Of a stretch of 64,000 bases of DNA, positions 1-64,000 are shown piece after piece (the first letter of the stretch is position 1; every line of letters starts with the position of its first letter). The translations under genes were made by a program, and so were the position numbers. The stretch is from Candidatus Thorarchaeota archaeon (lineage in GTDB: Archaea > Asgardarchaeota > Thorarchaeia > Thorarchaeales > Thorarchaeaceae). Where the stretch lies: contig JBHIAE010000009.1 in NCBI GenBank assembly GCA_046758445.1, positions 8,788 to 72,787 of the forward strand, in the 5' to 3' direction. Below the pieces are notes generated by a model. The model was given only the letters and a program-made list of their open reading frames with translations, did not search any database and had not been told where the DNA came from.

Positions 1-1725
1 CCGGGAAACCCAAATCAGTTGAGAGAGAAGGGTGTTCCACCGGATCTGCTCAAGGAATACATGGACAAAGTGATAGTACGAGTGTACACGCCAGCTAGTA
101 GCAAAGGACTCACGGTTTCCATAAACCCACTCAAGCTGCCCGACCCGAAGGCGGACCCCGACGATATCATCCGACTCATGGACAACTGTGCAAGGACACT
201 TACCAAGGTGCTCACGAAAGTCGGGGGCTTGAGTAGATCGTGGGAAGGCAAGTCCTTTGCCGTGTTATACGAACTCCTCCGGACAATATGGGAGGGAGGG
301 AAGGACGTTGGAGATCTCAAGGACCTTGCGAATTTGCTGACTGCGCCCGCAGAGGAGATTGGGATAGACCTTGAGCCATACATGAAGTACACCGAGAGGC
401 AAACACTTGCCACTAGAATCAGAACCCTAACGGTCGGCTCCTCACAGCTTCTGTTCAGAGAGGAGGGTCAGATTGACTTCGATTATCTCACAAAGCCAGT
501 GGGAGGAAAAACGCCAATCAACGTTCTCTTTCTGAAGACTCTGAGAAGTGAGGAGGAGAAACACTTCTTCATTTCCATAGTACTCAATCAGCTCTATTCA
601 TGGATGCTTAGACAGGGATTCACAGACAAGCCTAGAATGATCCTATTTCAAGATGAGGCTGCTCCTTTCATTCCGGCAGGCATGAGAGCTCCTGGTCCAA
701 AGGAAACATTTCTTCTCCTCTTTAGGCAGGCTAGGAAGTACGGGGTCGAGTGTCTAATAGCTACTCAGAGTCCGAAGGATATAGATTACAAGGCGTTCGA
801 ACAGTTCAACTCCATAGCCACTGGCAGGATAAGCAGCGAGCAGTCGCTGAAGGTGCTTGAGAGAATACTCGAGCCGATAGCAGGAGAGAAGGAGTCTGAA
901 GATATCATCAAGGCTCTTCCGGGCCAGCAGACAGCATCCTTCATCTTCTCTTCAGCCGACTACAAACCAAAGGTCAATAGTATTGCCGTCAGATGGCTAC
1001 TCACTAAGCATATCACACTCACCGAGAAAGATGTTCAGAAACACATGAGTGTTCTCAGACAGGAACAGGAGAAGATACTGAAGAAGCTTGAAGAAGAACG
1101 CTTGGCAGAAGAGGAGAAACAGAGAAAGGAACGCGAGAAGATAGCTGCTGAGAAGAAAGCGGAGAGGGAGAGAAAGCGGAAAGAAGCCGAGAAGGCCAAG
1201 GCAGAGGCTGAGAAGCTCAAGAAGGAAGAAGAAGAACGCAAACGCCTGGAGGCCGAACTGGCAGCAAAGAAAGCCAAATTCAAAACCGCAAAGGAAACCG
1301 ACAAGGTCTTTGATACAAGAGGGCAGGCGGGCAAGGTATCCTACGATGATTTGATGAATGGATTCATCGCCAAGATCGAGGCCGTGGCCAAGACAAGTTT
1401 TGGACTGCCATTTCTGAAGGAACTAGTAAAGAGAGGTGAGCTCAACTACGAAAAGGCTCTCACCTATTACCTCAAAGAAACGAAGGCAGCCCTGAAACAA
1501 GGTCTAGCAAAGAAGACCAAGAAGCAGGAGAAGAAGAAGGTCGATTATATCCTCTACGACTTCGAATATGTCTTACAGAATGTACTTCAGGCCATGGGAC
1601 TAAAGCAACCAGAGTACGTCGATGAGGCCCGTTTGAAGAAGAGATTCGAGCAGCTAGTCAAGCGAGCATCAAGGAACAACATCCTTGAACGAATCATTCT
1701 AGGCGAGCCCTTCCTTGAGTTCTAG
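1..1725 (+). CDS. HerA/FtsK-superfamily P-loop ATPase (helicase HerA-like), 5'-truncated, with a charged coiled-coil insert
   Basis: Frame is open from base 1. Walker B 'MILFQDEA' and the HerA/FtsK motif 'RQARKYGV..IATQSP' are present; E/K/R-rich coil at about aa 345-425. Walker A lies upstream of the window. Confidence 0.8.
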   Translation, partial: PGNPNQLREKGVPPDLLKEYMDKVIVRVYTPASSKGLTVSINPLKLPDPKADPDDIIRLMDNCARTLTKVLTKVGGLSRSWEGKSFAVLYELLRTIWEGGKDVGDLKDLANLLTAPAEEIGIDLEPYMKYTERQTLATRIRTLTVGSSQLLFREEGQIDFDYLTKPVGGKTPINVLFLKTLRSEEEKHFFISIVLNQLYSWMLRQGFTDKPRMILFQDEAAPFIPAGMRAPGPKETFLLLFRQARKYGVECLIATQSPKDIDYKAFEQFNSIATGRISSEQSLKVLERILEPIAGEKESEDIIKALPGQQTASFIFSSADYKPKVNSIAVRWLLTKHITLTEKDVQKHMSVLRQEQEKILKKLEEERLAEEEKQRKEREKIAAEKKAERERKRKEAEKAKAEAEKLKKEEEERKRLEAELAAKKAKFKTAKETDKVFDTRGQAGKVSYDDLMNGFIAKIEAVAKTSFGLPFLKELVKRGELNYEKALTYYLKETKAALKQGLAKKTKKQEKKKVDYILYDFEYVLQNVLQAMGLKQPEYVDEARLKKRFEQLVKRASRNNILERIILGEPFLEF

Positions 1726-1833
1726 ACGACAGAGAAGAAATGACGCCTGTTGGATTGCTCCACAAACCAGTTATATGTACGGGGAGTGAGGTCTCCCAAT
1801 ATACAATATAGTCCATAGCGGGGGCAACTTGAG

Positions 1834-2487
1834 ATTAGCGGCTCGTCATATGTATACAAGATAATTGTAGTCGGTGATGCTGAAGTAGGAAAGACCAGCA
1901 CCGTCAACAGGTGGGCCCATGGTTGGTTTAGACACGACTACAAGCTCACTGTTGGCGTACAACACTATAGCCGCACCATTGAGCTTGGAAAGGGCGAAGA
2001 CAAGACGAGCATCAAGCTGATCATTTGGGACATGGCTGGTCAAGACGTCTTCAAGGAGCTAAGGGCTTCATTCTACGATGGGGCTACTGGTACCGTTCTG
2101 ATGTTTGACATTACTAGAAAGAGAACATTCAACCATATGCAACGTTGGATTGAAGAGGCGTGGGAGAATATCGGCGAACGGGTTCCAGTCGTAGTCGTGG
2201 CGAACAAAGCAGACTTGAAGCCTCATCGTGTACCGAAGAAAGACATCGCCAAATATGCAAAGAGTCTGCAGGCGCCATACCTCGTTACAAGCGCACTTAC
2301 AGGCTCCAACGTCACAGATCTCTTCGAGCTAGTGGCGAAAATCGTACATCAGGAAACACAGGGAATTGTCCCAAAGGGTCACGACTGGTCAAAACGACCG
2401 CGAAAAAGAACAACAAAGAAGAAGCCAACAGCCAAGAAGACCTCCAAGAAGGAGCCTAAAGCAAAGCGACAATCTCGTCAAGGCTAG
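1834..2487 (+). CDS. Rab/Ras-family small GTPase with a polybasic C-terminal tail (probable ATT start)
   Basis: Reading in frame upstream of the 2032 ATG gives G1 'YKIIVVGDAEVGKTS' (P-loop from 1873) and G2 'LTVGV'; then G3 'WDMAGQ', G4 'NKAD', G5 'SAL'. In-frame TAG at 1816; no ATG/GTG/TTG before G1. Confidence 0.9.
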   Translation: MSGSSYVYKIIVVGDAEVGKTSTVNRWAHGWFRHDYKLTVGVQHYSRTIELGKGEDKTSIKLIIWDMAGQDVFKELRASFYDGATGTVLMFDITRKRTFNHMQRWIEEAWENIGERVPVVVVANKADLKPHRVPKKDIAKYAKSLQAPYLVTSALTGSNVTDLFELVAKIVHQETQGIVPKGHDWSKRPRKRTTKKKPTAKKTSKKEPKAKRQSRQG

Positions 2488-3271
2488 ATACAGAAAAGTC
2501 TGGCTTCGTGTCTAGTCCTCTTGGGTCAGACACTTCGTCGCTACTTCGGCTGTGATTCACCAGTATTGTGGTCATCCCAGCCGCATTCCCCCCAGCTATG
2601 TCGGAGTGTGGGTTGTCACCGACCATGACTGCATCCCTAACCTCGAAACCTAGGACAGTCACGGTTTCTACGAAGATTTCTGGCATGGGTTTTCCCACAA
2701 CGACTGCCTCAACCCCAGTAGCGTGTTCTATTGCTGTCACAATGGATCTTTCACCTATGAAGACATCCTCATTCCCCAGATAGACACCGCCATACTTCAG
2801 ACTACCACTAACGCAAATCAACGTTGCACCGTCCTGGACCATCTTGGTGGCAAAGTTGAGTTCTTGAAACGTGAGACCTCGGTCTGCTGCAACTGCGACG
2901 TACTCAACCGGGGGATTGTTTGTGACGTTGAGGCCGCGCGCAACGAAGTCTTCTGTTGCCCCGCCCTCGCTTATGACAAAGCATCTAGCTCCCGGTGACC
3001 TGTTGAACACGTACGCGGCGGCTGCCGCTCCTGCGCCGAATGTTCTATCTCGAGTCAGACTGAATCCGGCCTGTGTCAGAGTGCTGTGTATCTGTCGAGA
3101 AGAGAGTCTTCCAACATTGGTGAGAATGGCATTAGTTCGTCCCAACGACTCAAGATGATTCCATAGGTTCAATGCGTCAGGAAACACTTCGGGATGCTCA
3201 ATGTCCCTGACCAGAGTATTGTCAACGTCAAAAAGCCACAAACGCTTCTGTTCCAAATCCATGTATTCCAC
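2456..3271 (-). CDS. HAD-IIA family hydrolase (NagD-like)
   Basis: 'FDVDNTL', 'LTN', 'GKP', 'MVGDNPHSDIAGG' motifs. Confidence 0.9.
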   Translation of the reverse strand: MEYMDLEQKRLWLFDVDNTLVRDIEHPEVFPDALNLWNHLESLGRTNAILTNVGRLSSRQIHSTLTQAGFSLTRDRTFGAGAAAAAYVFNRSPGARCFVISEGGATEDFVARGLNVTNNPPVEYVAVAADRGLTFQELNFATKMVQDGATLICVSGSLKYGGVYLGNEDVFIGERSIVTAIEHATGVEAVVVGKPMPEIFVETVTVLGFEVRDAVMVGDNPHSDIAGGNAAGMTTILVNHSRSSDEVSDPRGLDTKPDFSVSSLDEIVALL

Positions 3272-3325
3272 CTTTGTGCCCTTGACTTCTCATGCAAAAG
3301 AATCTGTCTGGAAAAGTGCTATAGA

Positions 3326-3676
3326 CTACTCCTTCTCTTTGAGAGGTATCACGCATATGAATTTGAAAGGCTCGCTGCCCTCCGTATTGTCATACCCGTG
3401 GTGAAAGTCCGGAGGGATAAACACTACATCATCCTTCTTGGCGACATCAGCTTCGCAATCGCCCAACAGCTTCGCTTCTCCTTGTAATATGAAGATCTGA
3501 TGTTCTTCTGGATGAGAATGTGGTGGAACTATGCCGCCCGGTTGTATCTCAAAATAGCGCATCGCATAAGTGATTGCTCCGGTCCTGCGTCCAATCAGCC
3601 ATCGAACAGTGGTCTTCTCTGCTCCGGGCAATGAAACCTCGGATTCTTCTCTCTCTCTGAAGTTGACTACGTACAT
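3326..3676 (-). CDS. cupin domain protein
   Basis: 'PPHSHPEEHQIFILQG' and 'FIPPDFHHG' cupin metal motifs; ATG at 3676 follows GAGGTG. Confidence 0.85.
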   Translation of the reverse strand: MYVVNFREREESEVSLPGAEKTTVRWLIGRRTGAITYAMRYFEIQPGGIVPPHSHPEEHQIFILQGEAKLLGDCEADVAKKDDVVFIPPDFHHGYDNTEGSEPFKFICVIPLKEKE

Positions 3677-3849
3677 CAGATGATTACACCTCAATCGCAG
3701 GGGGTCAATCTCATGCAGCCTGAGGGTGGCGCCATAATAGTATTAGGTTATAGACCTCCAAGCCCCCAGTTTCGACTGAAAGTAGAACAACCACAGAAAG
3801 GTTAATCTAACTTGCTCGGCAATCTCCACCAGAACCACCCGAACGCTGC

Positions 3850-4401
3850 TTGCCAATATCTGTAGAAGGGATGAGCATGAGTGAAGAAGACACATACGTT
3901 CGAGCAAAACTCACTGAGATTAACGGTGCCATCGAACGACTGACTCAGATGCTAAACAGAATGATAGACGTTCTCTCCAAGATTACCGAGGTACAGGATT
4001 CAAACTCGGAGATTGCCTTGACTGTTGCAGCCAACAGTGAAAAGCTTGACGAACTCATGACCCGATTGGAAGGTATCTCTGTGTCTGCACAGGTGGCCGC
4101 GGCCACAGAAGCGTCAACTATTGCCCAGAAGGGCGCGGTTTCAGGCCTCCAGGCTGTACTCGACACATTGGAATCTCAGATTAAGGAAGGAGTCATTGCC
4201 AGCGACCTATCAGGCAAGATACATCAGGCTGCCAGCGCTATGGATCAGAAAGGCGGAGCCGGACAATTGGTTGTAAAGATGCAGCGATGGGTGCGCATTC
4301 TGAAGACCTATGGTAGAGTTGACCCAATCAGTCCAGGAGACATTCAGAAGCTTCGAAGTGACATAAGGAAGTGGCAGAAGGAGATCGCAGAAGCCAGATA
4401 G
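3850..4401 (+). CDS. hypothetical protein, N-terminal coiled coil
   Basis: 183-aa ORF with heptad pattern; true start may be ATG 3871 or 3877. Confidence 0.7.
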   Translation: MPISVEGMSMSEEDTYVRAKLTEINGAIERLTQMLNRMIDVLSKITEVQDSNSEIALTVAANSEKLDELMTRLEGISVSAQVAAATEASTIAQKGAVSGLQAVLDTLESQIKEGVIASDLSGKIHQAASAMDQKGGAGQLVVKMQRWVRILKTYGRVDPISPGDIQKLRSDIRKWQKEIAEAR

Positions 4402-4501
4402 ATCAGTATTCACGCGATAATCACTTGCCAATACCTTCAAACTCGCAGTTCAGACTCCTTATAAAGGCACGACGTTTGGTGAATATTTAATAGGAGTTCC
4501 T

Positions 4502-4888
4502 TTGAGCTTCAAATATCCCTTCTGCCGGGAGTTAAAGGGGTGCACCAATATGTTACCAGACGACTGGGAGATGAGTGTTCGAGATAGTATCGAACGATTT
4601 CCTCAACCGCATAGGGACAAGATCATGGAAGCTTGGTATGAATGGCTTCAGATGAATCCCGAACCTCCTTATCATAAGAGCTGGTCAGAATACTCGGCTC
4701 GCTTGGACGACCAGGAGTCACTCTACACGGAAACCCGTGTCTATCTGAAACGAGTAACAAATGATCTTCGCGATCTCGAAGTTCCTCAAACAACATGGCA
4801 GAAGATAGCCAAGGCTCTTGCCGCAGTTGCGAGTGTCTTTCTTGTGATCTTCCTGGCCCTCTCGAGACTGGCAAGGGCGGCTGAGTGA
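4502..4888 (+). CDS. hypothetical protein with a C-terminal transmembrane helix (tail-anchored)
   Basis: Soluble helical region followed by 'ALAAVASVFLVIFLAL'; start may be ATG 4550. Confidence 0.65.
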   Translation: MSFKYPFCRELKGCTNMLPDDWEMSVRDSIERFPQPHRDKIMEAWYEWLQMNPEPPYHKSWSEYSARLDDQESLYTETRVYLKRVTNDLRDLEVPQTTWQKIAKALAAVASVFLVIFLALSRLARAAE

Positions 4889-4959
4889 CATCGACAGAGT
4901 GACTCGTCTTTTCTGAGAGGCCCACTTATATTGAGCCTACACTGCAACTTACAATAGCG

Positions 4960-6453
4960 ATGGATTCGGCAGAGATTGAGTTGCCTGGCACCATGCAAGA
5001 AAGGATTGATGAGGCCGCAGAAGCAATCCAAAACGCAAAGAAGGCACTCGCAATCTCCCACATCGATGCCGACGGCATTAGTGCATTGTCAATAATCGTT
5101 TCAGTTCTCGAGAGAGTAGGTGCAGACGTAGTTTGGCGAAATATCCACCAATTGAACTCCGAAACCATCCAAGATGTCTTAGACCTGACCACTGAACACA
5201 GACCGGATTTGGTGGTCTTCAGTGACCTTGGCACTGGTCAAATGGAATTCATACAAGACACAGTTGCTCTCGAGGACTACGTGACTCGCGTCATAGTCCT
5301 CGACCACCACGTGCCATCTGAAGAGAGAAGTGGTCCAATCTCTGGAGATTCAGACAGCAAGATCGTTGAAGTCAATCCTTGCCAGCATGGGCTTGATGGC
5401 GGGTATGATGTTTCAGGAGCCGGGGTTTCCTTTCTAGTTGCGCTGAGTCTTTCCAAGGAAAACGTGGATCTTTCAGAGCTAGCAGTCGTTGGAGCCACAG
5501 GTGACTTGCAGGACCGATACGGAAAGGGTTTCACCAATGTAAACAGTGAGATTGTCAAGTTGGCAGAGAGCGCCGGACTTGTCAGCGTTGAGAGAGACTT
5601 GACGTTTTTCGGAATCAATACAAGGCCACTCCCCTACTTGCTTGAGTACGCAACGGAGCCCTATCTTCCAGGGATAACTGGTGACCGTGAGAGTTGCTTT
5701 CGCTTCTTTGAAGAACTGAAGATTCCCATAAGAAACTCTGAGGATAGATGGCGTACATGGACTGATCTTGAGGATGAAGAGAAACAGGCAGTAATTCAGC
5801 GATTATTCAGTCATATACTAGAAACGTATGAAGACCCGAGCGTGGCAACGGGTATTGTTGGCGATGTGATATACCTCGTGAAACGCCCAGAAAGAACTGA
5901 GATGAGGACAGCCAAGGAATTCTCCACCCTACTTAATGCATGTGGGCGAAACAGACGACCAGAAATCGGAGTCAGGGTGTGCCTCGGTGATGAAGAGGCC
6001 TATCAGCAAGGACGCACACTTCTGCATCAGCACCGAACCAACCTCGCATCTGCGCTTCGAAGACTTGAAACAGACGGATACCTCGAGGAAGAGGGCATGT
6101 ACGTTGTGCGGGACCCACAAACACCAGACACAATCATCGGCATCGTGATTGGCATGGCCCAGGGGTCTAGAATAGTCCCCGAGGACAAACCAGTAATTGG
6201 AGTGAGCACAAATACGACCGGCGAGGGCCCTCTGGTCAAGATTTCTGGACGCGCAAGGAAGACCCTAGTTGACAGAGGTGTCAATCTCAGAGATGCATTC
6301 GTTTCAGTTGGCGAATTGATGAACGAAGCACACAAGAGGCAGGTGGTGGAGGCCGGAGGTCATCCGATGGCAGCGGGAGCCTTTGTTCACACTGACAACC
6401 TAGACGAGTTCTTGAACCTTGTTTCAACTCAGCTGGCTAAGAGAATCAGCTGA
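4960..6453 (+). CDS. recJ: archaeal RecJ/Cdc45-like DHH family phosphoesterase
   Basis: 'SHIDADG', 'SDLG', 'LDHH', 'GATGD', 'LNACGR', and DHHA1 'GGHPMAAG'. Confidence 0.9.
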   Translation: MDSAEIELPGTMQERIDEAAEAIQNAKKALAISHIDADGISALSIIVSVLERVGADVVWRNIHQLNSETIQDVLDLTTEHRPDLVVFSDLGTGQMEFIQDTVALEDYVTRVIVLDHHVPSEERSGPISGDSDSKIVEVNPCQHGLDGGYDVSGAGVSFLVALSLSKENVDLSELAVVGATGDLQDRYGKGFTNVNSEIVKLAESAGLVSVERDLTFFGINTRPLPYLLEYATEPYLPGITGDRESCFRFFEELKIPIRNSEDRWRTWTDLEDEEKQAVIQRLFSHILETYEDPSVATGIVGDVIYLVKRPERTEMRTAKEFSTLLNACGRNRRPEIGVRVCLGDEEAYQQGRTLLHQHRTNLASALRRLETDGYLEEEGMYVVRDPQTPDTIIGIVIGMAQGSRIVPEDKPVIGVSTNTTGEGPLVKISGRARKTLVDRGVNLRDAFVSVGELMNEAHKRQVVEAGGHPMAAGAFVHTDNLDEFLNLVSTQLAKRIS

Positions 6454-6507
6454 AAAAAAGCGTGAGATGGGAGAGGAGTCCCCCACTAACTCACTTTCTG
6501 GTCGCGT

Positions 6508-6981
6508 TCAGTACTCTTCAGCTGTAAGGGAGGCTCCAATTATACCCGGTACAAAGAGTAGCGCAAATGAAACTCCCAAGTCAATTGCTATGTTCTGGGC
6601 TATGTTTGCCAACAGAGAGAGATCTGTCGGCGACAGTCCAAGTGTGAGTACAAAGTACCCAAGAAAGAACAAGCCAATAGCAATCAACGAAACAAAGAGC
6701 ATCCTAACTCCACTCTTGGAGATGAGGCCAGCGATGAAACCGGCAACTCCCAGAGCAACTAGTGGTGCATAGGCTCCACCAATAGCGAATGTGTACGGAA
6801 ATATGAGCTGGCCGAACAACAAAGCACCCAGAATCGTCAACTGACCAGTGATATCGCCAGAATTCAGTATCAGCTGAATCTGATCTACTGTAAGACCAAG
6901 AATCTGAAAGGCACCGATTACGATCGCTACAACAAGTGCAATCACTAGTGCCATGATTGTTCTGAACATAGTTGTGAACAC
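6508..6981 (-). CDS. integral membrane protein, hypothetical
   Basis: About five hydrophobic helices; ends 'PGIIGASLTAEEY'. Confidence 0.8.
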   Translation of the reverse strand: MFTTMFRTIMALVIALVVAIVIGAFQILGLTVDQIQLILNSGDITGQLTILGALLFGQLIFPYTFAIGGAYAPLVALGVAGFIAGLISKSGVRMLFVSLIAIGLFFLGYFVLTLGLSPTDLSLLANIAQNIAIDLGVSFALLFVPGIIGASLTAEEY

Positions 6982-7165
6982 TTCCTATGTGGATGCACGT
7001 ATCCGTGTCTACGTTGTGTCGCATCTCCGCTTTTATACTTCTTGGACATCATTTCATACGAATAACCCTCCCAGAGGATGCCAGTGCCTCAGAAAGCACC
7101 TTGTCTTGAGAACCATGGTAGATTGTTACACCAGAGGTTCACAACACATTAGACCGGGATGGATG

Positions 7166-8749
7166 TCATATGAAGCTTTCACGACTCCTTCCCCTCCAGA
7201 CGACGAGTGCGGCCGCTAACACCGAACAGGCAAGGAGCGAGATGGAAGAGGCAGAAAAGGCAAATCTCAGATCATCTGAGATGTTCTTGATGGAGTACTT
7301 TGAAATGACGACGATTGAGTCAATAGAATCGGAAATGTTGCTCATCAACGAGAACGAACACCAAACCTCGAACACATATTCCCCATCGAGTAGGTTATGA
7401 GTATTGACATCCACTTTCCAGTCTAGATTGCATTCACCCAATGGGACCCCTTTGATGGTGATCGGCTGAAAGGATGGATCTCGCATGCTCTCAACACGCA
7501 CGTATACGGATGTGAGTCTGTAAGGCTTGTGATTCTGGGCTATTGTACAGGAGTTGAATACCACATGAAAGTAGACCTTGTCGAAAATGAAATCTTTTTG
7601 AGCTACTTTGGTTCCATTCTCGTAGAAGAGACCTGTGTTTGCTTCGTAAGTCGAGTCTTCCCAGAAACTCCAGTTCCCAACACTTCCCGTAAGAGCATAC
7701 CTGACTGCACTCACAAGGAATGCCTGCATGAACTCTACGCTACTGATTACATCGCTTGCCATTATGCCCGAGTGAAAGACGCTTCCACTACCGTACCAGT
7801 GCTGATAAGCCGCAATGGGCTCGTCGGGAGCCTCATTCGGATTCTTGAAGTGCCAATACCCGATTATCTCAGTGTTTGTGAGATTCTCCAGCTTGTTCTC
7901 TTCATGAGCTCCGTAGGGACTTTTTATGTTCTCACCATAGTTACATCTGATGTAGTCGCTAATCGGGTGGGATGTGTTGGCAAAGAAATAGTCATAGTGT
8001 TGACCGCTCCAGTAGGTCCAGAAGTTGCTACCAACCCAGTTCCTGTTCTCTTCGGGCCACCTGTGAAAGTCTGACTTCCAAGCATGTGTCCCATTGAACT
8101 CCCATCCATGGCCCTTTACAAGGCTGAGATACCCGGGCTCTTCGGGTGAGCCAGATGGATGGTATTTTACTTCGGCGAGGAAGTTGCATGCATCCATTAT
8201 GATGAGGGTACCACCTGTTTCAACAAATCGCCTGTAGGCAATGTACTCTTCAGCAGTAACGTACTCAGTAAACCCGAGTATGACTGCATCGTATGCTCTC
8301 CTCCCGTCCTGAAACAGCGCACCCATTGTAACGTTGATCTCGTCAATTAGTGCAACACTCTCACAGAGGCCCACACCTGCCAAACGCGCCTTAGGACTGT
8401 TTAGGAACGTGTGGAGTCCTGTGCTCCATTGCCACCCAGATTTGACCGTTACATTAAGCCAGTCTAGATCTGTGGTTATGTAGGGCTCATTGCTATGTCC
8501 GTACTTCCAATAGAAATTATAGAATGCACTCGAATACGCAGTGTCCGAGAAGATAGGTTTGACGACAGCGACCCTCAGCTCGTTCTCTGATGATACAGTT
8601 GAGGAGGAGGCACCGGACTTCTGGACTTCTGACAGCCTTGACACTGCCGAGTCATGAGCCGCTATTAGTGCAACTGAAGAGCTACCGAAGGCAACGATTA
8701 GGGTGACCAAGATTGCTACAGAACCGAGGGATAGTCTGATAGGCCTCAC
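7166..8749 (-). CDS. exported, membrane-anchored protein with an N,N-dimethylformamidase beta-subunit-like domain
   Basis: N-terminal signal and C-terminal TM. 'KPIFSDTAY' and 'EYVTAEEYIAYRRFVETGGTLIIM' resemble DMFase large-subunit C-terminal family motifs. Confidence 0.6.
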   Translation of the reverse strand: MRPIRLSLGSVAILVTLIVAFGSSSVALIAAHDSAVSRLSEVQKSGASSSTVSSENELRVAVVKPIFSDTAYSSAFYNFYWKYGHSNEPYITTDLDWLNVTVKSGWQWSTGLHTFLNSPKARLAGVGLCESVALIDEINVTMGALFQDGRRAYDAVILGFTEYVTAEEYIAYRRFVETGGTLIIMDACNFLAEVKYHPSGSPEEPGYLSLVKGHGWEFNGTHAWKSDFHRWPEENRNWVGSNFWTYWSGQHYDYFFANTSHPISDYIRCNYGENIKSPYGAHEENKLENLTNTEIIGYWHFKNPNEAPDEPIAAYQHWYGSGSVFHSGIMASDVISSVEFMQAFLVSAVRYALTGSVGNWSFWEDSTYEANTGLFYENGTKVAQKDFIFDKVYFHVVFNSCTIAQNHKPYRLTSVYVRVESMRDPSFQPITIKGVPLGECNLDWKVDVNTHNLLDGEYVFEVWCSFSLMSNISDSIDSIVVISKYSIKNISDDLRFAFSASSISLLACSVLAAALVVWRGRSRESFI

Positions 8750-8901
8750 ATCTCCACTCCGACCTTCCAGCTAATGAAGGCTGCTAACACCAACTCGTGT
8801 CAAACGTACTCTTTAGGCTTCTTATCAGAATTGGTGCCACTTGTGTGAAATGTCCAGCTTGCAAAGATGAGAGATGAAGACTCCCAAAGGCGCAGTGAAT
8901 G

Positions 8902-9357
8902 TCAGGATCTCATGAGAAGGAGAACATCTTCGGCTACGCTATCTAGAAGGCTCTTGATTCGTGGATGTAGACCTAACGTTTCTATTGCGTCTGGATGAGC
9001 CCATATGACTTCGGCATCTTCATGTTCAGGAACTAGGTAGAAGGAGGATGCGCGACAAAGATAGTGGTTGAGCACGAAGTGGTACTCCACCTTCCCGTTT
9101 GAGTCAAGAGTTATGAGATCGGCAGTGCTCACAAAGCGAAGAACCTCACATTCCACGCCTGTTTCCTCCAAGACTTCTCTTTTCACAGCTTGTTCCTGCG
9201 TTTCACCAATCTCCACCGCACCACCAGGAATGCTTAGGACACCTTTGCCGGGATCCTTGTCACGCCTACCCAGTAGAACACCTTCTTGTCCAACAACAAT
9301 CGCCCCGACTCCAATAATAGGACTAGAAGGATACCGTCTATCACTCATGATACTCAC
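8902..9357 (-). CDS. NUDIX hydrolase
   Basis: Nudix box 'GGAVEIGETQEQAVKREVLEETG'. Confidence 0.92.
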   Translation of the reverse strand: MSIMSDRRYPSSPIIGVGAIVVGQEGVLLGRRDKDPGKGVLSIPGGAVEIGETQEQAVKREVLEETGVECEVLRFVSTADLITLDSNGKVEYHFVLNHYLCRASSFYLVPEHEDAEVIWAHPDAIETLGLHPRIKSLLDSVAEDVLLLMRS

Positions 9358-9374
9358 CTCTCAAGTATGATGTG

Positions 9375-10550
9375 TCACACACCAGCTAATCCAGAAGGCA
9401 TCCGAATGAGTGCTCCACATTCAGAACATATACGGTCAGCATAGATATCAAAACCGACTTGCTCAGAATATGGAAGACGCTCTTCACAACCACACACTTC
9501 ACAGAATGTCTTGACGTAGCTCCTCAACTCGAATGCAACGCGCCAGGCATTCCTTGAGTGCTCCAGGAGCCCAACTCGATCATATTGTTTTGCCAGTGCA
9601 ACCCAAGGTGCCGCAGAAGTTGGGTCTGCCCGGGTCCATTTCACCAGACAGTCAATGAACTCCTCTTCACGGCCCAGCATCGAATACGCATAGCAAAGCC
9701 CTCTCCAATTCTCGACGTCCTTATCGACGAGGGATTCAGCTCTCCTAAGACACTCTTCCGATGCCGTTTCTTCGTGAACATTATGGAACAAGACTGCGAG
9801 CCGAGACAGGGCTTCAACGCTTTCTTGATCCTGCTCTAGGACTTCAGAGAAGCATTCCCTGGCCCCTTCATGCTCGCCCGATTGAAATCGAAGCTCACCG
9901 AGAAGAATCAGTGACCTGTAATCTCGTGGGGCGAGTGTGTGGGCGTGTCCAACAAAGGGTGCAGCCTCGTATGTCCTACCTAGAGTCAGCATGAGAAAGG
10001 CATAGTTCGAAACAGCCGCCATAAGCCGTGGCTCAAGTCGATGCAACGACTCCCATTCCTGTGCTGCTGCTGTGAAGTCTCCAAGCTTATAGAGCCCGAG
10101 CGCGTACATGGCACGGATGTCAATACTGTTTGGAAATCTCTCAATTGCATCCTTTAGTGTACTAGTGACCTCACTATACTTGCGCTTTTTGTACAATATC
10201 TTACCGAGGTCCCCCCAAGGTTCTGCATGATAGGGATCAAGGCGTATGGAACGACGAATCTCTACTTCGGCATCCTCCAGTTTACCTAAAATCATCAATG
10301 CCCGACCCAGAAACATTGACAGGACACAGTGTTCCTCAACCAAATCCTGAGCTCTTTCCAGAACTTCAACTGCCTTCTCTGGCTGTTCGTTCTGCACGTA
10401 AGCTATGCCCAGATATACAAGAACATCAGCTTCTTCATTCTCGTCATCCACAATTGGCTTGAGTATCTCAATGGCGTCACTTGGTCGCCCCTCTTCAAGA
10501 GCGAGAACTGCACGCGCGATACTCTCATCTGTCAATTCGACATCCGCCAT
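9375..10550 (-). CDS. TPR repeat protein with a C-terminal zinc ribbon
   Basis: Many 34-aa TPR-like repeats; C-terminal 'CEVC...CSEC'. ATG 10550 preferred; ORF is open to 10613. Confidence 0.85.
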   Translation of the reverse strand: MADVELTDESIARAVLALEEGRPSDAIEILKPIVDDENEEADVLVYLGIAYVQNEQPEKAVEVLERAQDLVEEHCVLSMFLGRALMILGKLEDAEVEIRRSIRLDPYHAEPWGDLGKILYKKRKYSEVTSTLKDAIERFPNSIDIRAMYALGLYKLGDFTAAAQEWESLHRLEPRLMAAVSNYAFLMLTLGRTYEAAPFVGHAHTLAPRDYRSLILLGELRFQSGEHEGARECFSEVLEQDQESVEALSRLAVLFHNVHEETASEECLRRAESLVDKDVENWRGLCYAYSMLGREEEFIDCLVKWTRADPTSAAPWVALAKQYDRVGLLEHSRNAWRVAFELRSYVKTFCEVCGCEERLPYSEQVGFDIYADRICSECGALIRMPSGLAGV

Positions 10551-10632
10551 TGTTCCTGCCGGTAGTGATGCCAAAGTGGATACTACTCTGGCGTCTGGAC
10601 CACCGCGTATCATATTATAAGAACCTCTGGTT

Positions 10633-11499
10633 ATGGCAAAGATAATGGTCGAAAGAGATTATGCTACCCCCTTCTCAGTACTCCGTGCAGCCAGTATGCT
10701 CAGCCATCACTCGAGATTAGCCAAGTTCAACAAAGCTCTACAGACTTTAGTCAACGAAGACAGCTACGTCGTTGATATCGGTACTGGAACTGGAGTCTTG
10801 GCATTCATGGCTGCAAGAGCCGGAGCGCGTCGCGTGACTGGTATTGACATAAACGGAAGATCAGTTGAATACGCCAGAAAGGCTGCAAGAGAGAATCAAC
10901 TTGACGGTGTGGTCGACTTCAGAACGCTCCATTTCTCGGATTTCTCACCCGACATACCAGCTGACATTGTGATTTGTGAGATGCTTTCAGCGATTATGCT
11001 AATTGAACAACAGATTCCTGCAAGTCGGAATGCAGTTCACCGGATTCTTGCCTCCAACGGAGTCATCCTTCCTCAAAGTGTCACAGTATATGTCGTGCCG
11101 GTTGAGTGCGGTTCTGTATGGGAGAGGTTTCAGGTAGAGAGCCTTCACTTCCCGAAAGTCCCCCAGACAGTGGATAGGAGTACGGCCACGGACCTATCCG
11201 ACCTTGCAATTCTGACCGAGTTTGATCTCTTCAGCGAAGAATGTCCCACTCGAGTTGACAAGACCTTGGAATTCACCGTAGTTGATGAAGGGGTGGTTCA
11301 TGGACTTGTGGGGCTATTTGAAGCCCAGCTCTACAATGACATTGTGCTGAGAATGGAAGATGGATGGAGGGAGCTCTTCATTCCTTTCGAAGAGCCCATC
11401 GAGGTGTCTAGAGATGATCTGCTCCGGATCAGGTTAAGATATGTCCCCGGAGTCTACGACTCATTGTCCGTAGAGAATCTGGAAGATAGTTCGAGTTAG
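10633..11499 (+). CDS. SAM-dependent methyltransferase, protein-arginine-methyltransferase (PRMT)-like fold
   Basis: Motif I 'VVDIGTGTGVL', post-I 'VTGID', double-E loop 'ICEMLSAIMLIE', beta-barrel 'VHGLVGLF', THW-loop equivalent 'DGWRELF'. Confidence 0.8.
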   Translation: MAKIMVERDYATPFSVLRAASMLSHHSRLAKFNKALQTLVNEDSYVVDIGTGTGVLAFMAARAGARRVTGIDINGRSVEYARKAARENQLDGVVDFRTLHFSDFSPDIPADIVICEMLSAIMLIEQQIPASRNAVHRILASNGVILPQSVTVYVVPVECGSVWERFQVESLHFPKVPQTVDRSTATDLSDLAILTEFDLFSEECPTRVDKTLEFTVVDEGVVHGLVGLFEAQLYNDIVLRMEDGWRELFIPFEEPIEVSRDDLLRIRLRYVPGVYDSLSVENLEDSSS

Positions 11500-11544
11500 A
11501 ATGACATACTTGCCATGTCGACTTGTTGCCAGCGCGAGTTCCTT

Positions 11545-12138
11545 CTATTTCTCCCCCACAAAGGTCCCTGGTGGATATGTTTCCATGAACTCCTCTCTCA
11601 GAATGTCCATAATGAGAAGGTCGTGATACTCCCCGGCCATGTACTCCGTTTTGCGGAGCAGTCCGACCCTCTTGAAACCGCATTTCTCGTAGGCCCGCAC
11701 AGCTCTCTCGTTGTCAGTAAAAGAATCTAGATAGATGCTACGAAGACCGAGGATGTGAAATCCTATCCAAAGCATGACTCTTGTTGCATCTGTACCATAG
11801 CCCTTTGAACGATGCACGGGGTCGTAAATTGAAACCCCCAGTTCTGCTCGACGATGTGGACTCCTGATGTCCTCAAACCTGGCTATCCCAAGGAACTCAT
11901 TGTTCTCTTTGTCAGCTATGGCCAAAGTCAGGCAGCCGTCTTTCCATGGGTCTGTCTTTGAAGCCCAGTCGAACCACTCCTTCCTTGATGACCTCGAACT
12001 CGGGATAGGAACACCAATCGTCCTCCGGAGTTCCCATGTGTTCCAGTACTTCAGAATGACGTCCAAGTCAGGCGGTTCCAAGGCTCTCAGGCAGACCAGT
12101 TCTCCGTAGTACATATGAGCCGAGAAGCCAGCTGCCAA
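11545..12138 (-). CDS. GNAT N-acetyltransferase (RimJ/RimL/SpeG-like)
   Basis: 'RSKGYGTDA' and 'NERAVRAYEKCGF'. Confidence 0.9.
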   Translation of the reverse strand: MAAGFSAHMYYGELVCLRALEPPDLDVILKYWNTWELRRTIGVPIPSSRSSRKEWFDWASKTDPWKDGCLTLAIADKENNEFLGIARFEDIRSPHRRAELGVSIYDPVHRSKGYGTDATRVMLWIGFHILGLRSIYLDSFTDNERAVRAYEKCGFKRVGLLRKTEYMAGEYHDLLIMDILREEFMETYPPGTFVGEK

Positions 12139-12242
12139 TTAAAGCTCACCGAATACAGAGGAATCACGTCTTCGTGTATTCTGCCAGCTGAGATGTAACA
12201 GGAAGCATACTTTTATCATGGACTAACAGGCCGAAGGATTAC

Positions 12243-12923
12243 TTGGTGAAACGGATGGAACTCAAAGGTCCACTTTGTTACATCCTGGACTGGGATGACA
12301 TCTACAGCTATGCGTTTCAAACAGCCTTGAAGATCAAGGAATCTAACTGGAAACCTGATGCCATTGTTGGAATTGCACGAGGTGGCTGGGTCCACGCAAG
12401 AATCCAATGCGACCTACTAGGCATCAAGAACTTATTCAGTGTGAAAGTGGACCACTGGGGAGTTACTGCCACCAAAGATGGACACGCGAAACTCTCAGTC
12501 CCTCTCACGGGAGATGTCAAGGGCAAGAAGGTCCTCGTGGTTGACGACATAACTGATACGGGACAGAGTCTTACTACTGCGGTCAATCACGTGAAGGAAG
12601 TAGGAGAACCAGAGGAGGTCAAGACCGCGGCGCTCATGCACATTGACGGATCCGAGTTCGTGCCTGACTACTATGGTGTCGAGATTACATGGGCGTGGGA
12701 GATTTGGCCCTGGAACTTCTATGAGGACGTCACTTCTCTCATCACCAAGATCTTCGAGGGAGAGAGTGTCACAGAGCTCAGTACGGCCGAAATGAAGAAA
12801 CACTTGAGAGAGTACAACAATGTGGTTCTGTCAGATGAGCAGCTTTCCAAGATAAAGGCGCACATGGGATTCCTTGGAAGGATTGAATATCCACTAGACA
12901 AGATCTGGCGTCTGAAAGAATGA
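12243..12923 (+). CDS. type I phosphoribosyltransferase (archaeal purine PRTase-like)
   Basis: 'GIARGG', PRPP motif 'VLVVDDITDTGQS', 'WPW'. Confidence 0.9.
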   Translation: MVKRMELKGPLCYILDWDDIYSYAFQTALKIKESNWKPDAIVGIARGGWVHARIQCDLLGIKNLFSVKVDHWGVTATKDGHAKLSVPLTGDVKGKKVLVVDDITDTGQSLTTAVNHVKEVGEPEEVKTAALMHIDGSEFVPDYYGVEITWAWEIWPWNFYEDVTSLITKIFEGESVTELSTAEMKKHLREYNNVVLSDEQLSKIKAHMGFLGRIEYPLDKIWRLKE

Positions 12924-12994
12924 GAAACTCTTTGATTCGTTACGATTCTTTCTGTTGAGGGGTCCTTCTGAATTTCAAGTCTTAACAATCGAGA

Positions 12995-13009
12995 CGGAAG
13001 TGTTTTCTA
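12995..13009 (+). promoter_or_regulatory. putative BRE/TATA-like element CGGAAGTGTTTTCTA
   Basis: 14/15 identical to 13672-13686; both lie 84-85 nt upstream of the TTG starts of tandem paralogues. Confidence 0.5.
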
Positions 13010-13079
13010 CTAGCTGTGACTTCAGTTTGACCGAAGGGCAGATGGATCAGATGCCCCTTCAATAGGAGGAGAGACTGAC

Positions 13080-13634
13080 TTGAGCAACTTGAATAGAGCA
13101 CTCCTAGTTCTAGGTGCCATCGGAGCCTTACTCTACACCATAGTACGCTGGACCAACTTGCTTATGACAATACCTGGTGAAGTCTGGCTCTTGTTTGCCT
13201 TCACATCCTATGTGTTGATGATCTTGGGCGTATTGGCATTCTACAGGAAGAGCGGCAATCCAATACACATCCTCACAGTTCTGGTCATGCTTGTTCATAC
13301 TGCGACAGTTCACTTTCTCCATATGCTTTGGGTCATTGACCCCGTTGCGTTTCCGTGGGTTGATACAGCCTCAATCTGACGAAATGAGCTGTTTGGCCCG
13401 ATCTTGGCGCTGACATGGCTGCTTATAGCATTATCAGCTTTCATGATGCGTGAGGAGTATGGCAACTTCATGACCGTGAGTGCTGTTGTGTTTGTCATCT
13501 GGAGCATCATCCACGTAGTCGACAAGGTACTCGCTTTTGAATGGCCGATCGCTGACATGACGCTATACACCCGTACGTTCGTCGGAGCGATTGCCGTCCT
13601 TCTCTTTCTTTACGCAACAATGAAAGAGAGCTGA
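13080..13634 (+). pseudogene. membrane protein paralogous to 13756..14340, interrupted by an in-frame TGA at 13377-13379
   Basis: ORFs 13080..13379 and 13404..13634 share one frame. Shared motifs with the downstream gene: 'LGAIG', 'RKSGN.I', 'SA..(M/L)RE', start 'MSN'. Confidence 0.7.
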
Positions 13635-13671
13635 AACAGGCACCGCAACTGAGCATCGACCACATGGCAGG

Positions 13672-13686
13672 CGGAAGCGTTTTCTA
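13672..13686 (+). promoter_or_regulatory. putative BRE/TATA-like element CGGAAGCGTTTTCTA
   Basis: Second copy of the motif at 12995, same spacing to the start codon. Confidence 0.5.
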
Positions 13687-13755
13687 GAAGGCATGCCATA
13701 AAGATACGGCGAGGGACTAATCAATTGAAAGTCGCTTTGTAAGGAGAGAGATTAG

Positions 13756-14340
13756 TTGAGTAATGCAACAAAAGCCTCGTTCATACTCGGTGCTATTGGT
13801 GGCTTCCTCATCGCACTAATGTACACCCGAAACATTCTTGGCTTGACCTGGGATGGTGTTGCGTGGAATTACCAACAGTTCTTATTGATATTGATCCTGG
13901 GGCGCATCTTAGTCAGTATAGGGTTCATTGGGCTATGGCGAAAGAGCGGGAACGTCATTCCGCTAGTCAGTGCTATATTCATCATCCTGTGGGTTAGCAC
14001 CTATACCTTACTATGGTACTTGGCCAATTTCACCTTGTTGTTGCCTGCTGGGTTCGACCCCGGAGATTTCACTGGCATTGCGTGGATAAGCGCAGGCGTG
14101 GGCTGGATCACTGCAGGGATTTCTGCATGGTTGCTTCGCGAGAAGTTTAGTGCGTTTTCCATTGTTGCTGCCTTGATGTTCTTAGCTTTTGGCGCTGTGA
14201 TGTTGGTTATAGGACTACTGCAGAGCTTGATGATCCCACCTCAATTGTGGGATTACTTCCTGAGAAACTCGTGGCGAATGATTTGCGGAGTGAATGGCAT
14301 AGTCGCAGGCATATACTTCCTTGATGCCGCAAGAACGTAG
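13756..14340 (+). CDS. polytopic membrane protein, hypothetical
   Basis: About six TM helices; AGGAG-type SD before TTG. Confidence 0.8.
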   Translation: MSNATKASFILGAIGGFLIALMYTRNILGLTWDGVAWNYQQFLLILILGRILVSIGFIGLWRKSGNVIPLVSAIFIILWVSTYTLLWYLANFTLLLPAGFDPGDFTGIAWISAGVGWITAGISAWLLREKFSAFSIVAALMFLAFGAVMLVIGLLQSLMIPPQLWDYFLRNSWRMICGVNGIVAGIYFLDAART

Positions 14341-14512
14341 ACCTATCTTCGGTCCTGGTGTCAAACGAAGTCGTAGATTCGACCGTTCAATAGACAGGCA
14401 GAGGTTCTTGGATGGCCAAATCTCCTCGACTTCCCGGTCAGAGGATGTGCTACCTTACGTATAAATGGGAGATTGCCCCCTCCCCCGATAGATTACTCTG
14501 AGTTGAGAGATT

Positions 14513-15373
14513 ATGGCGTTTGAGGCGAAACTCGAGTTCGTTCCATTGGACCGAACCCAGAAAGAGGAGATTGAGAGTCTTCTCCCGATTGAGATTGGAA
14601 TGTTTGGGGGAAGTGGCAACTATGATCCCACAGTCATAGAGAATCCGATGGAAATCAAGGTCTTCACGCCATATGGAGAACCATCAGACCACTTCATCGT
14701 AGGCAGGGCGAGAGGGCGAAGTTTTGCGTTCCTGGCAAGACACGGTCGAGGACACGTACTACCACCACATGCAATCAACTACAGAGCCAACATCTGGGGA
14801 ATGAAATCGCTCGGGGTGAAGAGAATCATCAGTCCTGCCGCATGTGGCAGTCTTCAACCTGACAGGATAAAGCTTGGTGAGTTTGTCATTGCAGACCAGA
14901 TCTTCGATAGAACCTTCGGACGAAGGGCGGACACATTCTTTGATGGCGGTCCCATTGCTCATTTGCCGTTTGGAGAACCGTTCTGCCCGGAGCTTCGCAA
15001 GGTGGCAGTCGACACGGCAGGCAAAATCAACTACAAAGTCCACGACAAAGGCACATATGTCTGCATCAACGGACCACGCTTCTCGACAGCGGCGGAGTCT
15101 ATGTTCTATCATGGTCAGGGTTGGGAAGTCATCGGAATGACCGCCTATCCAGAGGCTGCGCTGGCAATGGAGGGAGGGATGTGTTTTGTAAACATCTCGA
15201 TGCCAACAGACTATGATGTACATGGAGAAGAACACGTTACTCACGAACTCGTCCTGAAGACAATGTCAGATAATATCGAGAGAGTGAGAAAGCTCACCTT
15301 CGAGATGATCGATGGCATTCCAAAGAAGGCAGGTTGTGATTGTCAGACCAAGATGAAAGGCGGTCTCTTCTGA
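14513..15373 (+). CDS. mtnP: S-methyl-5'-thioadenosine phosphorylase (MTAP family)
   Basis: 'GGSG', 'TPYGEPS', 'LARHGRGH..PPH.INYRANIW', 'GPRFSTAAES', 'VIGMT', 'TDYD'. Confidence 0.9.
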   Translation: MAFEAKLEFVPLDRTQKEEIESLLPIEIGMFGGSGNYDPTVIENPMEIKVFTPYGEPSDHFIVGRARGRSFAFLARHGRGHVLPPHAINYRANIWGMKSLGVKRIISPAACGSLQPDRIKLGEFVIADQIFDRTFGRRADTFFDGGPIAHLPFGEPFCPELRKVAVDTAGKINYKVHDKGTYVCINGPRFSTAAESMFYHGQGWEVIGMTAYPEAALAMEGGMCFVNISMPTDYDVHGEEHVTHELVLKTMSDNIERVRKLTFEMIDGIPKKAGCDCQTKMKGGLF

Positions 15374-15456
15374 AGGCAAACAAAGGCGTGAGTTCCGATC
15401 TCTGGTTACCCACGCCTCAGTCTTCTAGGGACGGCAATGGTCAGAACCATGGCGAA

Positions 15457-15594
15457 CTACCAGTCGTCATCATCTTCCCATTCATCGTCTTCCCAGTCTT
15501 CTTCCTCAGTGAACCAATCTTCATCGTCGAAGGACAAAGAGTTCACCCCACGCACGGTGGTATCTCGTTCTGAAATAAGCCTATCTTCGGCCAT
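15457..15594 (-). CDS. small acidic Trp-rich protein (45 aa from ATG 15594, or 26 aa from TTG 15537)
   Basis: Manual translation: MAEDRLISERDTTVRGVNSLSFDDEDWFTEEEDWEDDEWEDDDDW*. GGGGTGA SD lies 5 nt before TTG 15537. Fills the gap between mtnP and the nitrilase gene. Confidence 0.6.
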   Translation of the reverse strand: MAEDRLISERDTTVRGVNSLSFDDEDWFTEEEDWEDDEWEDDDDW

Positions 15595-15658
15595 CTTATT
15601 GTCCGCACCAAAGAAGTGATAGCCTTCTCATTATTCAGGTATCACAGGTGTCCACAGA

Positions 15659-16459
15659 ATGCTCAGAATTGCAGTTGGTCAGATGGAACCCAAGATAGGT
15701 GACCCTGATGGCAATTTGACCAAGATGGCGACCGTTCTTGACAACGCTGCTGAGAACGGAGTTGATGTTCTTGTGTTGCCCGAGCTCGTAAACTCGGGCT
15801 ATATGTTCGAGAGCATTGAAGAAGTTGATGAACTAGCCGAAACAATCCCAGAAGGCCCATTCTCTCAGATGCTGCTGAATTGGTCTGCAAGGAACGCTCT
15901 CGTAGTGGCAGGCCTATGCGAAAGAAGAGCAACAGGTTTCTCTAATTCAGCAGCAATCTTTGCGAATCGAGAACATCTATCAACCTACAGGAAGATTCAA
16001 CTATTCGACCGTGAGAAAGAGTGGTTTGACCCCGGAAACGAGGAACCACCCGTCGTCGAATTCCGCGGACATCGATTCGGAGTAATAGTGTGTTTTGACT
16101 GGTCGTTTCCAGAACTCGCAAGGTTACTTGCTCTGAAAGGCGCACAGATCATTCTCCATCCTGCCAATCTGGTTCTTCCCTATTGTCCCGACGCGATGAT
16201 TACGAGATCGATTGAGAATCGAGTCTTCACTGCCACAGCAGGCAGAATCGGCGATGAGAAAGGAGTCTGCTTCATTGGCGGTTCTCAGATTACAACACCA
16301 AAGGGAGTAGTAATGCTCCGGATGCCCGAGGACGAGGAAGGAATCTCTTGGGTGGATGTAGATTTGACCGAGGCAGACAACAAGTCAGTCACAAGACACA
16401 ATGACGTGCTGAAAGACAGAAGGCCCGAGTTGTACACGCGACTTACTGAGATTCCTTAG
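15659..16459 (+). CDS. nitrilase/carbon-nitrogen hydrolase family protein
   Basis: E-K-C triad: 'LPEL', 'YRKIQLF', 'VCFDW'. Confidence 0.92.
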   Translation: MLRIAVGQMEPKIGDPDGNLTKMATVLDNAAENGVDVLVLPELVNSGYMFESIEEVDELAETIPEGPFSQMLLNWSARNALVVAGLCERRATGFSNSAAIFANREHLSTYRKIQLFDREKEWFDPGNEEPPVVEFRGHRFGVIVCFDWSFPELARLLALKGAQIILHPANLVLPYCPDAMITRSIENRVFTATAGRIGDEKGVCFIGGSQITTPKGVVMLRMPEDEEGISWVDVDLTEADNKSVTRHNDVLKDRRPELYTRLTEIP

Positions 16460-16826
16460 TCTTACTCGGGATACGTCCCCGCCACTCTTCAGCTGGATAC
16501 TTGTCAGAGTTCTTCGCCAGTTTTTCCAGTATCGCACGTGTGGGATTGATACCAGCTGTGTCAGCGATTCTTATCAGATAGATCATAACATCTGCAAGCT
16601 CCCCCGCCAACAGCGCACGATATTCGTTATCCTCCAGATAGGTTTCAATCTCTTCATCAGTGAGCCACTGGAAGAGCTCTAGCAGTTCGCCGAGTTCTAT
16701 GGATGCTGAAACTGCCAGGGCGGCAGGTTTCTGAAATGACTCCCAGTTGCGAGCCCGTACAAATCCACGGACAAGAATCATCAAGTCTTCTAGAGTGTGC
16801 TTATCCGGTTCGGCTTTCGGTGTCAA
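16443..16826 (-). CDS. MazG-like nucleotide pyrophosphohydrolase (dCTP pyrophosphatase type)
   Basis: 'ARNWESFQKP', 'ELGELLELFQW', 'ELADV', 'KLAKNSDKYP'. Confidence 0.9.
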   Translation of the reverse strand: MTPKAEPDKHTLEDLMILVRGFVRARNWESFQKPAALAVSASIELGELLELFQWLTDEEIETYLEDNEYRALLAGELADVMIYLIRIADTAGINPTRAILEKLAKNSDKYPAEEWRGRIPSKTKESQ

Positions 16827-17377
16827 TCGGCTTTCTCCTCAGCGTACGAACGTCTCACAATCCAGATGCTATAGACTGCGAAGATACCAATGAGCATAGT
16901 CAATGATACAAGGGGTGTGTCAATCCCATATAGAATGGAAGCTCCAGTCAGCGCCCAGCTGAGAGTGTCGGCGGTTCCAATTACGGAAGTGACAAGTATC
17001 GCTATAATGAATGCTGGCCCTACGTAGCGCATCCTCGTCTGTGACTTGACCCATGCTTCTAGGGAGAAGGCTATGCCCATGAGAGCGAAGATCATCGAAA
17101 CATAGTAGCCCAGAATGAGGTAGTTGTACTGAAACCAGACTTCAACAGGCCAAGGTAGTATCACTGCAAATCCGATGAGTATCAAAATGAAAGTCACTCG
17201 TGGCCAGGGGTCTGCCACGAAAGCCTCCAGTCTTTCGCCAGCGGGACGGCGAGGTACAACCTCTCTAGAGGGTTCCCAGTCCTCGTATTCTTCATCATCC
17301 TCATATTCTTCTTCATCGAACTCGTCGTCTTCCTCGTCATCATAGTCCTCTTCAGAATCGAACTCGTCGTTGAACAT
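16823..17377 (-). CDS. membrane protein with a highly acidic N-terminus
   Basis: 'DEFDSEEDYDDEEDDEFDEEEYEDDEEYEDW' followed by four TM helices; ORF is open to 17461. Confidence 0.75.
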   Translation of the reverse strand: MFNDEFDSEEDYDDEEDDEFDEEEYEDDEEYEDWEPSREVVPRRPAGERLEAFVADPWPRVTFILILIGFAVILPWPVEVWFQYNYLILGYYVSMIFALMGIAFSLEAWVKSQTRMRYVGPAFIIAILVTSVIGTADTLSWALTGASILYGIDTPLVSLTMLIGIFAVYSIWIVRRSYAEEKAD

Positions 17378-17532
17378 GGAGGCATCCTCTTCCGTTTTGT
17401 GACCTGTCGTGTGTGCGGCTCCGTTAAAACCCTTGTTGTCTGCGGGATTCAGTGCCATCAATTCTCAACGGATTGTTGCAGTTCACAACAAGCATTCGAC
17501 CGAAGAATGGTTAAAACAATCTGTTCAGAAGC

Positions 17533-18129
17533 ATGCGTAGGGTGTTCGATCTATTGAGTGCTGAAGACCAGCTATTGGAGGCAGAGGCGCTGCGCCAAGA
17601 GGGAAAGTACACTCAGGCAATAGAGGCGTATCGTGCTGTTCTCAATATTGACCAGGAGAATCTAGTTGCACTCAACGGGATGGGACTTGTTCATGTACTC
17701 GTGGGAGAACAGAATCTGGCCATTAACGCCTTTGAGCTAGCCATGTCGATTGCCCCGTATGACTATAGAGGACACAGCAACAAGGCAGAAGCGTATCTCA
17801 CCATTGGTGGATTCGAGGATGCATTATCAGCCGCAGATGAGGGTCTGAAGCTCGCCCCGGAAAATGCAGAGCTCTGGACCAAGAGAGCACGGGCCCTTGA
17901 GAGCATGATGCGCATCGATGAAGCTGTTGATGCATTCAACGAGGCAATAAAGTACGATTCGGAGAATCCAGATACTTGGAAGGCACTGGCTCTCTGTTTT
18001 GATGCACAGCAAAAGTGGACTGAAGTCGCTCGCGCATACAGAATTGCGGCGGGACTTCATGAGAGGCGCGGAGAGAATGGCGATGCCGACAGCTGTCACA
18101 AATTCGCTGAGCTTGCCGAAAAATCGTAG
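17533..18129 (+). CDS. TPR repeat protein
   Basis: About five TPR repeats. Confidence 0.88.
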   Translation: MRRVFDLLSAEDQLLEAEALRQEGKYTQAIEAYRAVLNIDQENLVALNGMGLVHVLVGEQNLAINAFELAMSIAPYDYRGHSNKAEAYLTIGGFEDALSAADEGLKLAPENAELWTKRARALESMMRIDEAVDAFNEAIKYDSENPDTWKALALCFDAQQKWTEVARAYRIAAGLHERRGENGDADSCHKFAELAEKS

Positions 18130-18217
18130 TTCTTGATTCGGTTTGGGGCGTGTGAGGTAGGTCCCCGGATCATGCTGTGATGTGACGATCCGGGGATACT
18201 GCCCGAGCCTCTTCTCG

Positions 18218-19891
18218 TCATCTCCTCCTGCTGAAGACAACGACAAGTATCACTACGCCTACGGCCCCAGCGATGTACAGGCCATATTCAGCTAAGAACT
18301 CCATGAGAGGGTTGCCATCTGTTGTGGTAGTGGTGGTGGTTGTCGTAGTAATGATTGATCCTATGGAGTTGCGTACGCGTATCACCATCTCCATGCCGAG
18401 ATGCCAATTCGTGCCGTTTCTGACGGATGCCTGCACTGTGATGTTAGTGCCATCAACCTGTGGAGATATCACGTAAAAGTAGTTCGCAGTAGTTTCTTGA
18501 TAGTTTTGGGTAGTATTGTAGAAGTTGGACGTGATTGTGTGGTTGGTCCACTGGCCGCTGCCAATCTTGACACCCAGAGACACTTCATCAATGTCCGGAA
18601 ACAGCATATGAGCAAAGACTGTGACATTGATCTCGGACTCGCTGTTCGGGATGTTGGGTTCCCAGTACACGTTGATGTGGTCACCATTACCTGCGTCACC
18701 GAGAGCCGAGTCATAGTCGTATACTTCAAGATACCACTGGGCGACATTCTCATTTTCTATGATGACTCCTGCTTCCCGGTTGTCACCAATGCTGCCGTCA
18801 CTGTAGTTTATGCTGCTTATGAGCACTATTCTCCCGTCGACAATGATGCCCTTGTTGTGTTGGGCTTGGAACCATGTTTCGTATTGGTATACAACAGGTA
18901 TTCCATGAGTTCTGAACTCTTCAGCCACAACTTCCACGTCAGGCTTCGCACCCTCTTCTGTTATCACACGGACGGTCACTCCACGGTTCTTGGCCGCAAT
19001 GATGGCATCGATTACTTGATCGACTTCACCGGCATCTCCGACGCTCGTGAAGTACGGAATCTGAATGTCCAGAGTTGCCTGAGCGGAGTTGATACAATAC
19101 AGTATGCCTTGTAGGCTTGTGTCAGGGCTGAAGATTGGTGTTACATTCATTGGACCACTGAAGTGTCCTGGTTGACTGAAAGGTCGTGGATATGAGCTAC
19201 CTGTCTGGTTGTATGAGAGGGGGGAGCCAGTTCCATGTTCAGTTGAGTTATAGTCAATTCCATTGCCCCAGTCGTAATCAAAGACATCTCTGTAGTAATC
19301 TGTGACCACTGTGTCCGTCATAGCAATACTCCATTCCCTATTGGCCCTCTTGCCGTCTTCAGGGAAGCTCGTCTTCGCCCAGTTGCCAGCCTGGACGACG
19401 GTCGTCTTGTTGTCAATGATTACGAACTTCTGGTGAGCAAAAGTAAATTCCGCGTCATTTGTCCACTTCACAGGGAAACCCAGCAGCGTAAGGTTATTGG
19501 CCACATAGTCATTCGGAGAGTAGTAGCCGAGGCTGTTCCAACCCAACAGGAACTTCATTTCGAGTCCAGGCTTGGCGGCATGAAGCTCGTGAATCAAGTC
19601 CAGAATGTATGGATTGTTGACGCCATAAATCTCAACAAGAATACTCTCCTTAGCACTACTCAGGAAATGCCACAACTCGTCCCTGCTCCCGTCAGGTGAT
19701 ACAAAGGTCGTGACATTCATGTTTCTGTTGAAAGTCTGCCAAGTGAACTGTGATAATGCGAAGTTATCGACAGGCGCTCCTCTTGCCGGAAGAAACAATG
19801 AAGCAGGAAGAACTCCTGATAGCATAAGAGCCACGATTAGCAGACCGATGGTTTTGTGTTGGGTATTCTTCAATCCTGGTCCCTCTTCCAT
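18218..19891 (-). CDS. exported phospholipase D-family protein, membrane-anchored
   Basis: Two HKD motifs, 'HQKFVIID' and 'HNKGIIVD'; signal peptide; poly-Thr linker, TM and RRR tail. Confidence 0.88.
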   Translation of the reverse strand: MEEGPGLKNTQHKTIGLLIVALMLSGVLPASLFLPARGAPVDNFALSQFTWQTFNRNMNVTTFVSPDGSRDELWHFLSSAKESILVEIYGVNNPYILDLIHELHAAKPGLEMKFLLGWNSLGYYSPNDYVANNLTLLGFPVKWTNDAEFTFAHQKFVIIDNKTTVVQAGNWAKTSFPEDGKRANREWSIAMTDTVVTDYYRDVFDYDWGNGIDYNSTEHGTGSPLSYNQTGSSYPRPFSQPGHFSGPMNVTPIFSPDTSLQGILYCINSAQATLDIQIPYFTSVGDAGEVDQVIDAIIAAKNRGVTVRVITEEGAKPDVEVVAEEFRTHGIPVVYQYETWFQAQHNKGIIVDGRIVLISSINYSDGSIGDNREAGVIIENENVAQWYLEVYDYDSALGDAGNGDHINVYWEPNIPNSESEINVTVFAHMLFPDIDEVSLGVKIGSGQWTNHTITSNFYNTTQNYQETTANYFYVISPQVDGTNITVQASVRNGTNWHLGMEMVIRVRNSIGSIITTTTTTTTTTDGNPLMEFLAEYGLYIAGAVGVVILVVVFSRRR

Positions 19892-19974
19892 GCTCTTAGA
19901 TAGACGCTGTGTTTATTTGGTCCACTTATAACTTGCTGAGTGTCAACAGAAATCTCTGCAGGTAGGGCGGCGCT

Positions 19975-20235
19975 ATGAAGCTGTTCTATAGAATCGACCC
20001 GTCCAAGTATCAGTCATGTATGGAGAGAATACAGGAGGAGTTTGAGATGCACAAGGAAGTAGACGAGGACAAGACGATTCTAACATTGGATGATGAAGCC
20101 AGGATCGTGAAAGTCACTGGGAGCTTCTTTCCGTGGGAAGAAGATGTGGCAATGGTCAAGGTCATCTTGACTGATGATACACTACGGGGCTTCTTCGACT
20201 CGGTTCTGGGCAACCCCTACAAAGGGAGGGGGTAG
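19975..20235 (+). CDS. hypothetical protein
   Basis: 86-aa ORF with protein-like composition, no overlap. Confidence 0.6.
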   Translation: MKLFYRIDPSKYQSCMERIQEEFEMHKEVDEDKTILTLDDEARIVKVTGSFFPWEEDVAMVKVILTDDTLRGFFDSVLGNPYKGRG

Positions 20236-20345
20236 AACTGCCAAACGGAGAAATGTCAAGGACAGGGGACAAACCGCTGGTTTCAGGGATTCGCCCCTGT
20301 CAGGTCTGAGGGGCCAAAGAGCTAGTGCCCTTGGAAACCCTCATA

Positions 20346-20528
20346 TTACGCCTCTTCGATAGCGCCCTCAGGACAGCTGTCTACGCAGGCGAAGCACTCA
20401 GTGCATTCGTCGGCACGGTCTTCCTGATAGACTGCCTTGTCATTCACAACATACAAGGTTGGATCGACCGGGCAGACATCAGCACAAGTTCCACACGCAG
20501 TGCATGCGTCTGTTACTTTCCACATCAT
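20346..20528 (-). CDS. 2x[4Fe-4S] ferredoxin
   Basis: 'CTACGTCADVCP' and 'CTECFACVDSCP'. Confidence 0.93.
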   Translation of the reverse strand: MMWKVTDACTACGTCADVCPVDPTLYVVNDKAVYQEDRADECTECFACVDSCPEGAIEEA

Positions 20529-20741
20529 GTTGTGTCACTTCACCTTAGGGACTATTACACTAGTCCAGCAATGCTGAGCCGCCATGTGTCACATTTAAAC
20601 TTCGTTATCTGGCCAGCACGAAGCTGCGGGCGTTCTAGATGGCGCTTTCGGAACTCCGAATAAGGATGTCAAGGCCGCGCAGAGAATAATCATATGTGAA
20701 GTGTAAGGGCAAAGCCAGAAAACTCCAGCTAGGTGAACATC

Positions 20742-21407
20742 ATGTCAGGAACGTCTGAGAGGGATACTCCAACAGAGAAGTCCGCTAGGCGTCTTGGCCT
20801 CGTAGGTGCCACCAATCTCGGTCTGAGTGCAATGCTTGGCGGAGGAATCTACGTTATCTGAGGATTTGCCGCAGGAATGATAGGCGCGGCGCTGGTCCTT
20901 GTTTATTTGGTATCCTTAGTTGCCGTTAGCGTGTTTACTCTCACTGGAAGAGTTGATCTTGTGGCCGCTCTCTCGGGACTCGTCTATCTTGTTGGACAGG
21001 CCATCGTGAACTCGTCTGTGATTAGACTGAAAGAGCACGGACTCAATGTGCCCGGGACTTTCAAATCGCCTCTCTATCCGGCGTTCCCAATAATCGGTGT
21101 CGGGGTATGCCTATTCTTCATTGTCAACCAGTCCTTCGAATCACTTCAGCTGGGGTTCATGCTCGCCATCATCGGTCTAGTCATATACCTAGCGTATGGG
21201 AGAAGCCGAAACAGTGCACACTTGGAGAAATCGCGACCTGAAAGAACTGCTGCAACTGTTCGTGCTGTGGAACTGAAGATGACGATGGACAACACGTTCG
21301 GTAGATTCAGTCCGATAACTGATGAAGAGATACCGATGGTAATCAAAAACAAGGTGAGTAGTCACGAGGATGAACATGATACGACAACAGCCGATGAAGT
21401 TGAGTGA
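20742..21407 (+). pseudogene. APC-family amino acid permease remnant (nonsense codon plus a large internal deletion)
   Basis: ATG 20742 follows AGGTGA. TM1 'RLGLVGATNLGLSAMLGGGIYVI*GFAAG' has TGA at 20859, then the frame jumps to C-terminal 'FKSPLYPAFPIIG'. About 220 codons versus more than 400 expected. Confidence 0.75.
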
Positions 21408-21409
21408 GT

Positions 21410-23221
21410 CTAGCTCGCATCCGAATCTAGCCATTTCCTGAGTGCCTCAGCAGCTCTCTGGGTCATCCCGGCTACTTGAGCGAGTTCTTCCACACGTGCA
21501 TCTTTCACTTCATCAAAGCTGCCGAACGTTTCGAGAAGTGCGGCACGCCTCTTGGGCCCTATTCCCGGGGCTTCCTCCAGAATAGAACCCGTGAATCTCT
21601 TCTCACGAAGCTTGTGATGATACTTTTGAGCGAATCGATGCGCTTCGTCACGGATGCTCTGGAGTAGATGAAGCGCTGCAGAATCCAACTCCAGTTCAAG
21701 TCCAGCAGAGAACTCACGAGTATACAGAATCTCCTCACGTTTTGCTAGCGCTGCCACATTCAAGTAATCAAGCCCCAAATCCCTCAGTGCCTTCAATGCA
21801 GAGTTGAGCTGCCCTTTTCCCCCGTCAACAAGAATCAGATCCGGGAGCAGGTGTCCTTTCTCAAGCAGCCCCATATACCTACGGTAAACGACCTCTTGCA
21901 TCATAGCATAGTCATCAGGAGTTTCTTTCACTCTGACTCTGAACATCCTGTATCTCTTGTTGTCCGGGGCTCCGTTTTTGAAGACAACACAGGAACCAGT
22001 GGGATCTGTACCCTGTATGTTTGCAATGTCAAACCCCTCGATGTGCATAGGCGCCTGAGCCAGTCCCAGTACATCCTTCAGCTCCTTTACGCCCTCGTGT
22101 ACAATCTCATCTTCGCTCTCTCCGAGGATGAGTATCTTGCGAAGTGCCCTGTAGGCGTTCTTGTTTGCCATGTCCACAAGTTCGGTGCCTCTTCTGTCGG
22201 ATGGAACGCGCAACTCAACAGAATGATCGTAGGGTTCTTCAAGCCATTTCCCGAGTTGAGCCATGTCAGGAATCTCATGTGGGAGCAGAATCTCATCAGG
22301 AAGACGGGGGATTGTAAAGTAGAACTGTTCGATGAAAGCTGTGAGCACTTGAGTGTCAGTTACATCTAGGTCTACCTCGAAGTAGAAGTTATCCTGCCCT
22401 ATTAGCCGACCATTTCGAACGATCAGCATTTCAACAAGCGCCGCCTGTTCCGTTCTGGAGATGCCGAGAACATCTCTGTTGGCTCCATGAATCTCAACGA
22501 CCTTCTGTCGGCTCATGATTATCTCAATGTCAGTCAGACGGTCCCTAATCTCCGCGGCTTTCTCGAAGTCCATTTTCGCCGAGGCGTCGTCCATCTGGCT
22601 CTTTAGGATCTCAGTCAACTCTTCTGTGCGGCCTTCTAGATACAGACACATCTGTTCGACTAGAAACCGATACTCGGCGGCAGTGACGTGTTGTTTGCAT
22701 GGACCAGCACATCTGTCAAGGTGATAGTCCATGCACTCTCTCTTCACCTTGGCGGGCTCCTTGCAGTTGGCGATGGGTATGAACCTTCTAATGGTGTCCA
22801 TGAACCTGCCTAGCCGTTTGGTCCCACCATATGGTCCATAGTACTTTGCTCCATCCTTCTCCGTGTCGCGAGTTATCTCAAAAACTGGAATCGGCTTCTC
22901 CAAGTCCACTTTGATCCAAGCATGCTTCTTGTCGTCCTTCAGTGCGAGATTGTAGGGAGGCCTATGCTCCTTGATGAGAGAGGCCTCGAGGACTAACGCC
23001 TCCCTCTCAGTATTTGTGACTATCGTGTCAAGATCTCTCGCAGCAAACACCATCTCAGCTGTCCTGCGCATCAGACCTTCTCGTAGATAGGATGATACTC
23101 TCTTCCTCAATGATTTGGCCTTGCCAATGTACAGAATGCCTCCAACATCGTCCTTCCAGAGATAGACTCCTGGAACGTCAGGGAGGTCATGTACCAGTTT
23201 GGCTAGGTCAGACATTCTCAA
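21410..23221 (-). CDS. uvrC: excinuclease ABC subunit C
   Basis: GIY-YIG 'PGVYLW...LYIGKAKSLRKRV', 'EGFDIANIQG', 'DGGKGQL', 'RDEAHRFA', HhH 'GIGPKR'. Confidence 0.97.
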   Translation of the reverse strand: MRMSDLAKLVHDLPDVPGVYLWKDDVGGILYIGKAKSLRKRVSSYLREGLMRRTAEMVFAARDLDTIVTNTEREALVLEASLIKEHRPPYNLALKDDKKHAWIKVDLEKPIPVFEITRDTEKDGAKYYGPYGGTKRLGRFMDTIRRFIPIANCKEPAKVKRECMDYHLDRCAGPCKQHVTAAEYRFLVEQMCLYLEGRTEELTEILKSQMDDASAKMDFEKAAEIRDRLTDIEIIMSRQKVVEIHGANRDVLGISRTEQAALVEMLIVRNGRLIGQDNFYFEVDLDVTDTQVLTAFIEQFYFTIPRLPDEILLPHEIPDMAQLGKWLEEPYDHSVELRVPSDRRGTELVDMANKNAYRALRKILILGESEDEIVHEGVKELKDVLGLAQAPMHIEGFDIANIQGTDPTGSCVVFKNGAPDNKRYRMFRVRVKETPDDYAMMQEVVYRRYMGLLEKGHLLPDLILVDGGKGQLNSALKALRDLGLDYLNVAALAKREEILYTREFSAGLELELDSAALHLLQSIRDEAHRFAQKYHHKLREKRFTGSILEEAPGIGPKRRAALLETFGSFDEVKDARVEELAQVAGMTQRAAEALRKWLDSDAS

Positions 23222-23326
23222 TCATCCTTGAGTGAGTGACGTTTCACAGATAAGAATACCACAAATCAGTGATTCGGAAGCTGCGAGCCCTGGAGTCCCC
23301 CACTCATTCCCGTTCAAGAACGCTGT

Positions 23327-23806
23327 CTATTCGTGTCCACTAGCCATCTCCGACCGCCATTTCAGAATTGCTTCGCAGACCTGCCCTCTTGAGCAGCCAT
23401 AGTATGTGTAATCTTTGCAAGAGATGCATGGGGAAACATCCCCACCATCACGGAGGCCGCGCCTCTCTATCCGACGAAGACTGTCGAGGCTGTCTGCAAC
23501 TGAGTCTCTACTCTTCGGTCTAGCTGGCTCCACATCCCTCTTCCCGAGGGCTACAAGCGTACCCTCGAGCTCCAGCCAGAAGTGTGGTGGGCGTGGATTA
23601 ATGGATATGGCCTTTCTCAGTGCTGCCTCAGCTTCCTCGAAACGGCTAAGAGATCTCAGATGTCGACCAAGAGAATACCAAGACTGGGCATCACGTGGAA
23701 ATGCGGATAGTCGTCGCCTCAAGTCGTCCTCATAGGCCGTTGTACGTGTTCTAACAATACCCGTTATTCGCGGTGCAGAAGTAGTTGGTTCATCATTCTG
23801 GCCCAT
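23327..23806 (-). CDS. small TPR protein with a C-terminal four-Cys cluster
   Basis: TPR 'WYSLGRHL...FEEAEAALRKAISINP'; 'CISCKDYTYYGCSRGQVC'. Confidence 0.7.
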   Translation of the reverse strand: MGQNDEPTTSAPRITGIVRTRTTAYEDDLRRRLSAFPRDAQSWYSLGRHLRSLSRFEEAEAALRKAISINPRPPHFWLELEGTLVALGKRDVEPARPKSRDSVADSLDSLRRIERRGLRDGGDVSPCISCKDYTYYGCSRGQVCEAILKWRSEMASGHE

Positions 23807-23949
23807 CTATACCTGTCCTCCCGGCGGACTACTACAAGTTAGCAAGTTCCTCTAATATAGAATTGTGAGACGGACCAAAATCTGAAGAGGCTGACGAGAA
23901 ATCGACAATAAAAGGCGCGGTTCTGCTCGAGAGGAGGTTGGTCTGAGGC

Positions 23950-26808
23950 TCAATTCAATGGACCGTACCGAACGTTGGGACCGAAGAGCGCCGACCGCAA
24001 GTGATTGCCAGTGTACGAATTCCAGACATCGCACACTTCTTCAGGTGTACCCTGCGCAACAATCTCACCGCCGCTGTCACCCCCCTCCGGACCGAGATCA
24101 ATGAGCCAGTCGGCGGTCTTGACAACCTCGAGATTGTGCTCGACTATAATCACAGTGTTTCCTGCATCAACTAGCCGATTGATGACTTGCAGAAGAACAT
24201 GAACGTCAGATGCGGACAATCCTGTAGTTGGTTCATCGAGCAGGTAGAGACTTTGCCCAGTGCTTCGCCTGGAAAGCTCTGACGCTATCTTCATCCGTTG
24301 AGACTCACCCCCACTCAGAGTCGTCGCGGGCTGTCCAAGTTCCAGATAACCGAGTCCGACTGCAACCAAAGTGGCAAGCTTGTCAGCAATCTTTGGGATG
24401 TCTGAGAAGAACTTCAATGCCTCCTCAATTGTCATCTCAAGGACGTCTGTGATACTCTTGTCCTTGTAAGTCACCTCTAAGGTTTCTCTATCGAAACGCT
24501 TTCCCTCACATACATCGCAGGTCATATAGACGTCACTCATGAAGTGCATCTCTACTCGCAGAACACCGCTGCCGCGGCACTTCTCACATCGACCTTCACG
24601 AGTGTTGAAGCTGAACCTGCCAGGCCCATATCCTCTAGCCTTTGCTTCAGGCATCTTTGCAAAGAGGTCCCGTATCTCTCCGAATGTCTTCGTGTAAGTC
24701 GCCGGGTTTGAGCGAGGGGTTCGTCCTATTGGCGATTGATCAACTAGTATTAGTCGGTCTATCGACTCAATCCCTTCAACACCGTCGTGGTCACCAGGCA
24801 GAAGAGACGCATCGTTCATCTGTCTGGCTAGAGTTTTGTACAGAGTTTCGTAAGTCAACGTGCTCTTGCCCGATCCAGAAACTCCTGTCACACAGACCAT
24901 CTTACCAAGTGGGAACTCCACGGTGATGTTCTTCAGGTTGTGCTGCCTTGCCCCTCTCAAGACAATCTTCTCGCCGTTGCCTTGCCTCCTCTCAACGGGC
25001 ACAGGAATCTGCCGCTCCCCGGCCAAGTACTGTGCTGTCAGTGATTTCGGGTCTGAGAGAACATCAGATGGTGGCCCAGTGGCAACAACCTCTCCGCCGT
25101 GGATGCCTGCCAAGGGACCAAGATCGACAATGTGGTCCGCAGCTTGGATAGTATCTCTGTCGTGTTCTATGACCACAACAGTGTTCCCCAGTGAACGCAA
25201 ATGATAGAATGTTTCAATGAGGCGGTTGATGTCACGAGGGTGGAGACCGATGGACGGTTCATCGAGGCAGTAGAGAACTCCAGTGAGCGCAGACCCGATC
25301 TGTGTGGCCAACCTGATTCTCTGACTCTCGCCTCCAGAGAGACTCATTGAAAGACGGTCGAGGTTCAAGTACTCCAAACCGACCGCGAGAAGGAATCTCA
25401 GTCTTGCTCTGATCTCTTTCAGCACAAGCTCGGCTATCTTCATGTCCCGATCAGATAGTTCAATGCTCTCAAAGAAGCCGGAGGCCTCCTCGATGGTCAT
25501 GGAGGTCACCTCATCGATCGCCTTGCCACCGACTGTGACTGCCAAGCTCTCTGGTTTCAGTTTACGTCCGCCACACGATTCGCAAGTTGTCTTCCTAGAT
25601 AGTACATTTGCGATATGACGAGCACGCCACTGGTACCACCGTTTGTCGCTACCCTTGGCGTCCTCGAATACCTTATTGAGCCAGGGAATGATACCCCTCC
25701 ACTTCCGTGTGACCTCCCACCTTGATGACTCTGACTCCATGACGTATGTCAGAACCAACTCTGATCTACCCCACAAGAACTCGTCCCGCTGAAGCTTGGA
25801 CATCTCTCTCCATGGAGTTTCTATTGAGAAACCGAGCAGGCTTCCAAGCGCCTCCAATCGTCGGAGGAACCATGCTCTTTCACCACCGTTTACTCTTCGA
25901 CTAATCTCTCTAACAGTCATGTTTCGGTCGGGCACAATAAGCCTTGGATCGATTGACATTATTACTCCGAGACCGTTGCATGTGGTACACGCCCCGTCAG
26001 GTCTATTGTAGGAGAATGCCTTTGGCCCGGGTTTGTCATATTGGATTCCACATCTTGGACACATTAACTGCTCCGAGAACATGAGATCGGTTTCGCCTTC
26101 TCGCGCAACGATTGCAGCCCCTTCACCGGTTTCCAAAGCGGTTTCGAGTGAACCAATCAAGCGCTCTCGGTTCTTCTGTATGAGCTGTATGCGGTCCACG
26201 ATGACCTCAATGTCGTGTTTCTTCCTGCCGTCAAGCTCAAGGCCTTCTATGTCGTGGGTGTTTCCATCTGCTCTGACTCGGGCAAATCCGTTCTTGAGCA
26301 GAGTTTCTAACAGTTCGCCATGATTTCCTACTTCTCCTCTTACGACTGGCGCAAGGATGTGGATTCGCTGTCCCCCGTTCTCATCGAGCAATAACCTCGC
26401 AGCTGATTCAGCTGTCAGTTGCTCCATTGGTCTCATGCAATGTACGCAGTGCTGCACCCCTACATTGGCGTACAGGAGCCGCAGGTAGTCGTGAATCTCA
26501 GTGCTCGTTCCAACTGTACTTCTCGGATTCTTTGTCCGGCCCTTTTGCTCAATCGAGATTGCCGGTGGGAGTCCTGTGATCTTCTCCACCTTTGGTTTGT
26601 CAAGACGACCAAGGAAGCGTCTTGCATATGAGGACAATGATTCCACATACCTCCGTTGACCTTCAGCAAACAAGGTATCGAAGAGAAGAGTGGACTTTCC
26701 TGAGCCAGAAGGTCCAGTGATAACAACTAGACGGTCACGAGGTATCTCAACGTCGATCTTCTTGAGGTTGTGTTCCTCGGCCTTGCGCACTCTGATGTAC
26801 TCTGTCAT
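23950..26808 (-). CDS. uvrA: excinuclease ABC subunit A (second copy)
   Basis: Two ABC NBDs (GPSGSGKST and [17 protein letters not shown] x2, LDEP x2), three Zn-finger pairs, '[13 protein letters not shown]'. Confidence 0.96.
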
Positions 26809-29699
26809 GCGCTTGACCTCCCTCGACTACCACTCTCCAGGGCTTGTCTGAGATATTCTCCAGTATAGGATTCATTGCAGGCAGCTATCTCTTCGGGAGT
26901 GCCTTCGGCGACCAGGTATCCTCCGTCGTCGCCACCTTCTGGTCCAAGGTCGATGATCCAGTCGGCTGTCTTGACTACGTCCAGTTGGTGCTCTATGACT
27001 AAGACGGTGTTTCCGAGGTCAACTAGACGGTGAAGTACTTCCAATAGCTTCTTGATATCTGCAAAGTGCAGCCCGGTTGTTGGCTCATCCAACATTAGCA
27101 ACGTCTGACCTGTGGCGGGTCTTGAGAGGAACTTACTCAGCTTAACCCTTTGAGCTTCTCCTCCACTGAGTGTTGTGGCCGGCTGACCGAGCTTGACGTA
27201 TCCCATTGATACGTCACAGAGTGTGCGAAGTCGCCTATAGATTGAAGGTAATCCAGCAAAGAACTCGACTGCCTCGTCAATTCTCATGTCGAGAACGTCA
27301 GCGATGTTCTTGCCTTTGAACCTCACCTGAAGGGTTTCTCGGTCATAGCGACGTCCCTTGCATTCAGTACATGTGACCTGCACAGGTGGCAAGAACTGCA
27401 TCTCTATGATCTCAACGCCAGCACCCTTGCATTTCTCACATCTCCCACCCTTCACGTTGAAGCTGAACCTGCCTGGCTTGTATCCTCGAATCTTTGACTC
27501 AGGAAGGCTGGCAAACAACTCTCTAAGAGGAGTCCAGAGTCCGACGTAGGTTGCAGGATTGGAACGTGGAGTCCTTCCAATCGGGCTCTGATCAATCACG
27601 ATGACCTTATCGAGCTGTTCTGCCCCCACCAACTCATCGTAATCACCAGGCACAGCCTCCGCATTGTGGAACCTGCGAGCTAGTTCGCGCTGTAAGGTTT
27701 CCACGACAAGGCTTGACTTCCCTGAACCTGATACTCCTGTGACACAGATGAACATGCCAAGTGGCAATCTGACAACGAGGTCTTTCAGGTTGTTGTGACG
27801 AGCTCCTCGTATCTCAAGGAACCTGCCATTGGACTTCCTCCGAGCCTGTGGTAGAGGTATCTGTTCTTCACCTCGGAGATATCGTGCAGTGATGGATTGT
27901 CTTGACTTCAGGACTTTGTCAATTGGGCCTGCCACTACGACCTCACCGCCCTCAGCACCGGCACCTGGACCAAGATCTATGACATAGTCTGCACTTCTCA
28001 TGGTTTCTTCATCATGCTCCACGACAACTACGGTATTGCCCAGATCACGAAGGCGCATCAAAGATTGTAGCAGTCTTTGGTTGTCACGGGCATGCAAGCC
28101 CACACTAGGTTCATCACACACATAGGTGACACCAACGAGGTTCGAACCAATCTGGCTGGCGAGGCGGATTCTTTGGCTTTCTCCTCCTGCCAGGGTGGGA
28201 GCGGTGCGGTTGAGGGTTAGATAGTCAAGACCAACATCCTGAAGGAAGCCAATCCGACCCTGTATCTCCCTGAGAATGGGTGCCGCAACCGGTTCAAACC
28301 TTGGCTCAATCTTGACTTCTTTGAAGAACCTATCCAGTCCCTTGATTGACAACTTGTCAATCTCTGAGATTGAACGGCCACCAAATGTTACTGCCTGTGA
28401 CTCAGGGCGCAGACGAAGCCCTTTACAGACAGGACAGGCTCTTTCTGACATCAAGCGTTCAATGTCTCGCCTTCTGCCTTCAGACCTAGTCTTGCGGTAT
28501 ATTCGCTGTTGACGCGGGATGAAACCCTCAAAGGTCCTTTTGAAGTGACCCTCCCACTTGACCTCATAGTCTTGATTACTGCTCGACCAAGAGTCCTCAT
28601 ACTTCTCAGTTGTCCCCCAGAAGATGACTTGTTTCTGCTCTTCCGTCAGGTCCTTCCAAGGCGTGTCTAGGGTGAACCCATAGTTCTTTGCAACCTTCCT
28701 GAACATGCGTCGTCGAAGCACCCAGTTGTCTGGGACCATTGCCCCCTCTTTCAAAGACAGTTCTGGGTTTCGAATGAACTTCTTTGGGTCGAACTCTCGA
28801 ACAACTCCAATACCAGTGCAGTGCGGACAAGCACCCTGAGGGGTGTTCCACGAGAAGATACGTGGTTCCATCTCTGGCATGCTGATACCGCAATCAACGC
28901 AGGCGAATTGCTCAGAGAGTGTCAGGTCCTCGTCATCCTTTGCGATGGTGACAACGCCCTCCGCCATCTCCAGGGCGGTCTCCACAGCCTCTGAGATTCT
29001 TCCCCTTTCTGAGGGCTTGACTCGAACACGATCAATGACAACTTCTATGGTGTGCTCAAAGTACCGATCCAGAAACAGACCGTCTTCGATCTCTAGTAGA
29101 TCTCCATCAACTCTAGCTCGAAGGAAGCCTTTCTTTACTAGGTCCCGAAACTCCTTTCGGTACTCTCCCTTTCGGCCCCTTACAATAGGGGCCATAATCA
29201 TCACACGAGTGCCATCTTCAAGTTGGAGAACTCGATCCACAATCTGTTGAGAGGTCTGAGGTTCAATTCTCTTTCCACATTGGGGGCAGTGTGGCACTCC
29301 GACTCTAGCAAACAGAAGCCTCAGAAAGTCATAGATCTCCGTGATGGTTCCTACTGTGCTCCGCGGATTGCGACCCACACTTTTCTGGTCAATAGAAATG
29401 GATGGCGACAGACCTGATATGAAGTCAACTTTCGGTTTCTCAAGCATACCCAAGAACTGACGAGCATATGGTGAGAGCGACTCGACGAATCTCCTTTGGC
29501 CTTCCGAGAAGATAGTGTCATAGACCAGGCTAGACTTCCCCGACCCGCTGACACCCGTCACTACCGTCAAAGTATTCTTTGGAATCTCGCAGGATATGTG
29601 TCTCAGGTTATTCTCCGCAGCTCCAACGACCATGATAGACCTAGGACCATCTGACTCGATGGAAGTGACCTCTGTCTTCTTTCTGGTCGCCGCCTTCAC
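26805..29699 (-). CDS. uvrA: excinuclease ABC subunit A (first copy)
   Basis: GVSGSGKSS x2, '[11 protein letters not shown]', 'RGRKGEY', LAGGESQR and LSGGEAQR, Zn fingers. Confidence 0.97.
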
Positions 29700-31681
29700 T
29701 CTTCGTAACCCTCTATCCTCTTCCTCAGTTCAGTAATCTCATCGCGAAGCTTTGCTGCCTTCTCGAACTCTAAGTTTCTTGCCGCTTCCTTCATCTGCTC
29801 CTCGAGGTCGATGATGTAGTCTGCAAGCTCCTCAATCTCAAAAGGTTCGAAGTTATCAATCTTCATCTGAACTGTGGACTCTCTGGTCTTTATCCCTTGG
29901 GCAATGTCTTGGATTGCCTTCACAATTGAGGTTGGGACTATATCATGCTCCTCGTTGTAGCTCAGCTGAAAGGCTCTCCTGCGATTGGTTTCATCGATTG
30001 CAGTCTGCATCGCTGTGGAAACACGATCGCCGTACAGCACCACGCGTCCGTGCACGTTTCTTGCTGCTCTACCCATTGTCTGAATCAGAGCCCAGTCAGT
30101 TCTGAGGAATCCTTCTTTGTCTGCATCAAGAATGGCTACGAGTGCTACCTCAGGGAGGTCTAGGCCCTCTCGTAGAAGATTGATGCCCACGAGTACATCG
30201 AACTTCCCTTGACGAAGCTGTCTGACTATCTCTATTCGTTCCACCGTCCCGATGTCAGAATGAAGGTATCTCGCCTTGACTCCTGCCTCTATCAAATACT
30301 CGCTTAGCATCTCTGCAGTCTTCTTAGTCAATGTTGTAACTAGGACTCTGTTTCCAAGGGCGACCGTTCGCTTAATCTCTCCCAGCAGGTGATCAACCTG
30401 ACCCACAACCGGTTTCACCACAACATCTGGGTCAAGGAGTCCAGTCGGTCTCAGGAGCTGCTCTACAATCTGGTTATTTATCTTCCTCTCATACAGACCA
30501 GGGGTGGCAGTCGTGTAGATAACGTGCTTCATGTATTGCTCAAACTCTTCAAGCTTGAGTGGCCTGTTGTCAAACGCAGACGGCAATCTAAAGCCATAGT
30601 CAACGAGATTCTGCTTTCGTGAGAGATCACCATGAAACATCCCTCGAATCTGTGGCATGGTCATGTGACTCTCATCAATTATCATCAAAAAGTCCTCAGG
30701 GAAGTAGTCCAACAGTGTATAGGGCTTCTCTCCTGTACTTCGTGCGTCGATGAAACGGGAGTAGTTCTCGATTCCTTGGCACATGCCGGTTTCTCTCAGC
30801 ATCTCAAGGTCATAGAGTGTCCGGCGTTTGAGACGGTCAGCCTCGACGAGCTTGCCCTCCTTCTTGAACCAGTCAACCCGTTCGTGCATCTCTTGCTCAA
30901 TCTCTTCCAATGACTCGAGTATCCTTTCGTGGCGTGCGATATGGTGTCGTGCCGGGAAGAGCTCGGTCCATTTCTGATCGAAGAGCCTCCGTGAGGTAAG
31001 TCGGTCCATGACTGAGATTCTTTCGAGAGTGTCCCCGTCCAGCTCTAACCTCAGATAGTTCTCCCAAGCGGCTGGGACCACATCTATGACATCTCCTCTT
31101 ACACGAAATGAGCCAGAGTTCAGCTCCATGTCATTCCGATCAAACTGCATAGCGACAAGTCGTTCTATGAGAGTTCTTCGATCGATTTCGCTCCCAACTT
31201 CAACCATGGTACGGAAATGGTCATACTCCGAAGGGTTGCCCACTCCGTAAATACAGGACACAGATGCAACGACAATCACATCATTCCGTGATCTCAGAGA
31301 GTGAGTGCTCGAGTGTCGGAGGCGTTCGATCTCCCTATTGACGTCGGCTTCCTTCTCAATGTACATGTCCTTCGAGGGAACGTAGGCCTCTGGCTGATAG
31401 TAGTCATAATATGACACATAGTACTCAACACCAGCATCAGGGAAGAACTGCCTGTATTCAGAGGCAAGCTGCGCTGCCAGGGTCTTGTTGTGAGATATGA
31501 CCAGAGTTGGCTTGTTGTAGGCCTCAATCACATTTGCCATGGTGAAAGTCTTGCCTGATCCAGTCACTCCTAACAGCGTCTGATGCTTAAGACCACTCTC
31601 GAGACCCTCCACTAGTTTGTCTATTGCCTGCGGTTGGTCTCCTGTGGGCTCGAAAGGAGCAACTAGCTTGAACTCATCCAT
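29696..31681 (-). CDS. uvrB: excinuclease ABC subunit B
   Basis: 'PTGDQPQAI', 'GVTGSGKT', 'YYDYYQPEAY', 'DESH', 'INLLREGLDLPEV', C-terminal UVR domain. Confidence 0.98.
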   Translation of the reverse strand: MDEFKLVAPFEPTGDQPQAIDKLVEGLESGLKHQTLLGVTGSGKTFTMANVIEAYNKPTLVISHNKTLAAQLASEYRQFFPDAGVEYYVSYYDYYQPEAYVPSKDMYIEKEADVNREIERLRHSSTHSLRSRNDVIVVASVSCIYGVGNPSEYDHFRTMVEVGSEIDRRTLIERLVAMQFDRNDMELNSGSFRVRGDVIDVVPAAWENYLRLELDGDTLERISVMDRLTSRRLFDQKWTELFPARHHIARHERILESLEEIEQEMHERVDWFKKEGKLVEADRLKRRTLYDLEMLRETGMCQGIENYSRFIDARSTGEKPYTLLDYFPEDFLMIIDESHMTMPQIRGMFHGDLSRKQNLVDYGFRLPSAFDNRPLKLEEFEQYMKHVIYTTATPGLYERKINNQIVEQLLRPTGLLDPDVVVKPVVGQVDHLLGEIKRTVALGNRVLVTTLTKKTAEMLSEYLIEAGVKARYLHSDIGTVERIEIVRQLRQGKFDVLVGINLLREGLDLPEVALVAILDADKEGFLRTDWALIQTMGRAARNVHGRVVLYGDRVSTAMQTAIDETNRRRAFQLSYNEEHDIVPTSIVKAIQDIAQGIKTRESTVQMKIDNFEPFEIEELADYIIDLEEQMKEAARNLEFEKAAKLRDEITELRKRIEGYEE

Positions 31682-31917
31682 CTGCTCTGCCTCGCCTCGT
31701 TCGGGGTCTCACCTGAACTCAAGTAACTCTTGCGCTGCCGGCTATGCGGCATTAGGGAAGCGGAATCTTCTACTAGGAACTTACTGCACTACGTCATCCA
31801 TGTAGAGGAATGTTGATGACTCGGAGGGATGGTCGAAAGTATCAGACAGGCCCACAGACGCAACTGCAGAACCTCGATATATCACTGAAGCTCGGAAATG
31901 CCGAGTGGACGCCCAAC

Positions 31918-32688
31918 CTAGTCCTTATCCGCCGAATCCAGCCTCCTGATTGCTTCAAGCGCAGTCTTAATCATGGTCTTCTCCCCCCGATCAAAATGCT
32001 CGAGTCGGTCACCCTTGTATCTGTTCTCACCTGTGACCATGTTCGACCCAACAGTGAGTATTCCTCCAGCTCTCACGCCCAAGTCGATGACCGCTATCAG
32101 AATCGCAGACATCTCCATGTCAAGTGCCACAGCGCCTAGTCTTGTGTACTGCTCATTGAGTTTCGGCGAACGTTCCCTCAGGTAGAAGTTTTGACACGTG
32201 CGAAATACTCCAGTGTGATATGTCGCTCCAAGTTCTTTTGCGGAGCCAATCAGCGACAAGAGAACGTTCAGGTTCGGTATAGCAGGGAAGGCCAATGGTG
32301 CGTATTCAAGCGTACACCCCTCATCACGTATGCAGCCCGATGCGATAATGTTGTGCCCTAGCTCGATATTCTTCTGAAAGGTAGCACAAGATCCGATTCT
32401 GATGAATGTGTCAGCTCCAATGGCGGCCAGCTCCTCCACAGCCGTGATTGCTGAGAAGCAACCCATTCCTGTCGACATTACACTGATTGGAACACTTTGA
32501 TAGCTACCAGTGAAAGTCAAGTACTCTCTGTGGAAGGCTTTCTCGTTAGCCTCATCAAACATAACAGCGGCAGCCCTCGCGCGTTCCGGAGGACCAGGTA
32601 ACAGCACATACCTGGCAACATCGCCCTCTGTCAGCCGCAGATGAGGAACCCTACCATCTGGATTTCTCATTACCCTTGAATGAGCCAT
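31918..32688 (-). CDS. nucleoside (uridine/purine) phosphorylase, PNP/UDP family 1
   Basis: 'LLPGPPERA', 'STGMG', 'IRIGSC', 'DMEMSA'; ATG 32688 follows AGGTGA. Confidence 0.88.
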   Translation of the reverse strand: MAHSRVMRNPDGRVPHLRLTEGDVARYVLLPGPPERARAAAVMFDEANEKAFHREYLTFTGSYQSVPISVMSTGMGCFSAITAVEELAAIGADTFIRIGSCATFQKNIELGHNIIASGCIRDEGCTLEYAPLAFPAIPNLNVLLSLIGSAKELGATYHTGVFRTCQNFYLRERSPKLNEQYTRLGAVALDMEMSAILIAVIDLGVRAGGILTVGSNMVTGENRYKGDRLEHFDRGEKTMIKTALEAIRRLDSADKD

Positions 32689-32962
32689 GCAAAGACACTG
32701 CCTCACCTTACACTTAAGCACTCCCTCAAAACTCCTACATCTTTCAACCAAGATATCACAACTAGCTCAGAGGAAACTGTCTAACACAATTAGGGAGATT
32801 GAATGAGAGTTGCTGCGCGAGTTGACGTTCTTGTAGTCATCAGGAGGCTTCGCTTCAGCTCCTCGACCGGAACTAGAGAAGGGCACAGGAGCCACGATGG
32901 TCCAAGGAACTCTAATAGGAGTTTGTTTCAGCACAGACCACTTTGCAGATGGAGTCTTGACA

Positions 32963-33595
32963 ATGCCCAAAATCGAGGTGGCTTTCACCACTTCACATGG
33001 ATGGACCCAATATGTCCTAGTGAATCTGGAAGAAGACCTCCTCGATGTACACCTGTCGGACCTTGACATACAGTCGATTGATCTCTCGCAACTAGGCCCG
33101 ATGAACAGCCTGAGGACTCTAGATCTTAGCAGCAATAGAATCGACACGCTGGACCTTGCCCCTCTGAACCGATGCAAGGACCTTGAGTCACTAGTCCTGT
33201 ACGAGAACAGTCTGAGCTCTCTGGACCTGCGTCCGTTGAGCTCGTTCATTCGTCTTAGAGACCTATGGCTCTTCAGCAACAACCTCGAATCGATCGACCT
33301 GACTCCCCTCAGGGCATGTGCAAGTCTAAGTTGGCTCTCATTGGCGACCAACTATCTATCTATTTTGGACTTGACCCCATTGGGTTACTGCAAAAACCTA
33401 CGGTATCTGGCGCTTCAAGACAACCAACTCCAGGAACTGGATGTTACACCTCTCTTCAATTGTCACGATCTTTCAGGATTGCATTTCGACACGGGCATAG
33501 CACTCAGAGCCAGTTCCATACCTGAACAAGAAGACATGAATCAGGTTCTGTTTCAACTGGCGCAACGTACGGAGAAGTTTCGAGGATCTCCCTAA
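32963..33595 (+). CDS. leucine-rich repeat protein
   Basis: 22-aa repeats 'LxxLxLxxNxLxxLDLxPL'; ORF is open from 32897. Confidence 0.88.
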   Translation: MPKIEVAFTTSHGWTQYVLVNLEEDLLDVHLSDLDIQSIDLSQLGPMNSLRTLDLSSNRIDTLDLAPLNRCKDLESLVLYENSLSSLDLRPLSSFIRLRDLWLFSNNLESIDLTPLRACASLSWLSLATNYLSILDLTPLGYCKNLRYLALQDNQLQELDVTPLFNCHDLSGLHFDTGIALRASSIPEQEDMNQVLFQLAQRTEKFRGSP

Positions 33596-33838
33596 TACCA
33601 CTCGAAATCTTCGCCACAATTGTCACAATGATAGTTCAGCAGAATCTGTTCCGGAGTGGAAATCTCATCGGTCAACTTCCTGACTTTCCTACTATCACAA
33701 AGAGGGCATTTGGGACTTTCATTCACTCCAGACATGTTCCTCTAAGTGTCGACTCATCAGAATCTTATGAACTCTATCTCAGAGTCGCACGACACCCCAG
33801 TAGACATGATTAATTAGTCAGAGTTTCCTCTCCTTCAG

Positions 33839-35518
33839 TTGAAGGTGAAGTCAGTGGTTAGAGAGATTGCTCTCCAGTTTGCATATAGGAAGAGGTTCGG
33901 CAAAATCAATCCGGATGATGATGAGATAGCTTTGGCCATGGCATTCATTCTCGCTGAGTCCAATAGAAGTAGCTCAGCGAGGATCAAGCAGCTGTCATTG
34001 GTTTCGATTCCGTACTGGATAGTCCAGGTTTCTGGTAGCCGTTCAATCCTGCTTTCAGCAGTCGGCGAGTCGTCTGTCGGAGTAGAATTGAGCGAGAACA
34101 AGTCGATTAGCCAAGTTCGGCGAATTATCAGCAACGAAACCAGCGATGTCAAAGACATCCCGGACGCCGTGAGTAAGTCACTCCCGCTCCTAGCTGAAAC
34201 AGAAACTGTCGAACATTATTTGAGGAACCTCCAAGACCCTTCAGCCTTCGTTGCAGCAGGGAATCACTTCGTTGATGTCGAACCCGGAGCCAGAGTCTTT
34301 GTACCCGACAAGTCATTTGACTCTCAGGCTGCGCTTGCGGTGAGTCATGAGTACCAAACTCTAACTGACGGAGCAAAGACACGGCTCGGCACACTACAGT
34401 CACTTCATAGGCTCACAAACGAACGGCTGATGGACCGGTTGACTGCGCTAGACAATCTGATATCATCTGAAATGTCCAGATGGGAAAGACGCCATTCGCA
34501 GATGATGAACTCAAACCAACTGAGGGCAGGGAACCTAAGAGAGGGTCTTTCTGATTCTGTATATCGACTGAAGCAGCGCCGAAAGATGGAGGAGAGTGCT
34601 CTTCTTGCAGAGTTTGCGCGCGAAACAGTTCAGCTTGAGAGGCTATTCGGCACAATCTTGGAAGACATTCGAGCCGTTCGACAACAGATTGGCGTCAAGG
34701 ATGTTGACGTACCGAAAGCAGTGAAGCGGTATGACGCCCTACTGGATAAGCTGAGTACAAGCGTTTCGACTTATGGTGATATGGCCACTTCAATAAAAGC
34801 GCTTGCCGAAGAGACCCTCCAGAAATCGTCCCACTTGGACACCCAACTTGCTGACAAGATACGACAGGAAGAAGAGTCAACAAACTCGCAGATCAATGAA
34901 CTGCATCACAGACTGGGAGAGCTCAGCGGCGAGATCGAACAGAGACGTTCTGAGCTTACCGAAACGAAAAGGAACGTACAGGCCGCGGTGACTCAAATGG
35001 ATGAATCAGTTTCCAAGAGAATCAAAGAACTTACAGATGAGCATTGGAAGCTAGAGAGCCTCTCAATGAACAGTGATTCGATAGAGGGTCTTTCTCCGTT
35101 GACTCAGGTCAATATCATGACGTACATAGTAACCTACAACCGAGGAAACCCAGTGGTACTGACTCCAATACTCGTTCCTGAAGAGACCATAGATATTCCG
35201 TATAGACATGAACCACTGAACATAGACATCGAGAAGTTCGTTCAGAAGAACCTAAAGGGACTAATCAAGGACAGCTCTTCCTTCAGGGCAGCCCTTGATG
35301 GGGCCACCACAGCAGCTAACGTATTTCAGGACCCTGAAGCTGGGAAGGCCTTCGACAGAGGAATACATCGACTGACGGACAGAGAGGTGCTTGGAGAGAG
35401 TGTAGAAGAAACTCTCAAGCCGCAGTTTCTGAAGCTAGTTGGAAGGTGCCCACAGTGTGGGGCAGATGTGAGCTCTGCAGGGAAGTTTTGCCCTGAATGT
35501 GGTGCAACGATTGGGTGA
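33839..35518 (+). CDS. long coiled-coil protein with a C-terminal double zinc ribbon
   Basis: Central heptads; 'CPQCG...CPECG'. An upstream ATG at 33806 is in frame but blocked by TAG at 33815. Confidence 0.8.
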   Translation: MKVKSVVREIALQFAYRKRFGKINPDDDEIALAMAFILAESNRSSSARIKQLSLVSIPYWIVQVSGSRSILLSAVGESSVGVELSENKSISQVRRIISNETSDVKDIPDAVSKSLPLLAETETVEHYLRNLQDPSAFVAAGNHFVDVEPGARVFVPDKSFDSQAALAVSHEYQTLTDGAKTRLGTLQSLHRLTNERLMDRLTALDNLISSEMSRWERRHSQMMNSNQLRAGNLREGLSDSVYRLKQRRKMEESALLAEFARETVQLERLFGTILEDIRAVRQQIGVKDVDVPKAVKRYDALLDKLSTSVSTYGDMATSIKALAEETLQKSSHLDTQLADKIRQEEESTNSQINELHHRLGELSGEIEQRRSELTETKRNVQAAVTQMDESVSKRIKELTDEHWKLESLSMNSDSIEGLSPLTQVNIMTYIVTYNRGNPVVLTPILVPEETIDIPYRHEPLNIDIEKFVQKNLKGLIKDSSSFRAALDGATTAANVFQDPEAGKAFDRGIHRLTDREVLGESVEETLKPQFLKLVGRCPQCGADVSSAGKFCPECGATIG

Positions 35519-35557
35519 GGCCGCCACAAAATAGAATCAGTTGCCACCGCACGTCCA

Positions 35558-36115
35558 CTAGTAGTATCGAAGCGTAAGCGTGAGGTCTACATCCCAAACG
35601 TCAGTCTTGCCTGAAGCTGAGAAGTACACTACCCAGACACAAGTTTAGGCATCTTCATAGAGATCTATGTAGGCGTTGACAGAGTTGGTATATGTTCCCT
35701 CACCCACGAGATACGGAGTCCGACCGGCAAAAGAGAGCATATCAAACGTCGTGAGGTCAATTTCATATACTGCAATGTGGATTTCAAAACTGACTGCATC
35801 ACTGCCAGTATCATCGACGCTAACTTCAAAGAGAAGATCAGGCACAAGACTCCCCTGAGCCTCCGATGAAGACACAGAGAACTCGTCGCGGTAGATCCAA
35901 CCAAGATAAAGGTCGACATCGATGTTGTTCCAGCTACCAATCTCTCTCTGTCCAGCGGCACCGCCATCACCAAGGAATCCTAGAAAGACCACAAGGACTC
36001 CTGCGACAACCACAATGGCAATAATCAGACCAACAATGAGCATCCTACCGAAGCCAGGACCTCTTGAGGGTCTTTCAGGCTCGACATAATCTAGGAGTAG
36101 TGGTATCTCCGTCAA
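35558..36115 (-). pseudogene. membrane-anchored beta-rich protein, probably interrupted by TAA at 35645-35647
   Basis: N-terminal TM. After 'LYEDA*' the frame continues with beta-strand-like 'TCVWVVYFSASGKTDVWDVDLTLTLRYY*'. Confidence 0.5.
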
Positions 36116-36226
36116 TGCTCAGACCCCTAACTGCAAAGGATATTCACCTAGAGAATGGCCCACTTATTGCCGTTTTCGAACTGCACTCTGGTTAATGAGG
36201 GGAACCTGAAACCCCCTCGGATCTTG

Positions 36227-36736
36227 TCAGATGTACCTCCTGACCTGAGAACTGAGAAACCTTGCAACGTCTGATAATGAGAAGGGCCAAGCGTAGACTA
36301 TCTCTGTTTCCTCAAACCTCTCTTGAGCCCGCTCGATGGCATCAGGAATGTCCTCCTCTGAATGCTCGCCTCCAGGTGTCATCATCGGGGTCGTGACCAC
36401 AATCTTAGCGGGACCGTCCTGGGCTGCAATATCAATCGCATCCGCGACTGATGGCGCACAGAACTCGTTGAACCCAACAATAACGCCGCAACCAGTTTCG
36501 GAGGACATCTCCGCGGCAAGTCTAAACGATGCATCCCAAAATGGATCGTTCTCAGCATCTCTCGGCCAGTTTCTTACTCTTGCATCGGGCATGTCGAATC
36601 GATCAAGTATGTGTTTTGAAACTTCGTCACCAGAACTCTCGATCATTCGATGCAATCCAACCAATTCCATTAGTTCATCTTCCGGGAAGTCTTTCGGCGG
36701 CATGCCGTGCATGACGAGAACTATCTTTGTTGTCAT
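36227..36736 (-). CDS. CbiX/SirB-family chelatase-like protein
   Basis: 'VLVMHG', 'GFNEFCAPS', 'MMTPGGEHSEEDIP'. Confidence 0.85.
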   Translation of the reverse strand: MTTKIVLVMHGMPPKDFPEDELMELVGLHRMIESSGDEVSKHILDRFDMPDARVRNWPRDAENDPFWDASFRLAAEMSSETGCGVIVGFNEFCAPSVADAIDIAAQDGPAKIVVTTPMMTPGGEHSEEDIPDAIERAQERFEETEIVYAWPFSLSDVARFLSSQVRRYI

Positions 36737-36740
36737 TCTG

Positions 36741-37979
36741 TCACCACCTGCTAGAAACGAATGAGAAGAAGTTGCGAAAGGATTCAGCATTATCCCCTAG
36801 GACAATGATGTGGTGGTTTCCAAGAGGTTCCTCGAGGAAGTAGTCAACAGGCTCATCCATTTGTACCTCAATCTGTGTTCGGCATGCAGTGTCACTATCA
36901 AGGTTCTTTGTTATCGTGCCTCCTGACACCCAGTATTCTGAAAGTCCCCTTCCGAAGACCTTGAGTGCTGTTACTCTCTGTGGAGAGATTATTCCCCGTA
37001 TTGCAACACTTTTCCCAGACTCGTAGTGACTCATAATGTCGTACTCGTCAGCCAACGAGGTTGCTATCGTGCAGTGGGCGAATACGGCCTTGTTAGAGTC
37101 AGGATTCACATGAGCGACATTTGCCATGAAAGAAGGTTTGGAGGTCAGAGCCTTGGCCACCAACATAGTGAATGTTGCAGGAATGTCTCCCTCGCAGCCA
37201 GCTACAAGTCCTTCTTTGTCATTCAGAAGGGATAGGGCATGGCAGCCGGATATGTCAGTGTGTTCAAGTAGAGTGAAGCATTCAACCGAAACAGCATCAA
37301 TGCCTGCACTAGCCACGAACTCGTCCAACACTTTTGCGGCGAGGGCTGCCTTCCCGAGCTCTTCGTCACTTGTCATGTTTGACCTTGCATCCCGTACGAA
37401 TCCTTCAGTTGCTCTACTCTGAAACCCTTCAAGATCTTCCTTCAGACTGGTTTCTACTACATCAATCGAAAAGCTCTCAATCAAAAGACCCCAACGTTGC
37501 TTCACGGATTCAACATCAACTTGCGAGGCAACGAGCCAGAAAGAAGGGTTCCCAACAATTCCAAGGCGACTATTCCTGATCTTGTCCTCGACTTCTGAGA
37601 ATCGGCTCCATTCCTGAATCATGTCAGACAGCAAGTTGAGTGGAGAATGAATGATTCTGGAGTTCATTCCCTGCTGTTGAAGATACGCTCTAGTCTCCAT
37701 GGCCGCTGGTAGCGAGTTGTTACCAGGGTGGCTCAGCAATATGATAGGGTCTGCCAGTCCAGCCTGTGCCATGAAATCCGATACGGCCTTTTCAGTTCCA
37801 CCAGTTCCCACAAACAGGTAGGTGTGACGGTCACGGATGTCCGGCTTCTGTTTGGCGTTTCGTAGGAACTCCTCCGGCGTAAGAACATCGGCTCCGGGTA
37901 CAGTGATGTCCTTGACAAGCTGTGATTTCGTTTCTTCCGGCGTTATGGGAGATAGAATTGGTATAATGTTGATTGCCAT
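36741..37979 (-). CDS. L-fucose/L-arabinose isomerase-like protein
   Basis: 'GTGGTE', 'NSLPAAME', 'AGCEGD', 'FAHCT', 'HYESG', 'CRTQ', 'LGNHH'. Confidence 0.8.
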   Translation of the reverse strand: MAINIIPILSPITPEETKSQLVKDITVPGADVLTPEEFLRNAKQKPDIRDRHTYLFVGTGGTEKAVSDFMAQAGLADPIILLSHPGNNSLPAAMETRAYLQQQGMNSRIIHSPLNLLSDMIQEWSRFSEVEDKIRNSRLGIVGNPSFWLVASQVDVESVKQRWGLLIESFSIDVVETSLKEDLEGFQSRATEGFVRDARSNMTSDEELGKAALAAKVLDEFVASAGIDAVSVECFTLLEHTDISGCHALSLLNDKEGLVAGCEGDIPATFTMLVAKALTSKPSFMANVAHVNPDSNKAVFAHCTIATSLADEYDIMSHYESGKSVAIRGIISPQRVTALKVFGRGLSEYWVSGGTITKNLDSDTACRTQIEVQMDEPVDYFLEEPLGNHHIIVLGDNAESFRNFFSFVSSRW

Positions 37980-38053
37980 ACCTCATCAGACAATCCCCTC
38001 ATGTCATAACCTTTGGGGACGTTAAAAGACCAGTCATCAGTGGTAGGTGTCAA

Positions 38054-38713
38054 CTACAAGTAAGAACGGGCCCGATGGGATCTGAGAGCTTCGACAACCT
38101 CGGTGTCAGGGACATCATACCAGTTCTCGTAGGCGTCAGCCACAGCAAATACGTAACCCGACCCGACATTTGGACATACAAGTCGGTCAACAACCCCGGC
38201 CACTCTCTGAACTGCGCCAGACGATGCGGTTGGCACTGCAACCGTGATGCTAGCTGGTTGTGCTTCTTTGACTGAACTGATTGCGGCCAGCATCGTGTAG
38301 CCAGAGGCCAGTCCATCATCAACGAGAATTACATCCTTCCTGTCTGGAAAGTGGATACCTGCAAGTCCGTCATATGCGTCCTTTCTTGCCTGAATCTGAT
38401 TCTCGGTTCTCATACAAACCGAATCGATTTCCTCTTGAGAGAAACCAAGCCGGGTTACTAGTTCCTTGTTCAGGATCAGTGTTCCGAGAGAAGTCAATGC
38501 ACCAAAGCCTGCTTCGGGATTATACGGAATTTGGAGCTTCCTCACGATTATGATATCGAGCGTGGCCTCCAATGCTTCTGCAATGGGAAGTGCAACGGCT
38601 ACTCCTCCATTGGGAACGGCCAGTACGAGAGGACCTGCGTCAAAAGAAAGCTCACTGAGCTTCTCTGATAGAATCCTGCCGGCATGTTCTCGGTCCCTAT
38701 AAGGCCAGGACAA
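38054..38713 (-). CDS. phosphoribosyltransferase family protein
   Basis: 'DREHAG', 'VPNGGV', 'VRKL', 'ILVDDGLASGYT'. Confidence 0.9.
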   Translation of the reverse strand: MSWPYRDREHAGRILSEKLSELSFDAGPLVLAVPNGGVAVALPIAEALEATLDIIIVRKLQIPYNPEAGFGALTSLGTLILNKELVTRLGFSQEEIDSVCMRTENQIQARKDAYDGLAGIHFPDRKDVILVDDGLASGYTMLAAISSVKEAQPASITVAVPTASSGAVQRVAGVVDRLVCPNVGSGYVFAVADAYENWYDVPDTEVVEALRSHRARSYL

Positions 38714-38845
38714 TCAAACCACTCCCGATGTGTATTATGGAGCTGATGCCTCTTAGAAGTTGCTCTTTCAGTCTGGACTCAGAGTCAACTTGGCTGGAGT
38801 CCAAAGGCTTATAGCTACAGGAAGTTCATATCGGGAGCGTCCGGT

Positions 38846-39772
38846 GTGGTTATATCCTTGTATAGGAGGAAGATGCCTCGGTGCTCCTTTGTGAAGTTCA
38901 AAGGGATTGAGAAGCTTCGCGAGAAGCTTCCCGGCTATCCAGGGCGAAGGCTTGCTCTTATTCCTTTGTTGGCGTTGCTCGTGTGCATCGTTGGCCTGGC
39001 GTTCATGTTGTCCATGGACACAGTATCGCGTATCTTTGCCGATGTTGCCATACTTGCTGACATAGAACCCGTACTCCCAGTATTGGGTGCGTTCATCAGT
39101 ATGTCGACTGGCATCCTGTGTATCCGGCGTGTTTGGACCAAGAGAGAACAAGCGATGGCTGAGTTAGGAGATCTTGCATACCAACGTATGCTAGTGACAG
39201 GATTGGCAGGCGTCTTCCTTATACTCTCTGTGATTCTTCACGCCTTTGTTTCTGTCAGAAGTCTACCTCCTGGTCCTCCTGTAAACGAACTCACATCGTT
39301 TCTATCGACCTCGATCTTCTCGCTGCTCGGGGTGCCTTATGCACTCGACCTAGCAGTTCGAATCGTAGCAGGAAGTGTGTTCACTATCCTTGCCGCCATG
39401 ACGGCCGCACGTGCAGTCCTGACGTTTGGAATCGACTACATGACTGTAGTCTACCTTTACTTCCCCGAGGAGTCAGAGCTTCAAGAGAATGAGATCTATT
39501 CTGTCGTTCGTCACCCGGCCTACTTTGGGATAATCCTCTTCGGAGTGGGGGCCATTCTGTTCCGATTGTCAGTCTACTCAGTCCTCTTTGCACTCATTAT
39601 CGCGATAGGTTTGCTGGTCCACCTCAGAGTTGAGGAAGGAGAGCTCATTGAACGGTTTGGAGATTCATATTCTGAGTACATGAGGAATGTGCCAGGGCTC
39701 CGCGTGAAACCAAGGGACTTTGGGACTTACCTGAGATTCCTAGCAGGAAGGACGTCTACGAGCGCCTCTTGA
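38846..39772 (+). CDS. ICMT/PEMT-family integral membrane methyltransferase
   Basis: TM helices; 'IYSVVRHPAY', 'EEGELIERFGDSYSEYMRNVP'. Confidence 0.85.
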   Translation: MVISLYRRKMPRCSFVKFKGIEKLREKLPGYPGRRLALIPLLALLVCIVGLAFMLSMDTVSRIFADVAILADIEPVLPVLGAFISMSTGILCIRRVWTKREQAMAELGDLAYQRMLVTGLAGVFLILSVILHAFVSVRSLPPGPPVNELTSFLSTSIFSLLGVPYALDLAVRIVAGSVFTILAAMTAARAVLTFGIDYMTVVYLYFPEESELQENEIYSVVRHPAYFGIILFGVGAILFRLSVYSVLFALIIAIGLLVHLRVEEGELIERFGDSYSEYMRNVPGLRVKPRDFGTYLRFLAGRTSTSAS

Positions 39773-39817
39773 CTCTCTCAGAGAAACTACGTGTCTGATT
39801 CTGAGCAAGAGTAATCA

Positions 39818-40438
39818 GTGGCGTTACAATTGGACACGATGATGATTCGAGCAATCGTTCTGGACATGGATGGAGTGATACGTCACATTGATCTTGAAAC
39901 GGCAGAAAAGGCTACGCGATCGATAAACCTGACCTTTGACGAGCTCATGACCGTTCTTTGGGACAACGAGTCCGGCAGGATGCTACTCCGAGGGGAGATT
40001 TCTCGCAACGTGTGGTGGAGCATCTCGCAGTCCGAAGACAATCGCTTGGCTGATGTTCCACAGAAATTCGTGTGGGATTCCGTGTTTGCGAAGAGTTCCA
40101 TTGACAAGAAGATTGTTGACTATGTCAGAACGAATACTGAGAGTCTGACCACTGCTATCTTCACGAATTGCGACAGTGTTTCAAAGAGTCAAGTAATCAG
40201 TGATTTAGGACCGAACCATCCGTTTGACTACGTGGTTTCATCTAGTGACATTGGAGCAACGAAGCCTGAGAAGGAGGCGTTTCTGAGAATGCTCGAGACT
40301 ATTCAATTATCGGCTCAGGACTGCGTCTTCTTTGATGATTCTCGGACGAACATTGAGGCTGCGATGGAAATCGGAATCCATAGCTTCCTCTTCAAAGACC
40401 TAACACACCTGAAGAACACCCTGGAATCATTTCGATAG
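39818..40438 (+). CDS. HAD-IA family phosphatase
   Basis: 'LDMDGVI', 'FTN', 'KP', 'FFDDSRTN'. Confidence 0.9.
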   Translation: MALQLDTMMIRAIVLDMDGVIRHIDLETAEKATRSINLTFDELMTVLWDNESGRMLLRGEISRNVWWSISQSEDNRLADVPQKFVWDSVFAKSSIDKKIVDYVRTNTESLTTAIFTNCDSVSKSQVISDLGPNHPFDYVVSSSDIGATKPEKEAFLRMLETIQLSAQDCVFFDDSRTNIEAAMEIGIHSFLFKDLTHLKNTLESFR

Positions 40439-40601
40439 AACCAAGTCACCCTTCGAAAGTTGTCTTGAGTCAAATGAACGAGGTTCTCTCTGGCACTATG
40501 AAAAATAGGAGATGGGATGCGCAAGATAGACCTCCGCATCCGTTTCAAATTGATCTGCAGCGAACCCAACTAATCCTGTCCAAGTTTCGCGACCTAGCCT
40601 G

Positions 40602-40859
40602 TCATTGTGCTAGTCTGAGTCTGCTCACGCTATCCACCAGAAGGGTCTGATCCTTTGCATCCATGTACCTGGACGGACTTGTTTCATATCGTGACCGGTT
40701 TTGCCGTGTCAGAGTGAAATACTCACGAATCGGAAACCACTCTGAGTCATGCCCGTTGTTGATAAAATCGGCGAAGATCAGTCTAATGAGCCTTACTTCG
40801 TCTCTTTTGCGTTCACGTTGCTTCTTGCGTTTCCTTTTCCGGTATTCACTAGCTGACAT
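40602..40859 (-). CDS. small basic hypothetical protein, possibly a truncated remnant
   Basis: AGGAGGT SD before ATG 40859; 'RKRKRKKQRERKR' basic tract. Confidence 0.35.
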   Translation of the reverse strand: MSASEYRKRKRKKQRERKRDEVRLIRLIFADFINNGHDSEWFPIREYFTLTRQNRSRYETSPSRYMDAKDQTLLVDSVSRLRLAQ

Positions 40860-41090
40860 TTTCTGTATACCTCCTTGAGGAAAACACAGAATCGGCAACA
40901 GTGGGTTTGTGCCCATTGGCTGTCGATAGAGTCCTCTTCCCCGAGAGGACCACGATCAGAAGGAATAGACATCACGAGGAAGAGGAAGCCTGTACTAGCT
41001 CACACTAGTATTGTGGAACCAATACGGGTGTGTTGTGTTTCCTCGTAACATTGTTGTGATTCTCTCTTCGCCAGAGCTCGCATATAACGG

Positions 41091-41711
41091 TTGGTTTCTC
41101 CGTATTTCGGGCTGCAGAAGGTACATCTACGCGTTCATTTGGCGACCTGTCCAACCTGCTCCAAGATGCTGGTGATTGTGAAGATGGTCGAGGAGGGAGC
41201 AGGCGTGACAGGAATGGACCACTGTCACAACAACCACACGGTCACGTACATCAGCGACATGCTCAAGGTCACTTTGAGCACGCCCACACCGGTAGTGACT
41301 CCAGGTGTCGAGGTCACGGTCAACGTGGCCGTGGTCTATGCCCATGACGACTCAGCCGTTGGTAATTACTTCGCGGAAATCGACCGTGATGCGATTGCCC
41401 TTGTCACGATCAATGAGACAGACCCGTCCTTCACTGTCTTGGAAGAGATTGCGATAAGTCATGTCTAATTGGTATCAGGTGCCAGTGAGAGCCTCTACGG
41501 AATCACGGAAGTCTACTCGAGCTATCAGCTCACAGTGACCTGGGGGGAGGCAGGTGAGCCTGGCCTTGGATTCCCGCCGCCTGATAACAGGACCACGACA
41601 ACGACTGAGTACGAGCCAGCACCGGTCAGTCTTGTGTGAATGACGGTCCGTATTAGAGGGATGTTCATCTTCCTCTACATGACCCGGGATTCTCGGGGTG
41701 TACGTAGATGA
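41091..41711 (+). pseudogene. decayed cell-surface protein (beta-rich, Thr linker, eroded TM anchor)
   Basis: One frame continues through TAA 41466 and a later TGA: '...VNVAVVYAHD...HV*LVSGASESLYGITEVYSSYQLTVTW...RTTTTTEYEPAPVSLV*MTVRIRGMFIFLYM...RR*'. Confidence 0.5.
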
Positions 41712-41840
41712 ATGCTGACGAACAGGCGATCTACAGGACCGACACTCTTGAGAGGTGGATAGAGAGAATGCCCCGGTGGACTGCAAGAAAGGCCAGGAAC
41801 AGGCTGAAGCGTCGTTAGAGTCTGATCTGCACGTGGAGAG

Positions 41841-42312
41841 TCAATAGGACCTGAGAATTATCTTTTCATCGCGTTCTTTAAAGGTGATTTCGAAGTTCCA
41901 GTATATCGTATCACGTCCGAGAACCACGTAGGGAATGTTTCCTTCAATCTTGGGTATTTGAATGGGGCAATTAGGGAACTCGCAGAAGGGCTTGAGGCCC
42001 TTCAAAAATGGCAATGTTGACATTGCTAACGAATATGGGAATCACGCCGCCAGCCCCACGGGCACTGTCCTCCTCTTCCATAAGGAGTTCTAAGGTCTCT
42101 GCGAGCTCAAGTGGTATGAACGAGCATGTTGCCCCGGAGTCAACCAAGACTGGAGTCCGAAAGGATATGCCCTTGTGCTCCAGATACACGAAAATCATTG
42201 GCAATCGATAGGCAGTACCGTCCTCTTCTCTGAATGTCCTATATTTGCAGACGATCTTTAGTCTCTTCCTTCTGGAATACGTCTTCTCAGAAGGCACAAA
42301 TGAGCCCCTCAC
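41841..42312 (-). pseudogene. retropepsin-like aspartic protease, +1 frameshift at the T5 run (42004-42008)
   Basis: Catalytic 'VLVDSGATCSFIP' and flap 'GAGG' in one frame; C-terminal 'VVLGRD' in the +1 frame. Removing one T gives 'IAILKGLKPF'. Confidence 0.8.
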
Positions 42313-42503
42313 AAGAGCATGACTTCATTCCTTGGCACTTTCATTATGAAGGGCTCACGATCTGGATACTTCTTCTTTGCCTCACGGAATACGGTCTTTC
42401 CAGAATCAACAGTGGCCACGATTTCCTTATCAACTAGTGCAACCCACTTACCAATGTGCTCCCCCAGATCTGACATCGACATGATGATGTCAAACTTATT
42501 CAT
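42309..42503 (-). CDS. DUF5678-like small protein
   Basis: 'GKWVALVDKEIVA...AKKKYPDREPFIMKVP' pattern; GGTGA SD; GTGA overlap with the protease start. Confidence 0.75.
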   Translation of the reverse strand: MNKFDIIMSMSDLGEHIGKWVALVDKEIVATVDSGKTVFREAKKKYPDREPFIMKVPRNEVMLL

Positions 42504-42700
42504 TTTTTCTTCACCATTGCGAGATTCTCCTAACAACTGTGGGCCGGCTCTACAAGAAAGTCAGTTCAAACCCCCTGTGTTGCTCTCCATGTGGCAGTAT
42601 CGCAAAAGTACGGGACTTTCGCACACATTGATCGCTTCTATTTCAATAGATATAGTCTTGTATCTGACTAAACACTAACTCTTCACACGGAAACTTCGGA

Positions 42701-42934
42701 CTATCCCTTCAATGCTCCACCGATGGCCACGACTCCAAGAACCACAATCATCAACATGAGTGTCACCTGTGTGTTCATTGGCGTGACACCCGTAAAGAAC
42801 GCCCATAGGCTGCCAGTCATCTCTTGGAGCTGAAACTCTACAGTGTTGACATAGCGGTTCAGAACGTCAAAGGCCAGATACATCAATAACAGGGTCGAGA
42901 GCACAGAGGCTCCTTTCGCTACTCCACCCATCAC
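42701..42934 (-). CDS. small two-TM membrane protein
   Basis: GAGGTGA SD; two hydrophobic helices. Confidence 0.6.
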   Translation of the reverse strand: MMGGVAKGASVLSTLLLMYLAFDVLNRYVNTVEFQLQEMTGSLWAFFTGVTPMNTQVTLMLMIVVLGVVAIGGALKG

Positions 42935-43112
42935 ATCACCTCAATAGGTGTCTGCAGCAAGGTTGGATGGGAAACAGTGAGGATTGTCCTCGATGATCTC
43001 AAAAGACCCTACCACCGACACCATACATTGGCTCCATTTCTACTTGAATTGTGTTTCGGTAACCTTTCATGTGGAAACTCTCTCAAACAGGTCGTCAATC
43101 TCGCCTAGATGC

Positions 43113-44396
43113 TCAGTAGGCATTATCGGACCTCGGAAACCAAAGTCTTACCCGAGTGCCCTGATCTGGATGACCAATCACTCGGTCGTGAACATCGATC
43201 CTACCCCCGTACTTCTCTAGGACCTGGCGTGTCTGATGCAGACCAAGTCCACCATATCGACGTGCAGGGTCAAGTAGTTCTGTCTTACGGGCGTCTGAGA
43301 TGCCTGGGCCGTCGTCTGCAATGGTCACTTCGTAGCCGCCGTGACTCTCCTCAAGCTGTATCCAGACATGCTTGTCCTCCGTCGGGTTGTGCCTGACCGC
43401 GTTCTCCATGATGTTGAGCAGCGCAGCCTCTGCGAACTCGTCTGCCCACACAAGGGCGTCCTCCACCTTGCAGTCGGTCTTGATGCTGGAGTCCCTGTGA
43501 ATCGCCGAGAAAGAAGCCACACACTCCTGCAGAAGGTTGTCAAGTGGCCTCTCTTCTAGGTGAACCTCCATGAGGCGGCTCAGGTCCCGGACCTTGGAGA
43601 TTATGCTTCTGCAGGCATCGCTAGAGACCAGGATCGTTTCAAGAAGATCGCTGACGTCAACGAAGTTCGGGTCAGTGCGGACTATCTCCGTACTCAAGAT
43701 TATGGACTGCAGATGATTGGCGATGTCGTGGCTCATGAGATCGACGTAGAGGAGAGACCTGCTCCTCATTCTCCGAAGGCGCTTCTCTATGTATACATGG
43801 TCTAGGCGGGTTTGGATCGTCTCCAGACCATAGCTCAAGTTTCGGGCCAGTCTGCTGAGCAGTGTCAGCTCATCCTCGTCAAACGCATAGGGCTCTGGAG
43901 CGTAGACGTTCAGTGCTCCATAGGGCTCATCGCTGACATGCACAGGGATGGCCACAGAGGATGCGTAACCGCGTTTCACCGCCTCAGCTCTCCACGGCTT
44001 GAATGAGGGGTCTGTGAGAATACTCTGTGCCACGCAGGGCTCGCCTGTTCTTATGGCTGTCCCGGTGGGGCCACGGCCTCTCTCTGTGTCAGCCCATGTG
44101 ATACCCATCTTCTCAAGATAACCGTCCTCGCATCCGCATGCCGCTACAGGGAGCACAGTCCTCTCCTCATCGTGACGGACAAGTCCAAACCAGGCCAATT
44201 TATACTCAGCCTCCTCCACAATGATTCTGCAGACGTCCGCCAACAGCTCTGACTCATCCCTTATGCTGATCAGTGCCTCGTTGCATGCGCTGAGCGCTCG
44301 GAGTGCCCTATTCTCTCTCGCAAGGACACTGTTCGACTCCTGTCGGGCTGCTTTCCTTGTGGGACTCATTGCTTCACCTCGATTCCTGGGGGCCAT
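43113..44396 (-). CDS. GAF-sensor histidine kinase
   Basis: GAF 'RGPTGTAIRTG...YASSVAIP', H-box 'DLMSHDIAN', 'NIMENAVRH', 'DDGPGI', 'GLGL'. Confidence 0.93.
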   Translation of the reverse strand: MAPRNRGEAMSPTRKAARQESNSVLARENRALRALSACNEALISIRDESELLADVCRIIVEEAEYKLAWFGLVRHDEERTVLPVAACGCEDGYLEKMGITWADTERGRGPTGTAIRTGEPCVAQSILTDPSFKPWRAEAVKRGYASSVAIPVHVSDEPYGALNVYAPEPYAFDEDELTLLSRLARNLSYGLETIQTRLDHVYIEKRLRRMRSRSLLYVDLMSHDIANHLQSIILSTEIVRTDPNFVDVSDLLETILVSSDACRSIISKVRDLSRLMEVHLEERPLDNLLQECVASFSAIHRDSSIKTDCKVEDALVWADEFAEAALLNIMENAVRHNPTEDKHVWIQLEESHGGYEVTIADDGPGISDARKTELLDPARRYGGLGLHQTRQVLEKYGGRIDVHDRVIGHPDQGTRVRLWFPRSDNAY

Positions 44397-46065
44397 TCAA
44401 CAGGTATAGAGGTAGCCAGACTCCAGTCAGTCAATCCTCTTGCGATAATGTTGAGCCCTTCAAGGCTGGCGAGGCCTTCTCGAGGTGGCGCTCCTTGTAT
44501 GACTCTCGTCTTTGCTATCCCTTGACTATGAGAGCCTATGCATCCCTATTATATTACAGTATTACGTAATTAAATAACTTATAGAAAAGTTCTCCGCAGG
44601 TCTCACCTTGGCCAAGGCTTGAGGACAGAGGAAAGTGTGGAAAGGTGATGAGGAGGTTGCCGTACAAGATCCACTCGTCACCAACGCGGGCTCTGAGATC
44701 CCTCAGGACCTCTACCTTGACGCTGTATGACGTACCTATAGTCTAATCAATTGCATTAGTTTCAACCCTAACATACGAAATAACACATTTGGGGGGTGTC
44801 ACGAATGTCCTGCCCTCATGAGCCCAATGGGCAAATCGGCTTGACAGAGCTGGCCCTCAATCTGTTCCCCACTTTGCATGAACAGACTGATCTAGTAGAG
44901 CTCCTCTTCTTCCTATGGGATGACATGTCATTATGCTGATGTTACCACTGTTTCACGCATTCGGAGTCGCCATCCAAGATGAAGTGTGGTCAGTGTCAGC
45001 AGGACACAGTGTGGTAGGAGGGGGGGAGTTATGTTATGAGGGCATGTTACAAAACTAGGCCCTACTGACTACTTGACCACAGCTTTTCCATTGATATGCC
45101 TCCTAATAAGCTCTGCATCTGATATGATTCCATTGACCAGTGTGAATGCGATCGGGGCTCCAATCTTACCCCAGCGGAGGTAGGAGAATCGTGACTTACA
45201 AATCTCAGGTCCTATGCACTTGTAGTTCGAGTGGTAGGAAGGCTACAATTAAGGTTTCATCCATCGTGAATCCATCCAGCAATCCGAGGTCCCGCCTATC
45301 CAACGCGCCTTTTGCGTCCCGCGATTCCTCTCTGAACTCCTTGGAAGACAGCCATTCCGGAAACGATATAGAGTGAACTGAGGATTTGCCAGACTGTAAT
45401 AGGATTCAGATCCATAGGCAGGCCAGAGGATATCTTCACTTCTAGGTTCAATTCAGCTACTAAGGGTATCACTGGAGTGACCAACAAGCGGTATAGGACC
45501 TTCAAGGTCCTAGGTCTATCATGGTCCCATCGATGCACACGATTTCAGCGAGTCCCGATCTCTCAATTGACAGCGCGAGATAGCTCATCAACCAAGACGA
45601 ATCAAAGAAGAAACGACAGTAGAAAAACCAGCTCGTAGATTCTGAATAACCGTATGAGAGATGTTGGATTCAATTCATTCTGCATAACCAAGTCTGTTTC
45701 GACGCACATCCATGTGCTGCCACAATCTTCGGAAGCCACAGGAAGAAGGCCTGATAGAGCAGCCGCCGCCGTGGGAGAGAATGGGAGTGAACGAGCCGTA
45801 TAGACGTACTTGGGATCCATGGTAGGATTCTTCATTCATGCCAAAGCTGAGGCGTCCGTGTGTTGCGCAGGGATTGGATCATGCCTACTGGATGCTGCTT
45901 GAGCGTCATGAAGGCGGGAGCTAGGATCAGAGAAACACAGGACGCAGGCACGCTTGATTACTCAATCGAGCTAGATGGAGTTCTTCCTTGGTCCTTTTCG
46001 ACAATGAGTCTACAAGATGATGCACAAAGTCTTCTACACTTGTCCGAGATATCACCTCGGAGATA

Positions 46066-46360
46066 ATGGCAGATGAAATGCTTCGCATTGGTGACTGGAG
46101 ATATTGAGAGCTGTTCCAGCAGTCCGTTGATGCCACAGTGCTCTGCAATGCAAGCGTCGATCCGGTTCACAACTCTGTCCTCTCCGAGTCCATTGAAACT
46201 GATAGTCCGCCCGTGGAAACTGTGAGTCTTCACGAGTTCGCCGCGGCGGATCTAAGGACCAAGAAGGGGAACGGTTGTAGTGATTCGGTAGAATATTCTG
46301 CTGTCACCATCGAGACTGCTCACCGTAGGTTTTACATATCATTAATCCGACTCCTACCAC
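46066..46360 (+). pseudogene. degraded PAS/PAC-domain gene
   Basis: 'WRY*ELFQQSVDATVL' (TGA at 46105, plausibly from CGA) resembles a PAS N-cap; 'LRTKKG...SVEYSAVTIETAHRRFYISLIR' resembles a PAC motif; flanked by kinases. End coordinate is approximate. Confidence 0.45.
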
Positions 46361-46485
46361 GGAGAAGAGCGAACAGGGATTGCCTGAAACTCATAAGTCA
46401 CAAGAGGCATTATGAGTCTTGCACCGTTCACCAAATCATATTTGAACCTGTGTTGGCAAGACATCCTCCCGCAATGATATCCAGT

Positions 46486-47523
46486 TTAGTACTCCATAGG
46501 AAGCACGATTTTGAACGATGCTCCTTTTCCTGGTTCGGGCTCTGCAAGCTCTATGGAACCGCCCATTGCCTGAACAATCTCCCTCGAAAGGTACAGGCCC
46601 AGACCCCCTCCAGGTCGTGTTGAGCCACCTCTCGTGAATAGTATGGCCCGAACTTCCTCTGCGATTCCCGGGCCATCATCAGAAACCACAATCTGAACCT
46701 CATGATCCGTTCTTCCCACCCAAACGTCAATATTGGGCTTTTCGCCCGCATATGTGGCCGCGTTCCTGAAGAGATTATCGAATACCATGGGCAGTAGCAC
46801 GCTCTCCGGGACTCTCACATCTTCAGTGCCCCTATCCGCATCAATAGAAATAGTGAGGTTCATGCTGGCCTCTTGCGCCTGCTCAGACACTTTTCGAATG
46901 AGCTGGATGATGTTTGTCTCAGCCATCTTGGATGAACGACCAAACGCATTGAGTAGACTCAACATACGCTCACAGACAGCCTCGGTGGAAACAAGTAGCT
47001 CCCCGACTATTTCGCACACATCAACCGTTAGCATTCTGAATGCGTCTACATTGCCTAGAATGATGCCAACATCGTTCTTCATATCATGACGTAGGAGTGA
47101 GGCATATAGCTCCAACTCCCTGTGCTGGAGTTCTCGGGACCTCTCCATTTGCTTGCGTTCCAAATAGCTTCCCAGTTCAGAAGCGATTGTTTCGATGAGA
47201 TCACGTTCCAATTTGAGAAATGGGCCCTCGTCGGCCGCCGGTTTCTCGGACACATAACGGACATCTATCCTACCTGCCTTCCTGCTGAAGGTCCAGATGT
47301 CAGCGGACTGAACCCACGGGGTCTCGACATAATTGACTGACATCACTTCCTTGTTCTCATACTCGATTTTTGAACAAGCCTCATCAGGATACTGCCATCC
47401 TTCAACCAAGAGGTGCACCAGAGTATCAAGCACCTCGTCAATTGGCTTCTCGTATTGTGAGAAAAGCCTTGAGATGTTGCGTAGACATATGACCCCGTGA
47501 GCAACTCCACTACCATCTGTCAA
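46486..47523 (-). CDS. sensor histidine kinase
   Basis: 'EGPFLKLE' N-terminal GAF-like module, H-box 'LLRHDMKN', 'NLFRNA', 'DDGPGI', 'GGLGLY'. Confidence 0.92.
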   Translation of the reverse strand: MTDGSGVAHGVICLRNISRLFSQYEKPIDEVLDTLVHLLVEGWQYPDEACSKIEYENKEVMSVNYVETPWVQSADIWTFSRKAGRIDVRYVSEKPAADEGPFLKLERDLIETIASELGSYLERKQMERSRELQHRELELYASLLRHDMKNDVGIILGNVDAFRMLTVDVCEIVGELLVSTEAVCERMLSLLNAFGRSSKMAETNIIQLIRKVSEQAQEASMNLTISIDADRGTEDVRVPESVLLPMVFDNLFRNAATYAGEKPNIDVWVGRTDHEVQIVVSDDGPGIAEEVRAILFTRGGSTRPGGGLGLYLSREIVQAMGGSIELAEPEPGKGASFKIVLPMEY

Positions 47524-47823
47524 TGAAATCCCCCGGATCGATTCATCCTTATCTTATCTAAAGTGGTCGTTCCAGTCTGAATCCCGAGTTGTGAATGCAT
47601 CCCTATTCTCAGGCAGCTTCTGGATTGTCGACGCGAATTCCGATATTGTAGGTTCTATATATGTGTAGATGTGACCTCATATGGCTCTCAGCAATATTGT
47701 CTGGATGGATGTTGTTGATTTCTCCCAACAAGATTCTTAATGATTGGAGCCAGACATGAAGAGTGAAGCTCCGGGAAGGGTGCCAGAGCCCTCCGCGAGT
47801 CCAAACCCTAGGTTGGTAATCAG

Positions 47824-48921
47824 ATGGAGAAAATGCAGCTCCTTCTCTCTCTTATCGAAGGAACTAACGATTTGATTCATAGTGTTGAACCGGATGGCAA
47901 GTTCGAGTTCGTCAATCGGGCATGGATAGAAACCCTAGGATACTCAGACAAGGATGTTGGCGGCCTCCGCCTGAAGGACATACTGTTTCCAGGACACCTT
48001 GGAACTCACCAAAAGCTGGTTTCGAGGGTTCTCAAGGGAGAGAGTGAAACAGGTGTGGAAGTAGTCTTCGTGACCAAAGATGGCCGTACTGTCAACGTCG
48101 AGGGGAATCTCTTTCCCCGTAAGGAGGGAGGCAAGATAATCTCCGCGACAGGATTCTTCCGTGACATAACCAGCCGCGTGCAAACTGAGAAGAGGCTGGA
48201 AGAGTCAAAGGCACGCACTGAGTTCTTTGTTGACCTCATGGTTCACGACCTAATGAACATAAACCAAGAGATTCTGTCAACGTTTGAGATTCTTCTCTTG
48301 AGTAAAGACCTACCCTCTCAACTTGGGGGGCTGATTCGAGAGAGTCTCGCTGAGCTGGAACGAGCCTCAAGCCTAGTAGGGAATGTCAGAAAGATCACTC
48401 AGCTACATGCGAAAGTTCCAGAGGCCACGGAGTGGGACCTCAAGGAGGTCATATCCTCTGCGGCCAAATCAGCTGATGAAACATTTCCTGACAAGAAGCT
48501 CCATTTGCAAACTGACCTCGCTCCCGGTCAGTATATGGTCATAGCTGACGAGTTTCTAGAAGACGTCTTCCTTAGTCTTCTACACAACTCCATGAAGTTT
48601 GACAAGAGCCAGGATGTCCAGATTGAGATCGATGTCGAGCCCATAAAGCATACTCCGTTTTTGCGGATAGAGATCAAGGACTACGGGCCCGGAATTCCTG
48701 ATGAGGAGAAAGAAATGGTGTTCGACAAGCTGTCACATCGGAGAGAAAGCATAATGGGACTCGGACTAGGGCTTACCCTTGTGAAGACCGTGTTGGACAA
48801 CTATGGAGCATTCATTCGTGTTGAAGACAGAGTAGAAGGCGACCACACGAAGGGCGCCAATTTTGTCATACTCATGAGGCATGCAGGAGTGAACCGCTTA
48901 GGCCGGGAGGGTGATAAGTAG
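47824..48921 (+). CDS. PAS-sensor histidine kinase
   Basis: PAS 'FVNRAWIETLGYS...TKDGR...RDIT', H-box 'LMVHDLMN', 'DYGPGI', 'GLGL'. Confidence 0.93.
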   Translation: MEKMQLLLSLIEGTNDLIHSVEPDGKFEFVNRAWIETLGYSDKDVGGLRLKDILFPGHLGTHQKLVSRVLKGESETGVEVVFVTKDGRTVNVEGNLFPRKEGGKIISATGFFRDITSRVQTEKRLEESKARTEFFVDLMVHDLMNINQEILSTFEILLLSKDLPSQLGGLIRESLAELERASSLVGNVRKITQLHAKVPEATEWDLKEVISSAAKSADETFPDKKLHLQTDLAPGQYMVIADEFLEDVFLSLLHNSMKFDKSQDVQIEIDVEPIKHTPFLRIEIKDYGPGIPDEEKEMVFDKLSHRRESIMGLGLGLTLVKTVLDNYGAFIRVEDRVEGDHTKGANFVILMRHAGVNRLGREGDK

Positions 48922-49283
48922 TGGTAGCAGTAATGATTGTAGACGATGACGTGTTCCTACATAAGGTACTTGAGCGCATTTTGAGTATAGGGGGTCACTC
49001 AGTGATGGAGCATGCCTATAACGGGGCTGAGGCAATAGAGAAGTATGTGGCTCTGAACCCAAGACCAGACATTGTCCTAATGGACCATCGGATGCCTGTG
49101 ATGAACGGAGTAACTGCAACACGTGAACTCAAGGAGATCGACTCGTCAGCAGTTGTCGTGTTCATTAGTGCTGACGACACAGTAAGAAACGAAGCGATGA
49201 ATGCAGGTGCCCTTGGTTTCCTCACAAAGCCAATTCGGAGCACGGACCTCTTCGCAGCATTGGAGGACTATGTTCCATCTTGA
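48921..49283 (+). CDS. single-domain response regulator (CheY-like)
   Basis: 'IVDDD', 'LMDHRMPVMNG', 'ISA', 'FLTKP'. Confidence 0.95.
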   Translation: MVAVMIVDDDVFLHKVLERILSIGGHSVMEHAYNGAEAIEKYVALNPRPDIVLMDHRMPVMNGVTATRELKEIDSSAVVVFISADDTVRNEAMNAGALGFLTKPIRSTDLFAALEDYVPS

Positions 49284-49356
49284 CAGGGATTATGGGAATG
49301 TGACGAGGCACTTGACGTGAAGGTGACTCCTATGACCTGTGATGTCATTGCATCAC

Positions 49357-50107
49357 ATGGAGGTACCGGGGGAGAAGAATTCACCACACAGGCCTACTCA
49401 GAACTGTCAAACTAAATCCTTCTACTCATACTTAACAGGTCTTCGGACGTCGCCCCCTATTCACACGAGTTTGTAATGGGTAGCCTCGATGCCGAAGTCA
49501 TCTCAGGCCTTGTGACCGCTATGACGAACTTCATGGGCGAGATGATGGGGGAAGAGCGGGCTTAGTAGATGACAGAATATGGTTCTGATTGCACGCTTCT
49601 CGTTGAGGGCGATGAATGGGCCGTAGGTGTTGTTTCATTGGGAAAGAAACAACAGAGGCAAGATGTAGGCAATGACGTGTGATCACAGAGTTTGAGGATT
49701 GCCTTTCCGCCCTGAGGGATGTTGATGGAATAGAAGGAGGGGCGTTCGGAGAGTTTGACGATTATGTCAGGCGAACTTTCGTCGGCGATAGACTATCCAG
49801 AAAGTCCATCATCCTGAAGGGGCCCGACTGGTTCATCATCGCAGCATCGTGTGAACTGCCCGGTTGATGATACAAAGTCATGCAGTCGCAAGTGCATGTG
49901 GAAATGTCAACGAGACAGATACCAATCATCCAGAGAACCATTCTCCGGGTCAAGCCCATCGATCAAATGGCAGATGAACAAGATGAGAAGTATCCAATCT
50001 CCGCTCCTGAACTTCGCCGTCATTTGGCCGCCGAAGCGGCTGAGCGTGATCTAGAAAGCATTAAGACCAGGGGTCTGGTGGAACTCAGGAGCTCGTTCAT
50101 ACGTTGA
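49357..50107 (+). pseudogene. longin-like domain protein, pseudogene
   Basis: 'N*ILLLILNRSSDVAPYSHEF...DAEVISGLVTAMTNFMGEM...**...LLVEGDEWAVGVV', then a frameshift to 'RVITEFED...FGEFDDYVRRTF'; several stops and frameshifts. Confidence 0.65.
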
Positions 50108-50343
50108 ACGGAGCCATTCTGTTAAGGTGTGTAACCATAGACTGCATCAGGACCAAGTCATCAGCTGGCGAAATATGCGTGGCCAGCTGGTGCAACTCTT
50201 TTTGATATCCTCTCGGATTATGTATCCTCATGACAAGTACGTTGGGGTGTGTTTCGGAGCACAACAGGATTCATATCACACCCGTCAAAATAGTCACTGA
50301 TTGCCTCAGTATCAAGTTAGCGTGGAATTGAGGGCGTCCGAAT

Positions 50344-53157
50344 ATGCGAGTCACTCGAAGAAAGAGCAACTATGTCATTCTTTTCCTTTTACTTGCTCTT
50401 GCCGGTGTATCTGGATCAGGCTTCGTCTTCCTTTCGCAGCCGGCCCGTCCCCCTCCTGACACGTTCATCATGGAAGTAGATGGGGACCCTGACTCGATGG
50501 ACCCTCATGTTACCGATGACGTCTACGGCGCCCGAGTCTTCTACAATGTCTACGAAACCCTGTATACATATCCATGGGGCACCGCGGATACCGAACCATC
50601 AGTTCCACTCTTGGCCGCGTCCGCGCCAGTGATCTCTGCTGATGGTCTGCAGTACAACATCTCGCTTCGTCAAGAAGTAATCTTCCACGATTATACCCCT
50701 TTCAACGCCAGCTGTGTCAAATGGAACATCGAGAGAGCAGCCAAGATGTTTGATGTCAGTGGTCCGGCATGGATGATAATCGAGCCGCTCAAAGGAGGTG
50801 GGACTCTCAAGACTGAAGCTTTCGTAAACGGTACGAACTCGCCTGAGTTTGCAGCAGCGTTCGATGAATGGCAGGCGAATTCGAGTGCAGTAGTCGTGTT
50901 AGACACATTCACGGTCCAGTTCAACTTGGAGCGTCCATTTACGCCATTCATTGCGACAATGACTCACTCGGTCGGTTCTATGATGAGTCCGACCTGTGTT
51001 CTGACAAACTCCGTCAACGACACTGGCCCAATGGACTCTCACTGGGGTGTCCATTATGGTGAAACGTCCACATTCATGGGAACTCATACATGCGGTACTG
51101 GTCCGTACATGCTGGATGAATGGAGGCCTTACGAGTTTCTCAAGTTGGACTTGTTCGAGGACTACTGGAGGATCTATACGGTTGACACGGCTATTGCTCC
51201 ATTTGTCCCCGCCGGTCTTATTGAGAGCGTCTACATCAATGTGAACGAAGACGTGATTGGGAGACTGCTGAATCTGAGGACCGGTCTAGTAGATTATGCT
51301 GACTGGCCGTCAATCCACGCGGACGAGGTCTGGGTCAATGACTCGATTGGTTCCAGGGACACAAATCTTGAGGTAAGAACAGGTGGCCTGAGCTATTCGG
51401 TGACGGCGCTCATCTTCAACTTAAACCTAAACCGCATCAACATCACCCGGTATGGAGAAGAAAGGAAGGTCCAGAGCCCGTTCGTGTACAGAGAACTTAG
51501 GAAGTGCTTTTCCTACGCTTTCAACTACGGTGAAGCAATCGATTCGTTGCTTGGAGGTTGGGGCATTCAAGCCAAGGGCTTCATTCCGCAAGGGATGTTC
51601 GGTCAGAACTCTTCCTACTGGCTAGAGCATTATGACATTGATGAAGCTGTTGACTGGTGGAACCAAGCGATGCTGCTGCCAGGTTTCGTCGAAACCATGA
51701 ACAACATGTCAGGCTACATTGACCTATACTACGATTCTGGCAACGAGATTCGAAGGCAGGCTGCATTACTGGTGAAAGATTGTTTTGCCGCAGTCTTGGC
51801 GAATCCTGCCACGAACCTGACTGGGATCCCCGTAATCCCAGAAATCAGGGTCAGCGCCCTCCGCTTGACCGACTACATTGAAGCTTTGGAAGACGGTGAG
51901 CTTCCCTTTTGGCTCGTCGACTGGGCGCCGGACTATGCTGATCCACACAACTACGCCTACACTTTCGTACACTCGCAGAGCAGGCACATGAGCGCTAGCG
52001 GCTACGAGAATGGCACTGTTGACGAGTGGATTGTCAATGCTTCAATGTCTTCAGACCAAGTCCAAAGGATGGATCTCTACAACAGGATTCAGGAACAGGT
52101 TTCCTTTGACCAGCCTAGCATCTACATGTATCAGCCCCAACAGTTCACTGTACATAGGGCTTGGCTCAAGGGCATAGGTCTCGTGTTCAACCCAATGCAC
52201 GACTTCTACATCTTTGAAACCTTCAAGGACTACGAAGACGACTTTTACTATGCGCCTTCGCCAACGTACTTCGATCCTTTGTTCTCACTTGGCATGCTAC
52301 TAATTGCTGCCGTATTCATCTCTCTTCTGGAGCGAGCCTTCAGCAGCCGAGGTGGATCATGCATCAATCTCTTCATGCTATTGATAGTACTCTTCTTCCT
52401 AGTTCCGTTTCTGATGAACCCAGTTCTAATCTTTCAGTTCTTCTTCAATCCGGCATCTGCAGTCATATTCTCCATCCTAGGGATACTCCTAGTGTTCGAA
52501 CCAGATCCGGAACGCAGCATAGAGCAGGGTGCTACGTATTATCCATGGGCGGACTATCAGATAGCTCCTAGTGGACAGAAACCCTTAGAGTCGGACGCCA
52601 CAATGGATATGCATGATGCAAGGTACTCCTCAACTATTCATGAAGTCGCAGATGACGACTCCAGACCAACACGAGATTCGCAGACTACAGAAATGGAGTT
52701 CACAGAAGCCAGATGGTTTGAAGAGGAAGAGAGTGATAGCCCTGTGGCCATTCTCATCAGAACAATGGCTCACGGCATAGCGTACTCCACTTTGATCTAC
52801 CTTGTCGGCTTCGACATGGTATTCATGTTCTTCTGGTTATTCGGACCGGCATCGGCCCTCGGCTTCTTCATTGGAATAGGACTACTCTTCATAACAATGG
52901 GATGGTCAAATCGAGCCTTGACGAATAGACTCTGGAGAATCGAGAGCAGTGACCGATGGCTTTCCCTATTCTTCCACGGAGTGCTTCTCTTCTGTGGCTT
53001 CTACATCGTGTATATCGTTCAGATGTATGTTTTTGCAATTCTAGGGATAACGTACTTCTTGTACCCTCTGGCATTTTCACCAGTCAACATCATAGTGGGC
53101 GCAATGCTTGATGGACACCTTGCAAAGGTGATAGCAAGTATATGGCGTGTGACTTGA
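50344..53157 (+). CDS. family 5 (peptide/nickel) solute-binding protein fused to a C-terminal polytopic membrane region
   Basis: 'DSMDPH', 'YETL', 'FHDYTPFNA', 'GTGPY', 'WAPDYADP'; then about three TM, an acidic linker and about four to five TM. Confidence 0.88.
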   Translation: MRVTRRKSNYVILFLLLALAGVSGSGFVFLSQPARPPPDTFIMEVDGDPDSMDPHVTDDVYGARVFYNVYETLYTYPWGTADTEPSVPLLAASAPVISADGLQYNISLRQEVIFHDYTPFNASCVKWNIERAAKMFDVSGPAWMIIEPLKGGGTLKTEAFVNGTNSPEFAAAFDEWQANSSAVVVLDTFTVQFNLERPFTPFIATMTHSVGSMMSPTCVLTNSVNDTGPMDSHWGVHYGETSTFMGTHTCGTGPYMLDEWRPYEFLKLDLFEDYWRIYTVDTAIAPFVPAGLIESVYINVNEDVIGRLLNLRTGLVDYADWPSIHADEVWVNDSIGSRDTNLEVRTGGLSYSVTALIFNLNLNRINITRYGEERKVQSPFVYRELRKCFSYAFNYGEAIDSLLGGWGIQAKGFIPQGMFGQNSSYWLEHYDIDEAVDWWNQAMLLPGFVETMNNMSGYIDLYYDSGNEIRRQAALLVKDCFAAVLANPATNLTGIPVIPEIRVSALRLTDYIEALEDGELPFWLVDWAPDYADPHNYAYTFVHSQSRHMSASGYENGTVDEWIVNASMSSDQVQRMDLYNRIQEQVSFDQPSIYMYQPQQFTVHRAWLKGIGLVFNPMHDFYIFETFKDYEDDFYYAPSPTYFDPLFSLGMLLIAAVFISLLERAFSSRGGSCINLFMLLIVLFFLVPFLMNPVLIFQFFFNPASAVIFSILGILLVFEPDPERSIEQGATYYPWADYQIAPSGQKPLESDATMDMHDARYSSTIHEVADDDSRPTRDSQTTEMEFTEARWFEEEESDSPVAILIRTMAHGIAYSTLIYLVGFDMVFMFFWLFGPASALGFFIGIGLLFITMGWSNRALTNRLWRIESSDRWLSLFFHGVLLFCGFYIVYIVQMYVFAILGITYFLYPLAFSPVNIIVGAMLDGHLAKVIASIWRVT

Positions 53158-53388
53158 TTGGTTAGTCAACTGGAACAAGGATCACAGCGGGGGAGTCCCA
53201 GAAGAGAAAGAAGTTGCGGAGCCCTGAGGCTCCAAGAATCAACTAGAAATCATCAACCTCTGAGGCTGGTTTCCTGACTCCAACACACAAGGACCCGTAG
53301 CTTGTCAGTTTCCACTGCCCATGTTTGTTTCGGGCGACTGTGACAGGTCTCGGTGAGTCGGCTCCTCCACTCTCAATGAAGATGGGGC

Positions 53389-53754
53389 TCAGAATCCATA
53401 GACAAGACCCAAACCGAGGAAGATGGCTAATGCCATAAAGACGATTGTGAGTAGCGCTAGCAATCTGTGCACAAGGAGGTGCCTCTCCCGAGTCAGACCC
53501 AACCGGGCTCTGCTGTATCCCGTTAATGCTGTTATGACTGCCAAGACGAGAGAAGCGGCACCTATCCATGTATGTGGATAGAAGAAGTGAACGCCTTCGC
53601 CAAGTGACACCATGTAGAACGCCGCAAAGAAACCAGCGACTACTGCTGCACCAAGAGTTGCGATTAAGCGATGGACCCGCAGCCACCATCTTCGCTGCCT
53701 CATGAACCTAGCGATCAAAACTGTGAAGATGAAGAGGATGATCGCTGTTGTCAT
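53389..53754 (-). CDS. cytochrome b561-like four-TM membrane protein
   Basis: His-bearing helices 'WWLRVHR', 'YPHTWIG', 'LLVHRLL'. Confidence 0.65.
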   Translation of the reverse strand: MTTAIILFIFTVLIARFMRQRRWWLRVHRLIATLGAAVVAGFFAAFYMVSLGEGVHFFYPHTWIGAASLVLAVITALTGYSRARLGLTRERHLLVHRLLALLTIVFMALAIFLGLGLVYGF

Positions 53755-53824
53755 AGTCCCTGCGTAAACCTGCCATAATTCAATCTGCGCTACTCAGCGT
53801 GGCCTCCTTCAGTCTCTGCCAAGG

Positions 53825-54349
53825 CTATCTTCTTCTGGCAACCATGACCACCACCATTACTAATCCAAGAGCAATGACCACTCCTGCTATGAGAAGCGTG
53901 GTCGGGAAGAAGTCAAGTTCTCCGTTCGTTCTGCCACCGTTGGTGGTCGTAGTTGTCGTTGTTGTTTCTGTTGCGGGCTCAGACACCGTAAGGGTCCGTT
54001 GGTTAATGCCGCCAAGTACGCATTCGGCCCACACCCTCAGCACATCACCATCAGTCGCAGCAACTACAAACGTGTCACTTGCAGTGAAGCTACTCTCTTG
54101 ATTAGTATAGAGAGATGAAGTGAATTTGACGTCATTCTTGAATACGGTAATGTTCTCAATGTAGTGTGAGTTAGGATCTCCAACAGTGTGTGAGATTGTC
54201 ACAGTAAGCTCTTGTGAATTCCAGTCATACAGAAGTGTCATGTTCGAGGGTGCATGGGCCGTCACAGGTGCTGGAGCCATTGTGGCAGCGATGAATACAA
54301 CGATCGCAGTAATCACAAAGACCCTAGAAGCTGAAAGTCGTCTACTCAT
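53825..54349 (-). CDS. exported membrane-anchored protein with desulfoferrodoxin/SOR-like His/Cys motifs
   Basis: Signal 'VTA|HAP', 'SHTVGDPNSHYIENI', 'WAECVLGG', T-rich linker, TM, RRR. Confidence 0.6.
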   Translation of the reverse strand: MSRRLSASRVFVITAIVVFIAATMAPAPVTAHAPSNMTLLYDWNSQELTVTISHTVGDPNSHYIENITVFKNDVKFTSSLYTNQESSFTASDTFVVAATDGDVLRVWAECVLGGINQRTLTVSEPATETTTTTTTTNGGRTNGELDFFPTTLLIAGVVIALGLVMVVVMVARRR

Positions 54350-54500
54350 GATCTCCAGTCCTCACTTATTGTGCAGTTCTTTCTGAGGAATGAGAGTGTT
54401 CGGAAAGGAAGAAAGGCCCAGCGGGTGGAAGTGGATGTTGAACTTCCCTCAGCCTTAAGTGCGGACACCTGTAGACATTGTTCTACTCGGGGACAAAACT

Positions 54501-55934
54501 ATGAGTTCGAATAATCGTCCTGAAGCTTTTGACTGGCAATTGTATCCACAGGCTGAGAAGCTTCTTCTTCAGAGGCTCGATGAGTTCTTAGCTGCTAGCA
54601 GAGTGGCCAGAAATCTCTCTGCGAGAATGACAAGTGAAAGCTCAACAAGATTGTTCGATTGGATTGATCACATTGTTCTTCCCAATACTCTCATTGAACC
54701 AGAAACCCTGCTGGAGCTCGGATTCGTGGAGAATCATAACATTGAGAGAATTGAAGGAACGCGGGTCTTTGAGCACAACATGTCGATTCTCTTTCCAGTC
54801 CTTGTATCAAAGGACGAATCGACCCAAATCGCATTGAAACCCGAAGACCTAGACCGCTTCCTTCAGATGAACGGTCGATACTATGCTTGGCCCGGTGACA
54901 CTCCAGGCGATGCTGAGATGTCAAGGGTTCATGACAATGTCGAAGGAACCCCTTACAGTCCCTACCGGCGTGCCCTCGTCAACAAGGAAGGCAGTCACCA
55001 AGTGTGGGCTGTAGAACGGCGTGGCTGGAATGGATATGCCGTTCAGGATGACTGGGCATCTGCCCAACATAGTGACTACGAACTGGTCCTTCGCAAGTTC
55101 CTGACACGCCGCAGGCACTTCAGCAGCGACAGAAGCGGACTCGAAGCAACGCTTGAACTCGTACGGCTAGGCTGCGATGAGATGGCGGAGGAGAGAGTGG
55201 CGGACGCGTTCTTTAGGGCAGAACGGCAGTTCTGGATGAGTAGGGAGAGAGGAGGTCAAGTCCAGTGGGCTGGACAGTCAAGGCTAGGACTGGGGTGGGG
55301 CAATCACGATCATCACACATTCCGTTCGTCCCGAGAGAACTTCCATCTGCTCATTCAGATATTCGAAACAATGGGATTCGAGCCCAGAGAACAGTTCTTT
55401 GCAGGTCAGAAAGCGGGTTGGGGGGCACAGGTCCTTGAGCACCCGGTTTGTCACATAACCATCTTTGCTGATGTGGACATTTCAGTCGACGAACGAAACC
55501 GTGACTTCGCACACGAACCAATGGAGCCCAGTGACAACTTGGGGACCATAGGATTGTGGGTGGCGCTTCACGGAGAAAGCATTCTGCAAGCTGGAATGCA
55601 CCACTTGGCAGCACGGGTTGATTTCAGCCGTGCGAGAGCAGGACTTGAGAGATATGGAATCCGAAGTCTGTACCCATTCTCGGATTTCAAATTCCTGAAA
55701 CAGGCGTTCGTTGAATCAGAAAGAAGACCAGTAGAATCTGAAAGACTAGAACTGATATCTGAGAAAGGGTTGATAGACCAAGAACGGCGGAACGACTTCG
55801 GGGACAAAGGAGCTATTGGCAGCCACATTGAAATCATTCAGAGAGGACAAGGATTCAAGGGATTCAACCAGGACTCTGTATCTGTGATAATCAGTGCCAC
55901 GGATCCCCGCAAGCATACGGAAAGGAATGCCTGA
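54501..55934 (+). CDS. VOC-superfamily metalloenzyme (HPPD/DUF1338-like His-His-Glu motifs)
   Basis: 'NHDHHTFRS', 'W..LHG...MHHLA', 'HIEIIQR..GFKGFN'. Confidence 0.6.
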   Translation: MSSNNRPEAFDWQLYPQAEKLLLQRLDEFLAASRVARNLSARMTSESSTRLFDWIDHIVLPNTLIEPETLLELGFVENHNIERIEGTRVFEHNMSILFPVLVSKDESTQIALKPEDLDRFLQMNGRYYAWPGDTPGDAEMSRVHDNVEGTPYSPYRRALVNKEGSHQVWAVERRGWNGYAVQDDWASAQHSDYELVLRKFLTRRRHFSSDRSGLEATLELVRLGCDEMAEERVADAFFRAERQFWMSRERGGQVQWAGQSRLGLGWGNHDHHTFRSSRENFHLLIQIFETMGFEPREQFFAGQKAGWGAQVLEHPVCHITIFADVDISVDERNRDFAHEPMEPSDNLGTIGLWVALHGESILQAGMHHLAARVDFSRARAGLERYGIRSLYPFSDFKFLKQAFVESERRPVESERLELISEKGLIDQERRNDFGDKGAIGSHIEIIQRGQGFKGFNQDSVSVIISATDPRKHTERNA

Positions 55935-56035
55935 GTATCGAGCGACGAATTAACCGACGTGGGCTATGGACTCCTTCTCAGTTAGCTATATCTGATGTTG
56001 GGAGCATGGCATGTCCAACTACAGAGTGAAACACA

Positions 56036-57172
56036 ATGAAACCGGTTGACGTCGGCAGCTTTCCACTGCACGCAGACGAAGCGCGCTATCAGTCGGGGGC
56101 CTCTTCCATTGAGATGAATCCGACTGTCCTAGACACAGATGATGCGGGGTTCTTCATTGAAACTCACAATGATGTGTTTCGCCGGAAGGCGGAAGCACTT
56201 GGTCCTGAAACTGCAGTTGTGTGTTATGCTCAGTGTCGCGGAATGATAGATCAGTTCTTTGAGCCAATCTTCCGGTATGTTCTGGGAGAGCCCGACAAGC
56301 TGCATGGGAAGATAGTGTCACAGGAAACCGCACAAACAGTGGCCATGGCCATCGCAGAGAAGAGAGGACATCTGCCGGAGAAGAGGGCGAATATTGCAGA
56401 GATAATTGCACTCGAGTCAGGTGCAGAGAAACTCTGCAAGCAACTTCAGACTGGCAGAATCTCCTACAAGGCATGTGTGACTGGCCCACTTGAGCTGACA
56501 CTGAACTTCCAGAGACTGCTTGGATTCCCTAGGGTGTACGATGACACATTGGTGGAGTTCTTCACGGAGGCCGTGCGCGCCTATGTCAAGAATTCTCACA
56601 GAAACACCAAGTACCTTCGTGCAGAGATAGTCACTGTGGATGAGCCCTCGATTGGCTTAGAAGGCTTGGCTGACTTCTTCTCTGATACGGGTACTGATGC
56701 CAAACTGAATCACCTCCTGTCCTGCTGGAATAGAATCTTCGACCAAGTTCCGGGAAACTGTTACAGAGGGCTCCACCTGCATACTTCTCCATTCGAGCAG
56801 CTGTTTCACTCAAACTGGAATCTCTTGGAAGCACATGTAGGAGTCTATGTCAAGAAAGAATGGCTTGAGGACTATGATAAATCGATTAGAGCGGCACTCA
56901 TGAGAACTGACGGGCCGACGATTCCAAAAGGGACCGACCTGAAGGCCGCTTGGGAAGAGATTCGTTCTGGAAATTACGAGAAGTTCCTACAACCGTTAAA
57001 CGACATGACTGAGATTCTCAGCGAATACGTTGAGATGTATGGGTTGGAGCGGGTGCCTTTTGCAGGACCTGAATGCGGCCTCGGCCCATGGGATTGGCCG
57101 CACGGAGACACTATGGCTCTTCGAAACTTGGAGAACATCAAAAGGTGCATTCGAGATTTCGGGTCGAAATAG
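56036..57172 (+). CDS. cobalamin-independent methionine synthase (core MetE)/URO-D-like TIM-barrel protein
   Basis: 'DVGSFP', 'VTGPLEL', 'VDEPS', 'LHLH', 'PECGLG'. Confidence 0.75.
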   Translation: MKPVDVGSFPLHADEARYQSGASSIEMNPTVLDTDDAGFFIETHNDVFRRKAEALGPETAVVCYAQCRGMIDQFFEPIFRYVLGEPDKLHGKIVSQETAQTVAMAIAEKRGHLPEKRANIAEIIALESGAEKLCKQLQTGRISYKACVTGPLELTLNFQRLLGFPRVYDDTLVEFFTEAVRAYVKNSHRNTKYLRAEIVTVDEPSIGLEGLADFFSDTGTDAKLNHLLSCWNRIFDQVPGNCYRGLHLHTSPFEQLFHSNWNLLEAHVGVYVKKEWLEDYDKSIRAALMRTDGPTIPKGTDLKAAWEEIRSGNYEKFLQPLNDMTEILSEYVEMYGLERVPFAGPECGLGPWDWPHGDTMALRNLENIKRCIRDFGSK

Positions 57173-57184
57173 GGGTGATCGGCG

Positions 57185-57814
57185 CTGAGTGACGAGCTCA
57201 CCTTCAGGATTGTCTTTGCTGCATCCTATCTTGTATTTGCAGGTGTCAGAGGCTACTATACGTACAAATCGCGGGGAGGAGCCCCATTGCGATCTAGGAG
57301 GGAGAGGTTTGAGGCAATCACTGAGCGAGGGAGAATCAGTGGCATCTTCCTCACTGTCTTCTTCTGGCTCTTTGTCATAGTTGTCGCCCTCTACTTGATA
57401 GATTCTCCGTGGATAACGTGGTCCTATCTCATTCTGCCCGTCGAAGTTAGATGGATTGGATTTGGGTTTGGAGTGGTCGCAGTGCCATTAGTTTGGTGGG
57501 CACATAGGACACTCGGGGAGTATTTCTCCTACGCCCTTGAGGTCAAGGGTGGTCATCGCCTAGTCACGAGTGGACCGTATTCTAGAGTACGGCACCCAGT
57601 CTACACGTTTCATATTCTCTTCAGTGCGGGGATGGCACTGCTGGCAGCAAACTGGCTGCTTCTCTTGTTCTGGGTCATTAGTATCCCAGTCGCATACCAG
57701 CGGATGCTCACAGAAGAGAAGATGATGATTGACAGATTCGGCGACGAGTACATTGACTACATGAAACAGACTGGAAGATTGGTTCCCAGAATGTCATTTC
57801 GTTCAGATTCCTGA
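57185..57814 (+). CDS. isoprenylcysteine carboxyl methyltransferase (ICMT) family membrane protein, probable CTG start
   Basis: 'HRLVTSGPYSRVRHPVY', 'EEKMMIDRFGDEYIDY'. Frame is open upstream of TTG 57287 to CTG 57185, adding TM 'FRIVFAASYLVFAGVRGYY'; SD GGGGTGA at 57172-57178. Confidence 0.88.
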   Translation: MSDELTFRIVFAASYLVFAGVRGYYTYKSRGGAPLRSRRERFEAITERGRISGIFLTVFFWLFVIVVALYLIDSPWITWSYLILPVEVRWIGFGFGVVAVPLVWWAHRTLGEYFSYALEVKGGHRLVTSGPYSRVRHPVYTFHILFSAGMALLAANWLLLLFWVISIPVAYQRMLTEEKMMIDRFGDEYIDYMKQTGRLVPRMSFRSDS

Positions 57815-59260
57815 CGGAAGTGAGGTTTCCGAGATACCGTGTCTTTTGAGGATCTCATTGAACACCGAGTCGAGCTTTGCTGCGTCCTCCTCAGGCAATG
57901 GCTCCACCTTATGTTCTTCCAACATCTTAGCGACTTGCTGGTGGGCCTTGCTCGTGGAGTCCTTGGACCCTTGTTGCTTCCACGCATCATGTGATAGTCT
58001 GGATATCACCTCAGAAGGCATCACGTGTTCCTTCCTCACGTGCTTTCGTGTATGCGATTGGTTCAAAAACTGACCTCCGGGCCCCACTGAGTCAATCAGG
58101 CCAGTGACGACTGAGAGGTCCTCGAGTAAGATACCCTCGACAATCCTACGCGCGGCCCTGCAAATCTCGTTGTCGAGAACGAGCTTCTCGAGTGATTGGC
58201 AGCTTATACTCGCAAGCATACCCGGACCAGATATTACATTGATTCCCGCCATAGCGGCCAGAATGAGACCCATTGCTGTTTCGTATCCACCTTGTGCGTC
58301 CACCGTCATAGAATCTGAAATACCGAGATAGGCATGAGTAGGTATTCCGTAGAACTTGCCCATTTCTGCTGAGGCGCATGCTACAATCGTTGCTTCGGGT
58401 GCCCCTATTCTGCTTGTTCCATGCCTTTGGTCAAGAACCGAAGTAGCACCACCATAGACCAGAGGGCTGCCTGGATTCACTAGCTGAGAGATTACGACTC
58501 CACTCAGTACCTCCGCATTTGCTTGAACTAGTGTACCGCTCAGAGTGATGGGGCTGGTTGCCCCTATCAATGGCGCCGGCACGATTGACGCAGGAATACT
58601 GTGGGTGGCACAGTCAATGAGATTCTGTGTGCTGACATCCCCCCAGATCAAGACCGACAAGGGACAGCAATCAAAGACCGCTCTTGGCTCTTTCACCAGT
58701 TGCTTCTCGCCCCGCGCGACGGACGCAAGCATTCGGTTCATGTCCAAGAGGCCTTCTTTCGTGAAAGCTCCAGTGATGATGGGTTTTCGGGATTCCTTCA
58801 AGCCAATGTAGAGTCTGTAGAGATCCGAAATGGCTACTGGCACATCAGAGGGAACCATTGCCGTACTCTGTGCATCAATGCAATCCAGCGAGTCGACAAG
58901 CCTGACATGATGTATCAGGTCAATTGCCGTGGCCTTCCGAATCAATCCAGACTCGCCATCTCTGAAATATACAGACGAAGAGGCTGGATTGAAGAGAACA
59001 TTGGTTCCGCCAACTTCGTAATGGTCCTTGCCATCTCTTGAGTAGAGTGTGAAAGAAGCAGGAACCTTTCGGAGCATGTCCTCAATCAAACCTGATGGGA
59101 TTCTCACAACTCCTGAAGAAGACGTAGCACCATTCTCACGAAGAAGCTTGACAGCATGTTTATTCTTCACAGCGACACCGGTTCTCTCAAGCACTTCCAA
59201 GGATGCCGAATGAATCTCTTCCGAGTCGGAGCGAGAGAGAAAGCTTACCTTAGCCGTCAA
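57803..59260 (-). CDS. mttB: trimethylamine methyltransferase family protein (non-pyrrolysine MttB)
   Basis: 'GATSPITLSGTLVQANAEVLSG', 'SDSMTVDAQGGYE', 'SLEKLVLDNE', 'VGPGGQFL'. No in-frame TAG. TTG 59260 follows GGAGGA; ORF is open to 59320. Confidence 0.9.
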   Translation of the reverse strand: MTAKVSFLSRSDSEEIHSASLEVLERTGVAVKNKHAVKLLRENGATSSSGVVRIPSGLIEDMLRKVPASFTLYSRDGKDHYEVGGTNVLFNPASSSVYFRDGESGLIRKATAIDLIHHVRLVDSLDCIDAQSTAMVPSDVPVAISDLYRLYIGLKESRKPIITGAFTKEGLLDMNRMLASVARGEKQLVKEPRAVFDCCPLSVLIWGDVSTQNLIDCATHSIPASIVPAPLIGATSPITLSGTLVQANAEVLSGVVISQLVNPGSPLVYGGATSVLDQRHGTSRIGAPEATIVACASAEMGKFYGIPTHAYLGISDSMTVDAQGGYETAMGLILAAMAGINVISGPGMLASISCQSLEKLVLDNEICRAARRIVEGILLEDLSVVTGLIDSVGPGGQFLNQSHTRKHVRKEHVMPSEVISRLSHDAWKQQGSKDSTSKAHQQVAKMLEEHKVEPLPEEDAAKLDSVFNEILKRHGISETSLPSGI

Positions 59261-59316
59261 TGGAAATCCTCCTGCCACATGAATAGAACGTTGGAAATAT
59301 GCTTGTTGGCAGAATC

Positions 59317-59940
59317 TCAAGTCCAGTCTATCATTCCTCGGAGTGCATTGAGCGCCGGGGGCATCTTTCTCTCCTTATTGTCTGATGAAGCAACGAGAGT
59401 GACATCTCCGTCGAAGGTGATCTTCCTCATGCGCCGGCAGGGGAAGAGTGGGGATAAGTCAAGGACAGACAGCTCGTTGAGCTTCAGAGATAGCTGGCGC
59501 AGCTTCTTGCATTTGCCCAAAGGGCCAAGGTCAAGAGATTCCAACTTGTTCTCATAGAGATGAAGTGTTTGAAGTTCAGAGCAACTTGCGAGAGGCAGGA
59601 GGTCTATCTGCTTCAATCTGTTGAAAGAGAGGTCCAAATAAACTAGGCTACTGCATCCGCTGAGTGGCTCAAGGTCAATCTGGTCAAGCCTGTTGCCACC
59701 GAGAGATATCTCGAGCAGACTTGGAATCTCGCTGAGGGGAGAGAGGTCTATGAGATTGAGATCATTCCCAGAGAGAGTCAGCACTTCCAGATTGCCAAAC
59801 TGGCGAAGTGGAGTCAGATCGGTTGTGAATATCCTTCGATCACCTAGGTCGATTTGAGTAGTCGAGGAGTCAAAGTTCTCTACTACCTTCCCGCCTGTCT
59901 TGGTTTCACTCCAGATTGTGATCTCTTCCATAAAGGTCAC
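59317..59940 (-). CDS. leucine-rich repeat protein
   Basis: 22-aa repeats with 'IDLxPL'; GTGA overlap with the metG stop. Confidence 0.88.
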   Translation of the reverse strand: MTFMEEITIWSETKTGGKVVENFDSSTTQIDLGDRRIFTTDLTPLRQFGNLEVLTLSGNDLNLIDLSPLSEIPSLLEISLGGNRLDQIDLEPLSGCSSLVYLDLSFNRLKQIDLLPLASCSELQTLHLYENKLESLDLGPLGKCKKLRQLSLKLNELSVLDLSPLFPCRRMRKITFDGDVTLVASSDNKERKMPPALNALRGMIDWT

Positions 59941-62024
59941 GCAGCCTTGCTACCCGGGAGAACGCCCTCAACCTCAACTGGAATCCATCGCCCAGGCTCT
60001 CCAAGCTTCTCGACTGCAAGAATCATTCCATGGCTCTCGATTCCTCCAATCGTTTTGGGCTCAAGATTGATTAGGAACAGAGCTGTCAGGCCTTCAAGCT
60101 CTTCCGGTTGATAGAGATGTCCCAAACCTGTAGCCATAGTCCGAGTCTCTATGCCGATGTCCACAGTGATCTTCAGCAGACGGTCTTTCTTTGGCACTCT
60201 CTCACACTTCAGTATCTTGCCCGTTCTAAGATCGATTCGCTGGAACTCATCAAATGAGATGGTATCTTTCACAGGATCGTGTTCTACCACATCTTTCTCC
60301 TCCTCAATTACATCTTTCTGTGCGGCCTCTGCGGCGCTAATTCGATTGCTGGCGGCCTCTTTCAGCTCTGCAAGAAGCGTGTCATCCATCTTTGATATCA
60401 CAGGAACAGGTTTGCCAAGTTTGCCACCAACTTGCAGGGGTTCAAGCGTTTCTTCAAGCTGTGCCTCATGGACGTCTGAATCTAGACCAAGCTGCTTCCA
60501 GACGGTTTCGGCTGCAGATGGCAGAATCGGTTCAATAAGCACTGCCAGTGCCTTTGTTATGGACAGAGCGTTGTAGAGGACCTCGCCGCACTTCTCCTTG
60601 TCTTCTTTGACTAGCGTCCATGGCTCTTTTGCCTGGAAGTATTCGTTGCCCGTCGTTGCAAGGCCAAGTATTGCATCAGAGACCCTTTTCAGCTCATACT
60701 CGTTAGTGCCATCGATGACTCCCTCTATCGTGTCCTCAATTGACTTCTTTAGCTTGGGATCAAGACTGCCCTTGGGCACCTCTCCGTAATGCTTCTTTGT
60801 GAAGTGAAGACCACGATAGAAGAAGTTGCCAAGCGTTGCAACCAACTCGTTGTTGACTTTGTCAGCAAAGGATTGCCATGTGAAGTCCAGATCTTTTGTC
60901 TGAGAGGTCGAACTCACGATGTAGTAACGAAGGTAATCAGGTTCTAGACCCCTGTCTAGGAAGTCCTCTTCAATCCAGACAATGTAACCTCTGCTCCTAC
61001 TAAAGGTATGACCCTCAATCTTCAACATGCCAGAGGCGACTATGGCATACGGGAGATTGTAACCGCTACCCTTCAGCATAGATGGCCAAAGGATGCAGTG
61101 ATGGTATACAATGTCCAACCCAATGTAGTGAACAAGGCGTCCGCTGCCTGGTTTCCAGTACTTCTCCCACTCATCCGGTTTCTCTATCTTCTTTGCCCAT
61201 TGTTCGGTACTCGACATGTATCCGATGGGTGCGTCAAACCAGACGTAGAGCACAAGTGACTCGTCATCTGGATACTTGATTCCCCAGTCAAGATCGCGGG
61301 TGATGCACCAATCGATAAGTCCCTCCTTGACCCAATCCAAAGCATAGTTTCTGGCGTTCTTCGTGATATCGGCTTCCTCGAGGAATTTCCCAATTGGCTC
61401 CTCAAAGGCTTTGAGTTTCATGTAGTAATGGGTTCTTGTCATCGGTTTCGTTGGGTTTCCGCAGACAGCACATCTCGGACTGAGTATTAGCCCTGGCTCA
61501 ATATACCTTCCACAGCCTTGGTCACACTCGTCACCCCGTGCATCTGCGCCGCAATACGGGCAAATGCCCCTCACAAAACGATCAGGTTGAGATCTACCAC
61601 AATGGTCACAGTACGGGGTCTCTAGCTCTTTCGAGTAGATGTATCCGTTCTCCTTGAGCGCTCCGAGTATCTGCAATGTTCTATGGTGATTCTCAGGGTC
61701 ATCTGTTGAACCATAGTTGTCGAAGATGATGTTCAGCTTCGGAAAGGTCTCCAAGTAGTGTTTGTGGTACTTCTTGTAGGTTTCAGTGGGAGTTAGACCC
61801 TCTGCCTCGGCTGCCGTCAGTACTGGGGTTCCATGAGTGTCAGATCCACAGATGAAAGTCACCTCAGTTCCCATCTTCCTTAGGAGTCTGACAAAGACAT
61901 CTGCAGGCACGTATGTGCGGAGATGCCCGAGGTGCATCTTGCCACTAGCATATGGCAGTCCACACGTCACGCACACAGGATCCGTAGTCGGATACTTTCT
62001 CTTCTTCTTGCTCAGTTTCGTCAC
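59937..62024 (-). CDS. metG: methionine--tRNA ligase with a C-terminal tRNA-binding (Trbp111/EMAP-like) domain
   Basis: 'LPYASGKMHLGH', 'GSDTHG', Zn knuckles, 'YVWFDAPIGY', 'TFSRS', 'IESHGMILA'. Confidence 0.97.
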   Translation of the reverse strand: MTKLSKKKRKYPTTDPVCVTCGLPYASGKMHLGHLRTYVPADVFVRLLRKMGTEVTFICGSDTHGTPVLTAAEAEGLTPTETYKKYHKHYLETFPKLNIIFDNYGSTDDPENHHRTLQILGALKENGYIYSKELETPYCDHCGRSQPDRFVRGICPYCGADARGDECDQGCGRYIEPGLILSPRCAVCGNPTKPMTRTHYYMKLKAFEEPIGKFLEEADITKNARNYALDWVKEGLIDWCITRDLDWGIKYPDDESLVLYVWFDAPIGYMSSTEQWAKKIEKPDEWEKYWKPGSGRLVHYIGLDIVYHHCILWPSMLKGSGYNLPYAIVASGMLKIEGHTFSRSRGYIVWIEEDFLDRGLEPDYLRYYIVSSTSQTKDLDFTWQSFADKVNNELVATLGNFFYRGLHFTKKHYGEVPKGSLDPKLKKSIEDTIEGVIDGTNEYELKRVSDAILGLATTGNEYFQAKEPWTLVKEDKEKCGEVLYNALSITKALAVLIEPILPSAAETVWKQLGLDSDVHEAQLEETLEPLQVGGKLGKPVPVISKMDDTLLAELKEAASNRISAAEAAQKDVIEEEKDVVEHDPVKDTISFDEFQRIDLRTGKILKCERVPKKDRLLKITVDIGIETRTMATGLGHLYQPEELEGLTALFLINLEPKTIGGIESHGMILAVEKLGEPGRWIPVEVEGVLPGSKAA

Positions 62025-63021
62025 ACTCCTGACACTCTAATGAGCGGGACTTCATCTGGCTTTCACTGGACAGCTGTAATGTACAGAAAGGGAATAGCCC
62101 TCACTGGCGGTGTTTCTTCCGTCGAATTGTTTGAACACGTGTTCTATCGCTCTGTCCTTGAAGCTTCTTTCCCGCCTTGGAATGTTAGAATTCTCTCCTA
62201 CTAGTGGAGATATAACTCTAACTATGAATCAAGAGAACGAAAATGGACTGTCCATAGAGAGCAGAGGGTGTCTAACAGCTGCTGAAAACTTGGACGAAGT
62301 TGGACATCTATTAGAAGACTGTTGAACCAACAAGGGCACTTCGGAAACGTGCCTATATACTCAGTTCCTGAACAACAACTTGAGGTTAACCTGACACATT
62401 CTCAGACCTCAGGGAGTTCATCCCAGTGCCGTTTCTGGGAGGACATCACTCCCGTGTCCAAGTATGTCCAACATACAATGAATGGTGTGGAGGTGGGACC
62501 CAACAGCCCACCCCCACGTTGTCTCGCCTGCCGGGAGGTGCACGGAGACAAAGAATGACCTCATTGTGAAATGAGGAGCATGAATCTACGAACTAGCGTA
62601 GAGGTATCTGAGACTCTCGGCGTCCGCATCAGTAGGATCTCGGTCGCTGTCAAGCAGACCGTACAGAACATGCAGGACTTCGGCGTTCTTCTGAAGGGTT
62701 GATGAGGGTCGTGGGTTTGAGGTCATTTTTGTCAAGTCTCCGCTTCATTCAGTTTCTGTGGGACAACTCACCTCTACTTCCTGTGCAGGAACATATAAAG
62801 ATTGATGAAACGTAAGAACTATTCAGGTATTATCTAAGTATATACCGACGTAATACAGGACGATTATAGACGTAGAACTGAACGAGGGGTCATCTAGCTA
62901 CTGTCTGCGCGGGTGGCTGGAATCATTTCCAAGAGAAAAAGGGGGGAGAGGGGGTTATTGGATCTATCCTGTGACTCCTTTGTGATGGTCCAATCGAATG
63001 ATCGGAAACTGCCACGTGTCC

Positions 63022-63867
63022 CTATCCGCCATTTGTAATTACTTTCCCCTGAGCAATGACGTCATGCTTGTGAATACTCTCAAGCGAACGAGCTTCAGCA
63101 CACATGTCTAGCGTCCTATCCTCGAATTTGTTCTTTGCGTTTTGCAGAATATTCCGACAGACGTCCTCAACGAAAAGCGGGTTGTCATGCATTTGTTTGG
63201 TCACGTGCAATTCGTCCTCAAGTTTAAGCAACGAGTAGGTCGGGCTCGAGAATGATCTCTCAATTACCTCTATCATGTCACCATAGGTTGGGATATTCTC
63301 AGTACTCCCTGTAACTCTGAGAAACCCAACAGCGCGCTGCATGTGGGTCAGACCATGATTGTTCGCCATGCAGTGAGGGCAGACTGTGTTACCTATGACA
63401 CTGACCTCGACATCGTGTGAGAAAGGCTCCCCCTCGACTTTCGTGGTGGAAGCAGTGATGTCACAGACCTCCCAGGTCCTCTGTTTTGATGCCGGTGTCT
63501 TTGTGGCATATCCAAACTCAAAATCGAACTTAATCTCGCCACGGCTATAGCGATGCTTGTCGGAGAGAGCATCAAGGACTCTCATCTGAAGCTCCTCAAC
63601 CGAATTGTAGACACTGAACTCTTCGCTGATGACTTCGGTCATTGACTCCACCAGCCTTGACATGTGGACTCCCTTCAAGTCGGCGGGCAGGTCAATCGTG
63701 AACTCGACTCTCGGGATGAGGTGGTGCCTCAATCCACTTCGCTCCGTTATCAGAAATGTCTTGAGATCCTTCACCCCGACTTTGTTCAGTTGGATATGAT
63801 GATGTGGCTTCTCGTTCTGTGTGTCTACTACCAAGCTGTTTCGCCTCAATGGAACCGGCCCATTCAC
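63022..63867 (-). CDS. mptA: GTP cyclohydrolase MptA/FolE2 family
   Basis: 'LKGVHMSR', 'TVCPHC', 'THMQR', 'NPLFVEDVCR', 'ESIHKHD'. Confidence 0.9.
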   Translation of the reverse strand: MNGPVPLRRNSLVVDTQNEKPHHHIQLNKVGVKDLKTFLITERSGLRHHLIPRVEFTIDLPADLKGVHMSRLVESMTEVISEEFSVYNSVEELQMRVLDALSDKHRYSRGEIKFDFEFGYATKTPASKQRTWEVCDITASTTKVEGEPFSHDVEVSVIGNTVCPHCMANNHGLTHMQRAVGFLRVTGSTENIPTYGDMIEVIERSFSSPTYSLLKLEDELHVTKQMHDNPLFVEDVCRNILQNAKNKFEDRTLDMCAEARSLESIHKHDVIAQGKVITNGG

Positions 63868-64000
63868 TGATTGCCAAAGCTGTTGACCTTGCTGTAGGCC
63901 TTGACCCAGAGCGGCGGGACTCTGCTTTTAGCTTTGCGCTGAGTACGGCTCTGTTGCAAAACACATCAGATGACACACGAGAGGTAGTTTGCGCGCTCCG

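Follow-up and report, generated by a model that had tools for sequence, protein, structure and literature searches.

A predicted PRMT-fold methyltransferase encoded divergently from a TPR/zinc-ribbon protein in one thorarchaeal order

Results

Organization of the locus

The window analysed here is a 64,000-nucleotide stretch of a Candidatus Thorarchaeota genome. Within it, two long open reading frames (ORFs), 10633..11499 on the plus strand and 9375..10613 on the minus strand, are transcribed away from each other, as an earlier note made from the sequence had described. The plus-strand frame encodes a putative methyltransferase (MT, below), for which an identical called protein of 284 aa exists in the public record (P0001). 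The opposing frame encodes a tetratricopeptide repeat (TPR) protein ending in a zinc ribbon. The features of the region are collected in Table 1.

Table 1. Features of the MT locus (positions in the window)
Feature	Position	Strand	Remarks
Predicted PRMT-fold SAM-dependent methyltransferase (MT)	10645..11499	+	Likely start 10645 (M5), 284 aa; longest ORF from 10633, 288 aa
Motif I, VVDIGTGTG	10768..10794	+	Glycine-rich SAM-binding loop; residues 46-54
Post-I, RRVTGIDIN	10828-10854	+	Acidic residue D72 at the end of strand 2
Double-E loop, CEMLSAIMLIE	10975..11007	+	Two Glu (E116, E125) nine residues apart
DGW, counterpart of the THW loop	11359..11367	+	Trp (W245) retained; Thr and His replaced (D243-G244)
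C-terminal beta-barrel domain	11080..11496	+	Residues ~150-288; Pfam PRMT5_C; strands in the model; PRMT structural matches over residues 8-287
TPR + zinc-ribbon protein	9375..10550	-	Likely start M22 at 10550, 391 aa; longest ORF to 10613, 412 aa
C4 zinc ribbon (CEVC ... CSEC) and conserved MPxGLA tail	9378..9518	-	C-terminal; C371, C374, C396, C399
NUDIX hydrolase gene	8902..9357	-	17 nt downstream of the TPR gene, same strand; Pfam NUDIX 2.4e-18
TTATAA, TATA box of the MT gene	10615..10620	.	Conserved position; possibly serves both divergent genes
ATGGCAAA, conserved element	10633..10640	+	~12 nt upstream of the likely MT start; codons 1-3 of the longest ORF

The intergenic space between the two genes had been thought to be very short. 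The 19 nt in question separate the longest ORFs and for this reason are probably an artefact. Alignments of TPR protein orthologues begin near residues 22-27, and residues 1-25 of the structural model of this protein have pLDDT values below 50. The true starts are probably M5 for MT and M22 for the TPR gene, leaving a spacer of 94 nt. The gap between aligned starts ranges from 43 to 559 nt, mostly 80-110, in 36 other loci, and the 19-nt gap is confined to the source genome and its two closest relatives.

The palindromic TTATAA pointed out in the earlier note turned out to be a conserved TATA box rather than a chance palindrome. Spacers were extracted by motif from 32 of 44 loci tried (12 gave no extraction, and two of those kept duplicate others); in 31 of the 32, a TATA-like hexamer begins 29-32 nt upstream of the ATG equivalent to M5. 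The MT gene would thus be transcribed from this box, and its mRNA probably begins at 10645, without a leader. The sequence at 10633..10640 reads (T)ATGGCAA(A/T) in the majority of these spacers; loci L059 and L060 have GGGGAAAA instead, and locus L013 has ACGGCAAA. It may be a promoter-proximal element.

MT is predicted to adopt the PRMT fold

Motif I, post-I, the double-E loop and a Trp at the position of the THW loop, all claimed for MT at the outset, are present where they had been placed. Glycines G50, G52 and G54 of motif I are invariant in an alignment of 86 rows (A1), and the column of D72 holds Asp or Glu in all 86. Multiple Pfam methyltransferase models match MT. Among barrel models only PRMT5_C passed its cut-off, on residues 150-268 (38.2 bits against 30.3), which together with the structural model described below bears out the earlier proposal of a PRMT-type beta-barrel. 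When MT was compared with PDB sequences using phmmer, the top match was PRMT1 (E 2e-14, 56.7 bits), with the same spacing of the two Glu residues. A profile of the MT clade matched PRMT7 (1.5e-29), PRMT9 (4.6e-27) and AtPRMT10 (3.6e-26).

The AF2 model of MT has a pLDDT of 94.5 and a pTM of 0.90. Its top Foldseek matches are all PRMTs (E 1.5e-24 to about 6e-21), as are the best 15 VIA-align matches (Z 28.5-21.6), which extend over residues 8-287 (~270 residues). Below the PRMTs, Z falls to 15.5 for Rossmann-only enzymes, with ~140 residues aligned. Structure prediction followed by Foldseek, the check suggested along with the original claim, thus returned the two-domain PRMT fold with its barrel and both catalytic Glu. 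In the model, then, MT is a PRMT-fold protein, composed of a Rossmann domain and a C-terminal beta-barrel. Segment 159-191, at the site of the dimerisation arm in eukaryotic enzymes, is modelled as a single 7-residue helix.

This assignment is at odds with the public names of MT orthologues, which are "predicted RNA methylase" or "L11 methyltransferase", the latter on most records. MT does share the Rossmann methyltransferase domain with PrmA, the ribosomal protein L11 methyltransferase (Pfam PrmA, 3.1e-14 over this part). Its scores against the NCBIfam prmA equivalogs are around 45 bits, far below the cut-offs of 183-188 (TIGR00406, 45.4 against 183.15). PrmA structures align over the Rossmann part only (~137-140 residues, Z 15.0-15.2), without the barrel, and MT lacks the PrmA N-terminal domain, having the PRMT barrel instead. 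We consider it very improbable that MT is PrmA; the PRMT-fold assignment corrects what appears to be a widespread misannotation under both labels.

A conserved but altered active site

None of 33 MT orthologues departs from Glu at either position of the double-E loop (E116, E125), and the two residues align with both Glu of PRMT1, PRMT7, PRMT9 and AtPRMT10; among 68 wider relatives, Glu occupies these columns in 60 and 56 sequences, respectively. W245 falls on the loop Trp of PRMT9 in the alignment, and R28, the Arg of the ML.D..R motif, is kept and is likewise invariant in the 33 orthologues. Around these residues the clade departs from its relatives. The DGW triplet is invariant in the 33 orthologues, while the corresponding columns in the 68 wider relatives contain T in 43, H in 44 and W in 59. 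Residue 25 is Gln or His across the clade, in place of the Asp of ML.D..R (66/68 wider relatives), and the Gly of the double-E loop (61/68) has become Ser. Because of these clade-wide changes (T-H to D-G, Asp to Q/H, loop Gly to Ser), the active site of MT must be regarded as non-canonical.

It seems conceivable that these replacements have moved the specificity of a PRMT-fold enzyme off arginine, for example toward Lys, Gln, His, an N-terminal amine or RNA, and the names in the public records could be cited in the same sense. Set against this reading, which we judge unlikely, is the invariance of both guanidinium-clamping Glu residues and of the loop Trp. Moreover, DGW is aligned against TCW and SHW of PRMT9, and PRMT5 has FSW at the THW position. 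Losing Thr-His is compatible with arginine methylation, because the PRMT9 catalytic module itself reads TCW; the His is not universal among accepted PRMTs. Arginine is probably the target of MT, as far as can be told from the conserved residues.

Relatives of MT and taxonomic distribution

The locus had been proposed to represent an Asgard module, a description that proved too broad. An MT orthologue is found in 79 of the 86 other genomes of the order (78/85 in family f1 and 1/1 in family f2), as a single-copy gene, and in none of 310 genomes from other families of the phylum, one of which, f22, holds a different PRMT-like protein. The nearest full-length named relatives of MT, from a search for related loci seeded with a 12-row MT alignment, are bacterial, including proteins of Streptomyces and other Actinomycetota. 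Since this is so, the MT pair does not qualify as an Asgard-wide or eukaryote-ancestral module. In a FastTree tree carrying no labelled eukaryotic sequences, and from which three rows longer than 480 aa were dropped, the thorarchaeal MT clade sits among bacterial relatives. By sequence comparison, MT belongs to a mostly bacterial family, in which it forms a lineage-specific branch.

Members of this prokaryotic PRMT-like family align with MT over the full length at 25-35% identity, the best of them scoring 98-109 bits against 56.7 bits for PRMT1. They are 300-420 aa long, and most keep THW, the Asp and an SExxGxxxxxE loop, which set them apart from MT. The only source names found for ten second-tier relatives are "protein arginine N-methyltransferase 1" and a quinol methylase label. 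One relative, P0193, out of 12 longer ones scanned, carries a TPR array fused to the PRMT core. A scan of 5,325 candidates at E <= 1e-10 brought up no longer or fused form of the MT clade itself, a result of little weight. Neither a TPR/zinc-ribbon nor a NUDIX neighbour of the present type occurs at any of 75 non-thorarchaeal loci.

The bacterial affinities of MT raise the question of whether its substrate might be free L-arginine or another small guanidino compound, the TPR protein being unrelated to catalysis. The PRMT fold is presumably shared by SznE, a protein of the streptozotocin cluster. SznE is described as an arginine methyltransferase that produces omega-N-methylarginine for natural product synthesis (PMC12637814), and shows that arginine N-methylation chemistry exists in prokaryotes. 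Two further observations fit such an activity for MT: its conserved neighbours include a NUDIX hydrolase and a phosphoribosyltransferase, both small-molecule enzymes, and RG/RGG-rich proteins (at least 4 RG in 30 aa) account for only 2 of 10,347 ORFs, one of them of 50 aa, so that substrates of the eukaryotic type are almost absent. The genetic context of SznE is different. SznE belongs to a small-molecule biosynthesis cluster, whereas biosynthetic-cluster genes are found around MT neither in the window nor at five far loci. MT is furthermore present in most genomes of the order in the manner of a housekeeping gene, and its pairing with a protein-binding TPR scaffold is obligate. We hold methylation of a small guanidino compound to be quite unlikely. 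As between protein and free arginine, a protein substrate for MT has roughly an even chance.

The TPR/zinc-ribbon protein and its pairing with MT

The neighbour of MT is indeed a long TPR/zinc-ribbon protein, as had been proposed: it matches Pfam TPR_19 (9.6e-27) and other TPR models and ends in a CxxC...CxxC arrangement, with all four Cys kept in each of 35 orthologues. Most orthologues are 386 aa long. The AF2 model (pLDDT 90.8) comprises 20 helices at residues 22-364, followed by beta strands at 366-381, and we infer that the C-terminal domain binds metal. Searches of the PDB with the TPR profile, and of 48,161 chains with the model, returned generic TPRs only (CTPR, OGT, BBS4, CTR9, APC subunits), and PRMT9 was absent from the best 60 PDB matches of the profile. 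The NUDIX gene adjoins the TPR gene at most loci, and the two are probably co-transcribed.

A divergent TPR neighbour is present at 38 of 39 MT orthologue loci; at the 39th, the contig ends 86 nt upstream. The expectation that the neighbour would be conserved was accordingly borne out by the synteny survey. The TPR gene also has the same phyletic range as MT (75/85 genomes of f1 and 1/1 of f2). Most of the 38 loci are nonetheless not independent of each other, since the whole region of ~20 kb is collinear within f1. Independent support comes from two lineages in which flanking genes have been lost. In f2, the NUDIX-TPR-MT trio has been retained despite the loss of the phosphoribosyltransferase gene (PRT) and of most other flanking genes. 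In L061, TPR, MT and PRT are retained without NUDIX.

The collinearity within f1 leaves room for another explanation, in which the pairing reflects inherited gene order and a shared promoter region, with no functional meaning, and the TPR/zinc-ribbon protein has some other role. This would sit well with the resemblance of the TPR and NUDIX genes to a single transcription unit, and with the promiscuity of TPR domains, given the generic matches of this one. It accounts less readily for the survival of the pair in f2 and L061, where different flanking genes were lost, for the restriction of both genes to the same order, or for the TPR-PRMT fusion in P0193. We regard inherited order as an explanation that is possible, yet not a likely one. 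A functional link between MT and the TPR protein is itself held tentatively, at a little under even odds. Prediction of a complex between the TPR/zinc-ribbon protein (residues 22-412, 35 rows) and MT (33 rows) scored 0.00 and 0.02, with the mark set at 0.32, which provides no answer either way.

Discussion

Proposed function of the pair

The results can be accommodated in the following scheme. Motif I, the acidic D72 and R28 of MT would bind SAM, while E116, E125 and W245, all three invariant, would clamp a guanidinium group. The likeliest reaction is therefore the N-methylation of arginine at its side chain, with a protein or peptide as the most likely substrate. The divergent gene would supply a superhelix of ~10 TPRs ending in a C4 zinc ribbon. 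The pairing is kept wherever MT occurs and therefore the TPR/zinc-ribbon protein would most likely act in the same process, either as the partner recruiting substrates to MT or as the substrate itself. To the complete chain (a PRMT-fold MT, arginine methylation in a protein or peptide, and a TPR partner in the same process) we assign a probability of about 0.42. A more specific version, in which the pair constitutes a two-gene protein arginine methyltransferase whose TPR/zinc-ribbon component recruits protein or RNP substrates to a minimal, re-wired PRMT core, must be considered doubtful.

Comparison with known PRMTs

By profile, the best matches to MT are PRMT7 and PRMT9 (PDB 4c4a, 8rbk, 6pdm, 7rbq; structural Z 25.4-27.6), in which the motif Arg, both Glu of the double-E loop and the loop Trp are aligned with their MT counterparts. 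These enzymes consist of two tandem modules, whereas MT is a single module of 284-288 aa, and they have THW or TCW and the conserved Asp where MT has DGW and Q/H. PRMT9 has N-terminal TPRs, and the MT clade profile matches the 830-aa chain of 8rbk from residue 140 on, consistent with this arrangement. There, TPRs and a duplicated catalytic module are joined in one polypeptide; in the thorarchaeal locus, the TPRs are encoded by a separate divergent gene, together with a zinc ribbon, and the PRMT9 TPRs show no specific similarity to them. The tightest superposition is obtained with the core and barrel of PRMT5 (PDB 4g56, 7mx7, 9mgr; TM 0.80-0.81, rmsd 2.6-2.8 over 288-292 columns, Z 28.1), at ~19% sequence identity; MT has neither the TIM-barrel N-terminal domain nor a MEP50-type partner.

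Implications

The occurrence of MT in one order and its grouping with bacterial relatives deprive it of the bearing on the origin of eukaryotic PRMTs that the earlier note had hoped for; its placement agrees with the published view that PRMTs emerged from a bacterial radiation. To our knowledge, methylation of protein arginine at the guanidino nitrogens is seen as an essentially eukaryotic modification. Our literature searches returned no characterised archaeal enzyme for this modification, and no paper on an Asgard or thorarchaeal PRMT-fold enzyme or on its pairing with a TPR protein. The term "PRMT" is absent from the main text of a 2026 preprint (10.64898/2026.07.02.735847), whose supplementary tables might list such families.

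MT thus stands out as a compact, highly conserved, single-copy PRMT-fold enzyme of one Asgard lineage with a fixed candidate partner, and with two small soluble proteins the proposal is directly testable. Should the two-gene reading prove true, archaea would have their first defined system for the N-methylation of protein arginine, and the combination of TPRs with a PRMT, known from animal PRMT9 and from bacterial fusions, would recur here independently, split over two genes.

The METHYLTRANSFERASE ORF encodes a PRMT-fold methyltransferase

Both divergent ORFs of the earlier note, one for a methyltransferase (MT) and one for a TPR/zinc-ribbon protein, are present exactly where it placed them, and every MT motif that it listed was found (VVDIGTGTG, RRVTGIDIN, CEMLSAIMLIE and DGW).

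Features of the MT gene and its surroundings in the window
Feature	Position	Strand	Remarks
527-aa ORF	7166-8749	-
NUDIX hydrolase gene	8902-9357	-
TPR/zinc-ribbon ORF	9375-10613	-	412 aa; divergent from MT ORF
Likely start of TPR protein (M22)	10550
TTATAA palindrome	10615-10620
MT ORF	10633-11499	+	288 aa
Conserved element ATGGCAAA	10633-10640
Likely start of MT (M5)	10645
GNAT acetyltransferase gene	11545-12138	-	between MT and phosphoribosyltransferase (PRT) genes

Against Pfam, the MT matches generic Rossmann methyltransferase models, PrmA being the best (3.1e-14), and its residues 150-268 pass the PRMT beta-barrel model PRMT5_C (38.2 bits, against a cut-off of 30.3). A prmA identity is not supported: the NCBIfam equivalogs score 45 bits, far under their cut-offs of 183-188. 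PRMTs account for 59 of the best 60 PDB sequence matches listed, the other being a cyclopropane-fatty-acid-synthase-like methyltransferase; PRMT1 is the top match (2e-14), with E116 and E125 aligned to both glutamates of the double-E loop. The public annotation is wrong: the MT is a PRMT-fold methyltransferase, encoded by the sole full-length PRMT-like gene of this genome (3.25 Mb, 92.7% complete).

The AF2 model of the MT, built from 86 sequences, has a pLDDT of 94.5 and a pTM of 0.90. All top Foldseek matches were PRMTs (E from 1.5e-24 to about 6e-21), PRMT5 chains superposing most closely (rmsd 2.6-2.8 over 288-292 columns). When the model was compared with 48,161 chains using a second, independent aligner, 15 PRMT entries ranked highest (Z 28.5-21.6, 266-286 residues aligned, covering about residues 8-287); next below, at Z 15.5 and with about 140 residues aligned, came Trm5, PrmA and other Rossmann-only enzymes. 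With PRMTs placed first over both domains, these matches establish, at the level of a prediction, the two-domain PRMT architecture of the MT, including the beta-barrel claimed from the sequence.

Residues R28, E116, M117, L118, S119, E125, Q127, D243, G244 and W245 are invariant in 33 MT orthologues. In an 86-row alignment of the MT and its relatives, 68 rows of which lie outside the Thorarchaeial (Thor) clade, these outside rows have R in the R28 column (67/68), E (60/68) or D (8/68) in the E116 column, and E in the E125 column (56/68). Their THW-loop columns hold Thr in 43/68, His in 44/68 and Trp in 59/68. At the Asp position of the ML.D..R motif, 66/68 have D and the Thor clade has Q or H; the loop Gly, found in 61/68, corresponds to S119 of that clade. 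Aligning the clade profile to solved PRMTs gave the same residue correspondences; there the catalytic module of PRMT9 reads TCW, so the THW His is not universal among PRMTs. Thus, the Thor-clade MT keeps the guanidinium clamp and the Trp within surroundings re-wired in a clade-specific manner. In PRMT1, the THW-loop His pairs with the Asp of ML.D..R, and the loss of both in the Thor clade may be a coupled change.

Gene starts and promoter

Orthologues of the TPR/zinc-ribbon protein are mostly 386 aa long, starting near residue 27 of the 412-aa ORF; tblastn alignments begin at residues 11-35, except in the two closest genomes, and residues 1-25 of its AF2 model have pLDDT below 50. The MT is called as 284 aa. 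Starts at M22 and M5 give a spacer of 94 nt instead of 19, and the very short intergenic space described previously probably does not hold. The palindromic TTATAA is present as reported. Motif-based extraction, tried at 44 loci and failing at 12, left 32 spacers (two rows duplicating others); in 31 of these a TATA-like hexamer, mostly TTATAA, begins 29-32 nt upstream of the M5-equivalent ATG, the exception being the locus from family f2 (L021). Archaeal promoters obey a rule for the spacing between TATA box and start. From the hexamer's position, the TTATAA is best read as the putative TATA box of the MT gene, whose transcript would be leaderless or near-leaderless.

The element ATGGCAAA, with equivalents in L002-L060, is conserved across genera and lies about 12 nt before the probable initiation codon. 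Some gene calls include it in the protein, as the N-terminal extension MAK(I/L/M)M; it may act as a promoter-proximal element or be a genuine alternative start.

The MT is paired with a TPR/zinc-ribbon gene

That the divergent neighbour is a TPR/zinc-ribbon protein was borne out by matches to many TPR Pfam models and by a C-terminal end (CEVC...CSEC) whose four Cys, like W337, W357, R364 and Y366, do not vary among 35 orthologues. The AF2 model (pLDDT 90.8) has 20 helices between residues 22 and 364, followed by a small beta-rich domain. Its structural matches are extended TPR superhelices of a generic kind (BBS4, Z 22.8; designed CTPR, 22.6; OGT TPR domain, 22.6), and PRMT9 is absent from the best 60 PDB matches of the neighbour's profile.

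The TPR/zinc-ribbon gene is adjacent and divergent at 38 of 39 orthologous MT loci, the window's own counted; the 39th has merely 86 nt of contig upstream. In family f1 the entire region of about 20 kb is collinear, so its loci are not independent evidence for the pairing. Two lineages are informative. In f2 (one genome), most neighbours including PRT are lost from the 20-kb region and NUDIX-TPR-MT is still contiguous; L061, a Thorarchaeota MAG locus, retains TPR-MT-PRT and lacks NUDIX. The constant unit is TPR-MT, and conservation of the TPR neighbour, for which a synteny survey had been proposed, is upheld. At L061:3989-4823 the MT orthologue is divided between ORFs of 259 and 126 aa in two frames that overlap; either the gene is a frameshifted pseudogene or the assembly is at fault.

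The phyletic ranges of the two genes coincide. The MT occurs in 78/85 f1 genomes, in the single f2 genome and, a different protein of family f22 apart, in 0/310 genomes of other families; the TPR/zinc-ribbon protein occurs in 75/85 and 1/1, and outside f1 and f2 its query drew one generic TPR match that left the zinc ribbon uncovered. Where a genome has one gene of the pair only, a contig edge or a fragment is involved. No TPR/zinc-ribbon or NUDIX homologue lies within 4 kb at any of 75 loci of non-Thor relatives. A scan of 12 longer relatives revealed a single TPR-PRMT fusion (P0193, 519 aa); the combination thus recurs in the wider family. Other fusion partners exist there too: the metagenomic relative P0242 (669 aa) joins an N-terminal NTP_transf_5 nucleotidyltransferase domain to its methyltransferase domain.

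The NUDIX gene, on the same strand as the TPR gene and 17 nt downstream, is probably co-transcribed with it. The GNAT gene (Acetyltransf_3, RimJ/RimL-like) occupies its site in 10 of 39 orthologue loci only, all of the window's own genus, and is an insertion outside the conserved block. The 527-aa ORF, which has a hydrophobic stretch near its N-terminus and a DMFA2_C match too weak to pass the cut-off (8.6e-4), is missing from all five distant syntenic loci, where the genes on either side of it do have counterparts; it looks like a lineage-specific insertion.

Relatives and origin

An exhaustive search with the MT returned 7,050 representatives at E <= 1e-3 and 7 at E <= 1e-30. Beyond the Thor clade, scores drop to about 1e-26, with proteins of 300-420 aa aligning end-to-end at about 30-35% identity; PRMT5_C is matched by 80 and PRMT_C by 65 of the 86 aligned sequences. 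Full-length relatives in named genomes are bacterial (Acidobacteriota, Actinomycetota, Cyanobacteriota, Verrucomicrobiota, Myxococcota, Planctomycetota and others), with a few archaeal ones. In a FastTree tree of 101 rows (SH-like support, several long branches flagged, no labelled eukaryotes), the Thor sequences form a single clade (support 99), which groups (94) with an uncultured archaeon, an actinomycete and a gammaproteobacterium, apart from a metagenomic group with SEW.GY (PRMT1-like) and from the f22 Asgard proteins.

The f22 protein (417 aa; L049:5974-7227, + strand, also L050 and L051), present in 3/3 genomes, is 30-32% identical to the MT, looks unrelated and branches off separately in the tree, on a long branch. 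Its double-E region contains SEPISNLLLEG, SPIFAPI comes after a PSW loop, and the C-terminus is extended by about 130 aa. No TPR gene lies next to it; its neighbours include a HEPN/nucleotidyltransferase pair and an Obg/DRG-like GTPase.

Judged from these comparisons, the MT occurs in a single Thorarchaeial order and has its relatives among bacterial PRMT-like proteins. This does not fit the earlier note's Asgard module and argues against Asgard-to-eukaryote descent through this gene.

Function and significance

The methyl acceptor is most likely a guanidino group, because the clamp residues are conserved. The fixed TPR partner and the housekeeping-like, single-copy conservation suggest a protein or peptide substrate. 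RG-dense ORFs number 2 of 10,347 in the genome, which counts against a eukaryote-like substrate pool. Free arginine is a real alternative, since SznE, a characterised bacterial arginine methyltransferase, acts on a small molecule (PMC12637814).

One of the two RG-dense ORFs, the sole substantial one (C69:418-1596, + strand), encodes a 392-aa multi-pass membrane protein whose tail has two GRGRG...W(W/R)QGDW(G/D)KR repeats; its candidacy as a substrate of the MT is speculative.

Our literature search found no paper on a Thorarchaeal PRMT-fold MT or on its TPR pairing. A 2026 Asgard chromatin preprint reports finding no complete histone methylation pathway, and PRMTs go unmentioned in its main text (10.64898/2026.07.02.735847).

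The MT is a real, well conserved and misannotated protein, a clade-specific active-site variant with an obligate TPR/zinc-ribbon neighbour. It is valuable not for eukaryogenesis but as a clean experimental way into archaeal arginine methylation.
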